A DNA stretch of 64,000 nt from an uncultured delta proteobacterium (GCA_963782055.1 CAWAIF010000003.1:1504001-1568000); one strand, 5' to 3'; counted from the stretch's first letter, positions 1 through 64,000 are shown. Numbers and translations are program-made. The notes: generated by a model not told the origin, from the letters alone.

Positions 1-1
1 G

Positions 2-1606
2 GCGGCGCCGCCGCAGGAGGTGACCCTGCTCAACGCGGGCAACCAGGCCTACGACTTCACCGCCACGCTGTCGCAGGGCGGAAGCTCGCCGTACGTGGTC
101 ACCCCGAGCAGCGGCACCGTCCCGCCCAAGTCGCAGGTGCAGCTCGCGGTCGCGCCGAAGACCGTCCCCCCGCAGTCCGCGCTGACGCCGGACCTCTACG
201 ACGACACGCTGGCGATCATGACGACCGCGCTCGACGACGTGCCGCACGCGGTCGCGTTGCAGGAGTCGGCGGGCGGCGCCATCCTCTCCACCAGTGCGCC
301 CCTGGTCTTCTCGCGGCTCGCCGTGGGCGCCACCCCCGCGACGCAGCAGCTCGTGATCACCAACGCGGGCAACCAGCCGGCGCAGGTGACCTTCAGCTCG
401 CCCGAGCCCTTCTCCGCCGCGGGCCCGGTGCTCGTCCCCGCGGGCGGCACGGCGACGACCACCATCTCCTTCACGCCCGACCCCGGAAGCCTGGGCCCGG
501 TCACCCAGGACCTCGGGATGAGCACGACCGATCCCGTGTGCGCGCCGATCAGCGCCGCGAACGCGACCGCGACCACGTACGACCGCGCCAGGATGCTGGC
601 GGCGGGGGACACGCACGCTTGCGCGACCGCGGTCAGCGGGGTGACGTATTGCTGGGGACGCAACTTGGAAGGTGAGCTCGGCGACGGCACCACCCTCATG
701 AGAAAGAAGCCGGTACCCGTGAGCGGCCTGAAGGACGTTCTCGGCTTGGGGCTGGGGCAGTACCATTCGTGCGCCGTGGTGCAGGGCGGCACGGTCGAGT
801 GCTGGGGCGCAGACTTCGATGGCCAGCTCGGCGGCGGGAACACCGGAGGATACTCCACCAAGCCCGTCGCGGTGTTGAACCTCGCCGATGCCACCCAGGT
901 GGCAGGTGGCGGTCAGTCATCCTACGCGCTGACGTCCGCAGGAGGCGTCGTGGCGTGGGGCCTCAACGGCGCCGGCCAGCTCGGCGACGGAACGACGGTC
1001 GACTCCAACGTCCCCGTGACGGTCTCGGGCATCACCGATGCGGTGCAGGTCGCCGGACGACGATGGACGGCCTGCGCCCTGCGTGCCGGTGGAGGCGTCT
1101 GGTGTTGGGGAGACTATTACCTCGGCGATGGCACGAAGGGATCGTCGGCCGTGCCGGTGGACACGGGGCTGACGGACGTCGTGCAGGTGGGTGGCGGACG
1201 GGGTACGGAGGGGAATGGTTGCGCGGTCGAGACGACGGGTGGGGTGGCGTGTTGGGGCTACAACCCGTACTCGACGACGCCGAGCTCGTTCGGGGGGCTC
1301 ACCGACGCAGTGCAGGTCGGGGTCGGCGAGGAGTTCGCATGCGCGCGTCGCGCGGCAGGCGGCGTGATGTGCTGGGGCGACAACTCGTGGGGACAGCTCG
1401 GGCACGGGGGGTATTTTTACTCATGGGTGCCTGTTGAGGTGTCGGGGGTGACCGACGCGGCGAGCATCGCCGTGGGCGCCAACTTCGCGTGCGTGATGAA
1501 CGGCGACGGCACGTTGCTCTGTTGGGGAAGTGGCATCAGCTATGAACTCGGCGACGGCGACCATGGCAATACCCCCAACCCGATGCCCGTCACCGGCTTC
1601 GACTGA
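2..1606 (+). CDS. Ig-like (choice-of-anchor D/ASH-like) domains plus RCC1/BLIP-II beta-propeller protein, 5'-truncated by window edge
   Basis: Frame open from base 2; 'ITNAGNQPA'-type Ig strands, then about 6-7 repeats of CWGxNxxGQLGDG...PVxV. Confidence 0.85.
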   Translation, partial: AAPPQEVTLLNAGNQAYDFTATLSQGGSSPYVVTPSSGTVPPKSQVQLAVAPKTVPPQSALTPDLYDDTLAIMTTALDDVPHAVALQESAGGAILSTSAPLVFSRLAVGATPATQQLVITNAGNQPAQVTFSSPEPFSAAGPVLVPAGGTATTTISFTPDPGSLGPVTQDLGMSTTDPVCAPISAANATATTYDRARMLAAGDTHACATAVSGVTYCWGRNLEGELGDGTTLMRKKPVPVSGLKDVLGLGLGQYHSCAVVQGGTVECWGADFDGQLGGGNTGGYSTKPVAVLNLADATQVAGGGQSSYALTSAGGVVAWGLNGAGQLGDGTTVDSNVPVTVSGITDAVQVAGRRWTACALRAGGGVWCWGDYYLGDGTKGSSAVPVDTGLTDVVQVGGGRGTEGNGCAVETTGGVACWGYNPYSTTPSSFGGLTDAVQVGVGEEFACARRAAGGVMCWGDNSWGQLGHGGYFYSWVPVEVSGVTDAASIAVGANFACVMNGDGTLLCWGSGISYELGDGDHGNTPNPMPVTGFD

Positions 1607-1639
1607 CGTCCCATCCCGCGGCGCCCTCGAGCAGTCGAC

Positions 1640-1683
1640 ACAAAACGGAAACGCGCGGCCCCCTCTTCCGGAGAGGGCCGCGC
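1640..1683 (-). terminator. Probable intrinsic terminator for minus-strand transcripts
   Basis: Stem gcgcggccc-ctct/agag-ggccgcgc (about 1652-1683) followed on the minus strand by GTTTCCGTTTTG. Confidence 0.6.
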
Positions 1684-1711
1684 CTTCCCGCGCGACACGT
1701 CCTGCCGCCCG

Positions 1712-2135
1712 TCACCCGTGCGCACCTCCCGGGGCCGGGAGCGCGAGCACTCCGTTGCTCTTCCCGTTCACCTGCGCGGGCGGCAGCGCGGCGATCGGGG
1801 CGCGCAGCAGCTCGAGCAGCGCGGGCGCCGCGGGCGCGGGACTGACGATCTGCGCGGGGACCTCCACCGGTGCGCGCGCCGCCGGGGCCGCGGCCTTCGA
1901 GGGGCCGCGCGCGCGCGCTTGCCGATGCCGAGGCGCAGGAGCTGGTCGCGCCGGGGGATGACCGCGCGCGCAGTCCGACCGGTCCTGCACCCAGGCGTGA
2001 AGCTCCGTCAGCGCCTGCATGCGCTCGTCGGTCACCGGGGCGATCTCCACCGCGGCCGGCGCGGGGGTGCTCTCGACCAGGTGCACGAGCGTGCGCGCGC
2101 TTGCGCTCCTCGGTGGTGAGGCCGCGCCGCGCATC
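1712..2135 (-). pseudogene. Frameshifted remnant (or mis-assembled 3' end) of a myxobacterial hypothetical gene
   Basis: Coherent peptide RRGLTTEERKRAR/TLVHLVES...LTELHAWVQDRSDCAR/AVIPRRDQLLRLGIGKR appears only by switching frames at (GC)n runs near 2092-2100, 1963-1971 and 1906-1918. Confidence 0.45.
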
Positions 2136-2295
2136 ACCGTCCGAGCAGCCGGCGAGGCGCTCCGCACGAACGATCTCCCGCGCTTGCCCACATGGGACAA
2201 GCACGCGTGCGGCTCGTGCGACATGGTCGGCCTGTGCCGGAAGCGGAGCGCCTAGGAGATCGTGGCGCGATCGAGCAGCGTCGAGCGCGCTCCGT

Positions 2296-2673
2296 TCACC
2301 CCCCACCCCGCAGCGCCTCCCTCACCATCCCCGCCGCCCGCTTCACATCCCCCTCCACCACCCCCGCCTCGATCCTCAGCACCCGGAACCCCATCGCCTC
2401 GATCGTCCGCTGCCGCCGCGCATCCGCCTCCGGATGCCCCGGCGCCCGGTGCACCCCGCCGTCCACCTCCACCACCAGCCGCTCGCTCAGCGCCACGAAG
2501 TCCACGATGTACGTCCCACCCAGCACGTGCTGCCGCCGGAACTTCACCCCGCAGCACCGCCGCGCCTGCAGCTCCTTCCACAACAGCGCCTCCGATCGCG
2601 TCGCCTCCTTCCCCCGCATCCGCCGCGCCCGCTGGTGAAGGAAGAAGAGAGAGGGAGCTTCGTGCGGTGCCAT
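2296..2673 (-). CDS. DUF559 / Vsr-like PD-(D/E)xK endonuclease
   Basis: ARRMR..T.SE..LW..L...G.KFRRQH..G.YIVDF......LVVEVDGGVH......D..R...IEAMGFRVLRI; ATG at 2673 preceded by GAGGGGG. Confidence 0.9.
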   Translation of the reverse strand: MAPHEAPSLFFLHQRARRMRGKEATRSEALLWKELQARRCCGVKFRRQHVLGGTYIVDFVALSERLVVEVDGGVHRAPGHPEADARRQRTIEAMGFRVLRIEAGVVEGDVKRAAGMVREALRGGG

Positions 2674-2789
2674 GCCCCCTCGAGGCGGAAGAAGCATGAC
2701 AGCCGCAGTCCCGCCGCCCCCCGGCCCCCGGAAGGCTGGCGGGCTTCTTCCGCCCGCCCGGCGTGGCACCGCACGAAGCTCCCTCGCTC
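2647..2789. repeat. Long nested inverted repeat overlapping the DUF559 start codon
   Basis: 2647-2676 vs 2760-2789 match 28/30 as reverse complements; inner perfect 12-bp IR 2684-2695 / 2743-2754. Confidence 0.9.
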
Positions 2790-2911
2790 GCCCCCTCCCA
2801 GCCTGGGCGGAGGACCTTCGCGGGGGAGGGCCCGTCACCTCCGTCCTCCATCCGGCCCCCCTCCTGGTCTCCCATCCTCGCGTCCCCCCGCCCGCACACC
2901 GCGCCCAGAAA

Positions 2912-2959
2912 CCCTCCCCGCCCACGAGCGAGCGAAGCGAGCGAGGGGCCGGGGGAGGG
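2912..2959. repeat. REP-like palindrome CCCTCCCC...GGGGCCGGGGGAGGG
   Basis: Complementary arms ccctcccc/ggggaggg; right end resembles the element at 34158-34199. Confidence 0.6.
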
Positions 2960-2971
2960 CGCTCACGCGCA

Positions 2972-3055
2972 GGGCTCGCGCGCAAGCGCGCGTGCGTGCC
3001 GTCGCCCGCCCCTCATGCGCCCCCCGCCGGCACGCACGCGCGCGAGCACGAGCCC
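2972..3055. repeat. Inverted repeat / hairpin
   Basis: Perfect 16-bp IR 2986-3001 / 3028-3043 plus outer 7-bp IR gggctcg / cgagccc. Confidence 0.8.
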
Positions 3056-3184
3056 GAGCATGAGCGGGGCGGGGCCCCCCTCATCATCCGCCCCCCCGCC
3101 CAACTGAGCCGCCCGCGACCCGGGCGCCGCGCCTCAGGCGTGGGAAGGGATGCGAAACCCGAGAAACGGCCTTAGGTTAGGCGC

Positions 3185-4690
3185 GTGGTCGACGCCCCCA
3201 AGAGCCTGGAGCCCGCAGCCGCCGGGGAGGTCCTGCGCCGGAGCCTCGCGAAGGCACCCGGCGGCATCAAGCCCGTGACCGTGGCGGACGCCTCGGTGAC
3301 GAGCGGCCTGGCCCTCCGCGACGCCCAGGCCGGACTCCACTGGCTCACCGGGGAGTACCGCGGCCACCTGCGCGTCACCGAGGACGGCGATCTGGTCCAC
3401 GTCTTCCCCACCGGCTTCACCAAGCCCTGGGAGACGCGCGATCGCCTCGCCCGCGCGTGGTCGGCCGCCGGCCGCGGCCTGCTCGGCGCCGGCCGCTTCA
3501 TCGTCCGCGCGTGGATCCTGGTCGTGATGCTCGGCTACACCGCGCTCTTCGTCGCGCTGCTCATCGGCCTCACCTTCGCCGGCCGCTCCAACGACTCCCG
3601 CAACGACCGCGGCTCCTTCGGCCTGCTGGGCGGCATGCTCCGCCTGCTGGCCGAGGCCTTCTTCTGGACGTTTCACCCCTTCTCGCCGTTTTACTACTAC
3701 GACTACGGGTACGGGTACGGCCAGGGCTACGGCTACGGCTACGGCCGCCCGGCGGTGCCCGCCCGCTCCAGCCGCCGGCGCAAGGGCAAGAACGACATCC
3801 CCTTCTACGAGAAGGTGAACCGCTTCGTCTTCGGTCCCACTCCCCCGCCGGAGGACCCCAACGCGGTGCGCGCGCGCATCCTGGCGCAGGTGCGCGCGCA
3901 GAAGGGGCGCATCGGCCTCGCCGACGTGATGCGCGTGACCGGCCTCCCCCGCACCGAGGCCGATCCGCTCATGGCCCGACTGATGCTCGACTACGACGGC
4001 ACGGTGGAGGTGGGGGAGCAGGGCGGCATCATCTACCGCTTCGAGTCGGTGCGCCGGACGGCAGAGGCGGTGCCGGGGACCGCCACGCCTCCCCCCGCGT
4101 GGGAGACGCCGCGTCGCCTGGCGCCGCTCACCGGCAACGGCGTCGGCTCCAACGTCATCATCTCCTTGCTCAACGGCTTCAACCTGGTGGCGAGCGGCGT
4201 CGTGATCGGCGCGGGCCTCACCATCTCCAACATCCTGCTCCTCTTCAGCAAGCACCCCCCGCGCGTCCTCCCGTACGACGGTGTCCCCGTCGCGCTCGGC
4301 GTGGTGCCCCTCGTCTTCTCCGCCGCGCTCTTCGCGCTACCCACCCTGCGCGCCCTCTTCCGGCGTCGGGCCGCCCGCGGCGTCGCGCGGGAGAACGCGC
4401 GCCTCGCCATCCTGCGCGAGGTGCTTGCGCGCGCCCCCCACAAGGAGCCGGTGCCGGACGAGACCCTGCGGGCCGCGTACCGCGTGGCCACCGGGGAGGA
4501 CGCGAGCTCGAAGGAGATCACCCGCCGCGTCGTGGAGCTGGGCGGCGACGTGGACGTGGGCCCGGAGGGCGAGGTGCGCTACCGCTTCGCCGACCTGGAG
4601 GCCGAGGCCGAAGCACTCGAGGAGGAACGCGCAACCGCGAGCGACGCCGAGGCCCGCCTCGGCAAGGTCGTCTTCGCCAGCGACGCATGA
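3185..4690 (+). CDS. Membrane protein resembling the plant/cyanobacterial At5g03900-like family
   Basis: VTVADAS..SGL.L.DAQ..L..L..EY.GHL.V.EDGDLVHVFP, 'FYEKVNRFVFG', two further G...V...G...Y.F repeats, several TM helices and a YGYG tract. Confidence 0.6.
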   Translation: MVDAPKSLEPAAAGEVLRRSLAKAPGGIKPVTVADASVTSGLALRDAQAGLHWLTGEYRGHLRVTEDGDLVHVFPTGFTKPWETRDRLARAWSAAGRGLLGAGRFIVRAWILVVMLGYTALFVALLIGLTFAGRSNDSRNDRGSFGLLGGMLRLLAEAFFWTFHPFSPFYYYDYGYGYGQGYGYGYGRPAVPARSSRRRKGKNDIPFYEKVNRFVFGPTPPPEDPNAVRARILAQVRAQKGRIGLADVMRVTGLPRTEADPLMARLMLDYDGTVEVGEQGGIIYRFESVRRTAEAVPGTATPPPAWETPRRLAPLTGNGVGSNVIISLLNGFNLVASGVVIGAGLTISNILLLFSKHPPRVLPYDGVPVALGVVPLVFSAALFALPTLRALFRRRAARGVARENARLAILREVLARAPHKEPVPDETLRAAYRVATGEDASSKEITRRVVELGGDVDVGPEGEVRYRFADLEAEAEALEEERATASDAEARLGKVVFASDA

Positions 4691-4697
4691 GGGCACC

Positions 4698-6593
<1,896 letters not shown>

Positions 6594-6598
6594 GCACG

Positions 6599-8464
6599 TC
6601 ACGCCTCGGCGATCACCCGCAGGATCGCCTCGCCGTACTGCTCGGCGCGCGCCGGGCCCATGCCGTGGACGGCGAGCAGCTCCGCGATCGTCCGCGGCCG
6701 CGCCGCGGCGAGCTCCGCCAGCGTGCGGTCGAAGGCGACGACGTACGCCGGCACGCCGCGCTCGCGCGCGACCTCCGCCCGGTGCGTGCGCAGCCGCTCG
6801 AACAGCGCCTGGTCCGCGGCGGCCAGCGCGGGCGCAGCCGCCTGCCCTCGCGCGGACTGCTGCCCTCTCGACCTGCGCCTCGCGCGTGGCTCCGCGGGCA
6901 GCACGATGCGCGCCGGCGCGCGCCCCTTCATCACCTCCGCCCCGACGCCCGTCAGGAAGGGAACGGGGTGGTCGGTCGGGGTGAGATCGACCCACCCGGC
7001 GGCGAGCAGCGCCCGCAGCAGCGCCACGACCCACTCCGCCGAGCGGTCCTCCAGCAGGCCGAAGGTGGAGAGCCGCGTGAAGCCGAACCTGCGGGTCTTG
7101 TCCGAGTCCACGCCGCGCAGCATCTCGGCGATCGCCAGCAGCCCGGCGCGCCGGTTCGCCCGCGCCACGCCGGAGAGCGCCTTGCGGACCACCAGCGTCA
7201 CCTCCGGGTCCACCGCGCCGGCGGTGTCCTCGCCGCGCTCGTCGATGGCCTCGCACACGTCGCAGTGGCCGCAGCCGCCGAGCAGCTCCTGCTCGTCGCC
7301 GAAGTAGCGGAGCACGAAGTCGTGCCGGCAGGTGCGGGCGTCCAGGTACCGCAGCAGATCACGGAAGAGCGCCCAGGCGTGCGCGGCGAGCGCCGGGTCG
7401 TCCCCGTCCGCGAGCACCAGCCGGCGGCGCAGGGCGATGTCGGCGCCGGAGCAGAGCAAGAGGCCCGTGGCCGGCTGCCCGTCGCGCCCCGCGCGCCCCA
7501 CCTCCTGGTAGTAGGCCTCGATGGACGAGGGCGGCTGCACGTGGACCACCGCGCGGATGTCCGCCCGGTCGATGCCCATGCCGAACGCGTTGGTGGCGAC
7601 GACGACGTCGGTCTCGCGCGCGGCGAAGCGAGACGCGACCCGGGTGCGCGCGTCCCCGTCCATGCCGGCGTGGTAGTGGGCGGCGTCCCAGCCGCGCTCG
7701 CGCAGCAGCCCGGCGTACTGCTCGGTCGACTTGCGCGTGGCGGCGTAGACGATGGCGCCGCCGCGCGGGGAGCGCGCGTCGCCCAGCGCCTCGCCGAGCG
7801 TCTCGAGGAGCGCCGATCGCGCCTGCCGCGGGCCGTCGACGCTGCGCGCGCCGAGGTGCAGGTTGGGTCGCGCGAAGCCGCGCAGCACCTCGTGGCAGGG
7901 CTCCAGCTTCAGGTGCGCGCGGATCTCCTTGCGGACCTGGGGCGTCGCCGTGGCGGTGCACGCGAGCACGCGCGGCGGGCGCAGCCGCTCCAGCAAGCTG
8001 CCCAGCCGGAGGTAGTCCGGGCGGAAGTCGTGACCCCACTGCGAGATGCAGTGCGCCTCGTCGATGGCCACCAGCGAGATGTCGCACCGCCCGAGCAGCC
8101 CGACGAACGCGTCGGAGGCGAGGCGCTCCGGTGCGGCGTAGACGAGCGACCAGCGGCCACGAAGCATGTCCGCCTCCCGGCGCCGGCGCTCCGCGAGGTC
8201 CACCGTGGAGGCGAGGTACGTCGCCTCGATGCCGCGCGCCTGGAGCGACCGCACCTGGTCTTCCATCAGCGCGACCAGCGGCGAGATGACGAGCGTGGTG
8301 CCGCCCAGCATCGCCGCCGGGAGCTGGTAGGTCAGCGACTTGCCGCCGCCCGTCGGCGCGACCACCAGCACGCGGCCGGGCCCCTCCAGCAAGGCGACGA
8401 TCGCCTCGCGCTGCCACGGCCTGAATTCCTGCAGGCCGAAGCGTTCGCGCAGCACCTCTTCCAT
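6599..8464 (-). CDS. recQ: RecQ-family DNA helicase with RQC and HRDC domains
   Basis: PTGGGKSL, DEAHCISQWGHDFRPDY, TATAT, AFGMGID, YQEVGRAGRDG, CGHCDVC, C-terminal HRDC (VPAYVV..DRTL.EL). Confidence 0.95.
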   Translation of the reverse strand: MEEVLRERFGLQEFRPWQREAIVALLEGPGRVLVVAPTGGGKSLTYQLPAAMLGGTTLVISPLVALMEDQVRSLQARGIEATYLASTVDLAERRRREADMLRGRWSLVYAAPERLASDAFVGLLGRCDISLVAIDEAHCISQWGHDFRPDYLRLGSLLERLRPPRVLACTATATPQVRKEIRAHLKLEPCHEVLRGFARPNLHLGARSVDGPRQARSALLETLGEALGDARSPRGGAIVYAATRKSTEQYAGLLRERGWDAAHYHAGMDGDARTRVASRFAARETDVVVATNAFGMGIDRADIRAVVHVQPPSSIEAYYQEVGRAGRDGQPATGLLLCSGADIALRRRLVLADGDDPALAAHAWALFRDLLRYLDARTCRHDFVLRYFGDEQELLGGCGHCDVCEAIDERGEDTAGAVDPEVTLVVRKALSGVARANRRAGLLAIAEMLRGVDSDKTRRFGFTRLSTFGLLEDRSAEWVVALLRALLAAGWVDLTPTDHPVPFLTGVGAEVMKGRAPARIVLPAEPRARRRSRGQQSARGQAAAPALAAADQALFERLRTHRAEVARERGVPAYVVAFDRTLAELAAARPRTIAELLAVHGMGPARAEQYGEAILRVIAEA

Positions 8465-8498
8465 CCCGACCTCGTCGGCGCGAGCGCGCGGCCCGTTG

Positions 8499-8879
8499 CT
8501 ATTCGCGGTAGGTGGCGCTGCCGATGCAGCGCAGGAGCCGCCGGCAGGGGGCGTTGCCCGTCTGCCCGTGGCAGGTGTCCTCCACCTCGAACTGCGGCTG
8601 GCCGGCGTAGAGGGCACGCATCACCGCGTCGGTGATCTCGTGGCCGCCGTCCTTGCAGGCGGGATCCCCGCAGGGGAGCCAGAAGAGCGCAGGCGCGTGA
8701 TCCACCACGATATGGCGGATGTGCGAGGGTTCACCCACGCCGCCGCCGCCGGATTGCTCCTCGACGTCGAGCCGCAGGCTCTCCAGCTTGGGGACCTGGG
8801 TGAGCAGGCGTGGCGCTTCGTCCTCGCGGCGCCGGCGCTCGGCGAACCGCAAGGCCGCCTCGGAGGAGCGTCGATTCAT
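8499..8879 (-). CDS. Small Cys-rich hypothetical protein (possible Zn-binding)
   Basis: 126 aa with C-x4-C-x3-H and C-x8-C motifs; ends 34 bp upstream of recQ, same strand. Confidence 0.7.
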   Translation of the reverse strand: MNRRSSEAALRFAERRRREDEAPRLLTQVPKLESLRLDVEEQSGGGGVGEPSHIRHIVVDHAPALFWLPCGDPACKDGGHEITDAVMRALYAGQPQFEVEDTCHGQTGNAPCRRLLRCIGSATYRE

Positions 8880-8972
8880 CACCCTCAAACCATAGCACTT
8901 TTCGAGAGCGCGCGCCGTTTCGATGACGCCACAACGCGCTCGCCCGAGCCGGCGTGGTGGTACGCTCGCGTC

Positions 8973-9419
8973 ATGACCAAGCTCCCCAAGCAATCCTTTC
9001 TCGCGCTCGCCGCCATCGGCTGGGCGGACGGCGCGCTCCAGCGCATCGAGGCCACCGGCCTGCTGAGGGCCGCGAAGGAGTCGGGCGTCTCCCCGGAGGA
9101 TTACGCCGCGATCGAGCAGGCGACGAAGAACAAGATCGCGCTCGAGGACGTCGACGTGGGCGGGATGAGCGAGTGGGAGCAGGTGCTCACCTACGCGCTC
9201 GCCGCGTGGTTCGCGCAGCTCGACGGCGTCGTCTCCACGAGCGAGCACACCACGATGGTGGACCTGGGCGACAAGCTGGGCCTGGACGAGGCGCTGCGCA
9301 AGCGCGCGGCCGTCGCCGCCTACGACATCGCGTGTCTGCCGGAGGGTGGCCGCCCCAATCGCTACGACTTCGTGAAGCTCGGCGAGCGCCTGCACGAGCG
9401 CATGCCGCAGCTCGGCTGA
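8973..9419 (+). CDS. TerB-like (tellurite resistance) domain protein
   Basis: WADGxL..IE and AQLDGVVSTSE TerB-type motifs. Confidence 0.7.
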   Translation: MTKLPKQSFLALAAIGWADGALQRIEATGLLRAAKESGVSPEDYAAIEQATKNKIALEDVDVGGMSEWEQVLTYALAAWFAQLDGVVSTSEHTTMVDLGDKLGLDEALRKRAAVAAYDIACLPEGGRPNRYDFVKLGERLHERMPQLG

Positions 9420-9421
9420 CG

Positions 9422-10447
9422 ATGGGACTTCGACGCCGGCTCGTCGATCTGCGGCGGAGGGCCACCCTCGCCGCGACCGACAAGTTCTTCGTGTCGCTCT
9501 CCGCCGCCGGCCGCATGCACCCGCTCGCGGCGCCGGAGCGGCACAACGTGGAGCTGGTGCGCGACGTGCCGTACGTGCCGGGTGGCGACGCCGCGCACCG
9601 GCTGGACGTCTGGCGGCCGCGGGATGCCAGCCCGGACGCGCCGCGGCCCTGCATCTTCTACGTGCACGGCGGCGGCTTCCGCATCCTGAGCAAGGACACC
9701 CACTGGATCATGGGGCTCATGTTCGCGCGCGCCGGGTACGTCGTGTTCAACGTCAACTACCGCCTCGCCCCCGCGCACCCCTTCCCGGAGGGCCTGCGCG
9801 ACGTGTGCGACGCCCTGCGCTGGGTAGCCGATCACGCGACGGAGTACGGCGCCGACCCGGGCGAGCTGGTCTTCGCCGGGGAGAGCGCCGGCGCCAACCT
9901 CGTCACCGCGCTCACCCTCGCCACGTGCTACGCGCGGCCGGAGCCCTGGGCGCGCGCCGTCTTCGACCGCGGGGTGGTCCCGCGCGTGGTGCTGCCCGCG
10001 TGCGGCCTGCTGCAGGTCACCGAGCCGGGGCGCTTCGCGCGGCGCTGGCCGCACCTCGCCACCTTCGCCCACGACCAGATCGTCGTCATCTCGGAGCAGT
10101 ACCTCTCCCGCGCCGCCGAGCTGGACCCGAGGACGCTGGACCTCGCCGATCCGCTCCTGGTGCTCGAGCGCGGCGACACGCCGGACCGGCCGCTCCCGCC
10201 CTTCTTCGTCTCCGTCGGCACCCGCGACCCGCTGCTCGACGACGCGCGCCGGCTCACCCGCGCGCTCGTCACGCGCGGCGTCGACGCCGAGCTCGCCGTC
10301 TACGCGCGCGAACCGCACGCCTTCCACGCCGTCGTGCTGACGAAGAACGCGCGCCGCTGCTGGCGCGATACCTTCCGCTTCCTGGGCGATCACCTGGGCG
10401 CCGGGCCCGACGCCGAGCGCATGGCCGGCCCGGTCGCCGACGTTTGA
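9422..10447 (+). CDS. Alpha/beta hydrolase, HSL family esterase/lipase
   Basis: HGGGF, YRLAP.HPFP, GESAG, DPL, HAF. Confidence 0.92.
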   Translation: MGLRRRLVDLRRRATLAATDKFFVSLSAAGRMHPLAAPERHNVELVRDVPYVPGGDAAHRLDVWRPRDASPDAPRPCIFYVHGGGFRILSKDTHWIMGLMFARAGYVVFNVNYRLAPAHPFPEGLRDVCDALRWVADHATEYGADPGELVFAGESAGANLVTALTLATCYARPEPWARAVFDRGVVPRVVLPACGLLQVTEPGRFARRWPHLATFAHDQIVVISEQYLSRAAELDPRTLDLADPLLVLERGDTPDRPLPPFFVSVGTRDPLLDDARRLTRALVTRGVDAELAVYAREPHAFHAVVLTKNARRCWRDTFRFLGDHLGAGPDAERMAGPVADV

Positions 10448-10495
10448 GGTCCAGCCCACGCCGAAGTCGTCTACGTTTGGAGGCACCGAGGTCGC

Positions 10496-11533
10496 ATGCC
10501 CAACATCCCGCGTCCCGCGCCCAGCTCCCGCCCCGCGCCGAAGTCCCGCCCGTCGAGCTCCCGCGCGGCGCCGCCCAGCTCCAAGTCGGTCAAGGCGCTG
10601 CCGGAGCTCATCGTCTTCGGCTACGCCGCGCCCGAGGCGAGCGCGGAGGCGAAGCGCCGGATGACCGACCTCGCCATCCGGCTCGGCAAGCTCGCCGGCA
10701 CCGACGTCGGCATGACCGCCCTGCCCTCGTACGAGCGGGTGGCACAGCTCGTCCACAAGGGTGAGATCGACCTCGCCTGGCTCTCGCCCATCCCCTTCAT
10801 CGCGCTGATGCGCGGCAAGAGCGTGGTCCCGCTGGTGAGCCAGTATCGCGTCGGGCGCAACAGCTACCACGGCGCCATCATCGTCGCCGCGTCCTCCCGG
10901 GTGCGCTCGCCCACGGGGCTGAAGGGCAAGCGCGCGGCGTGGGTGGACAAGCACAGCGCCAGCGGCTTCGTGTTGCCGCGCATCCAGCTCGCGGCGATGG
11001 GCGTCGACCCGCGCACCGCCTTCTCCGGGCAGCGCTTCTACGGGTCACACCAGGCGGTGGTCAAGGCGGTGGCGTCGGGCAAGGCGGATTTCGGCGCGAC
11101 GTACGTGCAGCTCGGCAAGCAGGGGGCCATCGCCGACGGCCCGTGGACGCACGTCCCGGGCCTCGGCTCCTCCATCCGCGTGCTGGCGATCTTCGGCGAG
11201 ATCCCCTCCGACGTCATCGCCGCGCGCGGCGATCTCCCGGCCGCCGGGCGCGACCGTCTCACGCGCGCCTTCTTGCAGCTCGCCAAGGACCCGAAGGGCA
11301 AGGAGCTGGTGCGGGAGGTGTTCGGCGCGGACGACTTCCGTCGCCCCAGCGTGGCGAGCTACGAGGAGCTGCGCAACGCCGCCGCCGGCGCGGTGGAGGA
11401 CGGCCTCCTCGACGCGGGCGCCGGAGAGCGCGGCGCGGCCGAGGCCTCGGCCGACAAGACCCAGCCCATCCAGGTGCGCCGCCGCGCCGACAGCACGCAG
11501 GAGGCGGAGATCATCGAGGTGATCGAGGAGTAG
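10496..11533 (+). CDS. PhnD-like phosphate/phosphonate-binding domain protein with no visible signal peptide
   Basis: DLAWLSP, VDKHSASGFVLP, GSHQAVV.AV..G.ADFGA, IPSD. Confidence 0.8.
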   Translation: MPNIPRPAPSSRPAPKSRPSSSRAAPPSSKSVKALPELIVFGYAAPEASAEAKRRMTDLAIRLGKLAGTDVGMTALPSYERVAQLVHKGEIDLAWLSPIPFIALMRGKSVVPLVSQYRVGRNSYHGAIIVAASSRVRSPTGLKGKRAAWVDKHSASGFVLPRIQLAAMGVDPRTAFSGQRFYGSHQAVVKAVASGKADFGATYVQLGKQGAIADGPWTHVPGLGSSIRVLAIFGEIPSDVIAARGDLPAAGRDRLTRAFLQLAKDPKGKELVREVFGADDFRRPSVASYEELRNAAAGAVEDGLLDAGAGERGAAEASADKTQPIQVRRRADSTQEAEIIEVIEE

Positions 11534-11555
11534 CGCGGCGCTAGACTCTGAGCCG

Positions 11556-12530
11556 ATGGACCTCGATCGGATGCTCGAGCGCTGCCGGCGCGATCAGTGG
11601 TCGGTGCACGACATCGACCTCTCCCGTCCGCCGCGGGCGCTCTCCGAAGAGGACGAGATCGCGGTCTGCCAGCTCTTCACCGACATGGCGGTGATCGAGC
11701 GGCTCGCAGGCGCGCTCTTCCGCGAGCAGTCGCGGCGGGTGGACGATCCGGTGCTGCACGACATCTTCGAGACGTTCGTCGTCGACGAGATCCGCCACGC
11801 GCAGATGGCGCAGCTCCTCGCCGACCACTACGACCGCCGGCGGCTGCGCGTCTACCGGCCGAGCCCCGCGCTGACCCGCTTCTTCGACCACTTCGTCACC
11901 GCGGTGACCGGCCTCGACGACGACGTCGCCAACACCTACATCACCGCGGGTGAGCTGATCCTGGACATCGCCCTCCTGCGCTCGCTCAACGACTACGTCG
12001 CCGACGAGGCGAGCGACCAGGCGATGCGGCTCATCAACCGCGACGAGTCGCGGCACATCGCCATCGACTACCACATGGTGGGCTACTACTCGTCGCCCGC
12101 GTGGGCGGAGCGCCGGGCGCGCCGCCCGCACAAGACGCCTCGCGATCACGCGCGCTCGGCCTGGACGTTCGCCTCGATGCTTTACTTCGGCCAGCCCTTC
12201 TTCCGCGACGTCTTCTTCCGGCCGATGGAGCGCATCGACCCGTCCGGCACGCGCATGCGCGAGGCGTTCAAGCGCCTGCAGCTCCTCGGCGCCAAGCCGG
12301 CCGTGATGAACACGTGGTTCGGCACCTTCGCCCGGGTGCTGCAGGACGGCTACAACCACCCGGTCGTCGGCCGCGCGCTCGGCCCGGCCATCCGGCGCGT
12401 GGCGGGCATCGGTGATTTCCTGGGGCGCCTCTACTCCGACGAGGAGCAGCACAAGGCCGCCGCGATGAGCTACGCCGAGCTCGCGGAGGAGGCGGTGGCG
12501 GTGAAGGAGGGCGGCGCCCTCTTCGAGTAG
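11556..12530 (+). CDS. Ferritin-like di-iron protein
   Basis: IERLA, DEIRH, GEL, DESRH: two ExxH motifs. Confidence 0.8.
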   Translation: MDLDRMLERCRRDQWSVHDIDLSRPPRALSEEDEIAVCQLFTDMAVIERLAGALFREQSRRVDDPVLHDIFETFVVDEIRHAQMAQLLADHYDRRRLRVYRPSPALTRFFDHFVTAVTGLDDDVANTYITAGELILDIALLRSLNDYVADEASDQAMRLINRDESRHIAIDYHMVGYYSSPAWAERRARRPHKTPRDHARSAWTFASMLYFGQPFFRDVFFRPMERIDPSGTRMREAFKRLQLLGAKPAVMNTWFGTFARVLQDGYNHPVVGRALGPAIRRVAGIGDFLGRLYSDEEQHKAAAMSYAELAEEAVAVKEGGALFE

Positions 12531-12553
12531 ACGCGGCCCCCCCGCGTCGCGCC

Positions 12554-12838
12554 TCAGACCTTGCGCTCGTCCGGCCTGTAGCCACCCCGGACGATCAGCC
12601 CGTGCGCCATGCGCAAGAAGAGCACGACGGCGAGAGAAATGCCGGCTGCGGCGAACAGGTCCCGAACCGGATCTCCGGTGTGCATGACGTCCAGACGGAA
12701 GACGCCGCCCACCAGGGCCGAGCCCACGGCGAAGAAGCGCGTCATCGTGCGCACGGCGGGTTCCCGCGTGGGAATCAGCCGGAGACTGACCTCGCTCACG
12801 GCGACGCCGATGACGAGGAAGAGGAGGAGCATGGCCAT
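12554..12838 (-). CDS. Small membrane protein (3 TM)
   Basis: Three hydrophobic stretches; GGAG upstream of ATG at 12838. Confidence 0.6.
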   Translation of the reverse strand: MAMLLLFLVIGVAVSEVSLRLIPTREPAVRTMTRFFAVGSALVGGVFRLDVMHTGDPVRDLFAAAGISLAVVLFLRMAHGLIVRGGYRPDERKV

Positions 12839-12885
12839 GGTGGACTCCGATCTGCGCACCGGAGGTGCGGCTATGCATCGTCAGG

Positions 12886-12901
12886 TGCATCCCATGTGCC
12901 A
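12886..12901 (-). promoter_or_regulatory. Sigma54 -24/-12 promoter
   Basis: TGGCACA-TGGG-ATGCA with exact GG-N10-GC spacing. Confidence 0.55.
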
Positions 12902-12954
12902 CGGCAGCACGCCCGGGGTGTGACGGCAGCGCTCCGGTCCGACTGGCGACGCGA

Positions 12955-14400
12955 TCAGCTCACGACCCAGCGTCGCGGGCCATCGGGCGCCCAGGCGCGC
13001 AGCTCCGCCACCGGCTGGCCATCGTCGCCGAGCTGGATGACCAGGTGCGTGCGGGGAGCCCGATACGCATCCTCGTCGGCGACGTCCGGCTCCTCCTCCG
13101 CCCAGGAGCCGACGTTGATGTACGTCGCCGCGCCCTCGTTGACGGGGGTCTCGGCCGGCGCGTGGGTGTGCCCCATCACGACGAACGCCGCGGGGAGCAG
13201 GCGCGCGAGGTGTGTCGCCCGCTCGGCCATCTGCTCGGCGGGATCCAGCTGGCGCTGCCGCGAGAGGTACGCGTGGCCGAGCACCCAGCCCAGCGCGACG
13301 CATGCGCTGGCGTAGAAGAAGTGACCGGAGCGCAGGCCCAGCACCCCCGTCACCAGCAGCAGCAGCGAGCAGAGCAGGGCGAGGGCGAGCCTGTCGAGCA
13401 GCACGCTCGCCAGGATGCCGCGGATGGATCGCGTGACGGGCGGCGTCTGCAGGGCGGCGAGCGCGCGCAGCCTGTCAATCCCGATGCGCGTCGCCTCAGC
13501 CACCAGACCCATGCGCCGCTCGTGCTCTGCCTTGAGCGCGCGCGCCGCCTCCGAGAAGTGGCCGCGCCGCAGGCGGAAGAGCTCCACGACCGCCTCGAGG
13601 AAGCGGAAGAGGAGCTTGAACATGCCGCCGATGCCGAGGCGCGCCCCGAAGGTGAGGTAGTCGAGCATGCCCTTGTGCTCGTGGCCGTGCTCGTGCATGC
13701 CCATCGTGGGGCGGACGACGTAGCGCAGGAGCACGTCGGAGAAGCCGCGGGCCACGCGGCGCGGATCCAGCGGGGAGAGCGGCGCCATCAGGTAGTCGGT
13801 GGCGCAGAAGGCGTCGTACTGGTGACCGTGCTCGATGTAGGCCACGCCCTTCCAGAAGAAGAACCAGGGGCGGAAATCGATGCGATCGAGGAAGCGCGCC
13901 GCCTCCTCGCCGGTGAGGGCGGTGTGCGCGAGGAGCAGGGCGCGGAAGTCCTCCTTGACGCCGTCCCAGTAGAACTCCACGTCGTGGTTGCCGTGCACGA
14001 CGGTGAGCGCGTGGCCGCCCGCGACGAAGGTGGCGAGCGCGGCGAACACGTCCGGGTGGCGCCCGGCGACGCGACGGAGCTTGGCGCGCGCGTGGTCCGC
14101 GGCGTTGCCCAGGCCGTGCTCCTGCTCCTCCTCGTTCAGCGCGGTCTCCAGCGGGCCGTCCGGGCTCACCGTGATGCCGATGAAGTCGATGAAGTCCCCC
14201 GCGATGACGATGCGCCACCGGTCCGCCGCCGGCTTCTCGTTGCGGTAGTGGGCGAGGAAGTCGACGAGATCGTGGTCGATGCGATCGGAGCGGCGCGCTC
14301 GCTGGGCGGGGGCGAGGCGATCGTTCAGGTCACTCCCGAGGTGAACGTCGGAAAAGACGAGCAGACTCTCGCGGGGGGAATTGGGAGTGAGTGAGGACAC
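12955..14400 (-). CDS. Calcineurin-like metallophosphoesterase with membrane insertion (LpxH-like motifs)
   Basis: SDVHLG, GDFID, GNHD, EHGH, MGHTH; two TM helices before the last motif; start placed downstream of the sigma54 site. Confidence 0.85.
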   Translation of the reverse strand: MSSLTPNSPRESLLVFSDVHLGSDLNDRLAPAQRARRSDRIDHDLVDFLAHYRNEKPAADRWRIVIAGDFIDFIGITVSPDGPLETALNEEEQEHGLGNAADHARAKLRRVAGRHPDVFAALATFVAGGHALTVVHGNHDVEFYWDGVKEDFRALLLAHTALTGEEAARFLDRIDFRPWFFFWKGVAYIEHGHQYDAFCATDYLMAPLSPLDPRRVARGFSDVLLRYVVRPTMGMHEHGHEHKGMLDYLTFGARLGIGGMFKLLFRFLEAVVELFRLRRGHFSEAARALKAEHERRMGLVAEATRIGIDRLRALAALQTPPVTRSIRGILASVLLDRLALALLCSLLLLVTGVLGLRSGHFFYASACVALGWVLGHAYLSRQRQLDPAEQMAERATHLARLLPAAFVVMGHTHAPAETPVNEGAATYINVGSWAEEEPDVADEDAYRAPRTHLVIQLGDDGQPVAELRAWAPDGPRRWVVS

Positions 14401-14419
14401 GACTGTACGGTTAATATGA

Positions 14420-14435
14420 CGCACGAGTCGTGCCA
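14420..14435 (-). promoter_or_regulatory. Sigma54 -24/-12 promoter
   Basis: TGGCACG-ACTC-GTGCG. Confidence 0.55.
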
Positions 14436-14509
14436 GCGCTCGTCATGGGAGCGTCATTTCGGCAGCGATCGCGCCGATTTCGCCGCGCGTTCGTGCGCGT
14501 GGCCTCGCG

Positions 14510-14728
14510 TCACCAGCCGAATCGAACGGCGCCCCAGAGCGCGGCGAGGATCACGATGGCGATGCCGGCCATCAGGAACAGATTGGAGATGAAGAAGGGG
14601 TAGGCGATGAGCAGCACGCCCGCGATCATGTGGGGGAACCGCGCCTGGCGCTTGCCGTAGACGAGCGCCACCGTGCCGATCCCGCTGATGACGATCGAGG
14701 CGAGGATGGCGTTGGCGTCGAGGTCCAT
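14510..14728 (-). CDS. Small hydrophobic membrane protein
   Basis: 72 aa; G.IG....YGK.Q....M..G..L..YP.F pattern; extended -10 immediately upstream. Confidence 0.75.
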   Translation of the reverse strand: MDLDANAILASIVISGIGTVALVYGKRQARFPHMIAGVLLIAYPFFISNLFLMAGIAIVILAALWGAVRFGW

Positions 14729-14859
14729 GGGTGCAAGCTAGCACGCGCGGCAGGCCGCGCCCGGGCGGCCACCGCGCGCGCGCCGCGCACCGGGTGCAGA
14801 GGCGCGCAGGATTGGTCGCCGCGTCCCCGCCGCAGCGCTTCTTTTCGGACTCGACGTCG

Positions 14860-14875
14860 CGGCACGAGCGATGCA
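14860..14875 (+). promoter_or_regulatory. Sigma54 -24/-12 promoter
   Basis: CGGCACG-AGCG-ATGCA. Confidence 0.45.
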
Positions 14876-14890
14876 GCTCGTCGTCTTGCC

Positions 14891-15568
14891 ATGCGTCATC
14901 ACCTCGCCAGTGCCTTGTTGATCCTCTCCTCCAGCGTCGTCGCGTGCGGCGCGCAGCCGTCGGCCGAGTATCCGGTGACCGCCAGCACCGCGCCCGCTCC
15001 TGCGCCCGCCCCCCCGCCTGCCGCGGCGCCGGGCCGCATGGGCGCCGGTCCGCGCGCAGGAGGCGGCGCAAACGCCGACTGCCCCTGGCGTGGCCAGATG
15101 GGCGCCGGGGCCGTCGCGCCGCGCACGGGGGCTTCCTGCCCCGGGGCGAGCGGGGCGACTCCCGTGCCCTTCACCGAAGGCGTCGCGCAGGCGGTGAACC
15201 GTGCCTACCAGGACGAGCTGCGCGCGCAGGCGACGTACGACAAGGCGATCGCGGATCACGGGGCGGCGCGGCCGTTCCAGCGCATCGCCTTCTCGGAGGC
15301 GCGTCACGCGTGGCTGGTGCGCGGGCTGTATTCCTCGCGCGGGCTCGAGCCGCCCAAGAGCGCGTGGAGCGCGGCCGCCGTGCCCTCGTACAAGACGATG
15401 CAGGCCGCCTGCGCCGCCGGCGTGGCCATCGAGACGGAGAACGTCGCCATGTACGATCAGCTCCTGGCGCGGACGGACCTGCCGCCGGACGTCCGCAACG
15501 TCTTCGAGCGCCTGCGCGCCATGTCGCAGAACCGGCACCTCCCCGCGTTCCGCTCCTGCGCGCCCTGA
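14891..15568 (+). CDS. Ferritin-like (DUF2202-type) lipoprotein
   Basis: Lipobox VVAC; DELRA..Y, RPF.RI..SEARH, AC.AGV.IE.EN.AMY, SQNRHLPAF. Confidence 0.8.
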   Translation: MRHHLASALLILSSSVVACGAQPSAEYPVTASTAPAPAPAPPPAAAPGRMGAGPRAGGGANADCPWRGQMGAGAVAPRTGASCPGASGATPVPFTEGVAQAVNRAYQDELRAQATYDKAIADHGAARPFQRIAFSEARHAWLVRGLYSSRGLEPPKSAWSAAAVPSYKTMQAACAAGVAIETENVAMYDQLLARTDLPPDVRNVFERLRAMSQNRHLPAFRSCAP

Positions 15569-15610
15569 ATCAGCGTCGCCGTCGCGGTCGGTCCCCGGCC
15601 AACGGCCGGC

Positions 15611-16240
15611 TCACGCGCAGCCGCACCCCGCGGGCGGGAGCTGATCGATGAAGTCGCGGTAGCGGGCGGTCACCTCGTCCAGCAGCGCCTCCGCGCCGTC
15701 GGCGAGCTTCGCGTCGATGCCGGCCCACTGCGCGGGCCCGAGGCGTGCCACGGCGAGCGGGAAGACCAGCGCCTCCTCCACCGCCATGTTGCGTCGCAGC
15801 TCCGCGGTGTACGCGAAGCCGAGGTGGGCGATGCTCCGGCGCTCCACCGGCGCGTCGGCGAGGGCGCAGTCGAGCAGCTCCTGCAGGAGGAGGCCGCGCC
15901 GGGCGATGGTGTCGTGCTGACTCCTCAGCGTGTCGGCGATCACCTGGAGCGACGGGTCGTTCGCCACGAGCTCGGCCATCACCAGCTCCTCGCGCGTGTG
16001 GTGCACGGCGTCGATGTACTCGGTGAGGAAGCTCACCACCTCGCGCATCATCGCGCAGTCCCCGTCCCCGGCGGCGTGCACGAGGGTGAGCTGTGACTCC
16101 AGCGAGGCGAGCAGGCGGGATACGTCGTCGTGCTCCCGGCGCAACCGCCCGACCGGAGCGTCGTCGGGCGTGGGCGTGATGGCCACACCGGACGAGTGGT
16201 CCACCACGTGTGTGTACGTGCCATCGTTCGGGTGATTCAT
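15611..16240 (-). CDS. Hemerythrin-like (HHE) domain protein
   Basis: LRREH, HHTREE, QH, 'NMAVEEALVFP'. Confidence 0.8.
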   Translation of the reverse strand: MNHPNDGTYTHVVDHSSGVAITPTPDDAPVGRLRREHDDVSRLLASLESQLTLVHAAGDGDCAMMREVVSFLTEYIDAVHHTREELVMAELVANDPSLQVIADTLRSQHDTIARRGLLLQELLDCALADAPVERRSIAHLGFAYTAELRRNMAVEEALVFPLAVARLGPAQWAGIDAKLADGAEALLDEVTARYRDFIDQLPPAGCGCA

Positions 16241-16284
16241 GGGGCACCTCCAGCGCAGAACAGGCCGATCATGGAAGAAACATG

Positions 16285-16300
16285 TGCATCCACCGTGCCC
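16285..16300 (-). promoter_or_regulatory. Sigma54 -24/-12 promoter
   Basis: GGGCACG-GTGG-ATGCA upstream of the GGAGG RBS of the hemerythrin gene. Confidence 0.5.
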
Positions 16301-16449
16301 GGGGCAGCCCAGCCCATCCCGATGGTTGGAGAGTCCGATCGCCCCGCGACGAGCTGCACATCGGTCGTCGCACGCGCAAAACGAGCGCGCCCACCGGGGC
16401 ATTTGGGTGGCGCAAAAGTCGCACCATGCGTCATAGTGGAGCCTCAGCG

Positions 16450-17313
16450 ATGCGTCGAAGGGGTCCTGTGCGGGGTGTGGCGAGTGGTGCGCTGACAGGC
16501 CTGCTCCTGGTCGGTGCGCTGGGCTGCGCCACCGGTGGCAAGGTGAGCGATGATGCCGGCACGCCGCAGGTGGAGGCGGGCGGCGACACTGGCGCGCCGG
16601 TCGACGCCGCCGCCGACGCCCCCGCGTCCGACGCCGCGGCGGACGGCGGGACCGAGGACGCCGCGGTCGACGCCGACGCCGGCTCCGGCCTCGCGCGCCT
16701 CCAGCTCAACGAGATCGCCCCCAACGTCAGCAGCAACGTCGACCTCGTCGAGCTGCTGGTGGTCGCTGCCGGGAAGACGACGGGCATCACGCTGGAGCAG
16801 GACATCACCAGCGGCGTGCTCATCCTCGCCACGCTGCCCGACCTGCCGGTGGCCAAGGGGGACTTCATCGTCGTGCACCTCAAGCCCCCGGCCGGCGTGA
16901 CCGACGAGACCACCAGCCAGACGGACTGCACCAACGCCAACTGCTACGACACGGGGTGGGACGTACGTGGTGGCGCCGGGGGCATCACCTACTCCGGGCG
17001 CGTGCTGGTGCTCCGCGACTTCAACAACGGACCCATCCAGGACGGCGCCGCCTTCTACCGGAGCAACGCCACGTCCCCCGCGGGCTTCTTCAACGAGGTG
17101 ATGGCGCTCCAGGTGGCCACGCAGTGGCTCCCGGCGGACTGCGGCGGCAACGCATGCAACACCAATCCTCTCGCCGAGGGCGTCTCCGCCGACTGGGCCG
17201 GCTGCGGGAGCGGGCCGGCGGGCAAGACCGTCGCGCGCGTCGCTGGCGCCGACACCGACGGCGCGGGCGACTGGGCGGTGGGGACCAACTCCATCGCCCT
17301 GACCAACCCTTGA
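16450..17313 (+). CDS. Lipoprotein with lamin-tail-like domain
   Basis: Lipobox ALGC, DA-rich linker, LQLNEI...DLVEL LTD-like motif. Confidence 0.75.
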   Translation: MRRRGPVRGVASGALTGLLLVGALGCATGGKVSDDAGTPQVEAGGDTGAPVDAAADAPASDAAADGGTEDAAVDADAGSGLARLQLNEIAPNVSSNVDLVELLVVAAGKTTGITLEQDITSGVLILATLPDLPVAKGDFIVVHLKPPAGVTDETTSQTDCTNANCYDTGWDVRGGAGGITYSGRVLVLRDFNNGPIQDGAAFYRSNATSPAGFFNEVMALQVATQWLPADCGGNACNTNPLAEGVSADWAGCGSGPAGKTVARVAGADTDGAGDWAVGTNSIALTNP

Positions 17314-17317
17314 CGCG

Positions 17318-18190
17318 TCAAGCGTTCGCCGTCCGCCGCCGGATGAGCCCCTCCTGCGCGGTGGAAGCCACCAGCCGGCCGTCGCGTGTGAAGACGCGGC
17401 CGCGGGCCAGCCCGCGAGCCCCGTGGGCGGCCGGGCTGTCGATGACGTAGAGCAGCCACTCGTCGACGCGGAAGGAGCGATGAAACCACATCACGTGATC
17501 CAGGCTCGCCACCTGCATCCCGCGGGTCAGCCAGGTCACGCCGTGAGGCAGCAGCGACGTGGTGACGAAGGCGAAGTCGGAGGCGTAGGCGAGCAGGTAG
17601 CCGTGGAGCGCCGGGTCGTCGGGGAGCTGCCCGGCGGTGCGCAGCCACAGCATCCGCCGCGGCGGGCGCGGCGCGGGGGCGAAGGGGTCGTCGTCGGGCT
17701 CGACGGGTCTCGTCTCGAAGGGGCGTGGCGCGAGCGCGCGCTGCAGCGCGAAGGCCGGGAGCCTGTCGGCGTGCGCCTTCCACCGCTCCTGCTCGGTGGC
17801 GAGCGACTCCGGCTCCGGCGCCTCCGGCATCTCGTCCTGGTGCTCGAAGCCGGGCTCCTCCTTCTGGAAGGAGGCGGCGAGGTTGAAGATGGCCTTGCCG
17901 CTCTGCACGGCGACGACCCGGCGGGTCGTGAAGGAGCCGCCGTCGCGGATGCGGTCCACCTCGTAGACGATGGGCTTGCGCACGTCCCCCGGCCGCAGGA
18001 AGTACGCGTGCATGGAGTGGGCGTGGCGCTCCGCCGGCACCGTCTGTACGGCGGCGGAGAGGGCCTGCCCGAGCACCTGCCCGCCGAAGACGGTGCCCCA
18101 CCCCAGATCCTGGCTCTGGCCGCGGAACAGGTTCTCCTCGATCCGCTCCAGGGCGAGCAGGGTGACGAGCTCGTCGAGCACCTTGGCCAT
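17318..18190 (-). CDS. tesB: Acyl-CoA thioesterase II
   Basis: VFGGQVLGQAL, HSMHAYFLRPG, RDGGSFTTRRV, YASD, ASLDH, QEGLIR. Confidence 0.96.
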   Translation of the reverse strand: MAKVLDELVTLLALERIEENLFRGQSQDLGWGTVFGGQVLGQALSAAVQTVPAERHAHSMHAYFLRPGDVRKPIVYEVDRIRDGGSFTTRRVVAVQSGKAIFNLAASFQKEEPGFEHQDEMPEAPEPESLATEQERWKAHADRLPAFALQRALAPRPFETRPVEPDDDPFAPAPRPPRRMLWLRTAGQLPDDPALHGYLLAYASDFAFVTTSLLPHGVTWLTRGMQVASLDHVMWFHRSFRVDEWLLYVIDSPAAHGARGLARGRVFTRDGRLVASTAQEGLIRRRTANA

Positions 18191-18243
18191 GGAGCACGTT
18201 ATAGCGGCTTTACATCCGGCCGCGCGCGTGGATGCATGCGGCC

Positions 18244-18900
18244 ATGCGCACCGCACTCATCGTCGGGTCCTCCGGTCTGGTCGGCGGCTGCTGTCTGTCG
18301 CACCTCGTGGAGCGCATGGAGTACGCGCGCGTGGTGGCGCTGGTGCGGCGCCCCTCCGGACGCAAGGACGCCGGGCTGGAGGAGCGCGTCGTCGACTTCG
18401 ACCGGCTGGAGGAGCACAAGGACGCCTTCGCCGTGGACGACGTCTACGCGTGCCTGGGGACGACGATCAAGAAGGCCGGCTCGCAGGAGAGGTTCCGGCG
18501 CGTCGATCACGACTACACCGCGGCGGTGGCGCGGCTCGCGGCCGGGGGCGGGGCCTCCCGCTTCGCGCTGGTGTCGTCGGTGGGGGCGAGCGAGCGCGCG
18601 TCCAGCTTCTACCTGCGGGTGAAGGGGGAGACCGAGCGCGACGTGGCGGCGGCGGGGTTCGAGTCGCTGGTGATCGCGCGCCCCAGCCTCCTCGTGGGCG
18701 AGCGCGCGGAGAACCGGCCGGGCGAGCGCATCGGCATCGGCGTGGCGCGGGCGGTGACCTTCACCCTGATGGGCGGGCTGCGCAAGTACCGCCCGATCGC
18801 GGCCGACACCGTCGCGCGCGCGCTCGTCGCGGCGACGCTGGCGGGGGAGCAGGGCACGCGCATCCTCCACTTCGACGAGCTGGTCGCCTTCGGCGCGTGA
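18244..18900 (+). CDS. NAD(P)-binding oxidoreductase, YraR/TIP30 family
   Basis: GSSGLVG, CLGTTIKKAGS, VD.DY, YLRVKGE.E, RPSLLVG. Confidence 0.9.
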   Translation: MRTALIVGSSGLVGGCCLSHLVERMEYARVVALVRRPSGRKDAGLEERVVDFDRLEEHKDAFAVDDVYACLGTTIKKAGSQERFRRVDHDYTAAVARLAAGGGASRFALVSSVGASERASSFYLRVKGETERDVAAAGFESLVIARPSLLVGERAENRPGERIGIGVARAVTFTLMGGLRKYRPIAADTVARALVAATLAGEQGTRILHFDELVAFGA

Positions 18901-18948
18901 CGCCCCGCGGGCAGGCAACGCCTGGTGGGCCCGCGCCGATGGGCCCCC

Positions 18949-19968
18949 ATGAACATCCAGAGACGGACGACGTCCGCCGGACCCGCCCCGGATCACGACG
19001 AGCAGCCCGGCGCCGCGACGGAGGCGCGCCACCATCACGAACCGACGCCCGACCTGGGCGGTGGCCACGAGCACGAGCTCGACCACTCGGCGGTGCTCTT
19101 CGCGCAGAACGCGGGACGGGAGCCGCCGACGCGCTCCGACGCCACGAGCACGCAGCCGCGGCCGCACCTCAACGACGGGATCATCTACCTCGGCATGAAC
19201 TCCACGGTCGGTGACGACACTCACGAGCACCAGAACGAGCTCGAAGCGAAGAACCTCCCCGGCGCCGTGGTGATCGCGCACTCCGAAGACGGCCCCGACG
19301 GCGCCGACCACGCGCGCGTGGGCGGGAGGTCGGTCGACCTCTCCACGCCCGAGGGCGCGAAGGCCTTCGCCCAGTCGCTAGGCCTTCCTCCCGCGCAGTC
19401 GGGCGCCATCGCCCGCGTGCTGCGAGGCGCGGGCACCGGATCCCGCGACGAGCTCGCCGGCCTCGCGCGCCTCTTCGCCCGCGCCGAGCACGGCGGCACC
19501 ATCCCCAGCAGGCTTGTGCTCTCCGGTCACTCTGTGGGCGAGGGGATCTACGACGGCGCGGGCAAGGACGGCGGGCTCGGGTTCGCCTCGGTCCAGGCGC
19601 TCGCCGACGCCATGCCGGAGGCGGCCGCGCAGATCGAGGACCTCATGCTGTCGGCGTGCAGCACCGGCTACGAGGGCGTGCCGAACAAGACGTCGCTCAG
19701 CTCCTGGAAGGCACACTTCCCCAACCTGAAGACCGCGTGGGGCTACGAGATGCCGAGCGACTTTCACTCGCCGACCGAGAACCACGCGGTCTCGCACATC
19801 ACCGCGTGGCGGGAGCACACGCGCGGCCGCACCAATCACCTCGACGGGCCGAGCGCCGTCCGCGAGAGCTATGCGCGGCACCACGACGTGTGGGGGAGCA
19901 AGCCGCTCGTCCCGGAGAACGTCGCGGTGTGGACCGAGTCGCAGGGCTACCGGGAAGGACACCGCTGA
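18949..19968 (+). CDS. Hypothetical protein with caspase/CHAT-like His-Cys motifs
   Basis: Disordered N-terminus; RLVLSGHS and DLMLSACSTG. Confidence 0.6.
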   Translation: MNIQRRTTSAGPAPDHDEQPGAATEARHHHEPTPDLGGGHEHELDHSAVLFAQNAGREPPTRSDATSTQPRPHLNDGIIYLGMNSTVGDDTHEHQNELEAKNLPGAVVIAHSEDGPDGADHARVGGRSVDLSTPEGAKAFAQSLGLPPAQSGAIARVLRGAGTGSRDELAGLARLFARAEHGGTIPSRLVLSGHSVGEGIYDGAGKDGGLGFASVQALADAMPEAAAQIEDLMLSACSTGYEGVPNKTSLSSWKAHFPNLKTAWGYEMPSDFHSPTENHAVSHITAWREHTRGRTNHLDGPSAVRESYARHHDVWGSKPLVPENVAVWTESQGYREGHR

Positions 19969-20693
19969 TGCGCGCGCTCGCCCTTCTCCCGCTCGTCGCG
20001 TTCGTCGCGTGCGCCGCACCGCGCGCCGAGCATCCAGTCGTCGCGCTCGAGATCCCGCCGGCGCCGACCGCCCCGACGCCGGCGTGCAGCGCGCCGGCCG
20101 CTCCGGCGGTGAAGATGTGCGACATCCCGGGCGGCTCCAACGACTTCATGCACAAGGGGCTCGTCCCTCTCGACTTTCAGACGTGTGACGACTACGTCCC
20201 CGAATTCCAGTACCGCATCAGCGACGCCTGTCGCGACGCGCTACCGAAGGTCGCCAAGATCGTCGGCGACCTGAACGGCGAGCGTGAGGACAGCGGCCTC
20301 TACACCCACGACGCCATGACCGAGCGCAACGCCCGGATGGTCGCGGTGTCGCTGCCGCTCCTGCCACCCCGGTGTCGCACGCACTTTCCGGACGGCGTCG
20401 CGGCCGACGACGTGGACCGCGCCATCTGGGAGGTGGACTCCCGCTGGCGGGATTGCCAGCCGGACCCGGAGGTCGCGGCCTCCTACACCTTCGACGAGGG
20501 GACGGTGGTCCACCACCCCACGGCCAACGTCCCGGTGGGCGCGTTCCTCCTCGCGATCGTGCTGGAGCCGCACCTCGGGCCGCTCGGCAAGCAGTACCTG
20601 CGCAAGTTCATGGTGTGCGAGATGATCGAGATGGAGGCGCGGCACGACCTGGAGAACCGCGCGAACATCGCGAAGGGCGTCCTCGTCCCCTGA
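19968..20693 (+). CDS. Cys-containing lipoprotein, translationally coupled to the upstream gene
   Basis: TGATG overlap; lipobox FVAC; Pro-rich linker. Confidence 0.75.
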   Translation: MRALALLPLVAFVACAAPRAEHPVVALEIPPAPTAPTPACSAPAAPAVKMCDIPGGSNDFMHKGLVPLDFQTCDDYVPEFQYRISDACRDALPKVAKIVGDLNGEREDSGLYTHDAMTERNARMVAVSLPLLPPRCRTHFPDGVAADDVDRAIWEVDSRWRDCQPDPEVAASYTFDEGTVVHHPTANVPVGAFLLAIVLEPHLGPLGKQYLRKFMVCEMIEMEARHDLENRANIAKGVLVP

Positions 20694-20700
20694 CCGGGCA

Positions 20701-22323
20701 TCACGGCCGTGCGCGCGCGGCGAAGTACTCGTCGAAGCGGGCGTCGGCGTCCTCGTCGCCGAAGAGGAGGCGGCACGCCTCGCGCAGACCGGGGGCGGCG
20801 CGAAGGTCCTCCCGGCGCATCACCAGGGCGATCTTCGACCGGCGCCTCAGGAAGTCCTCCAGCTTGACGATCATCTCGCGGCGCGCGGCGTGGGCGATCT
20901 CGCAGCGCAGATACTCGGCGCCCTCGATGAGCACCTCGCCGTTCGCCGGGTCGTCGCGGATCTCGTCGAGCAGGCCGAGCGCGGCGTCGCCGTAGCGCCG
21001 CCAGAGGCGGATGGTGAGCGGCTCCGACGACGTGGGCGAGGTCATGGCGTCCAGGTCCATGAGGCGCGCCTGGTGCAGGAACTCCTTGTGTGTCTCCTCC
21101 GGCGGCTCGCCGTACCACCGCGCGGCCGGGTGCCCGAGCGCCACGCCCAGCGCGGCGACGTGGCGGGCGACCTCGTCGCCCACGTTGAGGCAATCGGTGA
21201 GCTTGCCGCCGAAGATGCTGACGTGCTTCGCCGCCGCGTCCACCTCCACCACGTGCTTGCGCGAGAGGTGCATCCAGTCGGCGCCGCGGTCCGCGTGCCC
21301 GCGCACGGCCAGCGGCCGCACGCCGCAGCGCTCGGCGATGACGTCCGCCTCGGTCAGTGGCTCGTCCAGGCGCAGTCGCTTGTTGATGTTGTCCAGGATG
21401 AAGCGGCGGTCCTCGTCGGTGACGTGCGCGACGGGGTCCTCGACGGGCGTGTCGGTGGTGCCGATGCACGTGCGCGGCCCCATCGGCAGCACGAAGAAGG
21501 GGCGGCCGTCGTCGGCGAAGAAGGTGAGGACGCGCTTGTGGGGCGTCAGGCGGTCCACGATCAGGTGGACGCCCTTGGACAGGACGTGCCGGTGCTCCGT
21601 CTCCTCGCCGCTCATGGAGTTGAGCGTGTCGACGTACGGGCCGCACGCGTTGACCAGCACCCGCGCGCGAACGTCCAGCTCGCCGCCGAGCGCGACGTCG
21701 CGGCAGCGCGCGTGCCACACGCCGTCGTCGCCCTTCGTGGCGGCGGTCATCTCCACGTAGTTGGCGGCGACGCACCCGTGCTCCAGCGCCGAGCGGACGA
21801 AGTTCCACACGAACCGCGCGTCGTTGTCGTGCAGGTAGGCGTCGGAGTACTCGAAGCCGCCGTCCACGCGGCTCATGTCCACGATGGGCTCCTCGCGGGC
21901 GAGCTCGCGGGCGGAGAGGCGCCGCGGCCTCCGCGTGAAGCAGCTGCCGATCACCCAGTACAGCCAGGCCCCGAGCACCAGCTTCCAGAGGCCGTGACGG
22001 AAGCCGCGCGGGTGCGCGGCGAGGAAGCGGATCTCCTGGACGGTGGAGGGGTAGCTCTGGATCAGGTGGTTGCGCGACCGGCAGAGCTTGCGCACCAGGC
22101 CCAGCTCCAGGCTCTCCATGTACTTGATGCCGCCCCAGGCCAGGTTGGACGACTGCTGGCTCGTGAAGCCGGCGAAATCGCCGCGGTCGACGAGCGCCAC
22201 CCGCGCCCCGCGCGCCGCGAGGCACGCCGCGGAGACGGCGCCGTTGATGCCGCCGCCCACCACCAGGACGTCGTAGATCCCCTCTTCCAGCCGGTGCACG
22301 TTGGCGTTTCTGCGGGACGACAT
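20701..22323 (-). CDS. glpD: FAD-dependent glycerol-3-phosphate dehydrogenase/oxidase
   Basis: GGGINGA, DFAGFTS..SS.L.WGG.KY, GTTD, GVRPL, GGKLT. Confidence 0.9.
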   Translation of the reverse strand: MSSRRNANVHRLEEGIYDVLVVGGGINGAVSAACLAARGARVALVDRGDFAGFTSQQSSNLAWGGIKYMESLELGLVRKLCRSRNHLIQSYPSTVQEIRFLAAHPRGFRHGLWKLVLGAWLYWVIGSCFTRRPRRLSARELAREEPIVDMSRVDGGFEYSDAYLHDNDARFVWNFVRSALEHGCVAANYVEMTAATKGDDGVWHARCRDVALGGELDVRARVLVNACGPYVDTLNSMSGEETEHRHVLSKGVHLIVDRLTPHKRVLTFFADDGRPFFVLPMGPRTCIGTTDTPVEDPVAHVTDEDRRFILDNINKRLRLDEPLTEADVIAERCGVRPLAVRGHADRGADWMHLSRKHVVEVDAAAKHVSIFGGKLTDCLNVGDEVARHVAALGVALGHPAARWYGEPPEETHKEFLHQARLMDLDAMTSPTSSEPLTIRLWRRYGDAALGLLDEIRDDPANGEVLIEGAEYLRCEIAHAARREMIVKLEDFLRRRSKIALVMRREDLRAAPGLREACRLLFGDEDADARFDEYFAARARP

Positions 22324-22387
22324 GTCGGGCGGGCGAACCATAGCGAAGCCGGGGGCGCCGGTCTCGGTTTGCGGTACCGTGTCCGCC

Positions 22388-23359
22388 ATGCGAGCGGTCC
22401 GCGTCCACGAGCTCATCGGTCCGAAGGGTCTGCGCGTCGACGAGGTGCCCGAGCCCACGCCCGGCCCGGGCGAGCTGCTCCTGGACGTGAAGGCGGCCGG
22501 GGTGAACTTCCCGGACGTGCTGCTCTCCGAGGGCAAGTATCAGTTCAAGCCCGCGCTGCCCTTCTCCCCGGGCGGCGAGGCGGCCGGCGTGGTGCGCGCG
22601 GTCGGCGCGGGCGTGACCCGCTTCGCGCCAGGGGACCGCGTCGCGACGATGCTCGTCTACGGCGCCTTCGCCGAGCGCATCGTGGTGCCGGAGGCGGCGA
22701 GCGTGCTCCTGCCCGACGCCGTGTCCTTCGAGGTCGGCGGCGGCGCGATGGTCACCTACACCACCACGATGCACGCGCTGGTGGACCGGGCGAAGGTGCG
22801 CGCGGGCGAGACGCTGCTCGTGCTCGGCGCCGCGGGCGGCGTGGGCCTCGCGGCCGTGGAGCTCGGCAAGCTGCTCGGCGCGCGCGTCATCGCCGCCGCC
22901 TCCACCCAGGAGAAGGTTGCATTCTGCAAGGAACGCGGCGCCGACGACGGCATCGTCTACACGCCGCAGAACCTGAAGGAGCGCGTGAAGGCGCTGGCGA
23001 GCGGCGGCGTGGACGTGGTCTACGACCCGGTGGGCGGCCCCTTCGCCGAGCCGGCGCTGCGTGCCACCGGGTGGGAGGGGCGCTACCTCGTCGTCGGCTT
23101 CGCCAGCGGGGAGATCCCGCGTATCCCGCTGAACCTGACGCTCCTCAAGGGCTGCCAGATCATGGGCGTCTTCTGGGGCGCCTTCGCGATGCGCGAGCCG
23201 GAGCGCAACCGCGACAACGCCGCGCGCGTGCTGGACTGGATCGCCGAGGGCAAGCTGCGGCCGCACGTCGACGCGGTCATCCCCTTCGCCCGCGCGGCGG
23301 AGGCGCTGGAGCGCCTGGCGAAGCGGGAAGTGAAGGGGAAGGTCGTGCTCGTCCCGTGA
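22388..23359 (+). CDS. NADPH:quinone oxidoreductase (zeta-crystallin/MDR family)
   Basis: GVNFPD, YQ.KP.LPF.PG.E, GAAGGVGLAAV, GFASG.IP, GKVVL. Confidence 0.93.
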   Translation: MRAVRVHELIGPKGLRVDEVPEPTPGPGELLLDVKAAGVNFPDVLLSEGKYQFKPALPFSPGGEAAGVVRAVGAGVTRFAPGDRVATMLVYGAFAERIVVPEAASVLLPDAVSFEVGGGAMVTYTTTMHALVDRAKVRAGETLLVLGAAGGVGLAAVELGKLLGARVIAAASTQEKVAFCKERGADDGIVYTPQNLKERVKALASGGVDVVYDPVGGPFAEPALRATGWEGRYLVVGFASGEIPRIPLNLTLLKGCQIMGVFWGAFAMREPERNRDNAARVLDWIAEGKLRPHVDAVIPFARAAEALERLAKREVKGKVVLVP

Positions 23360-23393
23360 AGGAAGCCTTCAGGCCACCGAGTTCACTTGGGCG

Positions 23394-23421
23394 GGGAGGG
23401 GCGGCGCGTGCCGCCCCTCCC
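23394..23421. terminator. Perfect 12-bp hairpin between convergent genes
   Basis: gggaggggcggc-gcgt-gccgcccctccc. Confidence 0.65.
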
Positions 23422-23428
23422 AGATCGA

Positions 23429-24170
23429 TCAGTGCACCATGGGGACGAAGATGACGCCGCCGAGATCCTCGGTGGTGACCTTGCCCGCGTGCTTCGCGTA
23501 GCGGAGCAGGCGCTGGTCCTGGTGCTGCTCGCCGACGGGGACGACGAGCAGCCCGCCCTCGGCGAGCTGGTCGAGCAGCGCCTGCGGCACCGCCTGCGGG
23601 GCGGCGGTCACGATGATGCGGTCGAAGGGGGCCTCCTCCGGCCAGCCCGCGTAGCCGTCCCCGGTGCGCACGTGCACGTTGGCGTAGCCGAGCCGGGCGA
23701 GCCGGGCGCGCGCCTGCTCCGCGAGGGGCGCCAGGATCTCGATGGTGTAGACCTCCCGGGCGAGGTGGGAGAGCACCGCGGCCTGGTAGCCGGAGCCGGT
23801 GCCGATCTCGAGCACCCGCTCCTTCCCCGTGAGCTCGAGCGCCTCGCTCATGATGCCGACGATGCTTGGCTGCGGAGATCGTCTGGTCCCAGCCGATGGG
23901 GCGCGCGTCGTCGACGTAGGCCTCCTCCAGGGAGTAGCCGGGCATGAACTGGTGGCGAGGCACTGCGCGCATGGCCGCCTGCACGCGTGGGTCGTGGACC
24001 TCCCGCGCGACCTTGGCGACCAGGGCGTCGCGCAGCTCGCGCGCCCGGGCATCGTCCTCCGTGGCGACCGAGGCCGCGGGCGCCGACGCGTCGCCGCTCG
24101 CGGGGAGCGTGCGCCGGCACCCGAGGCTCCCCAGAAGGGCGGTGGCGAGGAGGAGCACGCGGCGGTTCAT
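23429..24170 (-). pseudogene. pcm: Protein-L-isoaspartate O-methyltransferase with lipoprotein signal, split by a +1 frameshift near 23874
   Basis: VPRH.F...AY.D...PIG.DQTIS in one frame; QPSIV..M...LEIGTGSGY..FDRIIVTAA..FVPM in the next; one extra base in ATC TCC G CAG CCA. Confidence 0.85.
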
Positions 24171-24324
24171 TACGGCTGCGTTAACCACGAACGCCCGGCC
24201 GCGCACACATCGCGCCGCGGCCCTCGTTGCGTGGGCCCGCAAGCATTGCACGCCGTCGGCGCCTCGCCGAGGCAGCCATGCCCGTGGGCGGGCTGGCGCC
24301 AGGTATGCAAGGAGTTCTCCCATC

Positions 24325-24735
24325 ATGACGACGTCTCATCGAATCCTGCTGCTCGCTTCGTCGATCGTCGCGGCCCTCGCCCTGGGCGGCTGCACCCTCC
24401 GGGCTGGACCCCCGGTCGTCACCGGCGGCGTGACCGTGGAGAGCGCCCCCATCGACGTCGACGTCTATCCTCACGTCTACTACGACGGTCAGTGGGTCTA
24501 CCTGGTGGGCGACCGCTGGTACCACCGCGGTGCTCATGGCTGGATCGTCGTCGGACGGGAGCCGGCCGCGCTCTACCACCACCGGTTGTACTACCGGCAG
24601 CACCGGCGCTTCGAGGGGCCGGCGGTCCGGCACGAGCGGCGTGACGACCGGCACCAGCGGCCCGACATCCGGCACGAGCGGCGTGACGACCGCCACGAGC
24701 GGCGTGACGACCGGCACCACGGTCACGGCCACTGA
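24325..24735 (+). CDS. Small lipoprotein with aromatic domain and RHERRDD repeat tail
   Basis: AAGGAG RBS, lipobox LGGC. Confidence 0.8.
   Translation: MTTSHRILLLASSIVAALALGGCTLRAGPPVVTGGVTVESAPIDVDVYPHVYYDGQWVYLVGDRWYHRGAHGWIVVGREPAALYHHRLYYRQHRRFEGPAVRHERRDDRHQRPDIRHERRDDRHERRDDRHHGHGH
24628..24717 (+). repeat. 21-bp coding tandem repeat (about 4.3 copies)
   Basis: cggcacgagcggcgtgacgac units. Confidence 0.9.
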
Positions 24736-24737
24736 TC

Positions 24738-26117
24738 GTGAGCCTGCCGTCCCCCCTCGTCGGCTGGCTTCCCGCGGCGGGCGTCGTCCTGCTGGGCGCC
24801 GCGGCGGGGCTCTTCGCCCGGCGCCTGCTCTACGGCCGGCTGGAGCGGTGGGCGGCGCGCACGCGCACCCACGTGGACGACGTCATCGTCAAGGCGACGC
24901 GCTGGCACCTGCCCTTCCTCGCCGTGCTGGGCGGCGTCTACCTGGGCATGCGCCTCTCGCCGCTCTCGGAGCGGACCGACGCCATCCTGGACAAGATCGT
25001 CGGCGTGCTGGCGACCATCTCGGTCACCTGGATGGCCGCCGACGCCGTCTCCGGCCTCCTGAAGCTGCACAAGCCGCGCACTGACTGGTCCATCGACGTC
25101 GCCCGCATGACGCAGCAGATCGTGCTCATCGTCATCTCGGGCACGGGGCTCCTGTACCTGCTCTCGGCCATCGGGATCCCGCCGACGCCGCTGCTGCTCG
25201 TGGTGGGCATCGCCGCGGGCACGGGCGCGCTCGCGATGCGCAACATCCTGCCGGACCTGGTCGCCGGCATCAGCATCGCCCTCGGCCACGAGATCCGCCG
25301 CGGCGACCGCATCCGGCTGGGCTCGCAGGAGGGGGTGGTCACCGAGATCGGGTGGCGCAGCACCACGCTGCGCTCCGAGCGCGGCGAGCGCACGATCATC
25401 CCCAACTCGCAGCTCGCCGCCGCCGTGGTCAGCACGGCACCCGGCGCCGCGCGCCTCGACGCGGAGCGGCGCGTCGAGGCGCCCTTCCGCTTCGTCACCC
25501 GTCTGGCGCTGACCGAGCTGACCGGCCTGCGGGCCACGACGCTCCCGGAGCTCATCGTCGCGCTGGAGCGCGTGCCGCTCTCGGTCGTGCACCACCACAG
25601 CCTCCAGTTCGTGGCGGAGCACGAGCACCTGAGCCCGACGCCCACCAGCGACTTCGCGCGCTGGGTGTCGGAGTCGCTCGGCTACGTGGACCTGGGCGAG
25701 GTGATGGCGAGCATCGACCCCTGCGCATGCACCTCGCTGGAGGAGTACCGCCAGAAGCTGCTCGACCTCTGCCGGGAGTACGCCGCCTCGCGTGACGACG
25801 GCCGCCGCTCGCAGCGCGGGCAGGAGCTCTTCTTCGAGAAGTCGCGCCTCTTCCTCTTCCACACGGGCGAAGAGGCGCACTCGCTGGGGGAGCTGGCCCA
25901 GGTGCTGCGCACCGTGTCGGCCACCTCGCTCTACTACCACCTGTTCGAGTCGCGCGTTCTGCCGGACCGCACGACCAACGACTTCTCCCTCTGGATCGAG
26001 CAGAGCGTCGGCGACGCGGAGCTCGCCGGGCGCATCGCGGGGCTCGACCCCTACACCCGCACGGCGGAGGGGGTTCGCAACGCGCTCCTGGCCCTCGTCG
26101 AGGAGCGCATCGGATGA
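24738..26117 (+). CDS. MscS mechanosensitive channel fused to tandem DUF5752/OrfY-like domains
   Basis: TM region, NILPDLVAGI, GDRI..G..EG.V.EIGWRSTTL...IIPNS; then two repeats of TG..A..L.EL...L..V....H...(S/N)DF..W....G..L...(S/G)(I/L)DP. Confidence 0.85.
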   Translation: MSLPSPLVGWLPAAGVVLLGAAAGLFARRLLYGRLERWAARTRTHVDDVIVKATRWHLPFLAVLGGVYLGMRLSPLSERTDAILDKIVGVLATISVTWMAADAVSGLLKLHKPRTDWSIDVARMTQQIVLIVISGTGLLYLLSAIGIPPTPLLLVVGIAAGTGALAMRNILPDLVAGISIALGHEIRRGDRIRLGSQEGVVTEIGWRSTTLRSERGERTIIPNSQLAAAVVSTAPGAARLDAERRVEAPFRFVTRLALTELTGLRATTLPELIVALERVPLSVVHHHSLQFVAEHEHLSPTPTSDFARWVSESLGYVDLGEVMASIDPCACTSLEEYRQKLLDLCREYAASRDDGRRSQRGQELFFEKSRLFLFHTGEEAHSLGELAQVLRTVSATSLYYHLFESRVLPDRTTNDFSLWIEQSVGDAELAGRIAGLDPYTRTAEGVRNALLALVEERIG

Positions 26118-27340
26118 CCGACCTGCTGAGCAACTACGCCGAGATCGCCGGCCCCGCCGTCGTCCACGAGCTGCGCGTGCTCGCCGGGCACCTGCGCGGG
26201 CGGAGCGTCCAGCACGTCAACTCGACGCGCGTCGGCGGCGGCGTCGCCGAGATCCTCGCACGCATGGTCCCGCTGCTGGAGGAGCTCGGGGTGAAGGCGC
26301 GCTGGGACGTGATCGGGGGCAACCCGGCCTTCTTCGACGTGACCAAGAAGCTGCACAACGCCCTGCACGGCCGGGGGGAGGACATCACCCCGGCCGACCG
26401 CGAGGTGTTCTGGGAGACGGCGCACGCGGCGACCCGGGCGTTCCGGCCGGCGGCGGACACCGTCTTCGTCCACGACCCGCAGCCGAGCGCGCTCGTGCAG
26501 CACGAGAACGCCAGAGACCACACGTGGATCTGGAGGTGCCACATCGACGTGTCGCACCCGCTGCCTGGCGCCTGGTCGTTGCTGGAGGAGGTGGTGCCCC
26601 GCTACCAGGCCGCCGTCTTCTCCTCGCCGCAGTTCGCGCGGGAGCTCCCCATCGCGCAGTTCAAGATCGCGCCCTCCATCGATCCGCTCAGCCTGAAGAA
26701 CCGCGAGCTCCCGGAGGAGACCATCGAGAAGGTGCTCGCCAAGTACGGCATCGAGCGCGACCGGCCCATCGTCACGCAGATCTCCCGCTTCGACCGGCTG
26801 AAGGACCCGGTCGGGGTGATGCAAGCGTTCCGGATGGTGCGCAAGACGACGCGCTGCCAGCTCGTCCTCGCCGGCGGCGGTGCCTCCGACGACCCGGAGG
26901 GCGCGGAGGTGCTGGCGGAGGTGCAGGAGCGGGCGGGAGACGATCCGGACGTGCACGTGCTCTTGCTGCCGCCGGGGAGCGACGTGGAGGTCAACGCGCT
27001 CCAGCGCGCCTCCGACGTGGTCGTGCAGAAGTCGCTCGCGGAGGGCTTCGGTCTCACGGTCAGCGAGGCGCTGTGGAAGGCGCGACCGACGGTCGCCTCC
27101 GGCGTGGGCGGCATCCCGATGCAGGTGGAGCACCGCAAGACGGGGCTGCTGGTGCACACGGTGGAGGGCACCGCGCTCGCCATCCGCGAGCTGCTCAACA
27201 ACGTGTCCTTCGCCACGTGGCTGGGCAACAACGCGCGCGAGCACGTGCGCCACAACTTCCTGCTCACGCGGCACCTGAAGGACTGGCTGCTCCTGTTTCT
27301 GGCCGCCGGCCACGAGGAGGAGATCGTCGAGCTGACCTGA
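26114..27340 (+). CDS. treT: Trehalose glycosyltransferring synthase (GT4)
   Basis: HVNST..GGGVAEIL, HDPQP, WRCHID, SRFD.LKDP, EGFGLTVSEALWK; ATGA overlap. Confidence 0.9.
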   Translation: MTDLLSNYAEIAGPAVVHELRVLAGHLRGRSVQHVNSTRVGGGVAEILARMVPLLEELGVKARWDVIGGNPAFFDVTKKLHNALHGRGEDITPADREVFWETAHAATRAFRPAADTVFVHDPQPSALVQHENARDHTWIWRCHIDVSHPLPGAWSLLEEVVPRYQAAVFSSPQFARELPIAQFKIAPSIDPLSLKNRELPEETIEKVLAKYGIERDRPIVTQISRFDRLKDPVGVMQAFRMVRKTTRCQLVLAGGGASDDPEGAEVLAEVQERAGDDPDVHVLLLPPGSDVEVNALQRASDVVVQKSLAEGFGLTVSEALWKARPTVASGVGGIPMQVEHRKTGLLVHTVEGTALAIRELLNNVSFATWLGNNAREHVRHNFLLTRHLKDWLLLFLAAGHEEEIVELT

Positions 27341-27350
27341 GCGCGCGCGG

Positions 27351-27770
27351 TCATCGGTACTTGTGGTGGCACTCCTTGCACGTCGCCTTGATGGCGGTCA
27401 GCGTGCCGGAGGCCGTCCCCGCGTCCTTCTTCTCGGCCGCGGCGGAGAGGGCCGCGGCCTGCTGGTTGAGCTGGTCGGCCAGCTTGTCGAAGCCGGGCCC
27501 CGTCGTGAACTGGTGCGCCTTCCTGCTCGTCACCTGCAGACGGTTGCCCATGTCGGCGAAGGCGGCCCAGTCCTCGGCGGTGTAGCTGGCCTGGCCTGCC
27601 TTCTTGAACTGCGGGTCGGAGATGGTGGCCTGGACGTCCATCACGTCGGAGAGCTTGGTGAGCGTCTCGATCTGCGCCGGCGGCAGGTCGCGGTGAGGCA
27701 CGCACCCGGCGGCGAGGAAGGGGAGGGCGGCGAAGGCGAGCGAGGCGAAGAGGTCACGCGGGGTGAGCAT
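27351..27770 (-). CDS. Cytochrome c' / class II cytochrome c lipoprotein
   Basis: Lipobox AAGC; helical body; C-terminal CKECH. Confidence 0.88.
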   Translation of the reverse strand: MLTPRDLFASLAFAALPFLAAGCVPHRDLPPAQIETLTKLSDVMDVQATISDPQFKKAGQASYTAEDWAAFADMGNRLQVTSRKAHQFTTGPGFDKLADQLNQQAAALSAAAEKKDAGTASGTLTAIKATCKECHHKYR

Positions 27771-27895
27771 CGCCCGAGGGTAGAAGACCCTCCCGGTGGA
27801 CGGAAGCCCCCGCGAGATCTGCGGCGCGCCCTGTTGGGACTTGGCGGCGCGCGCGGCCGTTGTACGCTCCGCCTTCTCTCTCCAAGGAGGAGACC

Positions 27896-28342
27896 ATGGC
27901 CAACCCCTTCGTTCACATCGAGCTGAACACCGACGACATGTCCGCGGCGAAGAAGTTCTACAGGACCGTGTTCGCCTGGAAGCTCAACGACATACCCTCC
28001 ATGCACTACACCACGATCGACGTGGGCAAGGGCACCGGCGGCGGCATGATGCAGAAGGCCGTGCCGGGCTCGCCGACACTCTGGCTCCCGTACGTGGAGG
28101 TCGACAGCGTGAAGGCCACCATCGCGAAGGCGCGCAAGGCGGGCGCCGACGTGCACGTCGAGTACATGCCCATCCCGGGGATGGGCGCGTTCGGCGTGTT
28201 CGTGGACCCGACAGGCGCCCCGCTCGGCGTGTGGGAGATGGCGAAGGCCGCCCCGAAGCGCACGGCGAAGAAGGCCGCGAAGAAGGCCGCGAAGAAGCCC
28301 GCGAAGAAGGCGGCGAAGAAGGCCGCGAGGAAGAGACAGTAG
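27896..28342 (+). CDS. VOC/glyoxalase protein with histone-H1-like Lys/Ala tail
   Basis: AAGGAGG RBS; NPFVHIEL.T.D...AKKFY..VF.W; DPTGA..GVW; tail (K/P)AAKK repeats. Confidence 0.9.
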   Translation: MANPFVHIELNTDDMSAAKKFYRTVFAWKLNDIPSMHYTTIDVGKGTGGGMMQKAVPGSPTLWLPYVEVDSVKATIAKARKAGADVHVEYMPIPGMGAFGVFVDPTGAPLGVWEMAKAAPKRTAKKAAKKAAKKPAKKAAKKAARKRQ

Positions 28343-28378
28343 GCGTCGGCGCGCGCCGAGCGTGCGATGCTGAGCGGC

Positions 28379-28918
28379 ATGGGCACCTACGCCGCGTTCC
28401 TCCGGGCGGTCAACCTCGCCGGCACGGGGAGGGTCGCGATGGCCGACCTGCGGGCTCTCTTCGCGACGCTCGGCTTCCCCGGCGCGCGCACCCTCCTGCA
28501 GAGCGGCAACGTCGTCTTCGACAGCGAGGGCCGGAAGGAGGCCGCCGCGCTGGAGCGGCTGCTCGAGGAGGCCACCGCGAAGCACCTGCGTGTCGAGACG
28601 GATTACCTGGTGCGGAGCGCCGGCGCGCTGCGGCGGGTGCTCGCCGACAACCCGTTCCCCGACGAGGCGAAGCGCGACCCGAGCCACCTCGTGGTCATGT
28701 TCCTGAAGGCGGCGCCCGCGGACGCCTCTGTCCGGGCGCTGCAGGCGGCGATCCGCGGGCGGGAGGTGGTGCGCGTCTCCGGCCCTCACGCGTACCTCTA
28801 CTACCCCGACGGCATCGGCCGCTCCAAGCTCACCCCCGCGCTGCTCGGGAGCAAGCTCGGCTGCGGCACCGGACGCAACTGGAACACCGTCACCAAGGTG
28901 GCGGCGCTGATGGGATAG
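28379..28918 (+). CDS. DUF1697 family protein
   Basis: YAAFLRAVNL.G...V.MADL, TLLQSGNVVF, T.RNWNTV.K. Confidence 0.9.
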   Translation: MGTYAAFLRAVNLAGTGRVAMADLRALFATLGFPGARTLLQSGNVVFDSEGRKEAAALERLLEEATAKHLRVETDYLVRSAGALRRVLADNPFPDEAKRDPSHLVVMFLKAAPADASVRALQAAIRGREVVRVSGPHAYLYYPDGIGRSKLTPALLGSKLGCGTGRNWNTVTKVAALMG

Positions 28919-28921
28919 GGC

Positions 28922-29560
28922 TCAGTCCTCGTCGTCGTCGACGGTCTGCATCGGGCCCTCGGCGGGCTCGACCGACGTGCCATGCGCGCCGGCCGACGCC
29001 GCCGAGTAGGCACCGACGCCCGCGCGCGGATGCGCGAGGTTGGGCGCGCCCAGTTCCCCGCCGCTGACGCCCAGCTCGGCGTCCAGCTCCGCGTCGTGCC
29101 GCCGCTCCCTGGCGTGTTCGCGCTCGGAGACCTTCTCCGCCGTCGCTCCGGCGAGGGCGCCGAGGGCGATGCCGGCCAGCAAGCCCGGCGGGCCGCCCAC
29201 CGCGCCGAGCGCGCCGCCCGCGAGGGCGCCTGCCATGGCGCCGGCCACCTCGCGCGCGATGGCACGGCGCTTCGCCTTCGCCTTCGGGGTGGGTTTCGCC
29301 TTCGCCTTCGGGGTGGGCTTCGCTTTCGCCTTCGGGGTGGGTTTCGCCTTCGCCTTCGGCGTGGGCTTCGCTTTCGCCTTCGGCTTGGCCTTGGGCGCGG
29401 CCTTCGCCTCGAGCTTCGTCTTGGGCCTGGCGGTGACCTTCGCCTTGGGTCTGGCCTTGGGCTTCGCCTTCGTCCTGGGGCTGGGCTTCGCCTTCGCCCC
29501 CGCGCGGGGCTTCGCCTTCGCGGGGGTCTCCTTGGCCTTGCTCGTCTTCCTGCTCGCCAT
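28922..29560 (-). CDS. Histone-H1-like Lys/Ala/Pro repeat protein with glycine-zipper C-terminus
   Basis: KAKAKPTP repeats then AGAMAGALAGGALGAVGGPPG; GGAAGGGAG upstream of ATG. Confidence 0.75.
   Translation of the reverse strand: MASRKTSKAKETPAKAKPRAGAKAKPSPRTKAKPKARPKAKVTARPKTKLEAKAAPKAKPKAKAKPTPKAKAKPTPKAKAKPTPKAKAKPTPKAKAKRRAIAREVAGAMAGALAGGALGAVGGPPGLLAGIALGALAGATAEKVSEREHARERRHDAELDAELGVSGGELGAPNLAHPRAGVGAYSAASAGAHGTSVEPAEGPMQTVDDDED
29270..29383 (-). repeat. 24-bp coding tandem repeat (about 4.7 copies)
   Basis: (c/t)ttcgc(c/t)ttcgccttcggggtggg units. Confidence 0.9.
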
Positions 29561-29724
29561 CGTCCGCTCCCTTCCACGCGACCGTACTCGCACGCGCCCC
29601 AGGGGCCCTGGAGTGCTCGTGCTCGAGGCGGGACGAGCATAACACCCCCTGCCTCCTCGTCGCGGCTGGCGCGGCCGCCGGTCCGATCCACACTGAAAGG
29701 ACAGGAGTATCGAGGTCGGCAGTC

Positions 29725-30627
29725 GTGACCTTCCCCAGCGCCCGTGGCGCGCAGCACGCAGCATCCGTCTCCCGCAGAGCTCGCCGCTCGCGGCGGGGCG
29801 CCGGCGCGCTCTTCTTCGGCCTGACCACCATCGTCGGAGCGTGCGCGGCGCGCGACGGGAGCGCTCCGGCGCGCGCCGGGCACACCCTCACCGTGGCCGC
29901 GGCCGTCGACAATCCGGCGGGTATCGCGCCGACGCTCCCCCCGCCGCGCGCTCCCTCGGCCCCGCCCGTCGCCGCAGCCCCCGCGGCGCCGTGTCCGGAG
30001 GGCATGGTGCTCGTGGAAGGGGCGTACTGCCCGGACGTGCGTCAGGTGTGCCTGAAGTGGATGGACCCGCCCGGCCCCTACGCCCACCTGCGCTGCGCAA
30101 GGTTTCGCTCCCCCGCGCGCTGCGCCGGGTCGAAGGAGCCCATGCGCTTCTGCGTCGACCAGGAGGAGCACGTCGACGAGGGGCAGGAGCTCCCGCGCGT
30201 CGGCGTGAGCTGGACGGACGCGGTCTCCCTCTGCGAGGCAGCCGGCAAGCACCTGTGCACCGAGCGCGAGTGGGAGCTGGCGTGCGAGGGCCCCGCCATG
30301 CTGCCGTACCCGTACGGCTTCTCTCGCGACTCGAGCGCCTGCAACATCGACCGCACGGATCTGGGCCGCCCCAACGGGGGCCTCATCGATCACCGCGCGC
30401 CGCCGGGCTCCTTCCCGCGCTGCGAGAGCCCGTACGGCGTGCTGGACATGACCGGCAACGTCGACGAGTGGACGGTGCGTGAGGACGCGAAGGCCCCGCA
30501 CCGCTCCGCCCTGCACGGCGGCTGGTGGCTCCCCGGCCGCAACAACTGCCGCGCCGCGACCCTCGGTCACTTCGAGTCGTACGCGGGCAAGCAGGTGGGC
30601 TTTCGCTGCTGCGCGGACCCGTCCTGA
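29725..30627 (+). CDS. FGE-sulfatase/SUMF1-fold lipoprotein
   Basis: CPEGMV.V.G, LCTEREWE.AC, SPYGV.DMTGNVDEW, GFRCC. Confidence 0.88.
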   Translation: MTFPSARGAQHAASVSRRARRSRRGAGALFFGLTTIVGACAARDGSAPARAGHTLTVAAAVDNPAGIAPTLPPPRAPSAPPVAAAPAAPCPEGMVLVEGAYCPDVRQVCLKWMDPPGPYAHLRCARFRSPARCAGSKEPMRFCVDQEEHVDEGQELPRVGVSWTDAVSLCEAAGKHLCTEREWELACEGPAMLPYPYGFSRDSSACNIDRTDLGRPNGGLIDHRAPPGSFPRCESPYGVLDMTGNVDEWTVREDAKAPHRSALHGGWWLPGRNNCRAATLGHFESYAGKQVGFRCCADPS

Positions 30628-30714
30628 CCCCTCCCGAGACCCATCGGGGACACGCGCCCGGGCGGCCGGACAGCCCGTCCGTGGTAGCTTCTGAGACGAA
30701 ACGTAGGAGGTAGC

Positions 30715-32529
30715 ATGGGGCTCAGCGTATCCAGGTGGCTCATCGGTTCGATCGCGGCAGGCGCCCTCCTGGCCGTCGCGTGCGGCAGCCACGGTGACTT
30801 CGGCGGCGGACCGGACGGCTCCGCCGATGGCGGCGACCTGACCGACGCCCAGTTCAACACCGACGCCAGTGGGGGCGACGGGGGCGACGCCGGAACGAAC
30901 CCCAAAGGCTGCGACCAGTCGTGCGTCGCCGCCGGAGGCAAGTGCGTCAACGACACGTGCATCCTCGGCGACAACCCGGGCAAGGTGGACCAGGCCACAC
31001 AGACCAAGCTCAAGGCGGGCGGCTCCACCGACAGCAAGTTCAAGTTCCTCTACCCCTACAATCAGACCGTCTTCCCCCGCGGCCTGCAGGCGCCGACCCT
31101 CCAGTTCGACGGCACCTCCTGGGACGCCGCTTACGTCCACGTCACCTTCACCGGCTTCGACTACGAGGGCTTCTACGGCGCGGCCACGCCCGGGCGCCTC
31201 GCCTTCTCGGCGGCGGTGTGGAAGGCGCTGACCCTCGCGACGGTCGCCAAGTCGGACGTCAAGGTGGAGGTCAGCAAGATCCTGGGCGGCAACGTCACCG
31301 GCCCGGTCACCGAGCACTGGACGATCGCCCAGGGCAGCCTCCGCGGCACCATCTACTACGAGACCTACGACTCGCTGCTCGCCGGCGGCCTGGGGTCGGT
31401 CGGCATCATGAAGATCTCCCCGGGCGCCTCGCAGCCGGTGGTGATCAAGTCCGGCTGCGGCAACGTGTGCCACACTGCCAGCGCCGACGGCTCCACCCTC
31501 GTGGCGAACAGCGGCTTCTTCATCGGCAGCTCCACCTACGACCTGAAGAACAACGCCGCGACCATCTACGCCACCGGCGCGCAGAGCTTCACCTACGGCG
31601 GCGTCTACCCCGACGGCAGCTTCGTCGTGTCCGCCACCAACTACCGCACGTGGCTGAACGGGCCCTCGCGCCTGTACGACACCAAGACCGGCGCCAACAT
31701 CCCGGCCGCGAGCTGGGACAGCAAGATCACCAACAGCGGCACGCCGGCGTTCTCGCCGGACGGCAAGCACATCGCATTCAACCACGAGGACACCGGCGGC
31801 GGGCACACGCTCGCCGTGGCGGACTTCGACGTCAAGACGAAGACCTTCTCCAACTTCGTCGACATCGCGACCGACAACCAGAACACGCTCGCCTGGCCGG
31901 CCTTCACGCCGGACGGCAAGTGGGTCGTCTACCACGCCGGCTCCAACACCGCGTTCGAGACCGACAACAACGAGACGGGCGACGTGTTCATCGTCGACCT
32001 CGCCACCAAGACGGTGCACCGACTCGACGCGCTGGACGGCTACACCGGCAACCAGACCTACCTCCCGGCGAACGACCCGAAGCTGAGCTTCGCCCCGACG
32101 GTCCTTCCGGAGGCGGTGGGCGGGTACTTCTGGGCGGTCTTCACCAGCCACCGCTCCTATGGCAACACCCTGCCGTCGATGGACCACTCCGACGAGTACG
32201 GCAAGCTCTGGGTGTCGGCCATCGACCTCGACCCCAAGCCCGGAGCCGACCCGAGCCACCCCGCCTTCTTCCTGGACGGGCAGGAGCAGAGCGCCGACAA
32301 CCTGCGCGGTTTCTGGGTGCTCAATCCGTGCAAGGGCGACGGCAGCGACTGCAAGTCGGGCGACGAGTGCTGCGACGGCTACTGCCGCCCGGCCGACGGC
32401 GGGCTGCAGTGCGTGCCGCCCCCCGGCGGCTGCTCGCACGAGTACGAGAAGTGCACCACCGCTTCCGACTGCTGCGACAGCAGCGCCCAGTGCATCAACG
32501 GCCGCTGCGCCTCCCCGCCCCCGAACTGA
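30715..32529 (+). CDS. TolB/PD40-like beta-propeller lipoprotein with Cys-rich C-terminus
   Basis: AGGAGG RBS; lipobox AVAC; PAFSPDGK, PAFTPDGKW; C-terminal CC repeats. Confidence 0.85.
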   Translation: MGLSVSRWLIGSIAAGALLAVACGSHGDFGGGPDGSADGGDLTDAQFNTDASGGDGGDAGTNPKGCDQSCVAAGGKCVNDTCILGDNPGKVDQATQTKLKAGGSTDSKFKFLYPYNQTVFPRGLQAPTLQFDGTSWDAAYVHVTFTGFDYEGFYGAATPGRLAFSAAVWKALTLATVAKSDVKVEVSKILGGNVTGPVTEHWTIAQGSLRGTIYYETYDSLLAGGLGSVGIMKISPGASQPVVIKSGCGNVCHTASADGSTLVANSGFFIGSSTYDLKNNAATIYATGAQSFTYGGVYPDGSFVVSATNYRTWLNGPSRLYDTKTGANIPAASWDSKITNSGTPAFSPDGKHIAFNHEDTGGGHTLAVADFDVKTKTFSNFVDIATDNQNTLAWPAFTPDGKWVVYHAGSNTAFETDNNETGDVFIVDLATKTVHRLDALDGYTGNQTYLPANDPKLSFAPTVLPEAVGGYFWAVFTSHRSYGNTLPSMDHSDEYGKLWVSAIDLDPKPGADPSHPAFFLDGQEQSADNLRGFWVLNPCKGDGSDCKSGDECCDGYCRPADGGLQCVPPPGGCSHEYEKCTTASDCCDSSAQCINGRCASPPPN

Positions 32530-32600
32530 GCTAACACCCGGGTCGGATGGCGCGTCGCGCCGGGCCCTGGCCCCTCTCCGGCCGGTGGTATGGTGAGCCA

Positions 32601-33512
32601 ATGCGACGCCTTGCGGTCCTTCTCGCGCTCTTGGTCGGGTCCATCGGGGCCATCGGGTGCAACGGCAGCTCGTCGGCCCCGGCGGACGCCGGCGTGGAGG
32701 CGGACGTGCCGCCGCCGGGCGGGGATCGCCCGGTGCCGCTCTTCATGACCCCCGACGACTGGGACGGCAAGACACCCTTGCCCCTCATCATGGTGCTCCA
32801 CGGCTACGGCGTCGGCGGCATCGCGCAGGCGATCTACTTCGGCCTGGAGCCGCTGGTGAACGAGAAGCAGGTGATGCTCGTCGCGCCCGACGGCACGATC
32901 GACAGCGCCGGCTCCCGCTTCTGGAACGCCGTCGACACGTGCTGCGACTTCGACCACACCGGCGTCGACGACGTGAAGTACCTCACCGGGCTCGTCGCCG
33001 AGATCGAGGCGCGCTACCCGGTCGACACCAAGCGCATCTACCTCATCGGTCACTCCAACGGCGGGGCCATGTCCCTTCGCCTCGCGTGCGACGCCACGCC
33101 GACGTTCGCCGCGGTGCTGGAGCTCGCCGGGCCCTTCTGGTCCGACCCCACGGCGAGCTGCTCGCCCTCGGCGCCCATCGCCCTGCGCGTGCTGCACGGC
33201 ACCGCCGACGAGGCCGTCCCGTACGACGGCGGGATGGCCGACGGTGACGTCCTCAACACGCCCTCCGCGCACGCGGTGGCCGCCTTCTTCGCGGCGAAGA
33301 ACGGGTGCTCGCCCACGCCGGACGAGAGCGCGCCGCCGGTGGACCTGGACACGGGCATCCCTGGAGCGGAGACGAAGATCACCCGCTACACCGGCTGCCC
33401 GGCGGACGGGGACGTGGAGCTCTGGTCCATCCAGGGCGGGACGCACATCCCCTCGCTGCCGCTGAACTTCGCCGACCAGGTCTGGACGTACTTCTCGGCG
33501 CACTCGCGCTGA
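32601..33512 (+). CDS. LpqC/PHB-depolymerase-type esterase lipoprotein
   Basis: Lipobox AIGC; LHGYG, WNA..CC, GHSNGG, HGTAD..VPY. Confidence 0.88.
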   Translation: MRRLAVLLALLVGSIGAIGCNGSSSAPADAGVEADVPPPGGDRPVPLFMTPDDWDGKTPLPLIMVLHGYGVGGIAQAIYFGLEPLVNEKQVMLVAPDGTIDSAGSRFWNAVDTCCDFDHTGVDDVKYLTGLVAEIEARYPVDTKRIYLIGHSNGGAMSLRLACDATPTFAAVLELAGPFWSDPTASCSPSAPIALRVLHGTADEAVPYDGGMADGDVLNTPSAHAVAAFFAAKNGCSPTPDESAPPVDLDTGIPGAETKITRYTGCPADGDVELWSIQGGTHIPSLPLNFADQVWTYFSAHSR

Positions 33513-33596
33513 GCTCGGGCGTGCAATCGCTGCCACGGCCCGCAGGTGCTGCGCCTGGCGGCCTGCGAACGGGCGCGGGGCCGCGCACATCTCGCA

Positions 33597-33612
33597 TGGC
33601 GCGCACCTTGCT
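33597..33612 (+). promoter_or_regulatory. Sigma54 -24/-12 promoter
   Basis: TGGCGCG-CACC-TTGCT, near consensus, upstream of the AAGGAG RBS. Confidence 0.65.
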
Positions 33613-33643
33613 CCATGCCGGTGCATCGAAAGGAGTCATCCAC

Positions 33644-34120
33644 ATGCGAGCACCTGCCACGCAGCGAACCACGTCCAGGTCCACCACGAGGGCCGCCCTC
33701 TCCGGTCCGCTGGCCCGGCCGGCAAAGCGGCGCGCTGGTCGCGCCGACGCCGCGAACACTCCGGCCAGCTTCCGCGTGCACGGCCTCGACCGCAGCCCCA
33801 CGCTGCGCGACCACGTGCGTGAGCGCCTCGGCCTCAAGGTGGGCAAGTTCGCGACGAACATCTCGCGCGTGAGCGTGCGCCTGGACGACCTGAGCGGTCC
33901 GGTGGGCAAGCCCACCATCTCGTGCACGATCAAGGTGATGCTCAACGGCCTGGAGCCGGTGGTGGTCGAGGCGCGCGAGCCGGACCCCTGGGCCGCCGTC
34001 GACGTGGCAATCGAGCAGGTGCAGCGCGCCGTGTCGCGCGCGCTGAGCCGCCGCCGGACCCAGGAGCGCAAGGCGCAGCGCGGCGCGAGCAAGCCTGTCT
34101 CCAGGCAGCGGCGCGCGTAG
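33644..34120 (+). CDS. HPF/RaiA-family ribosome-associated protein
   Basis: LRDHVRERL...V.VRL.D..GP.G....C.I.V.L......VE....D...AVD.A. Confidence 0.8.
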   Translation: MRAPATQRTTSRSTTRAALSGPLARPAKRRAGRADAANTPASFRVHGLDRSPTLRDHVRERLGLKVGKFATNISRVSVRLDDLSGPVGKPTISCTIKVMLNGLEPVVVEAREPDPWAAVDVAIEQVQRAVSRALSRRRTQERKAQRGASKPVSRQRRA

Positions 34121-34142
34121 CCCGCCAGGTGGCGGGCGGGCC

Positions 34143-35090
34143 TCACGGCTTCTTCTTCTCTCCCGCTCCCCCGCGGGGAGAGGGGGCCGGGGGGTGAGGT
34201 GCCGCGGGGTGAGGTGGTCGCCCGAACTCGAACCACTGCGTCGGGTGGTCGCGCAAGAAGCTCCCCATCGCGTCGGCGATGGTCTGCGCGGCGCGCCGCA
34301 CCTCCGCCGCCGTGGCGCGCCGCGGCAGCATGATCGGCGCGTGTGCGCGCAGGTGGTACTCGTGAAAGCCGCGTCGCGCGGCGAAGACGGGCAGCATCGG
34401 CGCGCCGCTGAGCTGCGCGATGCGGAGCGGCCCCTCCGGGATGGCGTAGGGCTTGCCCATCAGCTCGACCTCCACGACGCGTCCGTTCGGCGGCGCGCGA
34501 TCGATCTGCAGCGCCACCACCCCCTTCTTCTGCAGGTGATGCAGGATCGGCAGCGCGGAGAGGGGGTCCTCGCCGACGTGCAGGAACCTGGCCCCCGAGG
34601 AGGCGCGCGCGCCGTCCTGGATCGCCTGCGCGCCGGCGCTGCGCTCGGCCTCCATCACCACCATCACGTCCAGCTTCGTCTCGTGCGTGAAGAGGGGCGT
34701 CGCCAGCTCCCAGCCCGCGGTGTGCATCGTCAGCAGGAGGCCCCCGCGGCCGAGGGAGAGCGCCTCCGTCACGTGCTCCGCGCCGGCGTATGTCGCGTGC
34801 AGCCTCGCCCCGTTGCGCGAGCCCTGGGCCAGCGCCTCCGCCAGGCAGCTCGCGTAGGTCGCGAAGGTCCGCGCGGTATCCAGCGCGTCGCGCCACGCCG
34901 GCGCGGGGCCGCGGATGCGCTCCAGGTTGCACTGCACCGCCCGCCGCGCCTCCGGCAGGGCGACGGCGGCGGCGACGCCGAAGAAGGGCGGCGAGTAGCG
35001 CAGCCACCATCGCGGAAGGCGGCGCGCGCCCGTCGCCGCCACCTTCCGCCAGAAGGCGCCGTCGTAGGCGAACCGCGAGGGATGGGGCAT
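34143..35090 (-). CDS. Lysophospholipid / lipid A (HtrB/PatA-like) acyltransferase
   Basis: H-x4-E (HTAGWE), LQIDR, P.GP..IA, P.QWF. Confidence 0.85.
   Translation of the reverse strand: MPHPSRFAYDGAFWRKVAATGARRLPRWWLRYSPPFFGVAAAVALPEARRAVQCNLERIRGPAPAWRDALDTARTFATYASCLAEALAQGSRNGARLHATYAGAEHVTEALSLGRGGLLLTMHTAGWELATPLFTHETKLDVMVVMEAERSAGAQAIQDGARASSGARFLHVGEDPLSALPILHHLQKKGVVALQIDRAPPNGRVVEVELMGKPYAIPEGPLRIAQLSGAPMLPVFAARRGFHEYHLRAHAPIMLPRRATAAEVRRAAQTIADAMGSFLRDHPTQWFEFGRPPHPAAPHPPAPSPRGGAGEKKKP
34158..34199. repeat. REP-like palindromic element at the 3' end of the acyltransferase gene
   Basis: ctctcccgc...gcggggagag-ggggccggggggtgagg. Confidence 0.6.
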
Positions 35091-35094
35091 GCGC

Positions 35095-36549
35095 TCACTT
35101 CCCCGTGACGCGCAGCGAGACCTTCGTCGCGCCGGCGTCCGCCTGGATGAGCAGCTCCCCCTGGTGCGACGTGTCCACGCAGGCGCCCTGGAGGTCCACG
35201 TCGAACCCGGCCGGGTACGCCCGCGCGGGGAGCGAGACCTCGGTGAGGCCGGCGTCGTCCACCGGCGCGTAGTCCAGCGAGAAGGTGCGCGTCTGGGTGT
35301 CGAAGCGTGTGGTGACCGAGTCGCCCGCGACGGCGCGCGGGAAGGGACGCACCACCGCCGACGCCACCGGGTACTCCGTCCCGTCGGCGGCCACGATGCC
35401 GTCCGTCTCGCCGTTCCACGCCTCGGCCGCGACGCTGTACTCCCACTCGGTGCCGCTCAGCGAGAGCGCGTCCAGCGCGTCGAAGTGCGCGCTCATGAAG
35501 GGCAGCGCGCGGTCGTCGTCGTGCGACACGCCGAACTCCCCCACGAACACCGGGACGTTCCAGGCCTTCTGCAGGTCGGACCAGGGCTGCATGTCACCGA
35601 GGACGACGTCGGGATCGTGGCTCACCGGGTAGAAGTGCGGCGCGAAGACGAGACCGTCCCCGGGCGGGAGGGTGAGCTTGGTCGTCAGGCTCACGCCGGC
35701 GAGCCCCGTCGGGTCGAGGAAGATCAGCGAGCTGGGCGCCCTGGCGCGGATGCGCGGGACCATCATCGCGTAGAAGTCGCTGAGCGAGCCGGCCTCGAAG
35801 GCGTCCGCCTGCTGCGAGCCCCAGCCCGGCTCGTTGATGATCTCGAAGCCGAGCACGCCGGGCTTGTCGGCGTAGCGCGCGGCCATCCGGTCCCACATGG
35901 CGGCGAGGCCGTCCTTGACCGGGGAGCCGTCCGCCCATAGCGCGTCGAAGGCCGCGATCACCCCCTTGTCGCCGAAGTACTCGAAGCTCCACTGCGGGCA
36001 GTCGTGGTGCGGCGCCGGCGCGGGCGCGGGGATCGTCCAGGCGGGGAAGCCGTCGCCGCAGAAGGCCTCGGCGTAGACGTCCTGGTGGAAATCGACGACG
36101 GTCCAGATTCCGCGCGCCCAGGCGGCGTCGAGCAGCGCGTCGTAGCGGGTGAGGAAGTCGGCGTCGTCCTGGCCCTGCACCGGCTCCACCGCGGCCCAGG
36201 TGAAGGGCACGCGCATCACGTCGATGCCCCAGGCCTTCGCGCGGTCCATGTAGGACGCGAGCGCCGCGTCGAAGCCGCCCGGCGCGTAATCGAAGGGCAC
36301 GTACGGCGCGAACTTGCTGCGCCCGCCCGCGTCCACGCCTCGAAGGAACACCGTGCGGCCGAGCCCGTCGACGAAGTGGGTGCCGATCGCCTTCAGTCGC
36401 CAGTCCGCCGGCGCCGGCTGGGCGAGCGAGCACGTGCGCGCGTACGGAGCCGGAGGCCCCGAGTCCCCGCACGCGAGCGCGGCCAGCACGAGTGTGGCGA
36501 GCCCGAGCGGCGCCCGCCGGATACGCCACCCATCGCCGCGTTCGCCCAT
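35095..36549 (-). CDS. GH5 endoglycoceramidase-like lipoprotein
   Basis: Lipobox ALAC; VDFHQD, GDGFP.W, INEP, PHFY, GEFG, RPFPRAVAG; start uncertain. Confidence 0.85.
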   Translation of the reverse strand: MGERGDGWRIRRAPLGLATLVLAALACGDSGPPAPYARTCSLAQPAPADWRLKAIGTHFVDGLGRTVFLRGVDAGGRSKFAPYVPFDYAPGGFDAALASYMDRAKAWGIDVMRVPFTWAAVEPVQGQDDADFLTRYDALLDAAWARGIWTVVDFHQDVYAEAFCGDGFPAWTIPAPAPAPHHDCPQWSFEYFGDKGVIAAFDALWADGSPVKDGLAAMWDRMAARYADKPGVLGFEIINEPGWGSQQADAFEAGSLSDFYAMMVPRIRARAPSSLIFLDPTGLAGVSLTTKLTLPPGDGLVFAPHFYPVSHDPDVVLGDMQPWSDLQKAWNVPVFVGEFGVSHDDDRALPFMSAHFDALDALSLSGTEWEYSVAAEAWNGETDGIVAADGTEYPVASAVVRPFPRAVAGDSVTTRFDTQTRTFSLDYAPVDDAGLTEVSLPARAYPAGFDVDLQGACVDTSHQGELLIQADAGATKVSLRVTGK

Positions 36550-36575
36550 GGCCGCCATGATACACATAGCCACGC

Positions 36576-37613
36576 ATGACGCTGGCCATCGAAGAACTCA
36601 ACGACACCAACTGCAAGACGTACCTCCTCTCCAGCGGCGTGGCCGCGGCGCTGGTCGACCCGGTGCGCGAGCGCGTCGAGACGTACCGCGCCGCGCTCGC
36701 CGCCCGCGGCCTGCACCTCTCGATGGTGCTGGAGACGCACACCCACGCCGACCACCTGATGCTCAGCCGCGCGCTGAAGGCGGCGCTCGGCGCGCCGGTG
36801 GTCATGCACCGCGCCAGCCCCAGCCCGCTGACCGACCGGCACGTGGAAGACGGCGACGTGATCGCCCTGGGCGACACGAAGATCGAGGTCCTGCACACCC
36901 CCGGTCACACCCCCGATTCGGTCTGCTACCGCGTCCCGGGCGCCGTGCTCACCGGCGATACGCTCCTCATCGGCGGCTCCGGCCGCACCGACTTCCCCGG
37001 CGGCGACGCGGGCGCGCAGTACGACGCCGTCACCGGCAAGCTCTTCACGCTGCCCGACGAGACCGTGGTGTGGCCCGCGCACGACTACAAGGGCAACAAG
37101 AGCTCCACCATCGGCGAGGAGCGCGCCCACAACGCGCGCTTCGCCGGCAGGTCACGGGCTCAGTACGTGGAGGTCATGGCGCACCTCGGGCTGCCCTTCC
37201 CCGAGAAGGTGCAGAAGGCGCTGCAGGTGAACCAGTCCGGCTTCGAGGAGGGCGAGGTGCTCTTCCCCACGGTGGCCGACGTCGCGAAGCTGGAGGAGAT
37301 CACCGCCGCGGACCTCGCGAGCCGTCTCGCCGGCCCCTCACGACCGCTGGTCCTGGACGTGCGCGAGCCGGAGGAGTTCACGGGGCCCACCGGCCACGTG
37401 GAGGGCGCGCTGCTCGTGCCGCTGGACGCGCTGGAGCACCGGCTGCCCAAGCTCGCCGGCTACGTCGACCGGGAGGTGGTGCTCGTCTGCCGCGCGGGGG
37501 CGCGCAGCGCGACGGCGGGGGCGATCCTGCAGCGCGCCGGGTTCTCGCGCGTGCGAAACCTGGCCGGCGGGATGCTCGCGTGGGGGAGCGCCGGGTTGGC
37601 CGTCCAGCGTTGA
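36576..37613 (+). CDS. Persulfide dioxygenase (ETHE1-like MBL fold)-rhodanese fusion
   Basis: ETHTHADH, TPGHT, TGDTLLIGG.GRTDF, P.HDY.G; DVRE..EF, CRAGARS. Confidence 0.92.
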   Translation: MTLAIEELNDTNCKTYLLSSGVAAALVDPVRERVETYRAALAARGLHLSMVLETHTHADHLMLSRALKAALGAPVVMHRASPSPLTDRHVEDGDVIALGDTKIEVLHTPGHTPDSVCYRVPGAVLTGDTLLIGGSGRTDFPGGDAGAQYDAVTGKLFTLPDETVVWPAHDYKGNKSSTIGEERAHNARFAGRSRAQYVEVMAHLGLPFPEKVQKALQVNQSGFEEGEVLFPTVADVAKLEEITAADLASRLAGPSRPLVLDVREPEEFTGPTGHVEGALLVPLDALEHRLPKLAGYVDREVVLVCRAGARSATAGAILQRAGFSRVRNLAGGMLAWGSAGLAVQR

Positions 37614-37616
37614 GGT

Positions 37617-39131
37617 TCAGGTCACGCGCGCCAGCACCGCGGCGAGGGCGCGGTGGAGGTCCGCCGCCGAGAAGGGCTTGCTCACGATGGGGTTGGAGAC
37701 CGTCTCGAGGAATGCGCGCGTCCTCGGCGTGTACGCGCCGCCGGTGACGAAGGCGAATCGCTTCTCCAGCCCCGGGTGCTCGGCGGCGACGCGCTCGTAG
37801 AGCTCCATCCCGGTCATGCCGGGCATCATCAGATCGCAGAGGACGGCGTCGTACTGCGCGCCGGAGGAGAGGCGCTCGAGCGCGGCGGCGGCGCTGGTCA
37901 CGCCGTCCACGTCGTACTTCTTGGAGAGCACACGCGTCAGCCCGGTGACGATGAGCGGCTCGTCGTCGATGACCAGCAGCCGCCCACGCTCCGGCGTCGG
38001 CTGCGGTGTGGAGGCCAGTGGGGGAGGCGGAGCCTCGGCGAGTTCGCCGGCGCGCCGTAGCTCCAGGCGCATGGTGGTGCCGCGGCCGAGCTCGCTTCGC
38101 GCGACGATGGTGCCTCCCGCGCGGGTGACGATGTCGCGGCAGATGGCGAGCCCGAGGCCGGTGCCGCGGCCGGAGGACTTGGTCGTGAAGAAGGGCTCGA
38201 AGACGCGCTCGAGCAGATCCTGGGGGATGCCCGGCCCGTTGTCGGCCACCTCCACCACGACGTGGTCGTGCTCCTCGCGCACGCGCACCGTCACCTCGGG
38301 GTCGACCGCGTCCTCCTCGAAGGCCATCGTGGCGTTGAGGAACAGGTTGACGAACACCTGCTCCAGGCGTGTCGCGACGCCACGGACGGCGGGCGCCTCG
38401 GCGAGGTCCTTGCGCACCTTCACGCGCGGGCGCATCTCGTGGGCGACGAGCCGCTCGGCGGTCTCGATCGCCCCCGCGAGATCCACGGCGCCCTGGGCCA
38501 CGTCCTCGTAGCGGCCGTACACCCGCAGGTCGCGCACGATCCCGGCGATGCGATCCAGACCAATCCGCACCTCCCGGGCGAGGGGAAGCAGCTCCGCCTG
38601 CTCGGCGGAGTCGAGCTTGCGCTCGAGCATCTCGGCTGCCAGCCCCATGAAGGCGAGGGGGTTGTTGATCTCGTGCGCGACGCCCGCGGCCATCGCCCCG
38701 AGGGCGGCGAGGCGGTCGGCGTGCTCCAGCCGGGCGCGCAGGGCCACCCGCTCGGTGACGTCGCGGGCGAAGGCCAGGACGGCCGGACCGCCGTCGAAGT
38801 CGATGGGGATGGAGGCGATCTCGGCGGTGATGACGCTCCCGTCGCGGCGCGTGGCCGGGTACTCGTGCGGCACCAGCCGCTCGCCCGTCTCCACCATGTG
38901 CTGGATGCGCTGGCGCATCGTCGTGATGGCGCGCCCGTCGAGGAAGGTCATGGGGTGGCCCACCAGCTCGGAGGCTTCTTCGCAGCCGAGGATGCGGAGG
39001 GCCGCGGGGTTGGCGTAGAGCACCACCCCGTTGCGGGAGATGACGATGCCGTCGGGAGCGGCCTCCACCAGATCGCGGAAACGCTCCCGGGAAGCTGTCA
39101 GCTCGCGTTGATCGTCCGGCCCGCTCGTCAC
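37617..39131 (-). CDS. PAS-domain hybrid sensor histidine kinase / receiver
   Basis: HEINNPL, NLFLNA, DNGPG, FFTTK, GTGLGL, DDE...CDLMMP...KPF; GTG start after GGAGAG. Confidence 0.93.
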   Translation of the reverse strand: MTSGPDDQRELTASRERFRDLVEAAPDGIVISRNGVVLYANPAALRILGCEEASELVGHPMTFLDGRAITTMRQRIQHMVETGERLVPHEYPATRRDGSVITAEIASIPIDFDGGPAVLAFARDVTERVALRARLEHADRLAALGAMAAGVAHEINNPLAFMGLAAEMLERKLDSAEQAELLPLAREVRIGLDRIAGIVRDLRVYGRYEDVAQGAVDLAGAIETAERLVAHEMRPRVKVRKDLAEAPAVRGVATRLEQVFVNLFLNATMAFEEDAVDPEVTVRVREEHDHVVVEVADNGPGIPQDLLERVFEPFFTTKSSGRGTGLGLAICRDIVTRAGGTIVARSELGRGTTMRLELRRAGELAEAPPPPLASTPQPTPERGRLLVIDDEPLIVTGLTRVLSKKYDVDGVTSAAAALERLSSGAQYDAVLCDLMMPGMTGMELYERVAAEHPGLEKRFAFVTGGAYTPRTRAFLETVSNPIVSKPFSAADLHRALAAVLARVT

Positions 39132-39183
39132 TCTCTCTCCAGGGCTGAGCGACCCAGTGTACAGGTGACGCGGCGGCGCGTCT

Positions 39184-40608
39184 TCAGAGGACGAGCTTCT
39201 GGTTGGCCCCCACCTTGAAGTTGGTGCCCGACTGATTGCTGACCACGGTCCCCTGCGTGTAGTGGCCGCTGCCGTCCGCGCCCTGGGCGTTGGCGTTCCA
39301 CGTGTTGCCGACGGCCTGGAACGTGCCGTTCGACGTCCCGATGGTGACATCGACCCCCGTCGTCGAGTGACCCTGGATGATGTTGTTGCCGTGGGAGTTG
39401 GTCGTCCCGAGGTCCACCGAGATGGAGCCCAGCACAACGAGCCCGTAGGGCGCGTTCTTCATCGTGGTGCCGCGCATGATGACGCTCGCGCCCTGCGTGT
39501 AGATGTTGCCGACGGCGTTCCCGGAGAGGGTCGCGTTCTTGATGTCCAGCGTGCCGCCGACGTGCTCGATGGCCAGGCGACCGGACCCTGTGATGCTCGT
39601 GCCGTCCATCGTCAGCGAGAGGTTGCCCGTGATGCCGTCGTGGCTCACGTTGGTGATCGCGCCGCCGGTCATCACCAGCTTCGCCGCGGCGGCTCCGCCG
39701 TAGATGCCGTCCGCGCCCTTGTCGATGGTGACGGTGTCGAGCGTGATGGAGGGCGTGCCTGAGGCGAGGGAGATCACCGTGCCCGCGCCGTTGGACAGCG
39801 TGCCCTTCGTCATCGTGATGCTGCACCCATCCTGGGCGCCGACCACGGTCCCGGCGGCGTTGGCGGTGGTGATGGAGTCGATGGAGACCATGGCGCCGCC
39901 GACGCACGAGAACATGCCGCCGCCCCCGCCGCCGCCGGTGACGCTCGCGCCGTTCACCGCGACCTTCGCGGTGCCCGCCGCCTTCACCGCGAGGCCGCCA
40001 CCGCCCATGGTGAAGCCGTTCACCGTCACGTCGGCGGTGCCGGAGGCATCGAGCGCGAGCCCGACGGCCTTCAACCCCTTGTCCACCCGGAGCGCCGAGA
40101 CGTTCTGCGCCCCCTGGGTCGCCGAGATCGCCGTCTGGAAGCCGGAGACGGTGAGGTTGCCGAGGCCCCCGCCCTTCACGAACACCAGGCCGGTGGGGGT
40201 CGCGCCCTGAATGCGCGCGCCGGAGCCGCCGTCCGCCGCGCCGACGCCGAGGACCTTGACGCCGTCGGGGATCGACTCCGGGAAGGACTCGCCGTTGGCG
40301 GTGTCGTAGGTGCCGGCCAGCAGGTAGACGTTGTCCCCCGGCTTGGCGAGGGAGAGGCCCTTCTTCAGCGTCTTCAGCGGCGCCGCCATCGTGCCGGGGT
40401 TGGTGTCGTCGCCGGTGTCCGCGCTCACGTAGAAGCCGGGTGCGGCGGCGTCCGGCCCGGTGTCCGCCGAGGCGTCGGCTGCGCCCGTGTCGCCTCCGGT
40501 GTCCGCCGCGCCATCCACGCCACCGCCATCGGGGCCGGTCGCCACGGGCGAATCGCCCACACACGCCACGAGCAACCCCGACAGGACCAGCAACCCCCAA
40601 GCCTTCAT
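39184..40608 (-). CDS. DUF1565 / right-handed beta-helix lipoprotein
   Basis: Lipobox LVAC; YVS..G.D.NPGT...P.KT...; beta-helix repeats; DLGT...GNN. Confidence 0.85.
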   Translation of the reverse strand: MKAWGLLVLSGLLVACVGDSPVATGPDGGGVDGAADTGGDTGAADASADTGPDAAAPGFYVSADTGDDTNPGTMAAPLKTLKKGLSLAKPGDNVYLLAGTYDTANGESFPESIPDGVKVLGVGAADGGSGARIQGATPTGLVFVKGGGLGNLTVSGFQTAISATQGAQNVSALRVDKGLKAVGLALDASGTADVTVNGFTMGGGGLAVKAAGTAKVAVNGASVTGGGGGGGMFSCVGGAMVSIDSITTANAAGTVVGAQDGCSITMTKGTLSNGAGTVISLASGTPSITLDTVTIDKGADGIYGGAAAAKLVMTGGAITNVSHDGITGNLSLTMDGTSITGSGRLAIEHVGGTLDIKNATLSGNAVGNIYTQGASVIMRGTTMKNAPYGLVVLGSISVDLGTTNSHGNNIIQGHSTTGVDVTIGTSNGTFQAVGNTWNANAQGADGSGHYTQGTVVSNQSGTNFKVGANQKLVL

Positions 40609-40664
40609 TCTTCGGTACCTCCGCTGGAAGAAGACGGCCGGAGCCGACCGTCACCTGGAGACTA

Positions 40665-41870
40665 TCACGGAGGAGGAGGATCGTAGGCCAGGGCGTCCCG
40701 GGGCGACTCGGTCACCACCTCGGCGACAGGCTCGCCCATGTGCGCGCGTTGCGGCGGCGCGAGGGCGAGCAGCGTCCGCACTGTCGCGGCCACGTCGGCG
40801 AGGTGCAGTGGGCGCGAGGGACACACCGCACCCTGGCCGCGCATCCCGCCGCCCCACGCCGCCAGGAAGGTGCGGGCCGACTCCGGCGCGAACATCCCGT
40901 GGTCGCGGAAGTTGGCCGCGCGGCCGTGATCCGCCGTGACCAGCACGGTGGTCTGCGCCGCGCCCGGGCCCATCGCCTCGATGAGGGTCTCCAGGTCGCC
41001 GAGCACGCGGTCCACCTGCGCGATCGCGCCGAGGTAGCTCGCGTAGTCGTCGCGGTGGCCGTACTCGTCGGTGTCCCCGAGGCCGAGGAACATCATCCGC
41101 GGGTGGTTCAGCTCGAAGTAGCGCAGCGCGAGCTTGGCGGTCTGCGCGTCCGGCCGGTACCCCTCGTTGCCGGGATAGCTCGGCTCCTTCGCGCCGGTCT
41201 CCAGCGTGGCGCGCATGAGGGCGTCACCGACGAGCGCGTCGCGATGGGAGACGAAGCTCTTGCCCGCAGACGCGACGAACGCGTTCGGGTCCAGCACCGC
41301 CCGCTCGATGGGCGTCCAGGAGGTGAACATGGCGACCTCGTCGGCGCCGAGCTCCTCCCGCGCGCCGTCGAGCACCGAGGGGACCGTGGTGCGGGCGCAC
41401 TCGTTGGTGGTGCAGCCGCTCCGGCGCTGGCCGGTGAGCATCTCCATGTAGCCGGGCAGGGAGATGAAGTTGGGCCCGGACGCGGCGACGGTGTTGTCAC
41501 ACCCCGGGCCGCCGAGGAGCACGCCCGACTCGGCCACCAGGCGATGCAGGTTGGGGGTGAGCGCCTCCGCGGTGGCGTACGCGCTGGCGTCCACGCCGTG
41601 GCTGCGGGCGAGCGCGGCGTCGGCGCCGTCGAAGATCTCCTGCCAGCGCACGCCGTCGATCGCGACCACGATCACGCCGGGGGGCGGCGGGGACTCCGCG
41701 GGGTCCGGGGGTTGGACCTCCGCGTCCACCGGCGTGGAGGCGGCTACCGTCGCGGCGGCCGGGGGGGCGCTCCGGGTGGCGGCGCCCCGCGCCGGTGCCG
41801 GCGCGGGCACGTGCGCGCAGCCTGCGAGGGCGACGGACACGGCCAGGACGCGAAAACCATTGGAGCTCAA
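40665..41870 (-). CDS. Alkaline phosphatase-superfamily lipoprotein
   Basis: Lipobox LAGC; IDGVRWQE, SLPGY, DTDEYGH, TADHG; start uncertain. Confidence 0.82.
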   Translation of the reverse strand: MSSNGFRVLAVSVALAGCAHVPAPAPARGAATRSAPPAAATVAASTPVDAEVQPPDPAESPPPPGVIVVAIDGVRWQEIFDGADAALARSHGVDASAYATAEALTPNLHRLVAESGVLLGGPGCDNTVAASGPNFISLPGYMEMLTGQRRSGCTTNECARTTVPSVLDGAREELGADEVAMFTSWTPIERAVLDPNAFVASAGKSFVSHRDALVGDALMRATLETGAKEPSYPGNEGYRPDAQTAKLALRYFELNHPRMMFLGLGDTDEYGHRDDYASYLGAIAQVDRVLGDLETLIEAMGPGAAQTTVLVTADHGRAANFRDHGMFAPESARTFLAAWGGGMRGQGAVCPSRPLHLADVAATVRTLLALAPPQRAHMGEPVAEVVTESPRDALAYDPPPP

Positions 41871-42071
41871 ACTACCAAAATATACCCCGCCCGACCCCTC
41901 CAGGCACGAAACCAGCGAGTAAATTTCTCCCTTCGCTGGAGTGACGCGCCCTTCAGGTCTCGCGGGCGCGCCGACGCGCGGGGCCAGGCCGCCGCCGGCG
42001 CGCGCCGCAGCTCGGCCGTTTCGCCCTTTTTCGGAGTCCTTCCCGGGGCGACTCGCGGTAAAGGAGATCCT

Positions 42072-43103
42072 GTGACCTCGACCGTTCAGCAGCCCAGCGC
42101 GCCGGCCCGCGAGCTCTCCCCCGAGCTCCTGGTCCGCATCCACGACATCATGGTCCGGGCCCGGTGCCTCGAAGAGCGGCTCATCCGCATGAACAAGCAG
42201 GGGGACGGCTTCTTCTGGATCGGCGGCCCCGGGGAGGAGGCGCTCAACACCTCCCTCGGCCTGCTCGTCGACAAGGGACACGGCCCCGCGCACGACTACC
42301 TGCACCTGCACTACCGCTCCAGCGCCACCCTCATGGCCATGGGCGCCGACCCGGTGGACGCCATCCGGCAGATGAAGAACACCGCCACCGACCCGTACTC
42401 GGGCGGGCGGAACTTCTGCAACCACTACAGCCTGCGCAGGTGGAACGTGGTGCCGGTGAGCTCTCCCATCGAGGTGCAGTTCTCCATGGCGCCGGGCACC
42501 GCGATGGCCAACAAGCGCGCCGGCGGGCGGGGGATCACCATCGTGCAGGGCGGCGACGCGGGGACGGCGGAGGGCGACTTCGCCACCTGCCTCATCTGGA
42601 GCTCCCGGCCGGCCAACCCGCTGCCGGTGCTGATCCTCGTCGCCAACAACCAGTGGGGCATCTCCACGGCGGCGGGCCCGCAGCACGGCGAGCGCCACAT
42701 CGCCGACAGGGGCAAGGCCTTCGGCATGGAGACCGCGGTCATCGACGGCACCGACCCCGAGGCCGCCTGGGAGGGCCTCAAGCGGGCGATGGACTACGTG
42801 CGGACGGAGCGCCGCCCCTTCCTGCTGGAGGCGATGGTCTCGCGCCTGTACGGCCACTCCTCCGCGTCGGGCGCCAACTACGTCTCGGAGGAGCAGGACT
42901 GCATCCCGCGCTTCGAGAAGAAGCTGGAGGAGCGCGGGGTGCTGACGCGCGCGCAGATGGAGGCGGTGCACACCCGCTACACCGAGGAGTTCCTGGAGGC
43001 CATCAAGCGCGTGCGGGAGGAGCCGCAGCCGGACGGCCGGAGCATCCACGAGCACGTCTTCGCCGACCGCAACGTCGTCGGCGGAGAGAACGGAGCTTCC
43101 TGA
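42072..43103 (+). CDS. bkdA1: 2-oxoacid (branched-chain) dehydrogenase E1 alpha, esg-like
   Basis: AAGGAG RBS; HYR, GGDAGTAEGDF..NNQWGIS TPP motif, RLYGHSS. Confidence 0.85.
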   Translation: MTSTVQQPSAPARELSPELLVRIHDIMVRARCLEERLIRMNKQGDGFFWIGGPGEEALNTSLGLLVDKGHGPAHDYLHLHYRSSATLMAMGADPVDAIRQMKNTATDPYSGGRNFCNHYSLRRWNVVPVSSPIEVQFSMAPGTAMANKRAGGRGITIVQGGDAGTAEGDFATCLIWSSRPANPLPVLILVANNQWGISTAAGPQHGERHIADRGKAFGMETAVIDGTDPEAAWEGLKRAMDYVRTERRPFLLEAMVSRLYGHSSASGANYVSEEQDCIPRFEKKLEERGVLTRAQMEAVHTRYTEEFLEAIKRVREEPQPDGRSIHEHVFADRNVVGGENGAS

Positions 43104-44164
43104 TGGCGACCCTGGTCCAGGCCATCCGTCTCGCGCTCCACGTCGGCGAGGAGCGCCTCGGCGTCACCGACATCTTCGGCGAGGACGTGGGCCCGCCGCT
43201 CGGCGGCGTCTTCACCCAGACCCAGGGCCTCAAGACGGCGTGGAACTCCCCGCTGGACGAGCGCGGCATCGTCGGCGCGGCCATGGGCCTGGCGATGGCC
43301 GGGCAGAAGCCGGTCGCCGAGATCCAGTTCTGCGACTACGCCTTCAACACCATCGACCTGCTCAAGCTCGCCGGCGGCGTGTGCTGGTCGTCGGCGGGGG
43401 ACTTCAACCTTCCGATGGTGCTGATGACGCCGGTCGGCTCGGGCATCCGCGGCAGCATCTACCACTCGCACTCCTTCGACGGACAGGCCACGCGCATCCC
43501 CGGCTGGAAGATCGTCATGCCCAGCAACCCGCGGGATGCCTACGGCCTGCTGCTCTCCGCCATCGCCAATCCCAACCCGGTGATGTTCCTGCCCCCCAAG
43601 GCGCTGATGCGCACGCGCGCGCTGCCCGGCGAGCAGATCCCGGGGGAGCCGGCGGACGAGAAGCTGCTCTCCAAGATGATCGACGCCCCGCTGGGCGATC
43701 GCTCGGCGTGGCGCCCGCAGTGGCCGGACGTGGAGGACCTCTTCGTCCCCATCGGCGAGGCGCGGACGGCGCGGCGGGGCCGCGACGTGACCGCGGTGAG
43801 CTACGGGCGGACGCTCCCGCTGTGCGTGAAGGCGGCGGAGGAGCTGGCGAAGGAGGGCGTCGAGGTGGAGGTCATCGACCTGCGCACCCTCTATCCCTAC
43901 GACTGGGACTGCATCGCCGAGAGCGTGAAGCGGACCAACCGGGTGCTCTTCGTCAACGAGGACACCGAGGTGACCAACTTCGGCGAGCACCTGATGCGGC
44001 GGGTGGTGGAGGAGCTCTTCTACGAGCTGTACGCGCCGCCGCGCCTGCTCGCCGGCGCCAACGTGCCCGGCATCGGTCTCGCCGACAACCTGGAGAAGGC
44101 GTCGGTCCCGCAGGTGGACGGGATCGTGCGCGCGCTGCGGGAGATGGCGAAGCACGCCCCTTGA
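43103..44164 (+). CDS. bkdA2: 2-oxoacid dehydrogenase E1 beta
   Basis: FGEDVG..GGVF, PLDE.GI.G, AEIQF.DY, YHSHS, IDLRTL.P.D; TGATG overlap. Confidence 0.88.
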   Translation: MATLVQAIRLALHVGEERLGVTDIFGEDVGPPLGGVFTQTQGLKTAWNSPLDERGIVGAAMGLAMAGQKPVAEIQFCDYAFNTIDLLKLAGGVCWSSAGDFNLPMVLMTPVGSGIRGSIYHSHSFDGQATRIPGWKIVMPSNPRDAYGLLLSAIANPNPVMFLPPKALMRTRALPGEQIPGEPADEKLLSKMIDAPLGDRSAWRPQWPDVEDLFVPIGEARTARRGRDVTAVSYGRTLPLCVKAAEELAKEGVEVEVIDLRTLYPYDWDCIAESVKRTNRVLFVNEDTEVTNFGEHLMRRVVEELFYELYAPPRLLAGANVPGIGLADNLEKASVPQVDGIVRALREMAKHAP

Positions 44165-44170
44165 GGGGCT

Positions 44171-44194
44171 GATCTACACCTTAGGGTGTAGATC
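44171..44194. terminator. 10-bp perfect palindrome right after the E1 beta stop (terminator or protein-binding site)
   Basis: gatctacacc-ttag-ggtgtagatc. Confidence 0.5.
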
Positions 44195-44432
44195 GGCGAC
44201 CAAGCGGTCAGTCCGATGGAGCCCGTTGTCGGCGCGTCGATATTTCGCATTCGCCCTTGTCACGTGTTCGCTCACGTGATGTCCTCGGCCTTCAGGAGGG
44301 CGCCGGCATGATCTTCGCGCAGGCAGGCAGGCAGGCGGTCGATGTGGACGGGGCAGGTGACGATCACCGGCGGGCCGCTCTCGCAGGTGAAGTCGCAGAA
44401 CCTCCGGGTAGATCCGAACTGACGGGGCCAGG

Positions 44433-44984
44433 ATGGATCTCCGGCGCATCGTCCTCGGCGTGCTGTCGCTGGCTTGTGGTGTCGCGGGCGCGTTCTGCGG
44501 CGGAACGGTGGACGACGGCTGGAACGGCCTGACCGCGGGCGGCGACGTGGACGCCCTGGCGCCGCTTGGGAGCCCCAATGGTGTCGCCTGCGGCGATTTC
44601 CACGCACCGATCACGCCCGCACCATGCGACGGCGACGCCGGCGCGACGGCCATGGACCAGGAGTGTCAGCAGAGTCTCCCCGCCCCGCCGCCGCTAGGGA
44701 CTGGATGTGCCCCCCTTGATCGCAATAGCAGCTATTGCGTGGCATATCCTCCGGGCGCGCCGCCTTGCAAAGCAGGTCCCGAGGGCGACGCTTACTGCCA
44801 TGAGTTCTTCAGACAGTTCATCCGCGGCAACGCCTCCTTCGTGGCCCAGTGTCCGAACCATTTCCCGGACACGTGCCAGCTCGTGGCGCAAGGGGAGTGC
44901 AATGGTCAGTTCTCGCGCTGCGCTCCCTGGCAGCTGTGTGTGGCTCGCGACGCCGGCTGGACCTGCGAGTCTCCGTGTCAGTGA
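44433..44984 (+). CDS. Cys-rich secreted protein / lipoprotein
   Basis: Signal peptide; many Cys; atypical codons. Confidence 0.7.
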   Translation: MDLRRIVLGVLSLACGVAGAFCGGTVDDGWNGLTAGGDVDALAPLGSPNGVACGDFHAPITPAPCDGDAGATAMDQECQQSLPAPPPLGTGCAPLDRNSSYCVAYPPGAPPCKAGPEGDAYCHEFFRQFIRGNASFVAQCPNHFPDTCQLVAQGECNGQFSRCAPWQLCVARDAGWTCESPCQ

Positions 44985-44995
44985 AGTGAAGGAGG

Positions 44996-45316
44996 GTGTG
45001 CTCATGGTTCTACGGGGAATGTCGCCGTCTCGCTGCTCCTCTTCGCGGCATGGCCGGTCCTGCCCCCATCACGAGGCGTGGGCTCGGTCGCGTCGGCGAG
45101 CGGCCGCACGGGCAGGCTCGATCCGATGAGGTGTTCCAGCTCTCGACGGGTGGGTCGTACTACCGGCTCGGCAACTACAACGAGATGGCCACCACCCCTC
45201 TCTCGGTGTGCGAGTCGCAGAACACGACCCTCGACGTCTTCCCCGTGTACGCGGCCTACGACAAGGAGCTCAACCAGCTCGGCACCGGCCAGGCTGCTAC
45301 CATCACCAATCCGTGA
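44996..45316 (+). pseudogene. Probable orphan C-terminal gene fragment
   Basis: Only the 3' half (DEVFQLSTGGSYYRLGNYNEM...ITNP) looks coding; its stop overlaps the next start (GTGA). Confidence 0.4.
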
Positions 45317-45831
45317 CGCGAGCCCCGTGGTACCTCGTCCCGCTGGCGCTCACGGCGTGCAGCAACGGCAAGGTGATCGACCCTGCCCAGGGCGGTGATC
45401 TGGCCGCGATCCATGACGCCGGGTGGGGGTGCGTCGACTACGACGCGAGCGTGGACGCTCGGTACCCTGGACCGAGCTGCACGGCCGAGGCCGGGACCGA
45501 GGATCCGGTGTGCGATCAGTGGATACGGACCACTGAGCCCGCCGGCATGGCGATCGCCGCGTGCGGCATCAAGTACCAGCCGCCGCCGTACTTCTGCCAG
45601 GGGGACGTGCTTGATCCGCCGGCGTGCCACGCCGGCGCGTCAGGGGACGCATTTTGCGACGCGTGGGCCACGCAGTACGTGGTCGGCGACGCCCGGGGCC
45701 TCTCCTTCTGCAGCGTCCCGAAGGGACAGTGCGTGCTCCGGTGGTCCTGCGGCCAGCCCGCAGGGGCGTACGATTGCTTCTGCGTCGAGCGCAACGGCAC
45801 CGCGGGATGCGAAGCGCTCTGCCAGAAGTAG
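45313..45831 (+). CDS. Cys-rich lipoprotein, paralog of 44433-44984
   Basis: Lipobox LTAC; shared P.C.AG..GDA.C and CV.R.....CE..CQ. Confidence 0.75.
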   Translation: MTRAPWYLVPLALTACSNGKVIDPAQGGDLAAIHDAGWGCVDYDASVDARYPGPSCTAEAGTEDPVCDQWIRTTEPAGMAIAACGIKYQPPPYFCQGDVLDPPACHAGASGDAFCDAWATQYVVGDARGLSFCSVPKGQCVLRWSCGQPAGAYDCFCVERNGTAGCEALCQK

Positions 45832-45837
45832 GAGGTA

Positions 45838-47169
45838 TCAGTCGCCCACCACGCCCCACCACATGTGGTCCGCGTAGCCCTGCGTCGAGCGCAGGATGAA
45901 CGGGTCGCTGCCGAAGTAGCTGCTGGTGCCCAGGCGGGTGATGGTGAGCTTCAGGGTGTCGCCGGGGTGGGCGTAGGTCTTGTCCAGGGTGAGCGTGAGC
46001 ACCGGCTTGCCGCCGTAGAAGGTGCTCGCGTCCATCGCGTCGACGTTGAAGCCGGCGATGGATCCGTTGGCGATCACCTGCACGTCGATGGTCGTCGTGT
46101 TGCCCTGCGCGAGCTTCACGCCCTGCGCCATGCGGTTCTGCCCCTCGTACTTGATCTGCACCAGGTCGGGCAGCACCGGCGCCGCCGCGAACCACACGTC
46201 GCTGTCCGCGGGCTGGCACGGGTTCTCGCCCATGTACGCGGCGCGGTTGGACCAGCTCCGCTGCACGGCGAACGGGTAGTTGTCGGGCGTGTAGTTGGAG
46301 CTCTTGTTGAACTCGCACATGTCGCCGATCTCCGAGCCGCCGAGGATGCCCCACGCGGAGTCGGCGGCGTCCAGGTCGTAGTAGCCCTCGCCGCTGGGGT
46401 CGCTCACGAACTCGAGCAGCTCGTGGCTCGTCGAGACGGTGAGCTCGCGCAGGCTGCCGCACCGGGGCATCACCGCGTAGCCGATGTTCTTGCCCTGGTA
46501 GTTGACCCACTGGTGGTACGCGCCGAAGCTCTGGCAGCTCTTCGACCCGTACAGGTTCACGCTGGTGCCGTCCGGGTAGAAGATGGCGTAGACGGTGTTC
46601 TCGTCCGGCTTGCCGAAGGAGGGATCGCTTGCCAGCTTTTTGAGCAGCCAGCTCTGGATCTGGTCATCGCTGATCTGCGCGGGGGCCGTCTCGCTCAGGT
46701 GGACCGGCGGGCCGCCGATGCCGTCGCCGACGCCGTAGTCCGTCGCCACGCTGCGCCAGTAGTCGGTGCAGCCGACCGAGTCGATGAAGTCCTCGATGGG
46801 GTCGCGCTGATCGTCGCCGTCGAAGGTGACGGGGACGAAGACGGGCAGGCGGGCCGTCGTCCCGCTGGGGGTGCGCACCTGCGGCGGGCGCAGGACGAGG
46901 CCGGCGTCGCCGCCGTCCGCTCCACCGTCGCTCACCCCGCCGTCGGCGGGCTCCGCGAAGGGCGCGGGCGGGACGGCGTTCGGATCGCGCACGCACTTCA
47001 CCCCCTGCGGCACGTACGGCGGCGGTCCGGTGTCCACGCCGGCGTCGCGCGGCTTCGGCTTGCTCGCGTCGACGTCGGCGCCCGCGTCGGAGGGCTGATC
47101 GGAGGTGGTGCCGCCGCAGCCGAGGGCGAGCGCCCCGACGCACGCGAGCCCGAGGAAAGCCAAGCGCAT
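45838..47169 (-). CDS. Lipoprotein with SHExxExxSDP motif (zincin/EXORDIUM-like)
   Basis: Lipobox ALGC; C....AYH, SHELLEFVSDP, EIGDMC, VQR.WSN. Confidence 0.7.
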   Translation of the reverse strand: MRLAFLGLACVGALALGCGGTTSDQPSDAGADVDASKPKPRDAGVDTGPPPYVPQGVKCVRDPNAVPPAPFAEPADGGVSDGGADGGDAGLVLRPPQVRTPSGTTARLPVFVPVTFDGDDQRDPIEDFIDSVGCTDYWRSVATDYGVGDGIGGPPVHLSETAPAQISDDQIQSWLLKKLASDPSFGKPDENTVYAIFYPDGTSVNLYGSKSCQSFGAYHQWVNYQGKNIGYAVMPRCGSLRELTVSTSHELLEFVSDPSGEGYYDLDAADSAWGILGGSEIGDMCEFNKSSNYTPDNYPFAVQRSWSNRAAYMGENPCQPADSDVWFAAAPVLPDLVQIKYEGQNRMAQGVKLAQGNTTTIDVQVIANGSIAGFNVDAMDASTFYGGKPVLTLTLDKTYAHPGDTLKLTITRLGTSSYFGSDPFILRSTQGYADHMWWGVVGD

Positions 47170-47273
47170 CGCTCTCTCTTGCCACGCCGGGAGGGGCAAG
47201 AGCAACAGGAGCCAGCGGCTCCCTTGAGCCTGTAATTTTCCTCAGAACTCGGGACGCCTGAAGGCGCGTTGCG

Positions 47274-47924
47274 TCAGCGATCCAAGCCGGTGGAGAGATC
47301 CAACCCGGTGGGGATCACCTCGTAGTCGGGCATCCCGTAGGGGAGCTCGCGCTGGTACGAGAAGCTGTGCGCCTTCTTGGCGTGGTGCGCATGGCGCTCG
47401 CACCACCACTGCGTGCCGCCCGACGCCTTGCGCGTCGTCTCGCAGTCCGGGCACGGCGGCTCGATCGACGGTACGAAGTGGGCGGGCGCCGGCTTCGGGC
47501 CTGCCACCATCACCGGGCACGGCGCCATGGCGAGCAGGTGCTCGGCGGTGGAGCCGACGACCCAGCTCTTCATGTGCGGGTGCTTGTGCGCCCCGAGGAC
47601 GATGAGGTCGGCGCCGAGCTCGCTGGCGAGCTGGACGATCTCCCGGACCGGGTTGCCGGTGCGCAGGTGGATGCCGATCGCGTTCCCGGACAGCCCACCG
47701 ACGGCGGCGGCCTGCTCGTTGGCATAGAGGCGGAGGCGCTGCACCAGGTCGCGCGACTTGCCGTTGGTGGGCTCGTCCTCGAACACGTGCACGAGGTGGA
47801 TCGCCGCGTGGGGGATGCGCTTGGCGATGCGCGCCGCCTGCTGGAAGGCGAAGCCGCCGGCGTCTGTGAAGTCCAGGCCGACGACGACGGAGAAGGGGCG
47901 GGACTGCTTGGTCTCGGAGGTCAT
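47274..47924 (-). CDS. Universal stress protein with C-terminal Cys/His cluster
   Basis: VVVGLDF, ADLIVLG, GSTAE...APCPV; CPDC...WCERH. Confidence 0.9.
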   Translation of the reverse strand: MTSETKQSRPFSVVVGLDFTDAGGFAFQQAARIAKRIPHAAIHLVHVFEDEPTNGKSRDLVQRLRLYANEQAAAVGGLSGNAIGIHLRTGNPVREIVQLASELGADLIVLGAHKHPHMKSWVVGSTAEHLLAMAPCPVMVAGPKPAPAHFVPSIEPPCPDCETTRKASGGTQWWCERHAHHAKKAHSFSYQRELPYGMPDYEVIPTGLDLSTGLDR

Positions 47925-47959
47925 GATCGCTGCTCCTTGGCGGGAATGCGATGACCAGC

Positions 47960-47975
47960 TGCAAGGCGCGCGCCG
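47960..47975 (-). promoter_or_regulatory. Sigma54 -24/-12 promoter
   Basis: CGGCGCG-CGCC-TTGCA upstream of the AAGGAG RBS of usp. Confidence 0.5.
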
Positions 47976-48060
47976 AGCGAAATGATCGCCGCAATTCGCC
48001 CGGGAGCGCGCGAGACCTGCGCGCCGGCGCGAACCGATTGCGCCGGCGCCGTTGGCGGGG

Positions 48061-49882
48061 TCAGGCTTCGTCCTCGGCGGGGACGATTTGCCGGAGCTGC
48101 CAGGCCTGGATGCGCAGCCGCTCCTCCGCCGCGTGGAGGCGGTCGCGCAAGCGTGTGAGATACACGCATACCGCCACGATGGGGATGAGGGTCACCGCCA
48201 GCAGGTACACGACCGTCGGCACCTCCGGGAAGGCCACGGCCTGCGCGCGGATGCAGAGGCGGTCCGGGCCGAAGTCGTAGGACGCCGGGAAGATGCCCGC
48301 CCACTCGAGGAGCAGGGGTACGACGACGGACGCGGTGCCCGCGCCGACCGTCGCGCGTAGCGGCAGCACACGCGGGAAGAGGGCCATGCCCACCGCGAGG
48401 CCGAGTGCCATCGGCGGGACCACCATGAAGGGGCCGGCGATGCGCGACGCCGCGACCAGGCCGAGCACGCCCCACATCGCGACGACGAAGGGGCGGAGTC
48501 CGGCGAGCTTGACCCTGTGGGAGAGCGCGACGCCGGCGCCGGCGAGCCCGCCGCACGCGAAGACGGAGGCGACCCAGAAGACGCTGCGGACACCCATCCA
48601 GAAGAGCAGCAGCAGCGGCACCATGGACGTGAGGAAGGCCAGCGCGGCGTAGCGGCGCGCGGCGCGGACGTCCAGCTCACGGTGCTCCAAGAATCTGGGT
48701 GGTGACCTCCGGCGGCGGAGTCTTCGGCGGCTCGGTCAGCAGGCGCACCATCGCGCGCATCGCCTCGGCGTTGCGAGGGTCGAGGGCGAGGGCCCGGCCG
48801 ACCTCGCGCATCGCGTCGGCGCGTGCCTTGTGATCGCCCTCCGCGACGGCGGCGAGGGCGAGCGCCTCGGCGGCGCGCGCGTGCTCGGCGCTCCGCGTGC
48901 GGCGTCGCTCCAGGTCGCGATCACCCTCCAGGAATCGCTCGATCGCGTCGTGCATGGCGCGCGCGCTCTGGAAGCGGTCGGCCGGGTCGCTGCGGGTGGC
49001 GCGCACGCAGATCTCCTCCAGCTCCACGGGGACGTCGCGCTCCGGGGCGCGCACGGTCACGCGGGCGTCGGCGCCGGTGAGGGCGGACTGGAGCGCGGCG
49101 GCCACGGTGTGCACTTCGTGGAGGGGCACGCCGGCGAGCAGCTCGAAGAGGCACGCGCCCAGGGCGTAGATGTCGGTGCGGGCGTCGACGTCTTCTCCGC
49201 GCACTTGCTCCGGTGCCATGTAGCCGGGCGTGCCGAGCAGGGCGCCGACGGTGGTGGCGGCGCCCTCGTCCGGCCCGGAGCGCGAGGTGCCGGAGGGGCC
49301 GATGTCGTCGTGGTCCACCAGCTTGGCCAGGCCCCAGTCCAGGACGTAGACCTCGCCGTAGTCGCCGATCATCAGGTTGGGGAGCTTGATGTCGCGGTGA
49401 ACGACGCCGTGCGCGTGGGCGAAGTCCACCGCCAGGCAGATGCGGCTCATCGCGGTGAGCACGGCGTGGCGGGAGAGCGTCTCCCCGTGCTGGCCAATCT
49501 CGTCGAGGCAGCGGCCGCGCACGCGCTGCATGGTGAAGTAGAGGCGCCCGTCGGGCGTGGTGCCAAGGTCGTAGACGGGCACGATGGAGGGGTGCGCGAG
49601 CTGGCCTTGCACGCGCGCCTCGCGCAGGAAGCGGCGGCGCGCGCCGGCGTCGACCTCCAGCGCCTTGCGAACGGACTTCATCGCGACGTCGCGTCCGATG
49701 ACCTGATCGCGCGTGAGCACGACCTCGCCCATGCCGCCCTCGCCGAGCGACGAGATGGGCGCGTAGCGCGTGCCGGTGTCGACGGAGGAGAGCAGCTCCG
49801 GCGCGGCGCGATCGGGCGAGACGCGATCCATGGGGGTCAGCAGGGTGGGGGCGAGGGGGGCGCCGTCCTTGCGTTGAGGCAT
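48061..49882 (-). pseudogene. Ser/Thr protein kinase with C-terminal multi-TM domain, split by a +1 frameshift near 48690
   Basis: GEGGMG, VAMK, HRDIK, DWG, GTPGYMAPE; CAG ATT C TTG GAG joins in frame to the TM ORF if one base is removed. Confidence 0.8.
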
Positions 49883-50219
49883 GGCCGTATCATGGGGGGA
49901 GGTGCGGCGCGCGCATAGAGGCCGTCGCGCCCGGCGCGGCGGCGACGAAGCCGTCGACTGGAGAAGCGCGTTGCGCTGCGCCGCAGCCGGCCTCGCGGGG
50001 GTGCGTTGCCCAGCACGCCGCGGCGGCCGTGGGCGCTGGAGCGCGCGGGAGGCGGTGCGGCTGGTGGACGAGGCGCTACGTCACGTCGTGGGCGAGGAGA
50101 TCACGCGGGTGGGGTCGCGTCCCCGCTGACGGGAGGGCGTGGTCGACCGCGAGCACGCTTGCGGTCCTGCGTGGGGCGCGGGAGGTCCGCGGCCCCCTGG
50201 GAGGGCGCGCCGGTCGGCA

Positions 50220-51338
50220 TCACGCGTCGTCGAGGGCGCCGAGCAGCCGCTCCACACGGAGCATGGCGCGCATGTCGCCCTTGCGGTGTGCGTGGTCCAT
50301 CGCGGCGAAGAGGTGCGACTGCTCCCATGCCAGCCGCGCGGGGTCCTTCTCCAGGAGGGTGACGTAGTGCTCGAAGAGGCGCTCCGGCGCCGCGCGCGTG
50401 CGCTTCGCCACGGCGTAGCGCACGACGGCATGGAGGGCGAAGCGCCCATCCATCGGCTCCTGCACCAGGTGCCACGCGACGAGGGGGGCGAGGGCGCGCT
50501 CCAGCGCACCGCGCACCCGGGCGAGGTGGGCGAGGGACGCGCGGTCGACGTGATCGCCCTCGACGTGGGCGAGTACGCCCAGCATGCGGCGGCTCTGCGG
50601 GGTGAGGCGGCGCCAGGCCCAGTCGACCAGGAGCGCGACCTCCGGCAAGTCGTCCTCGTGGTCGATGACGCGGACGCGCTGCACGCCGTTGGCCTGGAGA
50701 TGCGTGGCCAGCTCGGCCGGCGTGGCCGCGCGTGTCCCGACGATGGCGTCGGCGATGTCGAGGGCGAGGGGGTTCCACCGCAGCAGGCGCGTGAGCGCGG
50801 CGACGCGCGGGAAGGCGGCGCGGCCGGAGGTGACCAGCGGCGCGGTGACCGGAAAGACGAAGACCCCGGCGAGCAGGCACCGGCGCGCGGTGACGACGAA
50901 GGTCGTCGGGGTCTGGGCGAGGGCGTCGAGCAGCGCCGCGGTGGAGCGATCGTCCTCGTGGTTGTCCAGCACGACGAGGTGCTCCGCCCGGCCGAGGAAG
51001 GCACGCAGCCCGGGCAGCAGGGCGTGACGCTCGCGCGGGGTACCGAAGCGCAGCGCGAGCATCTCGCCCAGCGTGCGGAAGTCCCACGCGCCGACGCGAA
51101 ACCAGTGGATGCGCCGGCCGAAGCGCCTGGCCAGCCGGTGGCCGAGCGCCGCGGCGAGCATGGACTTGCCGCTGCCGCCCGACCCGACCAGGGCGAGGCG
51201 CGCGGGCGCGGTGCTCTGCACGATGCGGGCGAGCGTGGCGAGCTCGGAGGCGCGGCCGCGCATGCCACGGGGAGGGGGAGGGAAGCCCCCGCGCCGAGCG
51301 GTGTCGAGAGAGTCCGGGGTGCGCAAGAGCGCCACCAT
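50220..51338 (-). CDS. Stand-alone NB-ARC/STAND-type ATPase
   Basis: GR..EL, GSGGSGKS, LVVLDN, VTAR, NPLAL (GLPL), LHAVVR (MHD-like). Confidence 0.78.
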   Translation of the reverse strand: MVALLRTPDSLDTARRGGFPPPPRGMRGRASELATLARIVQSTAPARLALVGSGGSGKSMLAAALGHRLARRFGRRIHWFRVGAWDFRTLGEMLALRFGTPRERHALLPGLRAFLGRAEHLVVLDNHEDDRSTAALLDALAQTPTTFVVTARRCLLAGVFVFPVTAPLVTSGRAAFPRVAALTRLLRWNPLALDIADAIVGTRAATPAELATHLQANGVQRVRVIDHEDDLPEVALLVDWAWRRLTPQSRRMLGVLAHVEGDHVDRASLAHLARVRGALERALAPLVAWHLVQEPMDGRFALHAVVRYAVAKRTRAAPERLFEHYVTLLEKDPARLAWEQSHLFAAMDHAHRKGDMRAMLRVERLLGALDDA

Positions 51339-51398
51339 ACACGACGCGGCGCGCCCCGAAAGTTGGCCGCGGCGCGCGGGGCGTCGGACGATCCGTGC

Positions 51399-51725
51399 AT
51401 GAAGCTCGAAGCCGATCGCCGCATAGCCCGAAGCTCGCGCCCCGCCGAGGCGCTCGCCCTGCTCCTCGAGCACGCGAGCCGCAAGCTGGGCATCCGCGCG
51501 CTCACCCTGAGCACCACGGAGGGGCAGCTGATCCTCGGGGTGGGCGAGGGACTGGAAGAGGTGGCGGAGGCGGGGGCGCGCGTCGACACGGGCGCGCCCG
51601 TGGATGCGCGTGTGGCGACGTGGCGGCTGCGCGTCGGAACGGCCGAGATGCTGCTCACCTCCCTCGGCGGCGCGATGGACCCGGGCCTGGGCGCCGGCGT
51701 CCGGCGGATCCTCTCGACGAGCTGA
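51399..51725 (+). CDS. Small roadblock/LC7-like protein
   Basis: RR.RS....AL...L.......I.AL.L....G..I.G.G...EEVA; ends G.RRIL. Confidence 0.65.
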   Translation: MKLEADRRIARSSRPAEALALLLEHASRKLGIRALTLSTTEGQLILGVGEGLEEVAEAGARVDTGAPVDARVATWRLRVGTAEMLLTSLGGAMDPGLGAGVRRILSTS

Positions 51726-51774
51726 CCCCCCGTCGGGTGGCCTGAACGTCGCCGGGCGCCGTCGGGGGACCGGA

Positions 51775-52371
51775 TCATGCCGGGGGCGCGGCGAGCTGGT
51801 ACGCGCGATCGATCTGGCGCCGGTGGTGGTCCCGGCGGGCCCGAGCGCGGCGCATGCGGTCCTGCTCCCTCCGCACCCAGAACCCGTACTCGGTGAGCCT
51901 GTCGAGCGTGGCCTCGTCGCCGAACCCGACGCGAATGCGCATGCAGAGCGCCTCGAGGTGTCTGCGCGCGCTGGCGCAGGCGCGCGCGGCGGGCCAGCGG
52001 CGCTCACCCGGCGCAAGCGCGCCGTCGAGCGCCAGCCCCACGTGCCCGACGAGCACCAGCCCGTAGAACGCCCGGCGCACCCGGCGACGCCCCTCCGCCG
52101 TGAGCGCGACGATGCAATCGCGCCCATCGCGCCGCCGCGTGACGAGCCCGAGCTGCTCGAGCGAGATCATCATGCGGCTGATGGTGGAGCGCGCCACGCC
52201 CAGCCCGCGCCGCAGGTTGCTCTGCAGGTGAACGCACCGCGTCCCGAGCCGGTAGAGCGCATCGAGCAGGTCGAACCGCGCCGCGGTGAGCCCCATCGCC
52301 CGGAGCGCCCGCCGCGTCAGCTTGAGCGTCGCGTAGTAGGCCCGCTTGATCGAGAAGAACACAGGATCCAT
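51775..52371 (-). CDS. MarR-family winged-helix regulator
   Basis: GLT.ARFDLL..L, Q..L...LGV.RSTISRM...LE..GLV.R, ALT.EGR. Confidence 0.85.
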   Translation of the reverse strand: MDPVFFSIKRAYYATLKLTRRALRAMGLTAARFDLLDALYRLGTRCVHLQSNLRRGLGVARSTISRMMISLEQLGLVTRRRDGRDCIVALTAEGRRRVRRAFYGLVLVGHVGLALDGALAPGERRWPAARACASARRHLEALCMRIRVGFGDEATLDRLTEYGFWVRREQDRMRRARARRDHHRRQIDRAYQLAAPPA

Positions 52372-52426
52372 CCCCACCCCCAAAGCACCCCCCATGCCAC
52401 CCCCCCCTCTCCGCAGATTCCCGCTG

Positions 52427-52464
52427 AAACGTCGGATTGTCAGCGTGCTAGCACTGCGACGTTT
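52427..52464. promoter_or_regulatory. Nested palindrome upstream of marR (candidate operator)
   Basis: aaacgtcg (52427-34) / cgacgttt (52457-64) around gtgctagcac (52445-54). Confidence 0.45.
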
Positions 52465-52659
52465 GGTGTCCGGGGACAGGGGAGGGGGACAGGGGGTCGG
52501 GGCTTCGGTGGTTGAGCTGGCGGGGGGGAGCGGCTGCCGGCGGGTTGTTGGCGGCAGCGTGTGGCTTTGCTGGGCTACGTGGCCAGCTTGCGGTGAGGAT
52601 GGGGTGCACGCCCGTGACGGGGCGCGTTGGCGCGGGCGCCAGCGGCACGTGGTTGGACT

Positions 52660-53736
52660 ATGCTCCACGCCGTGCGTCCGTCCCACGTCCTGGCGACCGT
52701 CCTCGTGCTGGCCACCACGCTCGGGGGTGGGGCGCTGGAGTGCAGCACCCGCGCGCAGGTCCGCGCGCAGCGCGGCGAGCGGATCTACGGGAAGATGTGC
52801 GCCGTCTGCCACGGCGCGGCGGGGGAGGGTTACAAGGCGGACAACGCGCCGGCGCTCGGGCACCCGAGCTTCCTCGCGTCGGTCAGCGACGACTTCCTGC
52901 GCGACACCATCACCGACGGGCGCGGAGCCACCACCATGTCCGCGTGGGGCGCCGAGCATGGCGGACCGCTCCAGCCAGACCAGGTCGACGCGCTCGTCAC
53001 CTTCCTCCACACCTGGGAGATGATGCCGCGCGCCAACCTGGACGAGCGCCCGCTCGCCGGGGACTCAAGCCGCGGCGCCGGCATCTTTGCGCGGGAGTGT
53101 ACGCGCTGCCACGGCATCCGCGGCCGCGGCGGGCCGAACGTCAGCGTCGGCCACCCGCAGCTCCTCGCGCACGCCTCCAACGGCTTCCTGCGCTACGCCA
53201 TCCGGCACGGCCGACCAGGCACCGCGATGCCTGCCTTCGGCGACAAGCTGGGCGACAGGGGCATCGACGACGTCATCGCCGCCCTCCGAGGCTGGCGTGC
53301 CGCGGACCTGCCGCGCTTCCGCCCGCCGCCGTCGCGCTCGCCGCCGCTCCCGCTCGGCCCCGTGCCCCTCAACCCCGACGGGCCGGAGCCCGTGGGCTTC
53401 CGCAAGTCGCCGCTCACCACGCCGGCGGAGTTGATCAAGGGCCAGCTCGATCGCGGCGCGCGCATGGCGCTGCTGGATGCGCGCGCGCCCTCCGATTACA
53501 CCCGCCAGCACATCGCCGGCGCCGTGAGCGTCCCCTTCTACGATCCCGACCCGTACGTTCCGCTGCTCCCGAAGGACGCCTGGCTGGTCTGCTACTGCTC
53601 CTGCCCGCACGCCGAGTCGGGGCAGCTTGCCGCGAAACTCCGCGCCAAGGGGTTCACGAAGGTCACGGTCCTCGACGAGGGCCTAGGATTCTGGAACCGG
53701 CAGGGCTACCCGACGCACACTGGCGCCGACCCTTGA
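52660..53736 (+). CDS. Di-heme cytochrome c fused to rhodanese domain
   Basis: Signal peptide; CAVCH and CTRCH, each with downstream Met (T.MS/TAMP); LDAR....Y...HI.GA, YCSCPH, LDEG..W. Confidence 0.88.
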   Translation: MLHAVRPSHVLATVLVLATTLGGGALECSTRAQVRAQRGERIYGKMCAVCHGAAGEGYKADNAPALGHPSFLASVSDDFLRDTITDGRGATTMSAWGAEHGGPLQPDQVDALVTFLHTWEMMPRANLDERPLAGDSSRGAGIFARECTRCHGIRGRGGPNVSVGHPQLLAHASNGFLRYAIRHGRPGTAMPAFGDKLGDRGIDDVIAALRGWRAADLPRFRPPPSRSPPLPLGPVPLNPDGPEPVGFRKSPLTTPAELIKGQLDRGARMALLDARAPSDYTRQHIAGAVSVPFYDPDPYVPLLPKDAWLVCYCSCPHAESGQLAAKLRAKGFTKVTVLDEGLGFWNRQGYPTHTGADP

Positions 53737-53822
53737 CCCGGACGCGCCGCGTCTCACCTCGCTAGCGAGAGGGCGCTCGTGATAAGGTCAGCCACTTATA
53801 CCCTACGCAACGAGGGAGACAG

Positions 53823-55169
53823 ATGCGGTCGATGGCACGCTGGGGAACTGTGTTGGTCGGGGCGGGGCTGCTCGGCGGCGGCGCGCTGCTGAACTGTGTC
53901 GGCGATTCGCCGGTCGGGCCGGGCCTCGACGCCGGCACGGACGTCACGACCCCCGCCGACGCCTCCGGCACCGACTCCGGCGGCGGGGACGCCGGGGGCT
54001 GCTCGGCGCGCGCGGTCGACGACGCGAAGGGCATCTACGTGAGCATCAACGGGGCGGACTCGCCGACGTGCGGCGCGCGCACCGCGCCCTGCCAGACGAT
54101 CCAGAGCGGCGTGAACCAGGCCAAGCTGCTCGGGCGCTCCACCGTGTACATCGCCCGCGGCACCTTCAAGGAGTCGGTGACCATGGCCCCCGGCGTCACC
54201 CTCGAGGGCGGCTGGGACACACTCAGCGCGCAGTGGGTGCCCATCTGCGGGAGCGACGAGATCAGCGCGGTGAAGATCGTGATGCCCGACGCAGAGAGCA
54301 AGGTCATCACCGCCGACTTCAAGGGCGCCACGGGCTTGCGCCTGCTCAGCGTGCTCGGCAAGGCCACCGTCGCGCCGGGCGAGTCGGTCTACGGCGTGCT
54401 CGCCCACGACGCCACGGTGACCCTCGACTCGGTCGTGGTGAACGTCGGTGACGCTGGCGCGGGCAGTGACGCCGACGCCGGGGCGACGGGCGCCAGCGGC
54501 GGCGTCAAGTGCGCGGAGAGCACCGGCGCCGCGGGTAAGGCCGCGAAGGACGGCACCGGCGCCCCCGCCGGCACCTTCGGCGCGAACGGCTACGTCCTCT
54601 CCGACGGGACGGCGGGCGCCTCCGACGGCGGGACCGGCACCGCAGGCGCGTGCAACATCACCCCGAGCTGCTTCACCGTTTGCAACACCTGCACCAAGGA
54701 CTGCGTCAAGGACCTCGCCGGGTGCGGCGGTGGCCCGGGCAGCGGGGGTGGCGGCGGCACCGGCGGCGGGAGCAGCATCGCGGTCTACGGATGGAACGCC
54801 ACCTTCACCCTCGTGGGCGGGTCCTACACCGCGGGCAATGGCGGCAACGGCGGCAACGGCGGCGCCGGCGGCCCCGGCGGCACCGGCGGCGCCGGCAGCA
54901 ACGAGCAGGAGCTCTGTCTCTCCTCGTGCGACCAGAACGGCTGCGCGTCGGTGGGCGATCAGACCCTCGCCGCGGGCAACACGGGCGGCGCAGGCGGCCC
55001 AGGCGGCGCGGGCGGTGGCGGTGCGGGCGGCTTCTCCTACGCCGTCTTCAACGGCGGCGACGCTGGCGCCGTCACCACCCAGAACGCCCCCACGTTCGTC
55101 CACGGCACCGCCGGCACCGGCGGCTCTCTCGGCGGCGCGACCGGCCTCGCGGGCGACAAGGGGCCCTGA
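53823..55169 (+). CDS. DUF1565-like, Gly-rich (PGRS-like) lipoprotein
   Basis: Lipobox LLNC; YVS.NG.D...CG....PC.TI; GG.GG.G repeats. Confidence 0.8.
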   Translation: MRSMARWGTVLVGAGLLGGGALLNCVGDSPVGPGLDAGTDVTTPADASGTDSGGGDAGGCSARAVDDAKGIYVSINGADSPTCGARTAPCQTIQSGVNQAKLLGRSTVYIARGTFKESVTMAPGVTLEGGWDTLSAQWVPICGSDEISAVKIVMPDAESKVITADFKGATGLRLLSVLGKATVAPGESVYGVLAHDATVTLDSVVVNVGDAGAGSDADAGATGASGGVKCAESTGAAGKAAKDGTGAPAGTFGANGYVLSDGTAGASDGGTGTAGACNITPSCFTVCNTCTKDCVKDLAGCGGGPGSGGGGGTGGGSSIAVYGWNATFTLVGGSYTAGNGGNGGNGGAGGPGGTGGAGSNEQELCLSSCDQNGCASVGDQTLAAGNTGGAGGPGGAGGGGAGGFSYAVFNGGDAGAVTTQNAPTFVHGTAGTGGSLGGATGLAGDKGP

Positions 55170-55186
55170 TGCTCGGCCCCCCGCGC

Positions 55187-56449
55187 TCACTCGCTCCCTG
55201 ACGACACTCCGCCGCGCCGCGCGCGCACCAGCCGCTCGGCGATGACGACGTGGCGGCGCCACTGGCCGTACATCGCGCCCTCCGACTCCAGCCGCGCCAT
55301 GCCCAGCGCCGTCGCCTCGTCGATGGGGGTCGGCACCGCGTCACGCAGCGGCGTGCCGGGCAGCGGCATGAAGGCGTGGCTGTGGATGCGCGCGCCCATC
55401 GCCACCAGTCTGTCGGCCAGGGCGAACGTCGCGGCGCGGTCCGCCTCCGTCTCGCCGGGCAACCCGAAGAGGAAGTCCACGTCGGCGCGGAAGCCCATCG
55501 CGCGGCATGTCTCCACCGCGCGCACCACCTCCGCCACGCCGTGGCCGCGCCGGGTGGCCTCCAGGAGCCGGTCCGACCCGCTCTGTGCGCCGACGATGAG
55601 CGAGCGGTTGTCCGCCCACCGCGCCAGCACCTCCAGCGCCTCCCGCGTCAGGTGCTCCGGCCGCACCTCCGAGGGGAACGTGCCGAAGTAGATGGCGCCG
55701 TCCTCGCCCAGCTCCTCGCGCACCGCGCGCAGCAGCGCCTCCACCGCGGCGAGGTTGGGCTCGGTCCCCTCCGACCCGTACGAGAGCGACGTGGGGGTGA
55801 CGAAGCGCATGAAGCGGGCGCCCTGCGCGTGCATGCGCGCGACCTCCCCGCGCGCGTTCTCCACGCTGCGGTGGCGAAAGCGCGCCTTGAACACGTATGG
55901 AGTCTGGCAGAAGGCGCACGCGTAGACGCACCCGCGCGTCAGCTCGATGGGGTTCCACTTGCCGAAGCGCTCGTTGAACGAGGGGAATGCGTCCAGCGGC
56001 GCGCGAGGGCCCGGTCCATGCGAAACCAGGCGATCCCGCTCCAGGTAGGCGAAGCCGGCGAGACCGTGCGCGTCGCCGCCGCGCGCCACGAGCTCGACGA
56101 TCGACGTCTCTCCCTCGCCGAGGGCCACCACGTCGAAGCTGGCCCGCAGCGTCGCGAGCGGCTCCGCCGTCGCGTGCACCCCACCCGCCACGTGCACCCC
56201 GCGCGAGGTGCGCGCGCGTACCCGGGCGAGGTCGGCGGCGGAGGTCTCGAAGTCCGGCGAGTAGAAGGACCAGAGGACGAGCACCGGCCCTGCCGCGGTG
56301 TCGATGGCGTCCACGAGCTCGTCCACGCCGCCGGCGAAGACGACGTCCGCGCCGGCGGTGCGCGCGTCGGCGTCCAGCGCCGCCGTCACCACGTTGAGCG
56401 CCGCGCGTCCGCTCCGCGCGTGGTGCGCGACGACGCGCGGACGGGTCAC
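55187..56449 (-). CDS. B12-binding-domain radical SAM protein (TIGR04013-like)
   Basis: GGVHAT..P, GEGE, IELTRGCVYACAFCQ, FPSEVRPE, GAQSGS, FMPLPGTP; GTG start overlaps the upstream stop. Confidence 0.88.
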   Translation of the reverse strand: MTRPRVVAHHARSGRAALNVVTAALDADARTAGADVVFAGGVDELVDAIDTAAGPVLVLWSFYSPDFETSAADLARVRARTSRGVHVAGGVHATAEPLATLRASFDVVALGEGETSIVELVARGGDAHGLAGFAYLERDRLVSHGPGPRAPLDAFPSFNERFGKWNPIELTRGCVYACAFCQTPYVFKARFRHRSVENARGEVARMHAQGARFMRFVTPTSLSYGSEGTEPNLAAVEALLRAVREELGEDGAIYFGTFPSEVRPEHLTREALEVLARWADNRSLIVGAQSGSDRLLEATRRGHGVAEVVRAVETCRAMGFRADVDFLFGLPGETEADRAATFALADRLVAMGARIHSHAFMPLPGTPLRDAVPTPIDEATALGMARLESEGAMYGQWRRHVVIAERLVRARRGGVSSGSE

Positions 56450-57129
56450 TCGAAGCCTTGCGTGATGGCGGCGGGCCGGGCGTGCTCCGCCGCCGACGCC
56501 TGCACCGCCGCCCCCGCCGCCGCGAGCATCCCCACCGCCGCGATCCCGATGCTCAGCCGCCGGATCCTGTGGCGGCGGCGCGTGCCCCAGGGGCAGTCGT
56601 CGGTGAGCACCGTGCCGTCGGTGCGGCGATAGAAGCGCACGCACACGTCGCCGCGCGCCTTGCTCTCCAGCAAGGCCTCCGCCTGCTCGGCCGTCATCGC
56701 GGTCAGGTCGTGGACGTTCTTCTTGCACATGGCGCAGAAGCGGGTGCTGTCAGTCCCGGACATCTCGCTCCAGAGCGCGGGGCACGGCGCGGCGACGTGC
56801 AGCGTGGCGAGGTGCGGGAGCTGTCGTCGCACGCCGAGGCTCTCGATCTGCCGGCGCACCGACTCGATCTCGCGCATCACCGCGTCCTCGCGGCCGCGCG
56901 GAGGCTCGACCGCCTCCCGCGCGCGCCGCGCCTGCGCGATGTCCCGCTCGAGCGAATCCGGCGCGCGGTACGGGGCGACGGTGCCGCGGTGGGCGTCGCG
57001 CGACCCTTCCAGCCGGCGTTCCTCGCTGCGCAGCTCGCGCGCCTTCTCGGTCCCCCGCCGGATCTCCTCGAGCGAGGCCTGCAGTGCGTCCTCGCGCGTC
57101 CTCAGCCCACCGAGCGTGCGATGGTTCAT
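56446..57129 (-). CDS. Coiled-coil plus Cys-cluster membrane-anchored protein
   Basis: PC...W..M.G....RFC..C.KNVHDL..M...EA..LL.....CVR.YRR.DGT..T.DCP followed by a TM helix. Confidence 0.75.
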   Translation of the reverse strand: MNHRTLGGLRTREDALQASLEEIRRGTEKARELRSEERRLEGSRDAHRGTVAPYRAPDSLERDIAQARRAREAVEPPRGREDAVMREIESVRRQIESLGVRRQLPHLATLHVAAPCPALWSEMSGTDSTRFCAMCKKNVHDLTAMTAEQAEALLESKARGDVCVRFYRRTDGTVLTDDCPWGTRRRHRIRRLSIGIAAVGMLAAAGAAVQASAAEHARPAAITQGFE

Positions 57130-57244
57130 GCCATGAGGATCCCACCAGTCGCGCCCGTTGGCCAGCCTCGGAGGGCTTGCCATCTTCTCGTCCGGTCGCG
57201 CGAACCTGACCGCCTGGCAGGCGCCTCGGCTCTCCCGCGGGTGG

Positions 57245-58702
57245 TCACCCCAGGCGCTCGAGCACCGCGATGACGTGCTCCGGGCTGCGCTCGCTCAGCT
57301 TGCGCAGCTTGGCCGCGTCGAAGAACGCGATCGTCGTCTCCGGGCGCGCCACCGCGGTGATGGGCGAGGCGATCTGGTGGAGGGCGTCGCGCATGCCGAA
57401 GAACTGGTCGGCGGGCACGGTGCCCACCTCCCTCTCGCCCTGGAAGAGGGCGAGCTCCCCGCGCGCCACCAGCAGGGCCACGTCCGGCACCACGTCGCCC
57501 AGCAAGAGGAGCGTCTCCTCCTTGAAGGTCTCCAGTCGCTGGATGCACGCCAGCATCTCGTCGCGCACGTGCACGTCGAGCTGGCTCATCGTCTCGTGCA
57601 TGGAGAAGAAGGAGTCGATGCGGTGGAGCTGCTTGGTGGAGACGATGCGCTCGGCGAAGCCGGTGTCCTTCGTCATCGCCAGCTTGACGATGGCGGCGGG
57701 GAGGACCCACACCTCGCTCACGCGCTCCGCGCGCAGCGTCGCCGTGCAGTGCGGCTCGCCCTCCACCAGCACGCTGGACTCGCCGAGCAGCCAGCCGGGG
57801 TAGCAGCAGCGCACCAGCCACGAGCCGCCGGAGGGTTTCTCCAGGAGCACGCCCACCAGCCCGCTGCGGACGACGAACACGTTCCTCGACGGCTCGCCCT
57901 CCTGCACGAGCACCTCCTCCGGCGCCAGGGTGCGCAGCTCCGCCTTCTCGGCGAGCCACGCGCTCACGTCCTCCGGCAGGCCGGCGAAGCTGCGGCAGTC
58001 GGTGAGCGCGCCGAGCGGCGTCAGGCGCTTGCGCCCGTCCTCCAGGAGCTGGTGGATGGGGGAGCGGCCGTAGGCCTCCTTGCCCAGCATCTCCAGCGCG
58101 GTCGCCCCGACGCGCTCGAGCGCGGTCATGTCGAAGCGGTCGGCGAGCTCGCGCGCCGCGGCCTCCAGGTAGCCGAGCGCGAGATGCTCCTGCCCGAGAG
58201 CCTTCTCGACGCGCGCCATCCGGAACAGGGTGTCACCCTGGGTCTCGTGATCGCGGAGCAGCCGCGGGAGCTGCTCGCGCGCCATGCGCAGCGCCTCCAG
58301 GTTGCCGGCCGCGAGCGCCTTGTCGACGCGCGCCTCCAGGTCATCGAGGGAGCTCGGCGCGATCTCGTCCAGCATGTCGCCGACATCGTCCTCGCCCCCG
58401 CCCAGGTCGGCGAAGTCGCCCATCGGATCGGGGGGCGGCGGCGCGAGCGACGCGCGCGCGAGGTGGTTGCGCACTGCCTCGACCACGTCGTCTGGGCCGA
58501 TCAGGCGCGAGAGCTTGCCGTCGTCCTCGACGGTGACGTCGGCCACGTGGATCGCGCCCGAGGGCGCGTTCAGCACCACCGTGACGTCCCACGCGTCGTC
58601 GGCGACGCGTCGCACGCGTCGCACGTCGCGTACCTCAAGCAGCCTGCCGAACTCGCGGCGGAGCTGCTCGGTGACGGCCTCCCACACTTCTTCGCGTGTC
58701 AC
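57245..58702 (-). CDS. Tandem cyclic-nucleotide-binding domain protein
   Basis: QEGE.....VV.SG.V, GESS......TAT; second FFG....A-type cNMP domain. Confidence 0.82.
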   Translation of the reverse strand: MTREEVWEAVTEQLRREFGRLLEVRDVRRVRRVADDAWDVTVVLNAPSGAIHVADVTVEDDGKLSRLIGPDDVVEAVRNHLARASLAPPPPDPMGDFADLGGGEDDVGDMLDEIAPSSLDDLEARVDKALAAGNLEALRMAREQLPRLLRDHETQGDTLFRMARVEKALGQEHLALGYLEAAARELADRFDMTALERVGATALEMLGKEAYGRSPIHQLLEDGRKRLTPLGALTDCRSFAGLPEDVSAWLAEKAELRTLAPEEVLVQEGEPSRNVFVVRSGLVGVLLEKPSGGSWLVRCCYPGWLLGESSVLVEGEPHCTATLRAERVSEVWVLPAAIVKLAMTKDTGFAERIVSTKQLHRIDSFFSMHETMSQLDVHVRDEMLACIQRLETFKEETLLLLGDVVPDVALLVARGELALFQGEREVGTVPADQFFGMRDALHQIASPITAVARPETTIAFFDAAKLRKLSERSPEHVIAVLERLG

Positions 58703-59025
58703 GCGCCAAGCCTACCGGGCTTTGGCCGCGCTCGAAACTGAGGTCCGCCCGGAGGGCGGCCGACAGCCCGAAGGGCACGCAGACTGAGGCCACCGGACAG
58801 ATCGCGCGCAAGTGCCTGAAATTTGGTCGCGCCAGCCGGACTTCTGGTCCTGTTCAGCTTGCATGTCGGGCGGGGATCTGGTGTGTTCGTTGGGATACTG
58901 CTTCCGTGGCGTTGATCCGCCGTCCGGCCCGTGTCGGATGTGCCTTCGTCGCGCCGCGCTACGAGCCCGCCAATTCCGGCGATCGGGCGTCAGGGGAGGC
59001 GTATCGGAAACACAAAGGGAGCTCG

Positions 59026-60711
59026 ATGAAGGAACACGCCTGGCAAACCCTGTCCCAAGCAACCCCCGAAGTGGCGGCGCCCAACAAGCCCGCCGACCCG
59101 CGCCTCGAGGCCATCTGGGCTCGCGCCTACCGCGCGAAGACCCGCGATGACCTCAAACAGCTCTACGCCGACTGGGCCGAGACCTACGACGCCGACCACG
59201 ACACGGTCGGGTTCTTCGGGCACCGGTTGACGGCCGAGGTGCTGGCGCGGCAGCTCACGCGACGTGACGCTGCGAGGGTTCTGGACGCGGGTGCCGGGAC
59301 GGGTGCGGCGGGCGAGGCGCTCGCCGGCCTGGGCTTCAAGGACCTCGTCGCCGTCGATCTCAGCGACGCGATGCTCGCGCGCGCAAGAGAGAAGGGCGTG
59401 TACTCGCAGACGATGGTCGCGGACCTCTCGCTGCCGGTCGACGCCTTCGGCGACGACGCCTTCGACGCGGCGGTGCTCGTCGGCGTCTTCTCCTACGGGC
59501 AGGCCCCGGCGGAGGCGCTCGACGAGATCATCCGCATGGTGCGGCCTGGCGGCGTCGTCGCCTTCACCCTCCGCACCGACTTCTACGGCGAGGACGCCAT
59601 GGGCGTCCGCACCAAGATGCAGCTCCTCGAGCGACGCGGCACGTGGCACCTGCTCGAGACCACCGAGCCCGCGCCGTACCTGCCTGGCAAGGATCCCGAA
59701 GCCAAGTTCCAGGTGTGGTGCTACCGCGTCACCGGCCAGAAGACGCCGGAGGTGGAAGAGGGCTTCGACACCGCGGTGCGCGAGGCGCTCGCGGGCGACG
59801 ACTGGGTGAAGAAGATCGACCACGCGTGGATCTGGGACTCCACCGCCTCGCGTCTCTACGATCGCTACACGCAGACGGCCGGCTACTACCTGACGGACTG
59901 CGAGGAGGAGATCCTCCGCGACCGCGCGAAGGAGATCCTCGGCGAGGAGCGCCTCGTCGTGGAGCTCGGCTGCGGCTCGGCGCGCAAGATCTCGCACGTG
60001 CTCCAGGCGTGCGTCGATCGCGGCGGCCCCGTCCGCTACCTCCCGATCGACGTGTCGAAGGGCGCCCTCAAGGCGACGGAGGCCGACGTGCGCCGCCGCT
60101 TCGGCGACAAGGTCACCATCGAGCCGCGGCAGGGCATGTTCGACGACGTGCTGCCGACGCTGCCGGTGGGCGAGAAGAAGCTCGTCTTCTTCTTCGGCTC
60201 CTCCATCGGCAACCTGGACACGATCGACGACACGGTGACGTTCCTCGCGCGGCTGCGCACGCGGCTGCACCCGGGCGACCGGTTCGTCGTCGGCATGGAC
60301 CTGCACAAGGACGAGTCGGTTCTGGAGGCGGCGTACAACCACGAGGAGGCGTGCCGCGCCTTCTTCGCGCACATGATCCGGCGCATCAACGAGCACCTCG
60401 GCGCCGACTTCGACCCGCGCGTCTTCAAGCTCGCCTCGGAGTACATCCCGGAGAAGACGAAGGCGCCTTTCCGCTCGTGGCGCATGGCCCTGCGCGTCGC
60501 GCCGACGGAGCCGCAGCACACCTGGGTGCGCGCGCTCGGGATGGAGGTGCACCTCGAGCCGGGGCAGCCGGTGCAGGTGGGTCTCTCGCGCAAGTTCGAG
60601 CCGGAGAGCATCGCCAAGCTCGCGGGCCTGGCGGAGCTCAAGCTCACGCGGCAGTGGCTCGACAAGCGCAAGTGGTTCTCGCTCAACGAGCTCGAGCTTC
60701 CTTCCGGATGA
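59026..60711 (+). CDS. Fusion: class I SAM methyltransferase (METTL27/WBSCR27-like) plus EgtD/Methyltransf_33 domain
   Basis: N-terminal LY.DWA.TYD, VLDAGAGTG, VDLS..ML; C-terminal YYLT..E.EIL, VELGCGS.RK, PIDVS, GSSIGN, G.DL.K....L.AAY, S.KF; AAAGGGAG RBS. Confidence 0.9.
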   Translation: MKEHAWQTLSQATPEVAAPNKPADPRLEAIWARAYRAKTRDDLKQLYADWAETYDADHDTVGFFGHRLTAEVLARQLTRRDAARVLDAGAGTGAAGEALAGLGFKDLVAVDLSDAMLARAREKGVYSQTMVADLSLPVDAFGDDAFDAAVLVGVFSYGQAPAEALDEIIRMVRPGGVVAFTLRTDFYGEDAMGVRTKMQLLERRGTWHLLETTEPAPYLPGKDPEAKFQVWCYRVTGQKTPEVEEGFDTAVREALAGDDWVKKIDHAWIWDSTASRLYDRYTQTAGYYLTDCEEEILRDRAKEILGEERLVVELGCGSARKISHVLQACVDRGGPVRYLPIDVSKGALKATEADVRRRFGDKVTIEPRQGMFDDVLPTLPVGEKKLVFFFGSSIGNLDTIDDTVTFLARLRTRLHPGDRFVVGMDLHKDESVLEAAYNHEEACRAFFAHMIRRINEHLGADFDPRVFKLASEYIPEKTKAPFRSWRMALRVAPTEPQHTWVRALGMEVHLEPGQPVQVGLSRKFEPESIAKLAGLAELKLTRQWLDKRKWFSLNELELPSG

Positions 60712-61481
60712 TCAAGCTGGAGGGGGTCTCGCGCACGTTCAAGGCTGACGGGCGAGACCCCGTCCGCGCCCTCGTCGGCCTCGATCTGCAGATCGAGACC
60801 GGCGAGACGATGGCCCTGCTCGGGCCGTCGGGGTGCGGAAAGACCACGACGTTGCGGCTGCTCAACCGGCTCCTCGAGCCGACGGGCGGCCGCATCCTCG
60901 TGGGCGGCGAGGACACCGCCGCGCTCGACCCGGTGCTCTTGCGGCGCCGGATGGGTTACGTCGTGCAGCGCGGCGGGCTCTTCCCGCACATGACGGTGCG
61001 CCGCAACGTCGGCCTGCTCTGCGACCTGGAAGACTGGCCGAAGCCGAAGACCGACGCGCGCGTCGACGCGCTGCTGGAGCTGGTCAACCTCCCTCCGGCC
61101 GAGTTCCGCGATCGGTACCCGCGCGAGCTCTCCGGTGGGCAGCGGCAGCGCGTGGGCGTGGCCCGCGCCCTCGCCCTGGACCCGGAGATCCTCCTGATGG
61201 ACGAGCCCTTCGGCGCGCTCGATCCCATCACCCGCCGCAAGCTGCAGAAGGACTTCCTGGCGATGGAGCACCTGGTATCCAAGACCATCGTGATCGTCAC
61301 CCACGACCTGGACGAGGCCTTCCTGCTGGGGGATCGCGTCGCGATCCTGCGCAAGGGCAGGCTGGTGCAGGTGGGGACGCCGGAGGAGATCCAGGTGACG
61401 CCGGCCACCGACTGGGTGAGGCGCTTCATCGCGAGCAGCCACCCGCCGGCGGAGGCCGTGGCTGAACAGGGGGGCGCCTGA
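60708..61481 (+). CDS. Osmoprotectant/ergothioneine-type ABC ATPase (OpuBA/YehX/EgtV-like)
   Basis: GPSGCGKT, YP.ELSGGQ.QR, MDEPFGALDPITR, VTHD; ATGA overlap with the upstream gene. Confidence 0.93.
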   Translation: MIKLEGVSRTFKADGRDPVRALVGLDLQIETGETMALLGPSGCGKTTTLRLLNRLLEPTGGRILVGGEDTAALDPVLLRRRMGYVVQRGGLFPHMTVRRNVGLLCDLEDWPKPKTDARVDALLELVNLPPAEFRDRYPRELSGGQRQRVGVARALALDPEILLMDEPFGALDPITRRKLQKDFLAMEHLVSKTIVIVTHDLDEAFLLGDRVAILRKGRLVQVGTPEEIQVTPATDWVRRFIASSHPPAEAVAEQGGA

Positions 61482-61483
61482 GC

Positions 61484-63073
61484 GTGCGCGCGCGCGTGCT
61501 GCTCGCGGTCGTCGCCCTGCTGGTGCTGGTGGGCGTGTCCGGCGCGCGGGCGCCGGCGGCCCGTGCCGCCCCGGCGAGCAGCGGCCACATCGTCATCGGC
61601 TCCAAGAACTTCACCGAGTCGCGCATCCTGGGCGCGATGCTCACGCTGCTGGTGCGCTCGCGCACGCACCTGACCGTCGAGCACCGCAGCGGCCTCGGCG
61701 GCACGCTGGTGTGCTTCGGCGCGCTCAAGAGCGGGGAGATCGACCTCTACCCCGAGTACACCGGCACGGCCTGGTCCATCGTGCTCAAGGAGCCGACGAA
61801 GATCACCAGCCGCCTCCACGCCTTCCTGGAGGTGCAGAAGAAGTACCGGCAGATCTACGACATCGAGTGGATGGAGCCCTTCGGCCTGAACAACACCTAC
61901 GCGCTGGCGATGCGCGAGGACAAGGCGAAGGCGCTGGGCGTGCGGACCATCTCCGATCTCGTCCCGCACGCGAAGGACCTGAAGGCCGGCTTCAGCATCG
62001 AGTTCATGAACCGGGAGGACGGCTGGCCCGGCCTCGGCCCGTACTACGGCCTGCGCTTCGGGCAGGCGCGGTCGCTCGAGCACGGGCTCGGGTACGAGGC
62101 CATCGCCAACGGATCCATCGACATCATCGACGCCTACTCCACCGACGGGAAGCTGATGCGCTACCCGCTGCGCGTCCTGGACGACGACCGTCACTTCTTC
62201 CCGCCGTACAACGCCGCGCCCATCGTGCGCGGTGACACGCTGCGCGCTCACCCCGAGCTCAAGGACGCGCTCGACGCGCTGGCCTTCAAGATCGACGACA
62301 AGACGATGATGCGCCTCAACTACGAGGTGGAGGAGAAGGGCAGGGGCTTCCAGGAGGTGGCGCACGATTTCCTGGTGAAGAACAAGCTCCTGGACGCCAG
62401 CGTGAAGATGGGGACCGACGCCACGGCTGGCCGCGGGTCCTTCCCGTCGTTCCTGGCGAGCCGGTGGAAGGAGACGCTGCGCCTCGGCTGGCAGCACATC
62501 GAGCTCACCCTCGCGGCGGTGCTGCTGGCGGTGCTGCTCGCGGTGCCGCTGGGGATCGCCATCACGCGCAGCAGTCTGGGGGAGCGGATCGCGCTGGGGT
62601 CGGCGGGGGTGCTGCAGACCGTCCCGAGCCTGGCCCTGCTCGCCTTCATGATCGCCATCCCGGGGCTGGGGCTCTCGGTGCGCTCGGCGATCCTGGCGCT
62701 CTTCCTGTACGCCATCCTGCCCATCCTGCGGAACACGCACACCGGGTTGAAGGACGTGGACCCCGACCTGATCGACGCGGCCACGGGGCTGGGGCTCACG
62801 CCGGCTCAGATCCTCTTCAAGGTGCAGCTCCCGCTGGCGACGCGGACGATCATGGCCGGGGTGCGGACGGCGACGGTGATCAGCATCGGCGTGGCGACGC
62901 TGGCGGCGTTCATCGGCGCGGGCGGGCTGGGGGAGCCGATCGTGACGGGGCTCTACCTGAACGACACGTGGTTGATCCTGTCGGGGGCGATCCCAGCCGC
63001 GGTGCTGGCGCTGGTGGCGGACTGGGGGCTCGGGCGCGTGGAGAACTGCCTGACGCCAAGGGGGATCCGGTAG
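61484..63073 (+). CDS. Fused betaine-type substrate-binding protein plus permease (OsmF/EgtU-like)
   Basis: GSKNFTE, YPEYTGT, NNTYALA, EF..REDG, DAYSTDG, FFPPY; then QT.PSLAL, EAA-like loop, GAGGLG. Confidence 0.93.
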   Translation: MRARVLLAVVALLVLVGVSGARAPAARAAPASSGHIVIGSKNFTESRILGAMLTLLVRSRTHLTVEHRSGLGGTLVCFGALKSGEIDLYPEYTGTAWSIVLKEPTKITSRLHAFLEVQKKYRQIYDIEWMEPFGLNNTYALAMREDKAKALGVRTISDLVPHAKDLKAGFSIEFMNREDGWPGLGPYYGLRFGQARSLEHGLGYEAIANGSIDIIDAYSTDGKLMRYPLRVLDDDRHFFPPYNAAPIVRGDTLRAHPELKDALDALAFKIDDKTMMRLNYEVEEKGRGFQEVAHDFLVKNKLLDASVKMGTDATAGRGSFPSFLASRWKETLRLGWQHIELTLAAVLLAVLLAVPLGIAITRSSLGERIALGSAGVLQTVPSLALLAFMIAIPGLGLSVRSAILALFLYAILPILRNTHTGLKDVDPDLIDAATGLGLTPAQILFKVQLPLATRTIMAGVRTATVISIGVATLAAFIGAGGLGEPIVTGLYLNDTWLILSGAIPAAVLALVADWGLGRVENCLTPRGIR

Positions 63074-63177
63074 GGGGAGAGGGCGCGGGCTCCATCGCGC
63101 GCAGCGGGCGTGGGACGGACCGGTGGGGCACGCCGTCACTGGTGGCGGTCGCTCCGCGGCGCGTATCCTCGGTCGCC

Positions 63178-64000
63178 ATGATCCCGTCCACCACCCCGCC
63201 AGCTTCCCGCTTCACGCGTCTCGCCGTGCTCGCCGCCGCGCTGACCTTCCCCGCCGCCGGCTGCTCCAAGACTTCGCCGAGCGCGACCAGCGCCGGCGTG
63301 CCCGCCCGCAGCGCGGCGGTCGCGGCCCCCGCCGGCTCCGCCAGCGCGGCGGTCGCCGCGGGCCCGTCCGCCGCGATGCACGTGGATCCGCCGCGTACCG
63401 ACGCCGCGCGCGTGGAGGTGCCCATCTCGCAGGTGAAGCTGCCCGACGGGACCATCCGCTACTGGGTCCCCGTGCGCGTCGGCCGCGGCAAGCCGATCCA
63501 CGCGATGCTCGACACGGGCTCGAGCGGTCTGCGGGTGCTGGCGGCCGCGCTCTCCCCGGGCGACTACGAGGAGACGCCGCAGACGCAGCAGTACCACTAC
63601 GCCAGCGGCGTGACGCTGGAGGGCCCGCTCGCCCGGGCGGCGGTGCGCGTCGGCACCCTGCGCGCGGGCAAGATCCTGGTCCAGGTCGTCAAGAGCGTGC
63701 ACTGCGGGGCGCGCAAGGCGCACTGCGCGGCGGCGCACCTGGCGCCTGGCCAGTACCGCATCGGCGGCGACGGGCTCGCTGGCCAGGGCTTCGAGGCGAT
63801 CCTCGGCGTGTCCGTCCGCTCGCCGCTGACCGGCGCGGCGGTCAACCCGCTCGCCGGCATCGGGGAGCAGGCCTGGGTGGTGGAGCTCCCGCTCCCGACG
63901 GCCCCCGCCGACGCGCACGGCACGCTGCTGGTCAACCCGACGGCGGCCGACCGCGCGGGCTTCCAGATGCTGCCGGTCCCTCCGAAGGACCACGCCGCGC
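63178..64000 (+). CDS. Pepsin-like aspartyl protease lipoprotein, 3'-truncated by window edge
   Basis: Absent from the ORF track (no stop); lipobox AAGC; RY.V.V.VG....AMLDTGSSGL, Y.SG, ILG. Confidence 0.75.
   Translation, partial: MIPSTTPPASRFTRLAVLAAALTFPAAGCSKTSPSATSAGVPARSAAVAAPAGSASAAVAAGPSAAMHVDPPRTDAARVEVPISQVKLPDGTIRYWVPVRVGRGKPIHAMLDTGSSGLRVLAAALSPGDYEETPQTQQYHYASGVTLEGPLARAAVRVGTLRAGKILVQVVKSVHCGARKAHCAAAHLAPGQYRIGGDGLAGQGFEAILGVSVRSPLTGAAVNPLAGIGEQAWVVELPLPTAPADAHGTLLVNPTAADRAGFQMLPVPPKDHAA

Follow-up and report, generated by a model that had tools for sequence, protein, structure and literature searches.

A fused double methyltransferase with an altered EgtD-type pocket, encoded with a ProX-like transporter: a candidate betaine osmolyte module

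The window analysed here, 64,000 nucleotides of an uncultured delta proteobacterium (GCA_963782055.1 CAWAIF010000003.1:1504001-1568000), contains a three-gene operon that encodes two fused methyltransferase domains and an ABC transporter. Judged from sequence, the operon is probably a compatible-solute synthesis-and-recapture module, whose product would be the betaine of a non-histidine, probably small and neutral amino acid. In the alignments, the residues that contact the histidine side chain in EgtD are replaced throughout the family, and those that bind SAM, the carboxylate and the amine are kept.

Architecture and conservation of the operon

The first-pass annotation had described an operon of a METTL27-like::EgtD-like fusion, an ABC ATPase and a substrate-binding protein (SBP)-permease. 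All three reading frames were found again, with an ATGA overlap between the fusion and ATPase genes (60708-60711) and a 2-bp gap between the ATPase and SBP-permease genes (61482-61483). The features are as follows.

58859..58887, + strand: predicted promoter-like element (TTGCAT, 11-13 nt, ATCTG, -10-like hexamer), a by-eye pattern
59026..60711, + strand: SAM-dependent double methyltransferase of 561 aa, pairing a METTL27-like N-domain with a divergent Methyltransf_33/EgtD-like C-domain (ORF, domain profiles)
59089..59745, + strand: METTL27/WBSCR27-like class I methyltransferase domain (profile and structure matches)
59746..60708, + strand: EgtD-like domain (PF10017, alignment to EgtD chains)
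59818..59835, + strand: signature D265-H266-x-x-I-W270 (EgtD P34-P35...Y39), near the methyl-acceptor site (row counts)
60364..60366, + strand: Phe447, replacing EgtD Asn217 (row counts)
60580..60582, + strand: Gly519, replacing EgtD Glu282 (HMMER alignment)
60708..61481, + strand: ProV/OpuCA-type ABC ATPase lacking CBS domains, 257 aa (ABC_tran)
61484..63073, + strand: SBP-permease fusion (OpuAC and BPD_transp_1), 529 aa, GTG start (domain profiles)

Conservation of the fusion and of its linkage to the transporter, on which the earlier reading had been made to depend, was looked for and extends far beyond chance: the ATPase gene lies downstream of the fusion in all 28 loci with room for it (17 and 11 in two locus sets), three further loci ending too soon to be judged. 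The protein names in the family point to Myxococcota, Acidobacteriota, Planctomycetota and Gemmatimonadota. No member was found in a Gemmatimonadota-centred sample of 301 genomes, which held no positive control, and full-length loci made up only 3 of 80 in a scan of genome contigs with generic N-domain motifs. On plasmids, no relative of the N-domain was found at E 1e-12.

A sigma-70 scan gave no sites, no terminator was found 3' of the operon, and Rfam gave no match in 58000-64000. Short contigs identical to parts of the fusion gene occur in three RNA-library runs (two of which look like one data set) at a depth of 2-3, and are not taken as transcription. Literature searches (EgtD/Glu282, Methyltransf_33, METTL27, EgtD-like osmolyte synthesis) returned no paper on the fusion among the matches listed, subscription papers lying mostly outside their reach.

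The amino-acid pocket of the EgtD-like domain

PF10017 matches residues 249-555 of the fusion with 227 bits, and the AlphaFold model of the 561-aa protein (pLDDT 88.5, pTM 0.82) superposes on EgtD (4pio) with a Z score of 37.6 and an rmsd of 1.9 Å over 304 residues. The scores for both named subfamilies lie below their cut-offs: 191.9 against 290.9 for the EgtD equivalog TIGR03438, on which the fusions of other carriers reach at most 200 bits, and 121.3 bits against 205.55 for the EasF family TIGR03439. In a quick tree of 71 of the 307 domains, the family forms one side of a branch with an SH-aLRT of 100 and a long stem.

Pocket residues were assigned by HMMER alignment to EgtD chains and counted in 146 family rows and 161 outside rows; the assignment of E282 and T213 to the imidazole pocket draws in part on the title of PDB entry 4pip. 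The VGLSRKF motif, previously aligned by hand with Gly at 60580-60582, is confirmed: Gly519 stands at the Glu282 site, and no Glu is found there. Gly occupies this site in 146/146 family rows; of the 161 outside rows, 152 have Glu and 4 have Gly. Asn217, which we take to be a residue of the same imidazole pocket, is Phe in every family row and Asn in 131/161 outside rows, and the T213 site carries Cys or Asn in 145 of the 146. The proposed changes of FYD to IWD and of TAAFN to CRAFF are likewise borne out. The form WRM in place of IEM is present here, but belongs to a variable stretch rather than to a family-wide change, with Met252 itself kept (among 120 rows, position 485 is W in 33 and R in 65, and position 487 is M in 56 and V in 63).

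In the signature near the methyl-acceptor site, His is found in 145/146 and Trp in 144/146 family rows, the Trp recurring in 1 of 161 outside rows. The position of EgtD Lys36 is occupied by Ala, Ser or Cys and the new Asp-His pair is near-invariant in the family, so that the methyl-acceptor site appears remodelled (+105 Å3). The backbone-binding residues are kept: Y287, Y437 and S521 correspond to EgtD Y56, Y206 and S284, and N396 and G391 to N166 and G161, and 145-146 of the 146 rows carry these carboxylate and amine residues. The SAM motif ELGCGSA.K is retained, and the alignment agrees with the earlier view that YY, GSSIGN and the SAM motif (ELGCG) are intact.

Since the equivalents of N166, G161, Y56, Y206 and S284 are all present, we infer that catalysis takes place at the alpha-nitrogen. 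Loss of the Glu, Asn and Thr contacts, a nearly unchanged pocket volume (a net residue change of about -10 Å3, compared with -73 for the engineered Trp variant, by a crude volume sum) and the ProX-type SBP described below suggest that the substrate side chain is neutral and of histidine size or smaller. A non-hercynine amino-acid betaine, the product put forward in the first-pass annotation, remains the most likely one.

The METTL27-like domain

Residues ~45-216 find their best match in mouse/human-type METTL27/WBSCR27 (7qcb, E 4e-23), which is also the best non-EgtD match to the fusion in Foldseek. Atlas clusters named METTL27 are the language-model neighbours of the domain at 0.98, and the Atlas gave otherwise only generic clusters, for PF10017 and for class I methyltransferases. 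The METTL27-like label is one of nearest solved relative and language-model neighbours. Neither the SAM motif LDAGxGTG nor Asp111 varies. Among NCBIfam profiles the best match is the carboxyl methyltransferase BioC (60 against a cut-off of 342), and the GSMT/SDMT profile NF051855 gives 20.9 bits against a cut-off of 350.

The transporter

The ATPase scores 290.9 bits on TIGR01186 (cut-off 326.6), and the SBP is fused N-terminal to the permease. The features of an Opu/ProX-type (F-III) system are all present: a ProX-type aromatic cage of four tyrosines and an asparagine (Y92, Y139, Y218 and Y242 with N137), a K/T/R carboxylate clamp (K41, T95 and R177), permease and ATPase. No second SBP of this kind was found in the genome.

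The importer had been described as EgtUV-like, and this is not supported. In 22 of 23 rows (the remaining row has a gap), Phe43 aligns with Gly244 of EgtU; among solved binders, this site is Gly in the S. pneumoniae and Listeria EgtU, Ser in H. pylori EgtU and Phe in the glycine-betaine binder AfProX, to which the first lobe of the SBP is closest. A G244F substitution lowers ergothioneine affinity 100-fold. The switch positions F293 and Y337 are Tyr92 and Leu135 in the SBP, unlike the S. pneumoniae and Listeria proteins; H. pylori EgtU also has Tyr. Because Tyr92 and a GGT motif are common to both, only the Gly244 site separates the SBP from H. pylori EgtU. The equivalent of EgtU Glu375 is kept as E173. 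With Phe, Tyr and His at the positions of EgtU Gly244, Phe293 and Pro401, respectively, the importer is predicted to be a quaternary-amine carrier that is ProX-like rather than EgtU-like. The SBP lineage was also considered as a neighbour of egt genes and rejected as such, egtD lying near 1/20 and egtB near 0/20 related SBP loci.

Regulator and promoter elements

An EctR/CosR-type MarR gene lies upstream in 12 of the 23 loci that could be judged and is lacking in the other 11; it is usually co-directional, and divergent in two loci (L012 and L104). It is invisible from the window alone and points to osmoprotection. According to PMC13342039 and 10.1101/845297, EctR and CosR are repressors of osmolyte synthesis and uptake genes. 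The type was set by the nearest annotated homologs and their neighbours: of 36 plasmid matches, eight were examined in context, of which six face ectABC (ectA) and one a BCCT gene. An HMM of the operon MarRs gives 149-160 bits on ect- or BCCT-linked genes and at most 78 bits on the MarR-like ORFs of this genome, the regulator gene being absent from both the window locus and the genome. No EctR/CosR operator was found at the window locus.

The CosR and PA3458 motifs, as given in PMC8070244, score higher upstream of regulator-bearing than of regulator-less loci (p 0.006, 0.04 and 0.0001, with kin non-independent), and showed no excess over shuffles in six ectR-ectA spacers. A palindrome found by eye, TGCTTTG-N4/5-CAAAGCA, occurs at a threshold of at least 11/14 in 8/12 regulator-bearing loci, 0/11 regulator-less loci and 0/600 random genome stretches. 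As an ect operator it failed on all three held-out ectR-ectA spacers (10, 10 and 8), and identity with the ect operator is therefore not claimed.

In the clade of the window, the regulator gene and operator are absent and another, promoter-like element is conserved, ~170 nt upstream of the fusion. This pattern, picked by eye from the same loci, is found in 7 of the 11 regulator-less loci (the window included) and 0/12 regulator-bearing ones, and occurs six times in the whole 7.6-Mb genome.

Ergothioneine genes in carrier genomes

The absence of egtB had been noted for the window; this stands for the window but not for the genome, where egtB (535 bits, cut-off 360) adjoins a canonical egtD (365 bits) on contig C2. 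This pair, and the SBP Phe shared with AfProX, leave the ergothioneine framing of the operon unsupported. A separate EgtD takes care of hercynine synthesis in 15/16 carrier genomes. Among other osmolyte routes, ectC was found in 1/16 carriers and GSMT (NF051855) in 0/16; the controls for the latter gave no match either, and its absence is thus not established.

The module might instead act on hercynine or ergothioneine, whether imported or produced by EgtBD in the cell itself: one domain would add another methyl group (for example to the thione sulfur or imidazole), and the transporter would take up a histidine betaine. Carriers have a second EgtD more often (15/16) than their classes do (55/151, 36%, and 66/101, 65%), egtB-like genes occur in 5/5 genomes tested, and one operon (L099) contains a true EgtD (321 bits, above the cut-off); this excess and the L099 gene are a hint of a histidine-betaine link. 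The new aromatics W270, Y278 and Y281 could hold a trimethylammonium group, and the SBP keeps E173. This reading is unlikely nonetheless: T213 and E282, which contact the imidazole in EgtD, are missing, the SBP carries Phe at the Gly244 site, its relatives rarely neighbour egt genes, and the regulator is one of the osmolyte kind. Carriers have large genomes, and the co-occurrence of EgtD is confounded both by this size and by kinship.

Proposed function and alternatives

The preferred reading remains the synthesis and recapture of a small neutral betaine. The EgtD-like domain would use SAM to N-methylate a neutral amino acid other than histidine at its alpha-amino group, giving a betaine, which the co-encoded Opu-type transporter would re-import or scavenge under osmotic stress (salt or drought). 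Where the regulator is kept, the operon would be repressed at low salt; a salt or drought role is likely because many relatives keep the operon behind an osmolyte-type repressor. By analogy with fused GSMT-SDMT, the METTL27-like domain would most likely make one methyl transfer on the same small molecule, this being the least certain step.

An aromatic trimethylase is improbable. Here the C-domain would make the betaine of Phe, Tyr or Trp, which the N-domain would O-methylate to a hypaphorine- or sticticin-like specialised metabolite. Vit and colleagues reportedly described, in 2015, fungal Trp/Tyr trimethylases of the PF10017 family. M252V/E282A EgtD was crystallised with tryptophan according to the title of 4pip, which ranks first, marginally, by both sequence and Foldseek, and the best NCBIfam match of the N-domain, though far below its cut-off, is a carboxyl methyltransferase. 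The analogy to Trp/Tyr-methylating homologs drawn earlier keeps its Glu-to-Gly change but is weakened, since Asn-to-Phe offsets it and cancels the space gained; the SBP has a pocket of the kind that takes small betaines, and the loci share no tailoring or precursor genes beside the operon.

It is distinctly improbable that only one domain is catalytic or that the substrate is no free amino acid, as in a betaine sensor or feedback module, or a conversion of methionine to a sulfonium osmolyte. The remodelled methyl-acceptor site would suit such a role, ProX-type cages can also bind sulfonium compounds, and the pTM suggests fixed inter-domain packing; against this, neither domain shows any variation in its SAM motif, and two family members (P0128 and P0176) look like stand-alone C-domains. 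A normal histidine trimethylase, as the source name 'L-histidine N(alpha)-methyltransferase', the fold and the closest structures would have it, is very unlikely indeed, given the sub-threshold TIGR03438 score, the absence of E282, N217 and T213, the separate long-stem clade and redundancy with canonical EgtD in 15/16 genomes.

Relation to known systems

The C-domain shares with EgtD (PF10017, TIGR03438; 4pio, 4pim, 4uy7 and the engineered Trp variant 4pip) the fold, 31-32% identity, the SAM motif and Y56, Y206, S284, N166 and G161. It differs in E282G, N217F, T213C/N, Y39W, F47Y, I50Y and P35H, in its fusion to a second methyltransferase and in having an ABC importer, not egtB, as its linked partner. 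Fused GSMT-SDMT (GMT-DMT) glycine-betaine synthases, whose fused GMT/DMT genes PMC7824335 describes, and two-domain phosphoethanolamine methyltransferases (PEAMTs) likewise carry two SAM methyltransferase domains per chain and presumably build quaternary amines. Neither operon domain belongs to those families (PEAMTs gave weak fold matches only), and the amino-acid site of the operon protein is EgtD-derived.

EctR/CosR clusters (ectR-ectABC-ask, cosR-bcct, betIBA-proXWV; P. aeruginosa PA3458-PA3461) resemble the relatives' loci in placing a MarR repressor of like sequence, at about 40% identity, beside synthesis and uptake genes and in a similar operator-like motif; in the operon the synthesis gene is of a new methyltransferase family, and the regulator is missing in the clade of the window. 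EgtU(V) and AfProX/OpuC/OpuF (F-III) share the SBP-permease fusion, the CBS-less ATPase and the conserved cage and clamp, but in EgtU the SBP is C-terminal, whereas here it is N-terminal. The human METTL27/WBSCR27 gene lies in the Williams-Beuren deletion. METTL27/WBSCR27 (7qcb) is the best solved match of the N-domain in sequence and fold; the operon domain differs in being bacterial, in its fusion and in its place within a betaine-transporter operon. PMC9240639 gives the substrate of the mammalian protein as not known.

Tentatively, the operon may represent an undescribed bacterial osmolyte route on a recruited ergothioneine-enzyme scaffold, leading to a new compatible-solute betaine or, convergently, to glycine or proline betaine, with the METTL27-like domain methylating a small molecule. 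The analysis sets apart, within the EgtD family, a distinct branch that is bacterial throughout; because databases label this branch as histidine methyltransferase, ergothioneine predictions made from the fusion genes are likely to be wrong. The EctR/CosR link turns an 'unknown betaine' into a directly testable osmolyte question, and the phyla named in the family, Myxococcota, Acidobacteriota, Planctomycetota and Gemmatimonadota, are ones in which little is known about osmolytes. The operon also places a METTL27-like domain in a small-molecule pathway context, which, if true, would give the orphan METTL27/WBSCR27 family its first substrate class.

Operon architecture and domain composition

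The three coupled ORFs of the first-pass annotation are present as described, with an ATGA overlap at the ORF 1/ORF 2 junction and a 2-bp gap between ORF 2 and ORF 3. They were read from the window as follows:

59026-60711: ORF 1, methyltransferase fusion
60708-61481: ORF 2, ProV-type ATPase
61484-63073: ORF 3, OpuAC binding protein (SBP) joined to a permease

The N-terminus of the fusion is a class I methyltransferase whose closest solved relative is METTL27/WBSCR27 (PDB ID: 7qcb, E 4e-23), and profile search identifies the C-terminus as a PF10017 domain, in agreement with the proposed METTL27-like::EgtD-like fusion. METTL27 itself has no known substrate in the available text of PMC9240639, which considers a small molecule possible. 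AlphaFold gave confident models, with pLDDT of 88.5 and 90.7, and the modelled C-domain superposes on EgtD (PDB ID: 4pio) with a Z of 37.6 and an rmsd of 1.9 Å over 304 residues. The C-domain scores below the cut-offs for both EgtD (191.9 vs 290.9 bits) and EasF (121.3 vs 205.55). By cut-off and residue tests, the operon proteins fall outside EgtD, EasF, GSMT/SDMT and EgtU, and no description of the fusion was found in the literature covered, subscription papers being largely outside that coverage.

Other ORFs in this part of the window are:

52627-53736, plus strand: di-haem cytochrome c carrying a fused rhodanese domain; no operon link found
55187-56728, minus strand: B12-binding radical SAM protein; no operon link found
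57245-58702, minus strand: divergent neighbour with two cNMP-binding domains, not seen beside the operon in relatives
63178-64000, plus strand: secreted-looking, DUF3443/aspartyl-protease-like, continuing past the window end; G+C up to 77%

The EgtD-like pocket

Residues are numbered as in EgtD, in which we take Asn217 to have a role in the pocket and Glu282 to be important for function, the latter also from the title of 4pip, an engineered Trp-accepting variant. HMMER alignment to EgtD chains places Gly519 of the fusion at the Glu282 position, with no Glu there, as claimed from the sequence; Phe447 corresponds to Asn217, Cys443 to Thr213, Trp270 to Tyr39 and Tyr278 to Phe47. All fetched proteins with a domain of more than 230 residues (307 rows) were pooled and, where family-HMM scores drop from 286.9 to 229.3 bits, divided into the EgtD-like clade of the fusion (the family) and outside rows; this split is partly circular. 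All 146 family rows carry Gly282, Phe217, Tyr206, Ser284, Asn166 and Gly161, and nearly all carry His35 (145/146) and Trp39 (144/146); among the outside rows, Glu282 is found in 152/161 and Gly in 4/161. The pocket is thus rewired throughout the family, with Gly282 and Phe217 in 146/146 rows, while the suggested change of IEM to WRM proved to be no family trait.

According to the text available of PMC8593015, the carboxylate ligands in EgtD are Tyr56, Tyr206 and Ser284, the amine ligand is Asn166, and Thr213 positions the imidazole water; in that of a review (PMC9103826), Asn166 and Gly161 are critical for sequential methylation. Residue volumes summed over six positions taken as pocket-lining change by -10 Å3, compared with -73 Å3 in the Trp-accepting variant; this crude sum argues for a substrate with a neutral side chain of histidine size or less. 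An aromatic betaine, for which a gain of space like that of the variant might be looked for, is unlikely.

Nine outside PF10017 proteins lack Glu282 (P0297, P0259, P0294, P0209, P0203, P0171, P0241, P0245 and P0283). P0297 has Trp39, Phe217 and Gly282, yet its place on the tree is among ordinary EgtDs, which suggests convergent rewiring.

The binding protein

The SBP retains the F-III cage and carboxylate clamp (10.1101/2022.05.02.490363, PMC9732360). In the accessible text of the same sources, Gly244 is invariant in EgtU and G244F lowers affinity 100-fold. The SBP has Phe at this site in 22/23 rows, as does AfProX, whereas the EgtUs of S. pneumoniae and Listeria have Gly and that of H. pylori Ser; the designation as an EgtUV-like importer was therefore not upheld. 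Tyr92 of the SBP does not discriminate, since H. pylori EgtU also has Tyr. The cage, the clamp and the Phe together indicate that the ligand is likely to be a fairly small, already methylated betaine, a ligand that would fit product recapture more readily than uptake of an amino-acid precursor. This SBP is the sole one of its kind found in the genome.

Family phylogeny, distribution and linkage

In a quick IQ-TREE run on 71/307 pooled rows, with a midpoint root only, a long branch with an SH-aLRT of 100 separates the 30 family rows from the rest. Family proteins are at least 500 aa long in 128/145 cases, and most of the shorter ones begin within the N-domain. Two members, P0128 (327 aa) and P0176 (336 aa), apparently lack the N-domain; P0176, at the base of the family on the tree, carries a Trp at position 50 and an Asp at position 280.

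The fusion has 213 protein matches, and the 120 listed (51-100% identity) include Kofleriaceae, Vicinamibacterales, Planctomycetota and Gemmatimonadota among their source names. The family is rare: it occurs in 2/401 genomes of the phylum of the window, 0/28 others of its taxonomic family, 3/301 and 11/301 genomes of two other classes, and 0/301 of a further phylum in a Gemmatimonadota-centred sample without a positive control. The patchy distribution may reflect gene transfer. The G+C content of the operon is 69-70%, against 71-77% in the flanks.

The predicted conservation of the fusion-ABC linkage is borne out: the ATPase lies downstream of the fusion in 17/20 loci, the remaining three ending within 200 bases, and in 11/11 of a second set (L097 and L107 in these counts are one sequence). 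Apart from a MarR regulator, no neighbour recurs across the loci.

Some copies look broken, which may reflect assembly errors or decay: a frameshift in the EgtD-like domain (L012:8664-9597), a 5'-truncated fusion (L103:5930-7357), a partial MarR gene (L137:6545-6841) and a fragmented ATPase (L140:8428-9103). Locus L142:6021-8000 (contig G865:C105) has the MarR gene and the METTL27-like domain, without the EgtD-like domain or ABC genes; the METTL27-like domain continues in frame into a C-terminal part recognised by eye as asparagine-synthetase-like, the switch falling exactly on the inter-domain linker, and the locus is probably a misassembly or deletion. At a single locus, L014:1-16594, a free-standing METTL27-like gene (43% against the fusion N-domain) neighbours GbcA-like Rieske oxygenase, FadH/OYE oxidoreductase and glutamate-synthase-like genes, all under cut-offs, a context that hints at methylated-amine metabolism.

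The upstream regulator

A MarR gene lies directly 5' of the operon in 12/23 loci with enough upstream DNA, a count that includes the partial gene of L137 and L142 with its missing EgtD-like domain; it is mostly co-directional and in some loci overlaps the start. The other 11, the window and its closest relatives among them, are without it; its retention in most of the deeper branches points to loss in the clade of the window. The MarR has 36 plasmid matches at 37-42% identity; among eight sampled, six are divergent from ectA of ectABC clusters, one from a BCCT gene, and one has no recognised osmolyte neighbour. An HMM built from 11 operon MarRs gives five sampled plasmid genes 149-160 bits and MarR-like ORFs of the window genome at most 78. 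According to the available portions of PMC13342039 and 10.1101/845297, EctR and CosR repress the synthesis and uptake of osmolytes.

An 18-19-nt palindrome was seen by inspection 5' of the regulator-bearing loci. The CosR and PA3458 motifs, taken from the accessible part of PMC8070244 and selected independently of these loci, score above shuffles there (one-sided p 0.006, 0.04 and 0.0001, related loci not being independent), and not above shuffles in regulator-less loci. These motifs showed no excess in six ect spacers, and the palindrome consensus itself failed in 3/3 held-out ect spacers. The regulator-less clade shares another, predicted promoter-like element, found in the window at 58859-58880.

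Relation to ergothioneine

The reported absence of egtB is correct for the window and not for the genome, where profile search finds egtB (535 bits) adjoining a canonical egtD, with Glu282, Asn217 and Thr213 all kept, on contig C2. The operon is not an orphan ergothioneine branch. Modification of hercynine or ergothioneine is favoured by a second EgtD in 15/16 carrier genomes, compared with 55/151 and 66/101 in two baseline classes, an excess confounded by the carriers being mostly >5 Mb, and by a true EgtD between fusion and ATPase at L099:5426-6436 (TIGR03438, 321 bits; Glu282 kept, Asn217 replaced by Thr), the sole case among the loci. However, related SBP-permease genes have egtD nearby in 1/20 loci and egtB in 0/20, and this alternative is improbable, to the same degree as an aromatic betaine.

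A canonical egtD at L186:7988-8914 lies immediately 3' of a related ATPase/SBP-permease pair; the fusion is absent there. Divergent from egtB-egtD in the window genome (contig C2, L003:2775-4172) is a 465-aa gene with a PP-loop-like GGKDS motif and Cys motifs.

Proposed function

Two further alternatives are a sensor domain or sulfonium chemistry, quite unlikely, and a plain EgtD, very improbable with Gly282 despite the shared fold.

The reading we favour, and consider reasonably probable as a whole, is that the C-domain would hold a neutral alpha-amino acid by the retained backbone contacts and methylate its nitrogen; on the model of the fused GMT-DMT enzymes in the available text of PMC7824335, the N-domain would catalyse an additional or complementary methyl transfer; and the ABC system would retrieve the betaine. 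ectC was found in only 1/16 carriers. The operon is real and uncharacterised, and its function is directly testable by experiment; it would work in like manner to osmolyte synthesis-plus-uptake clusters, with osmoprotection as the putative role of the module.
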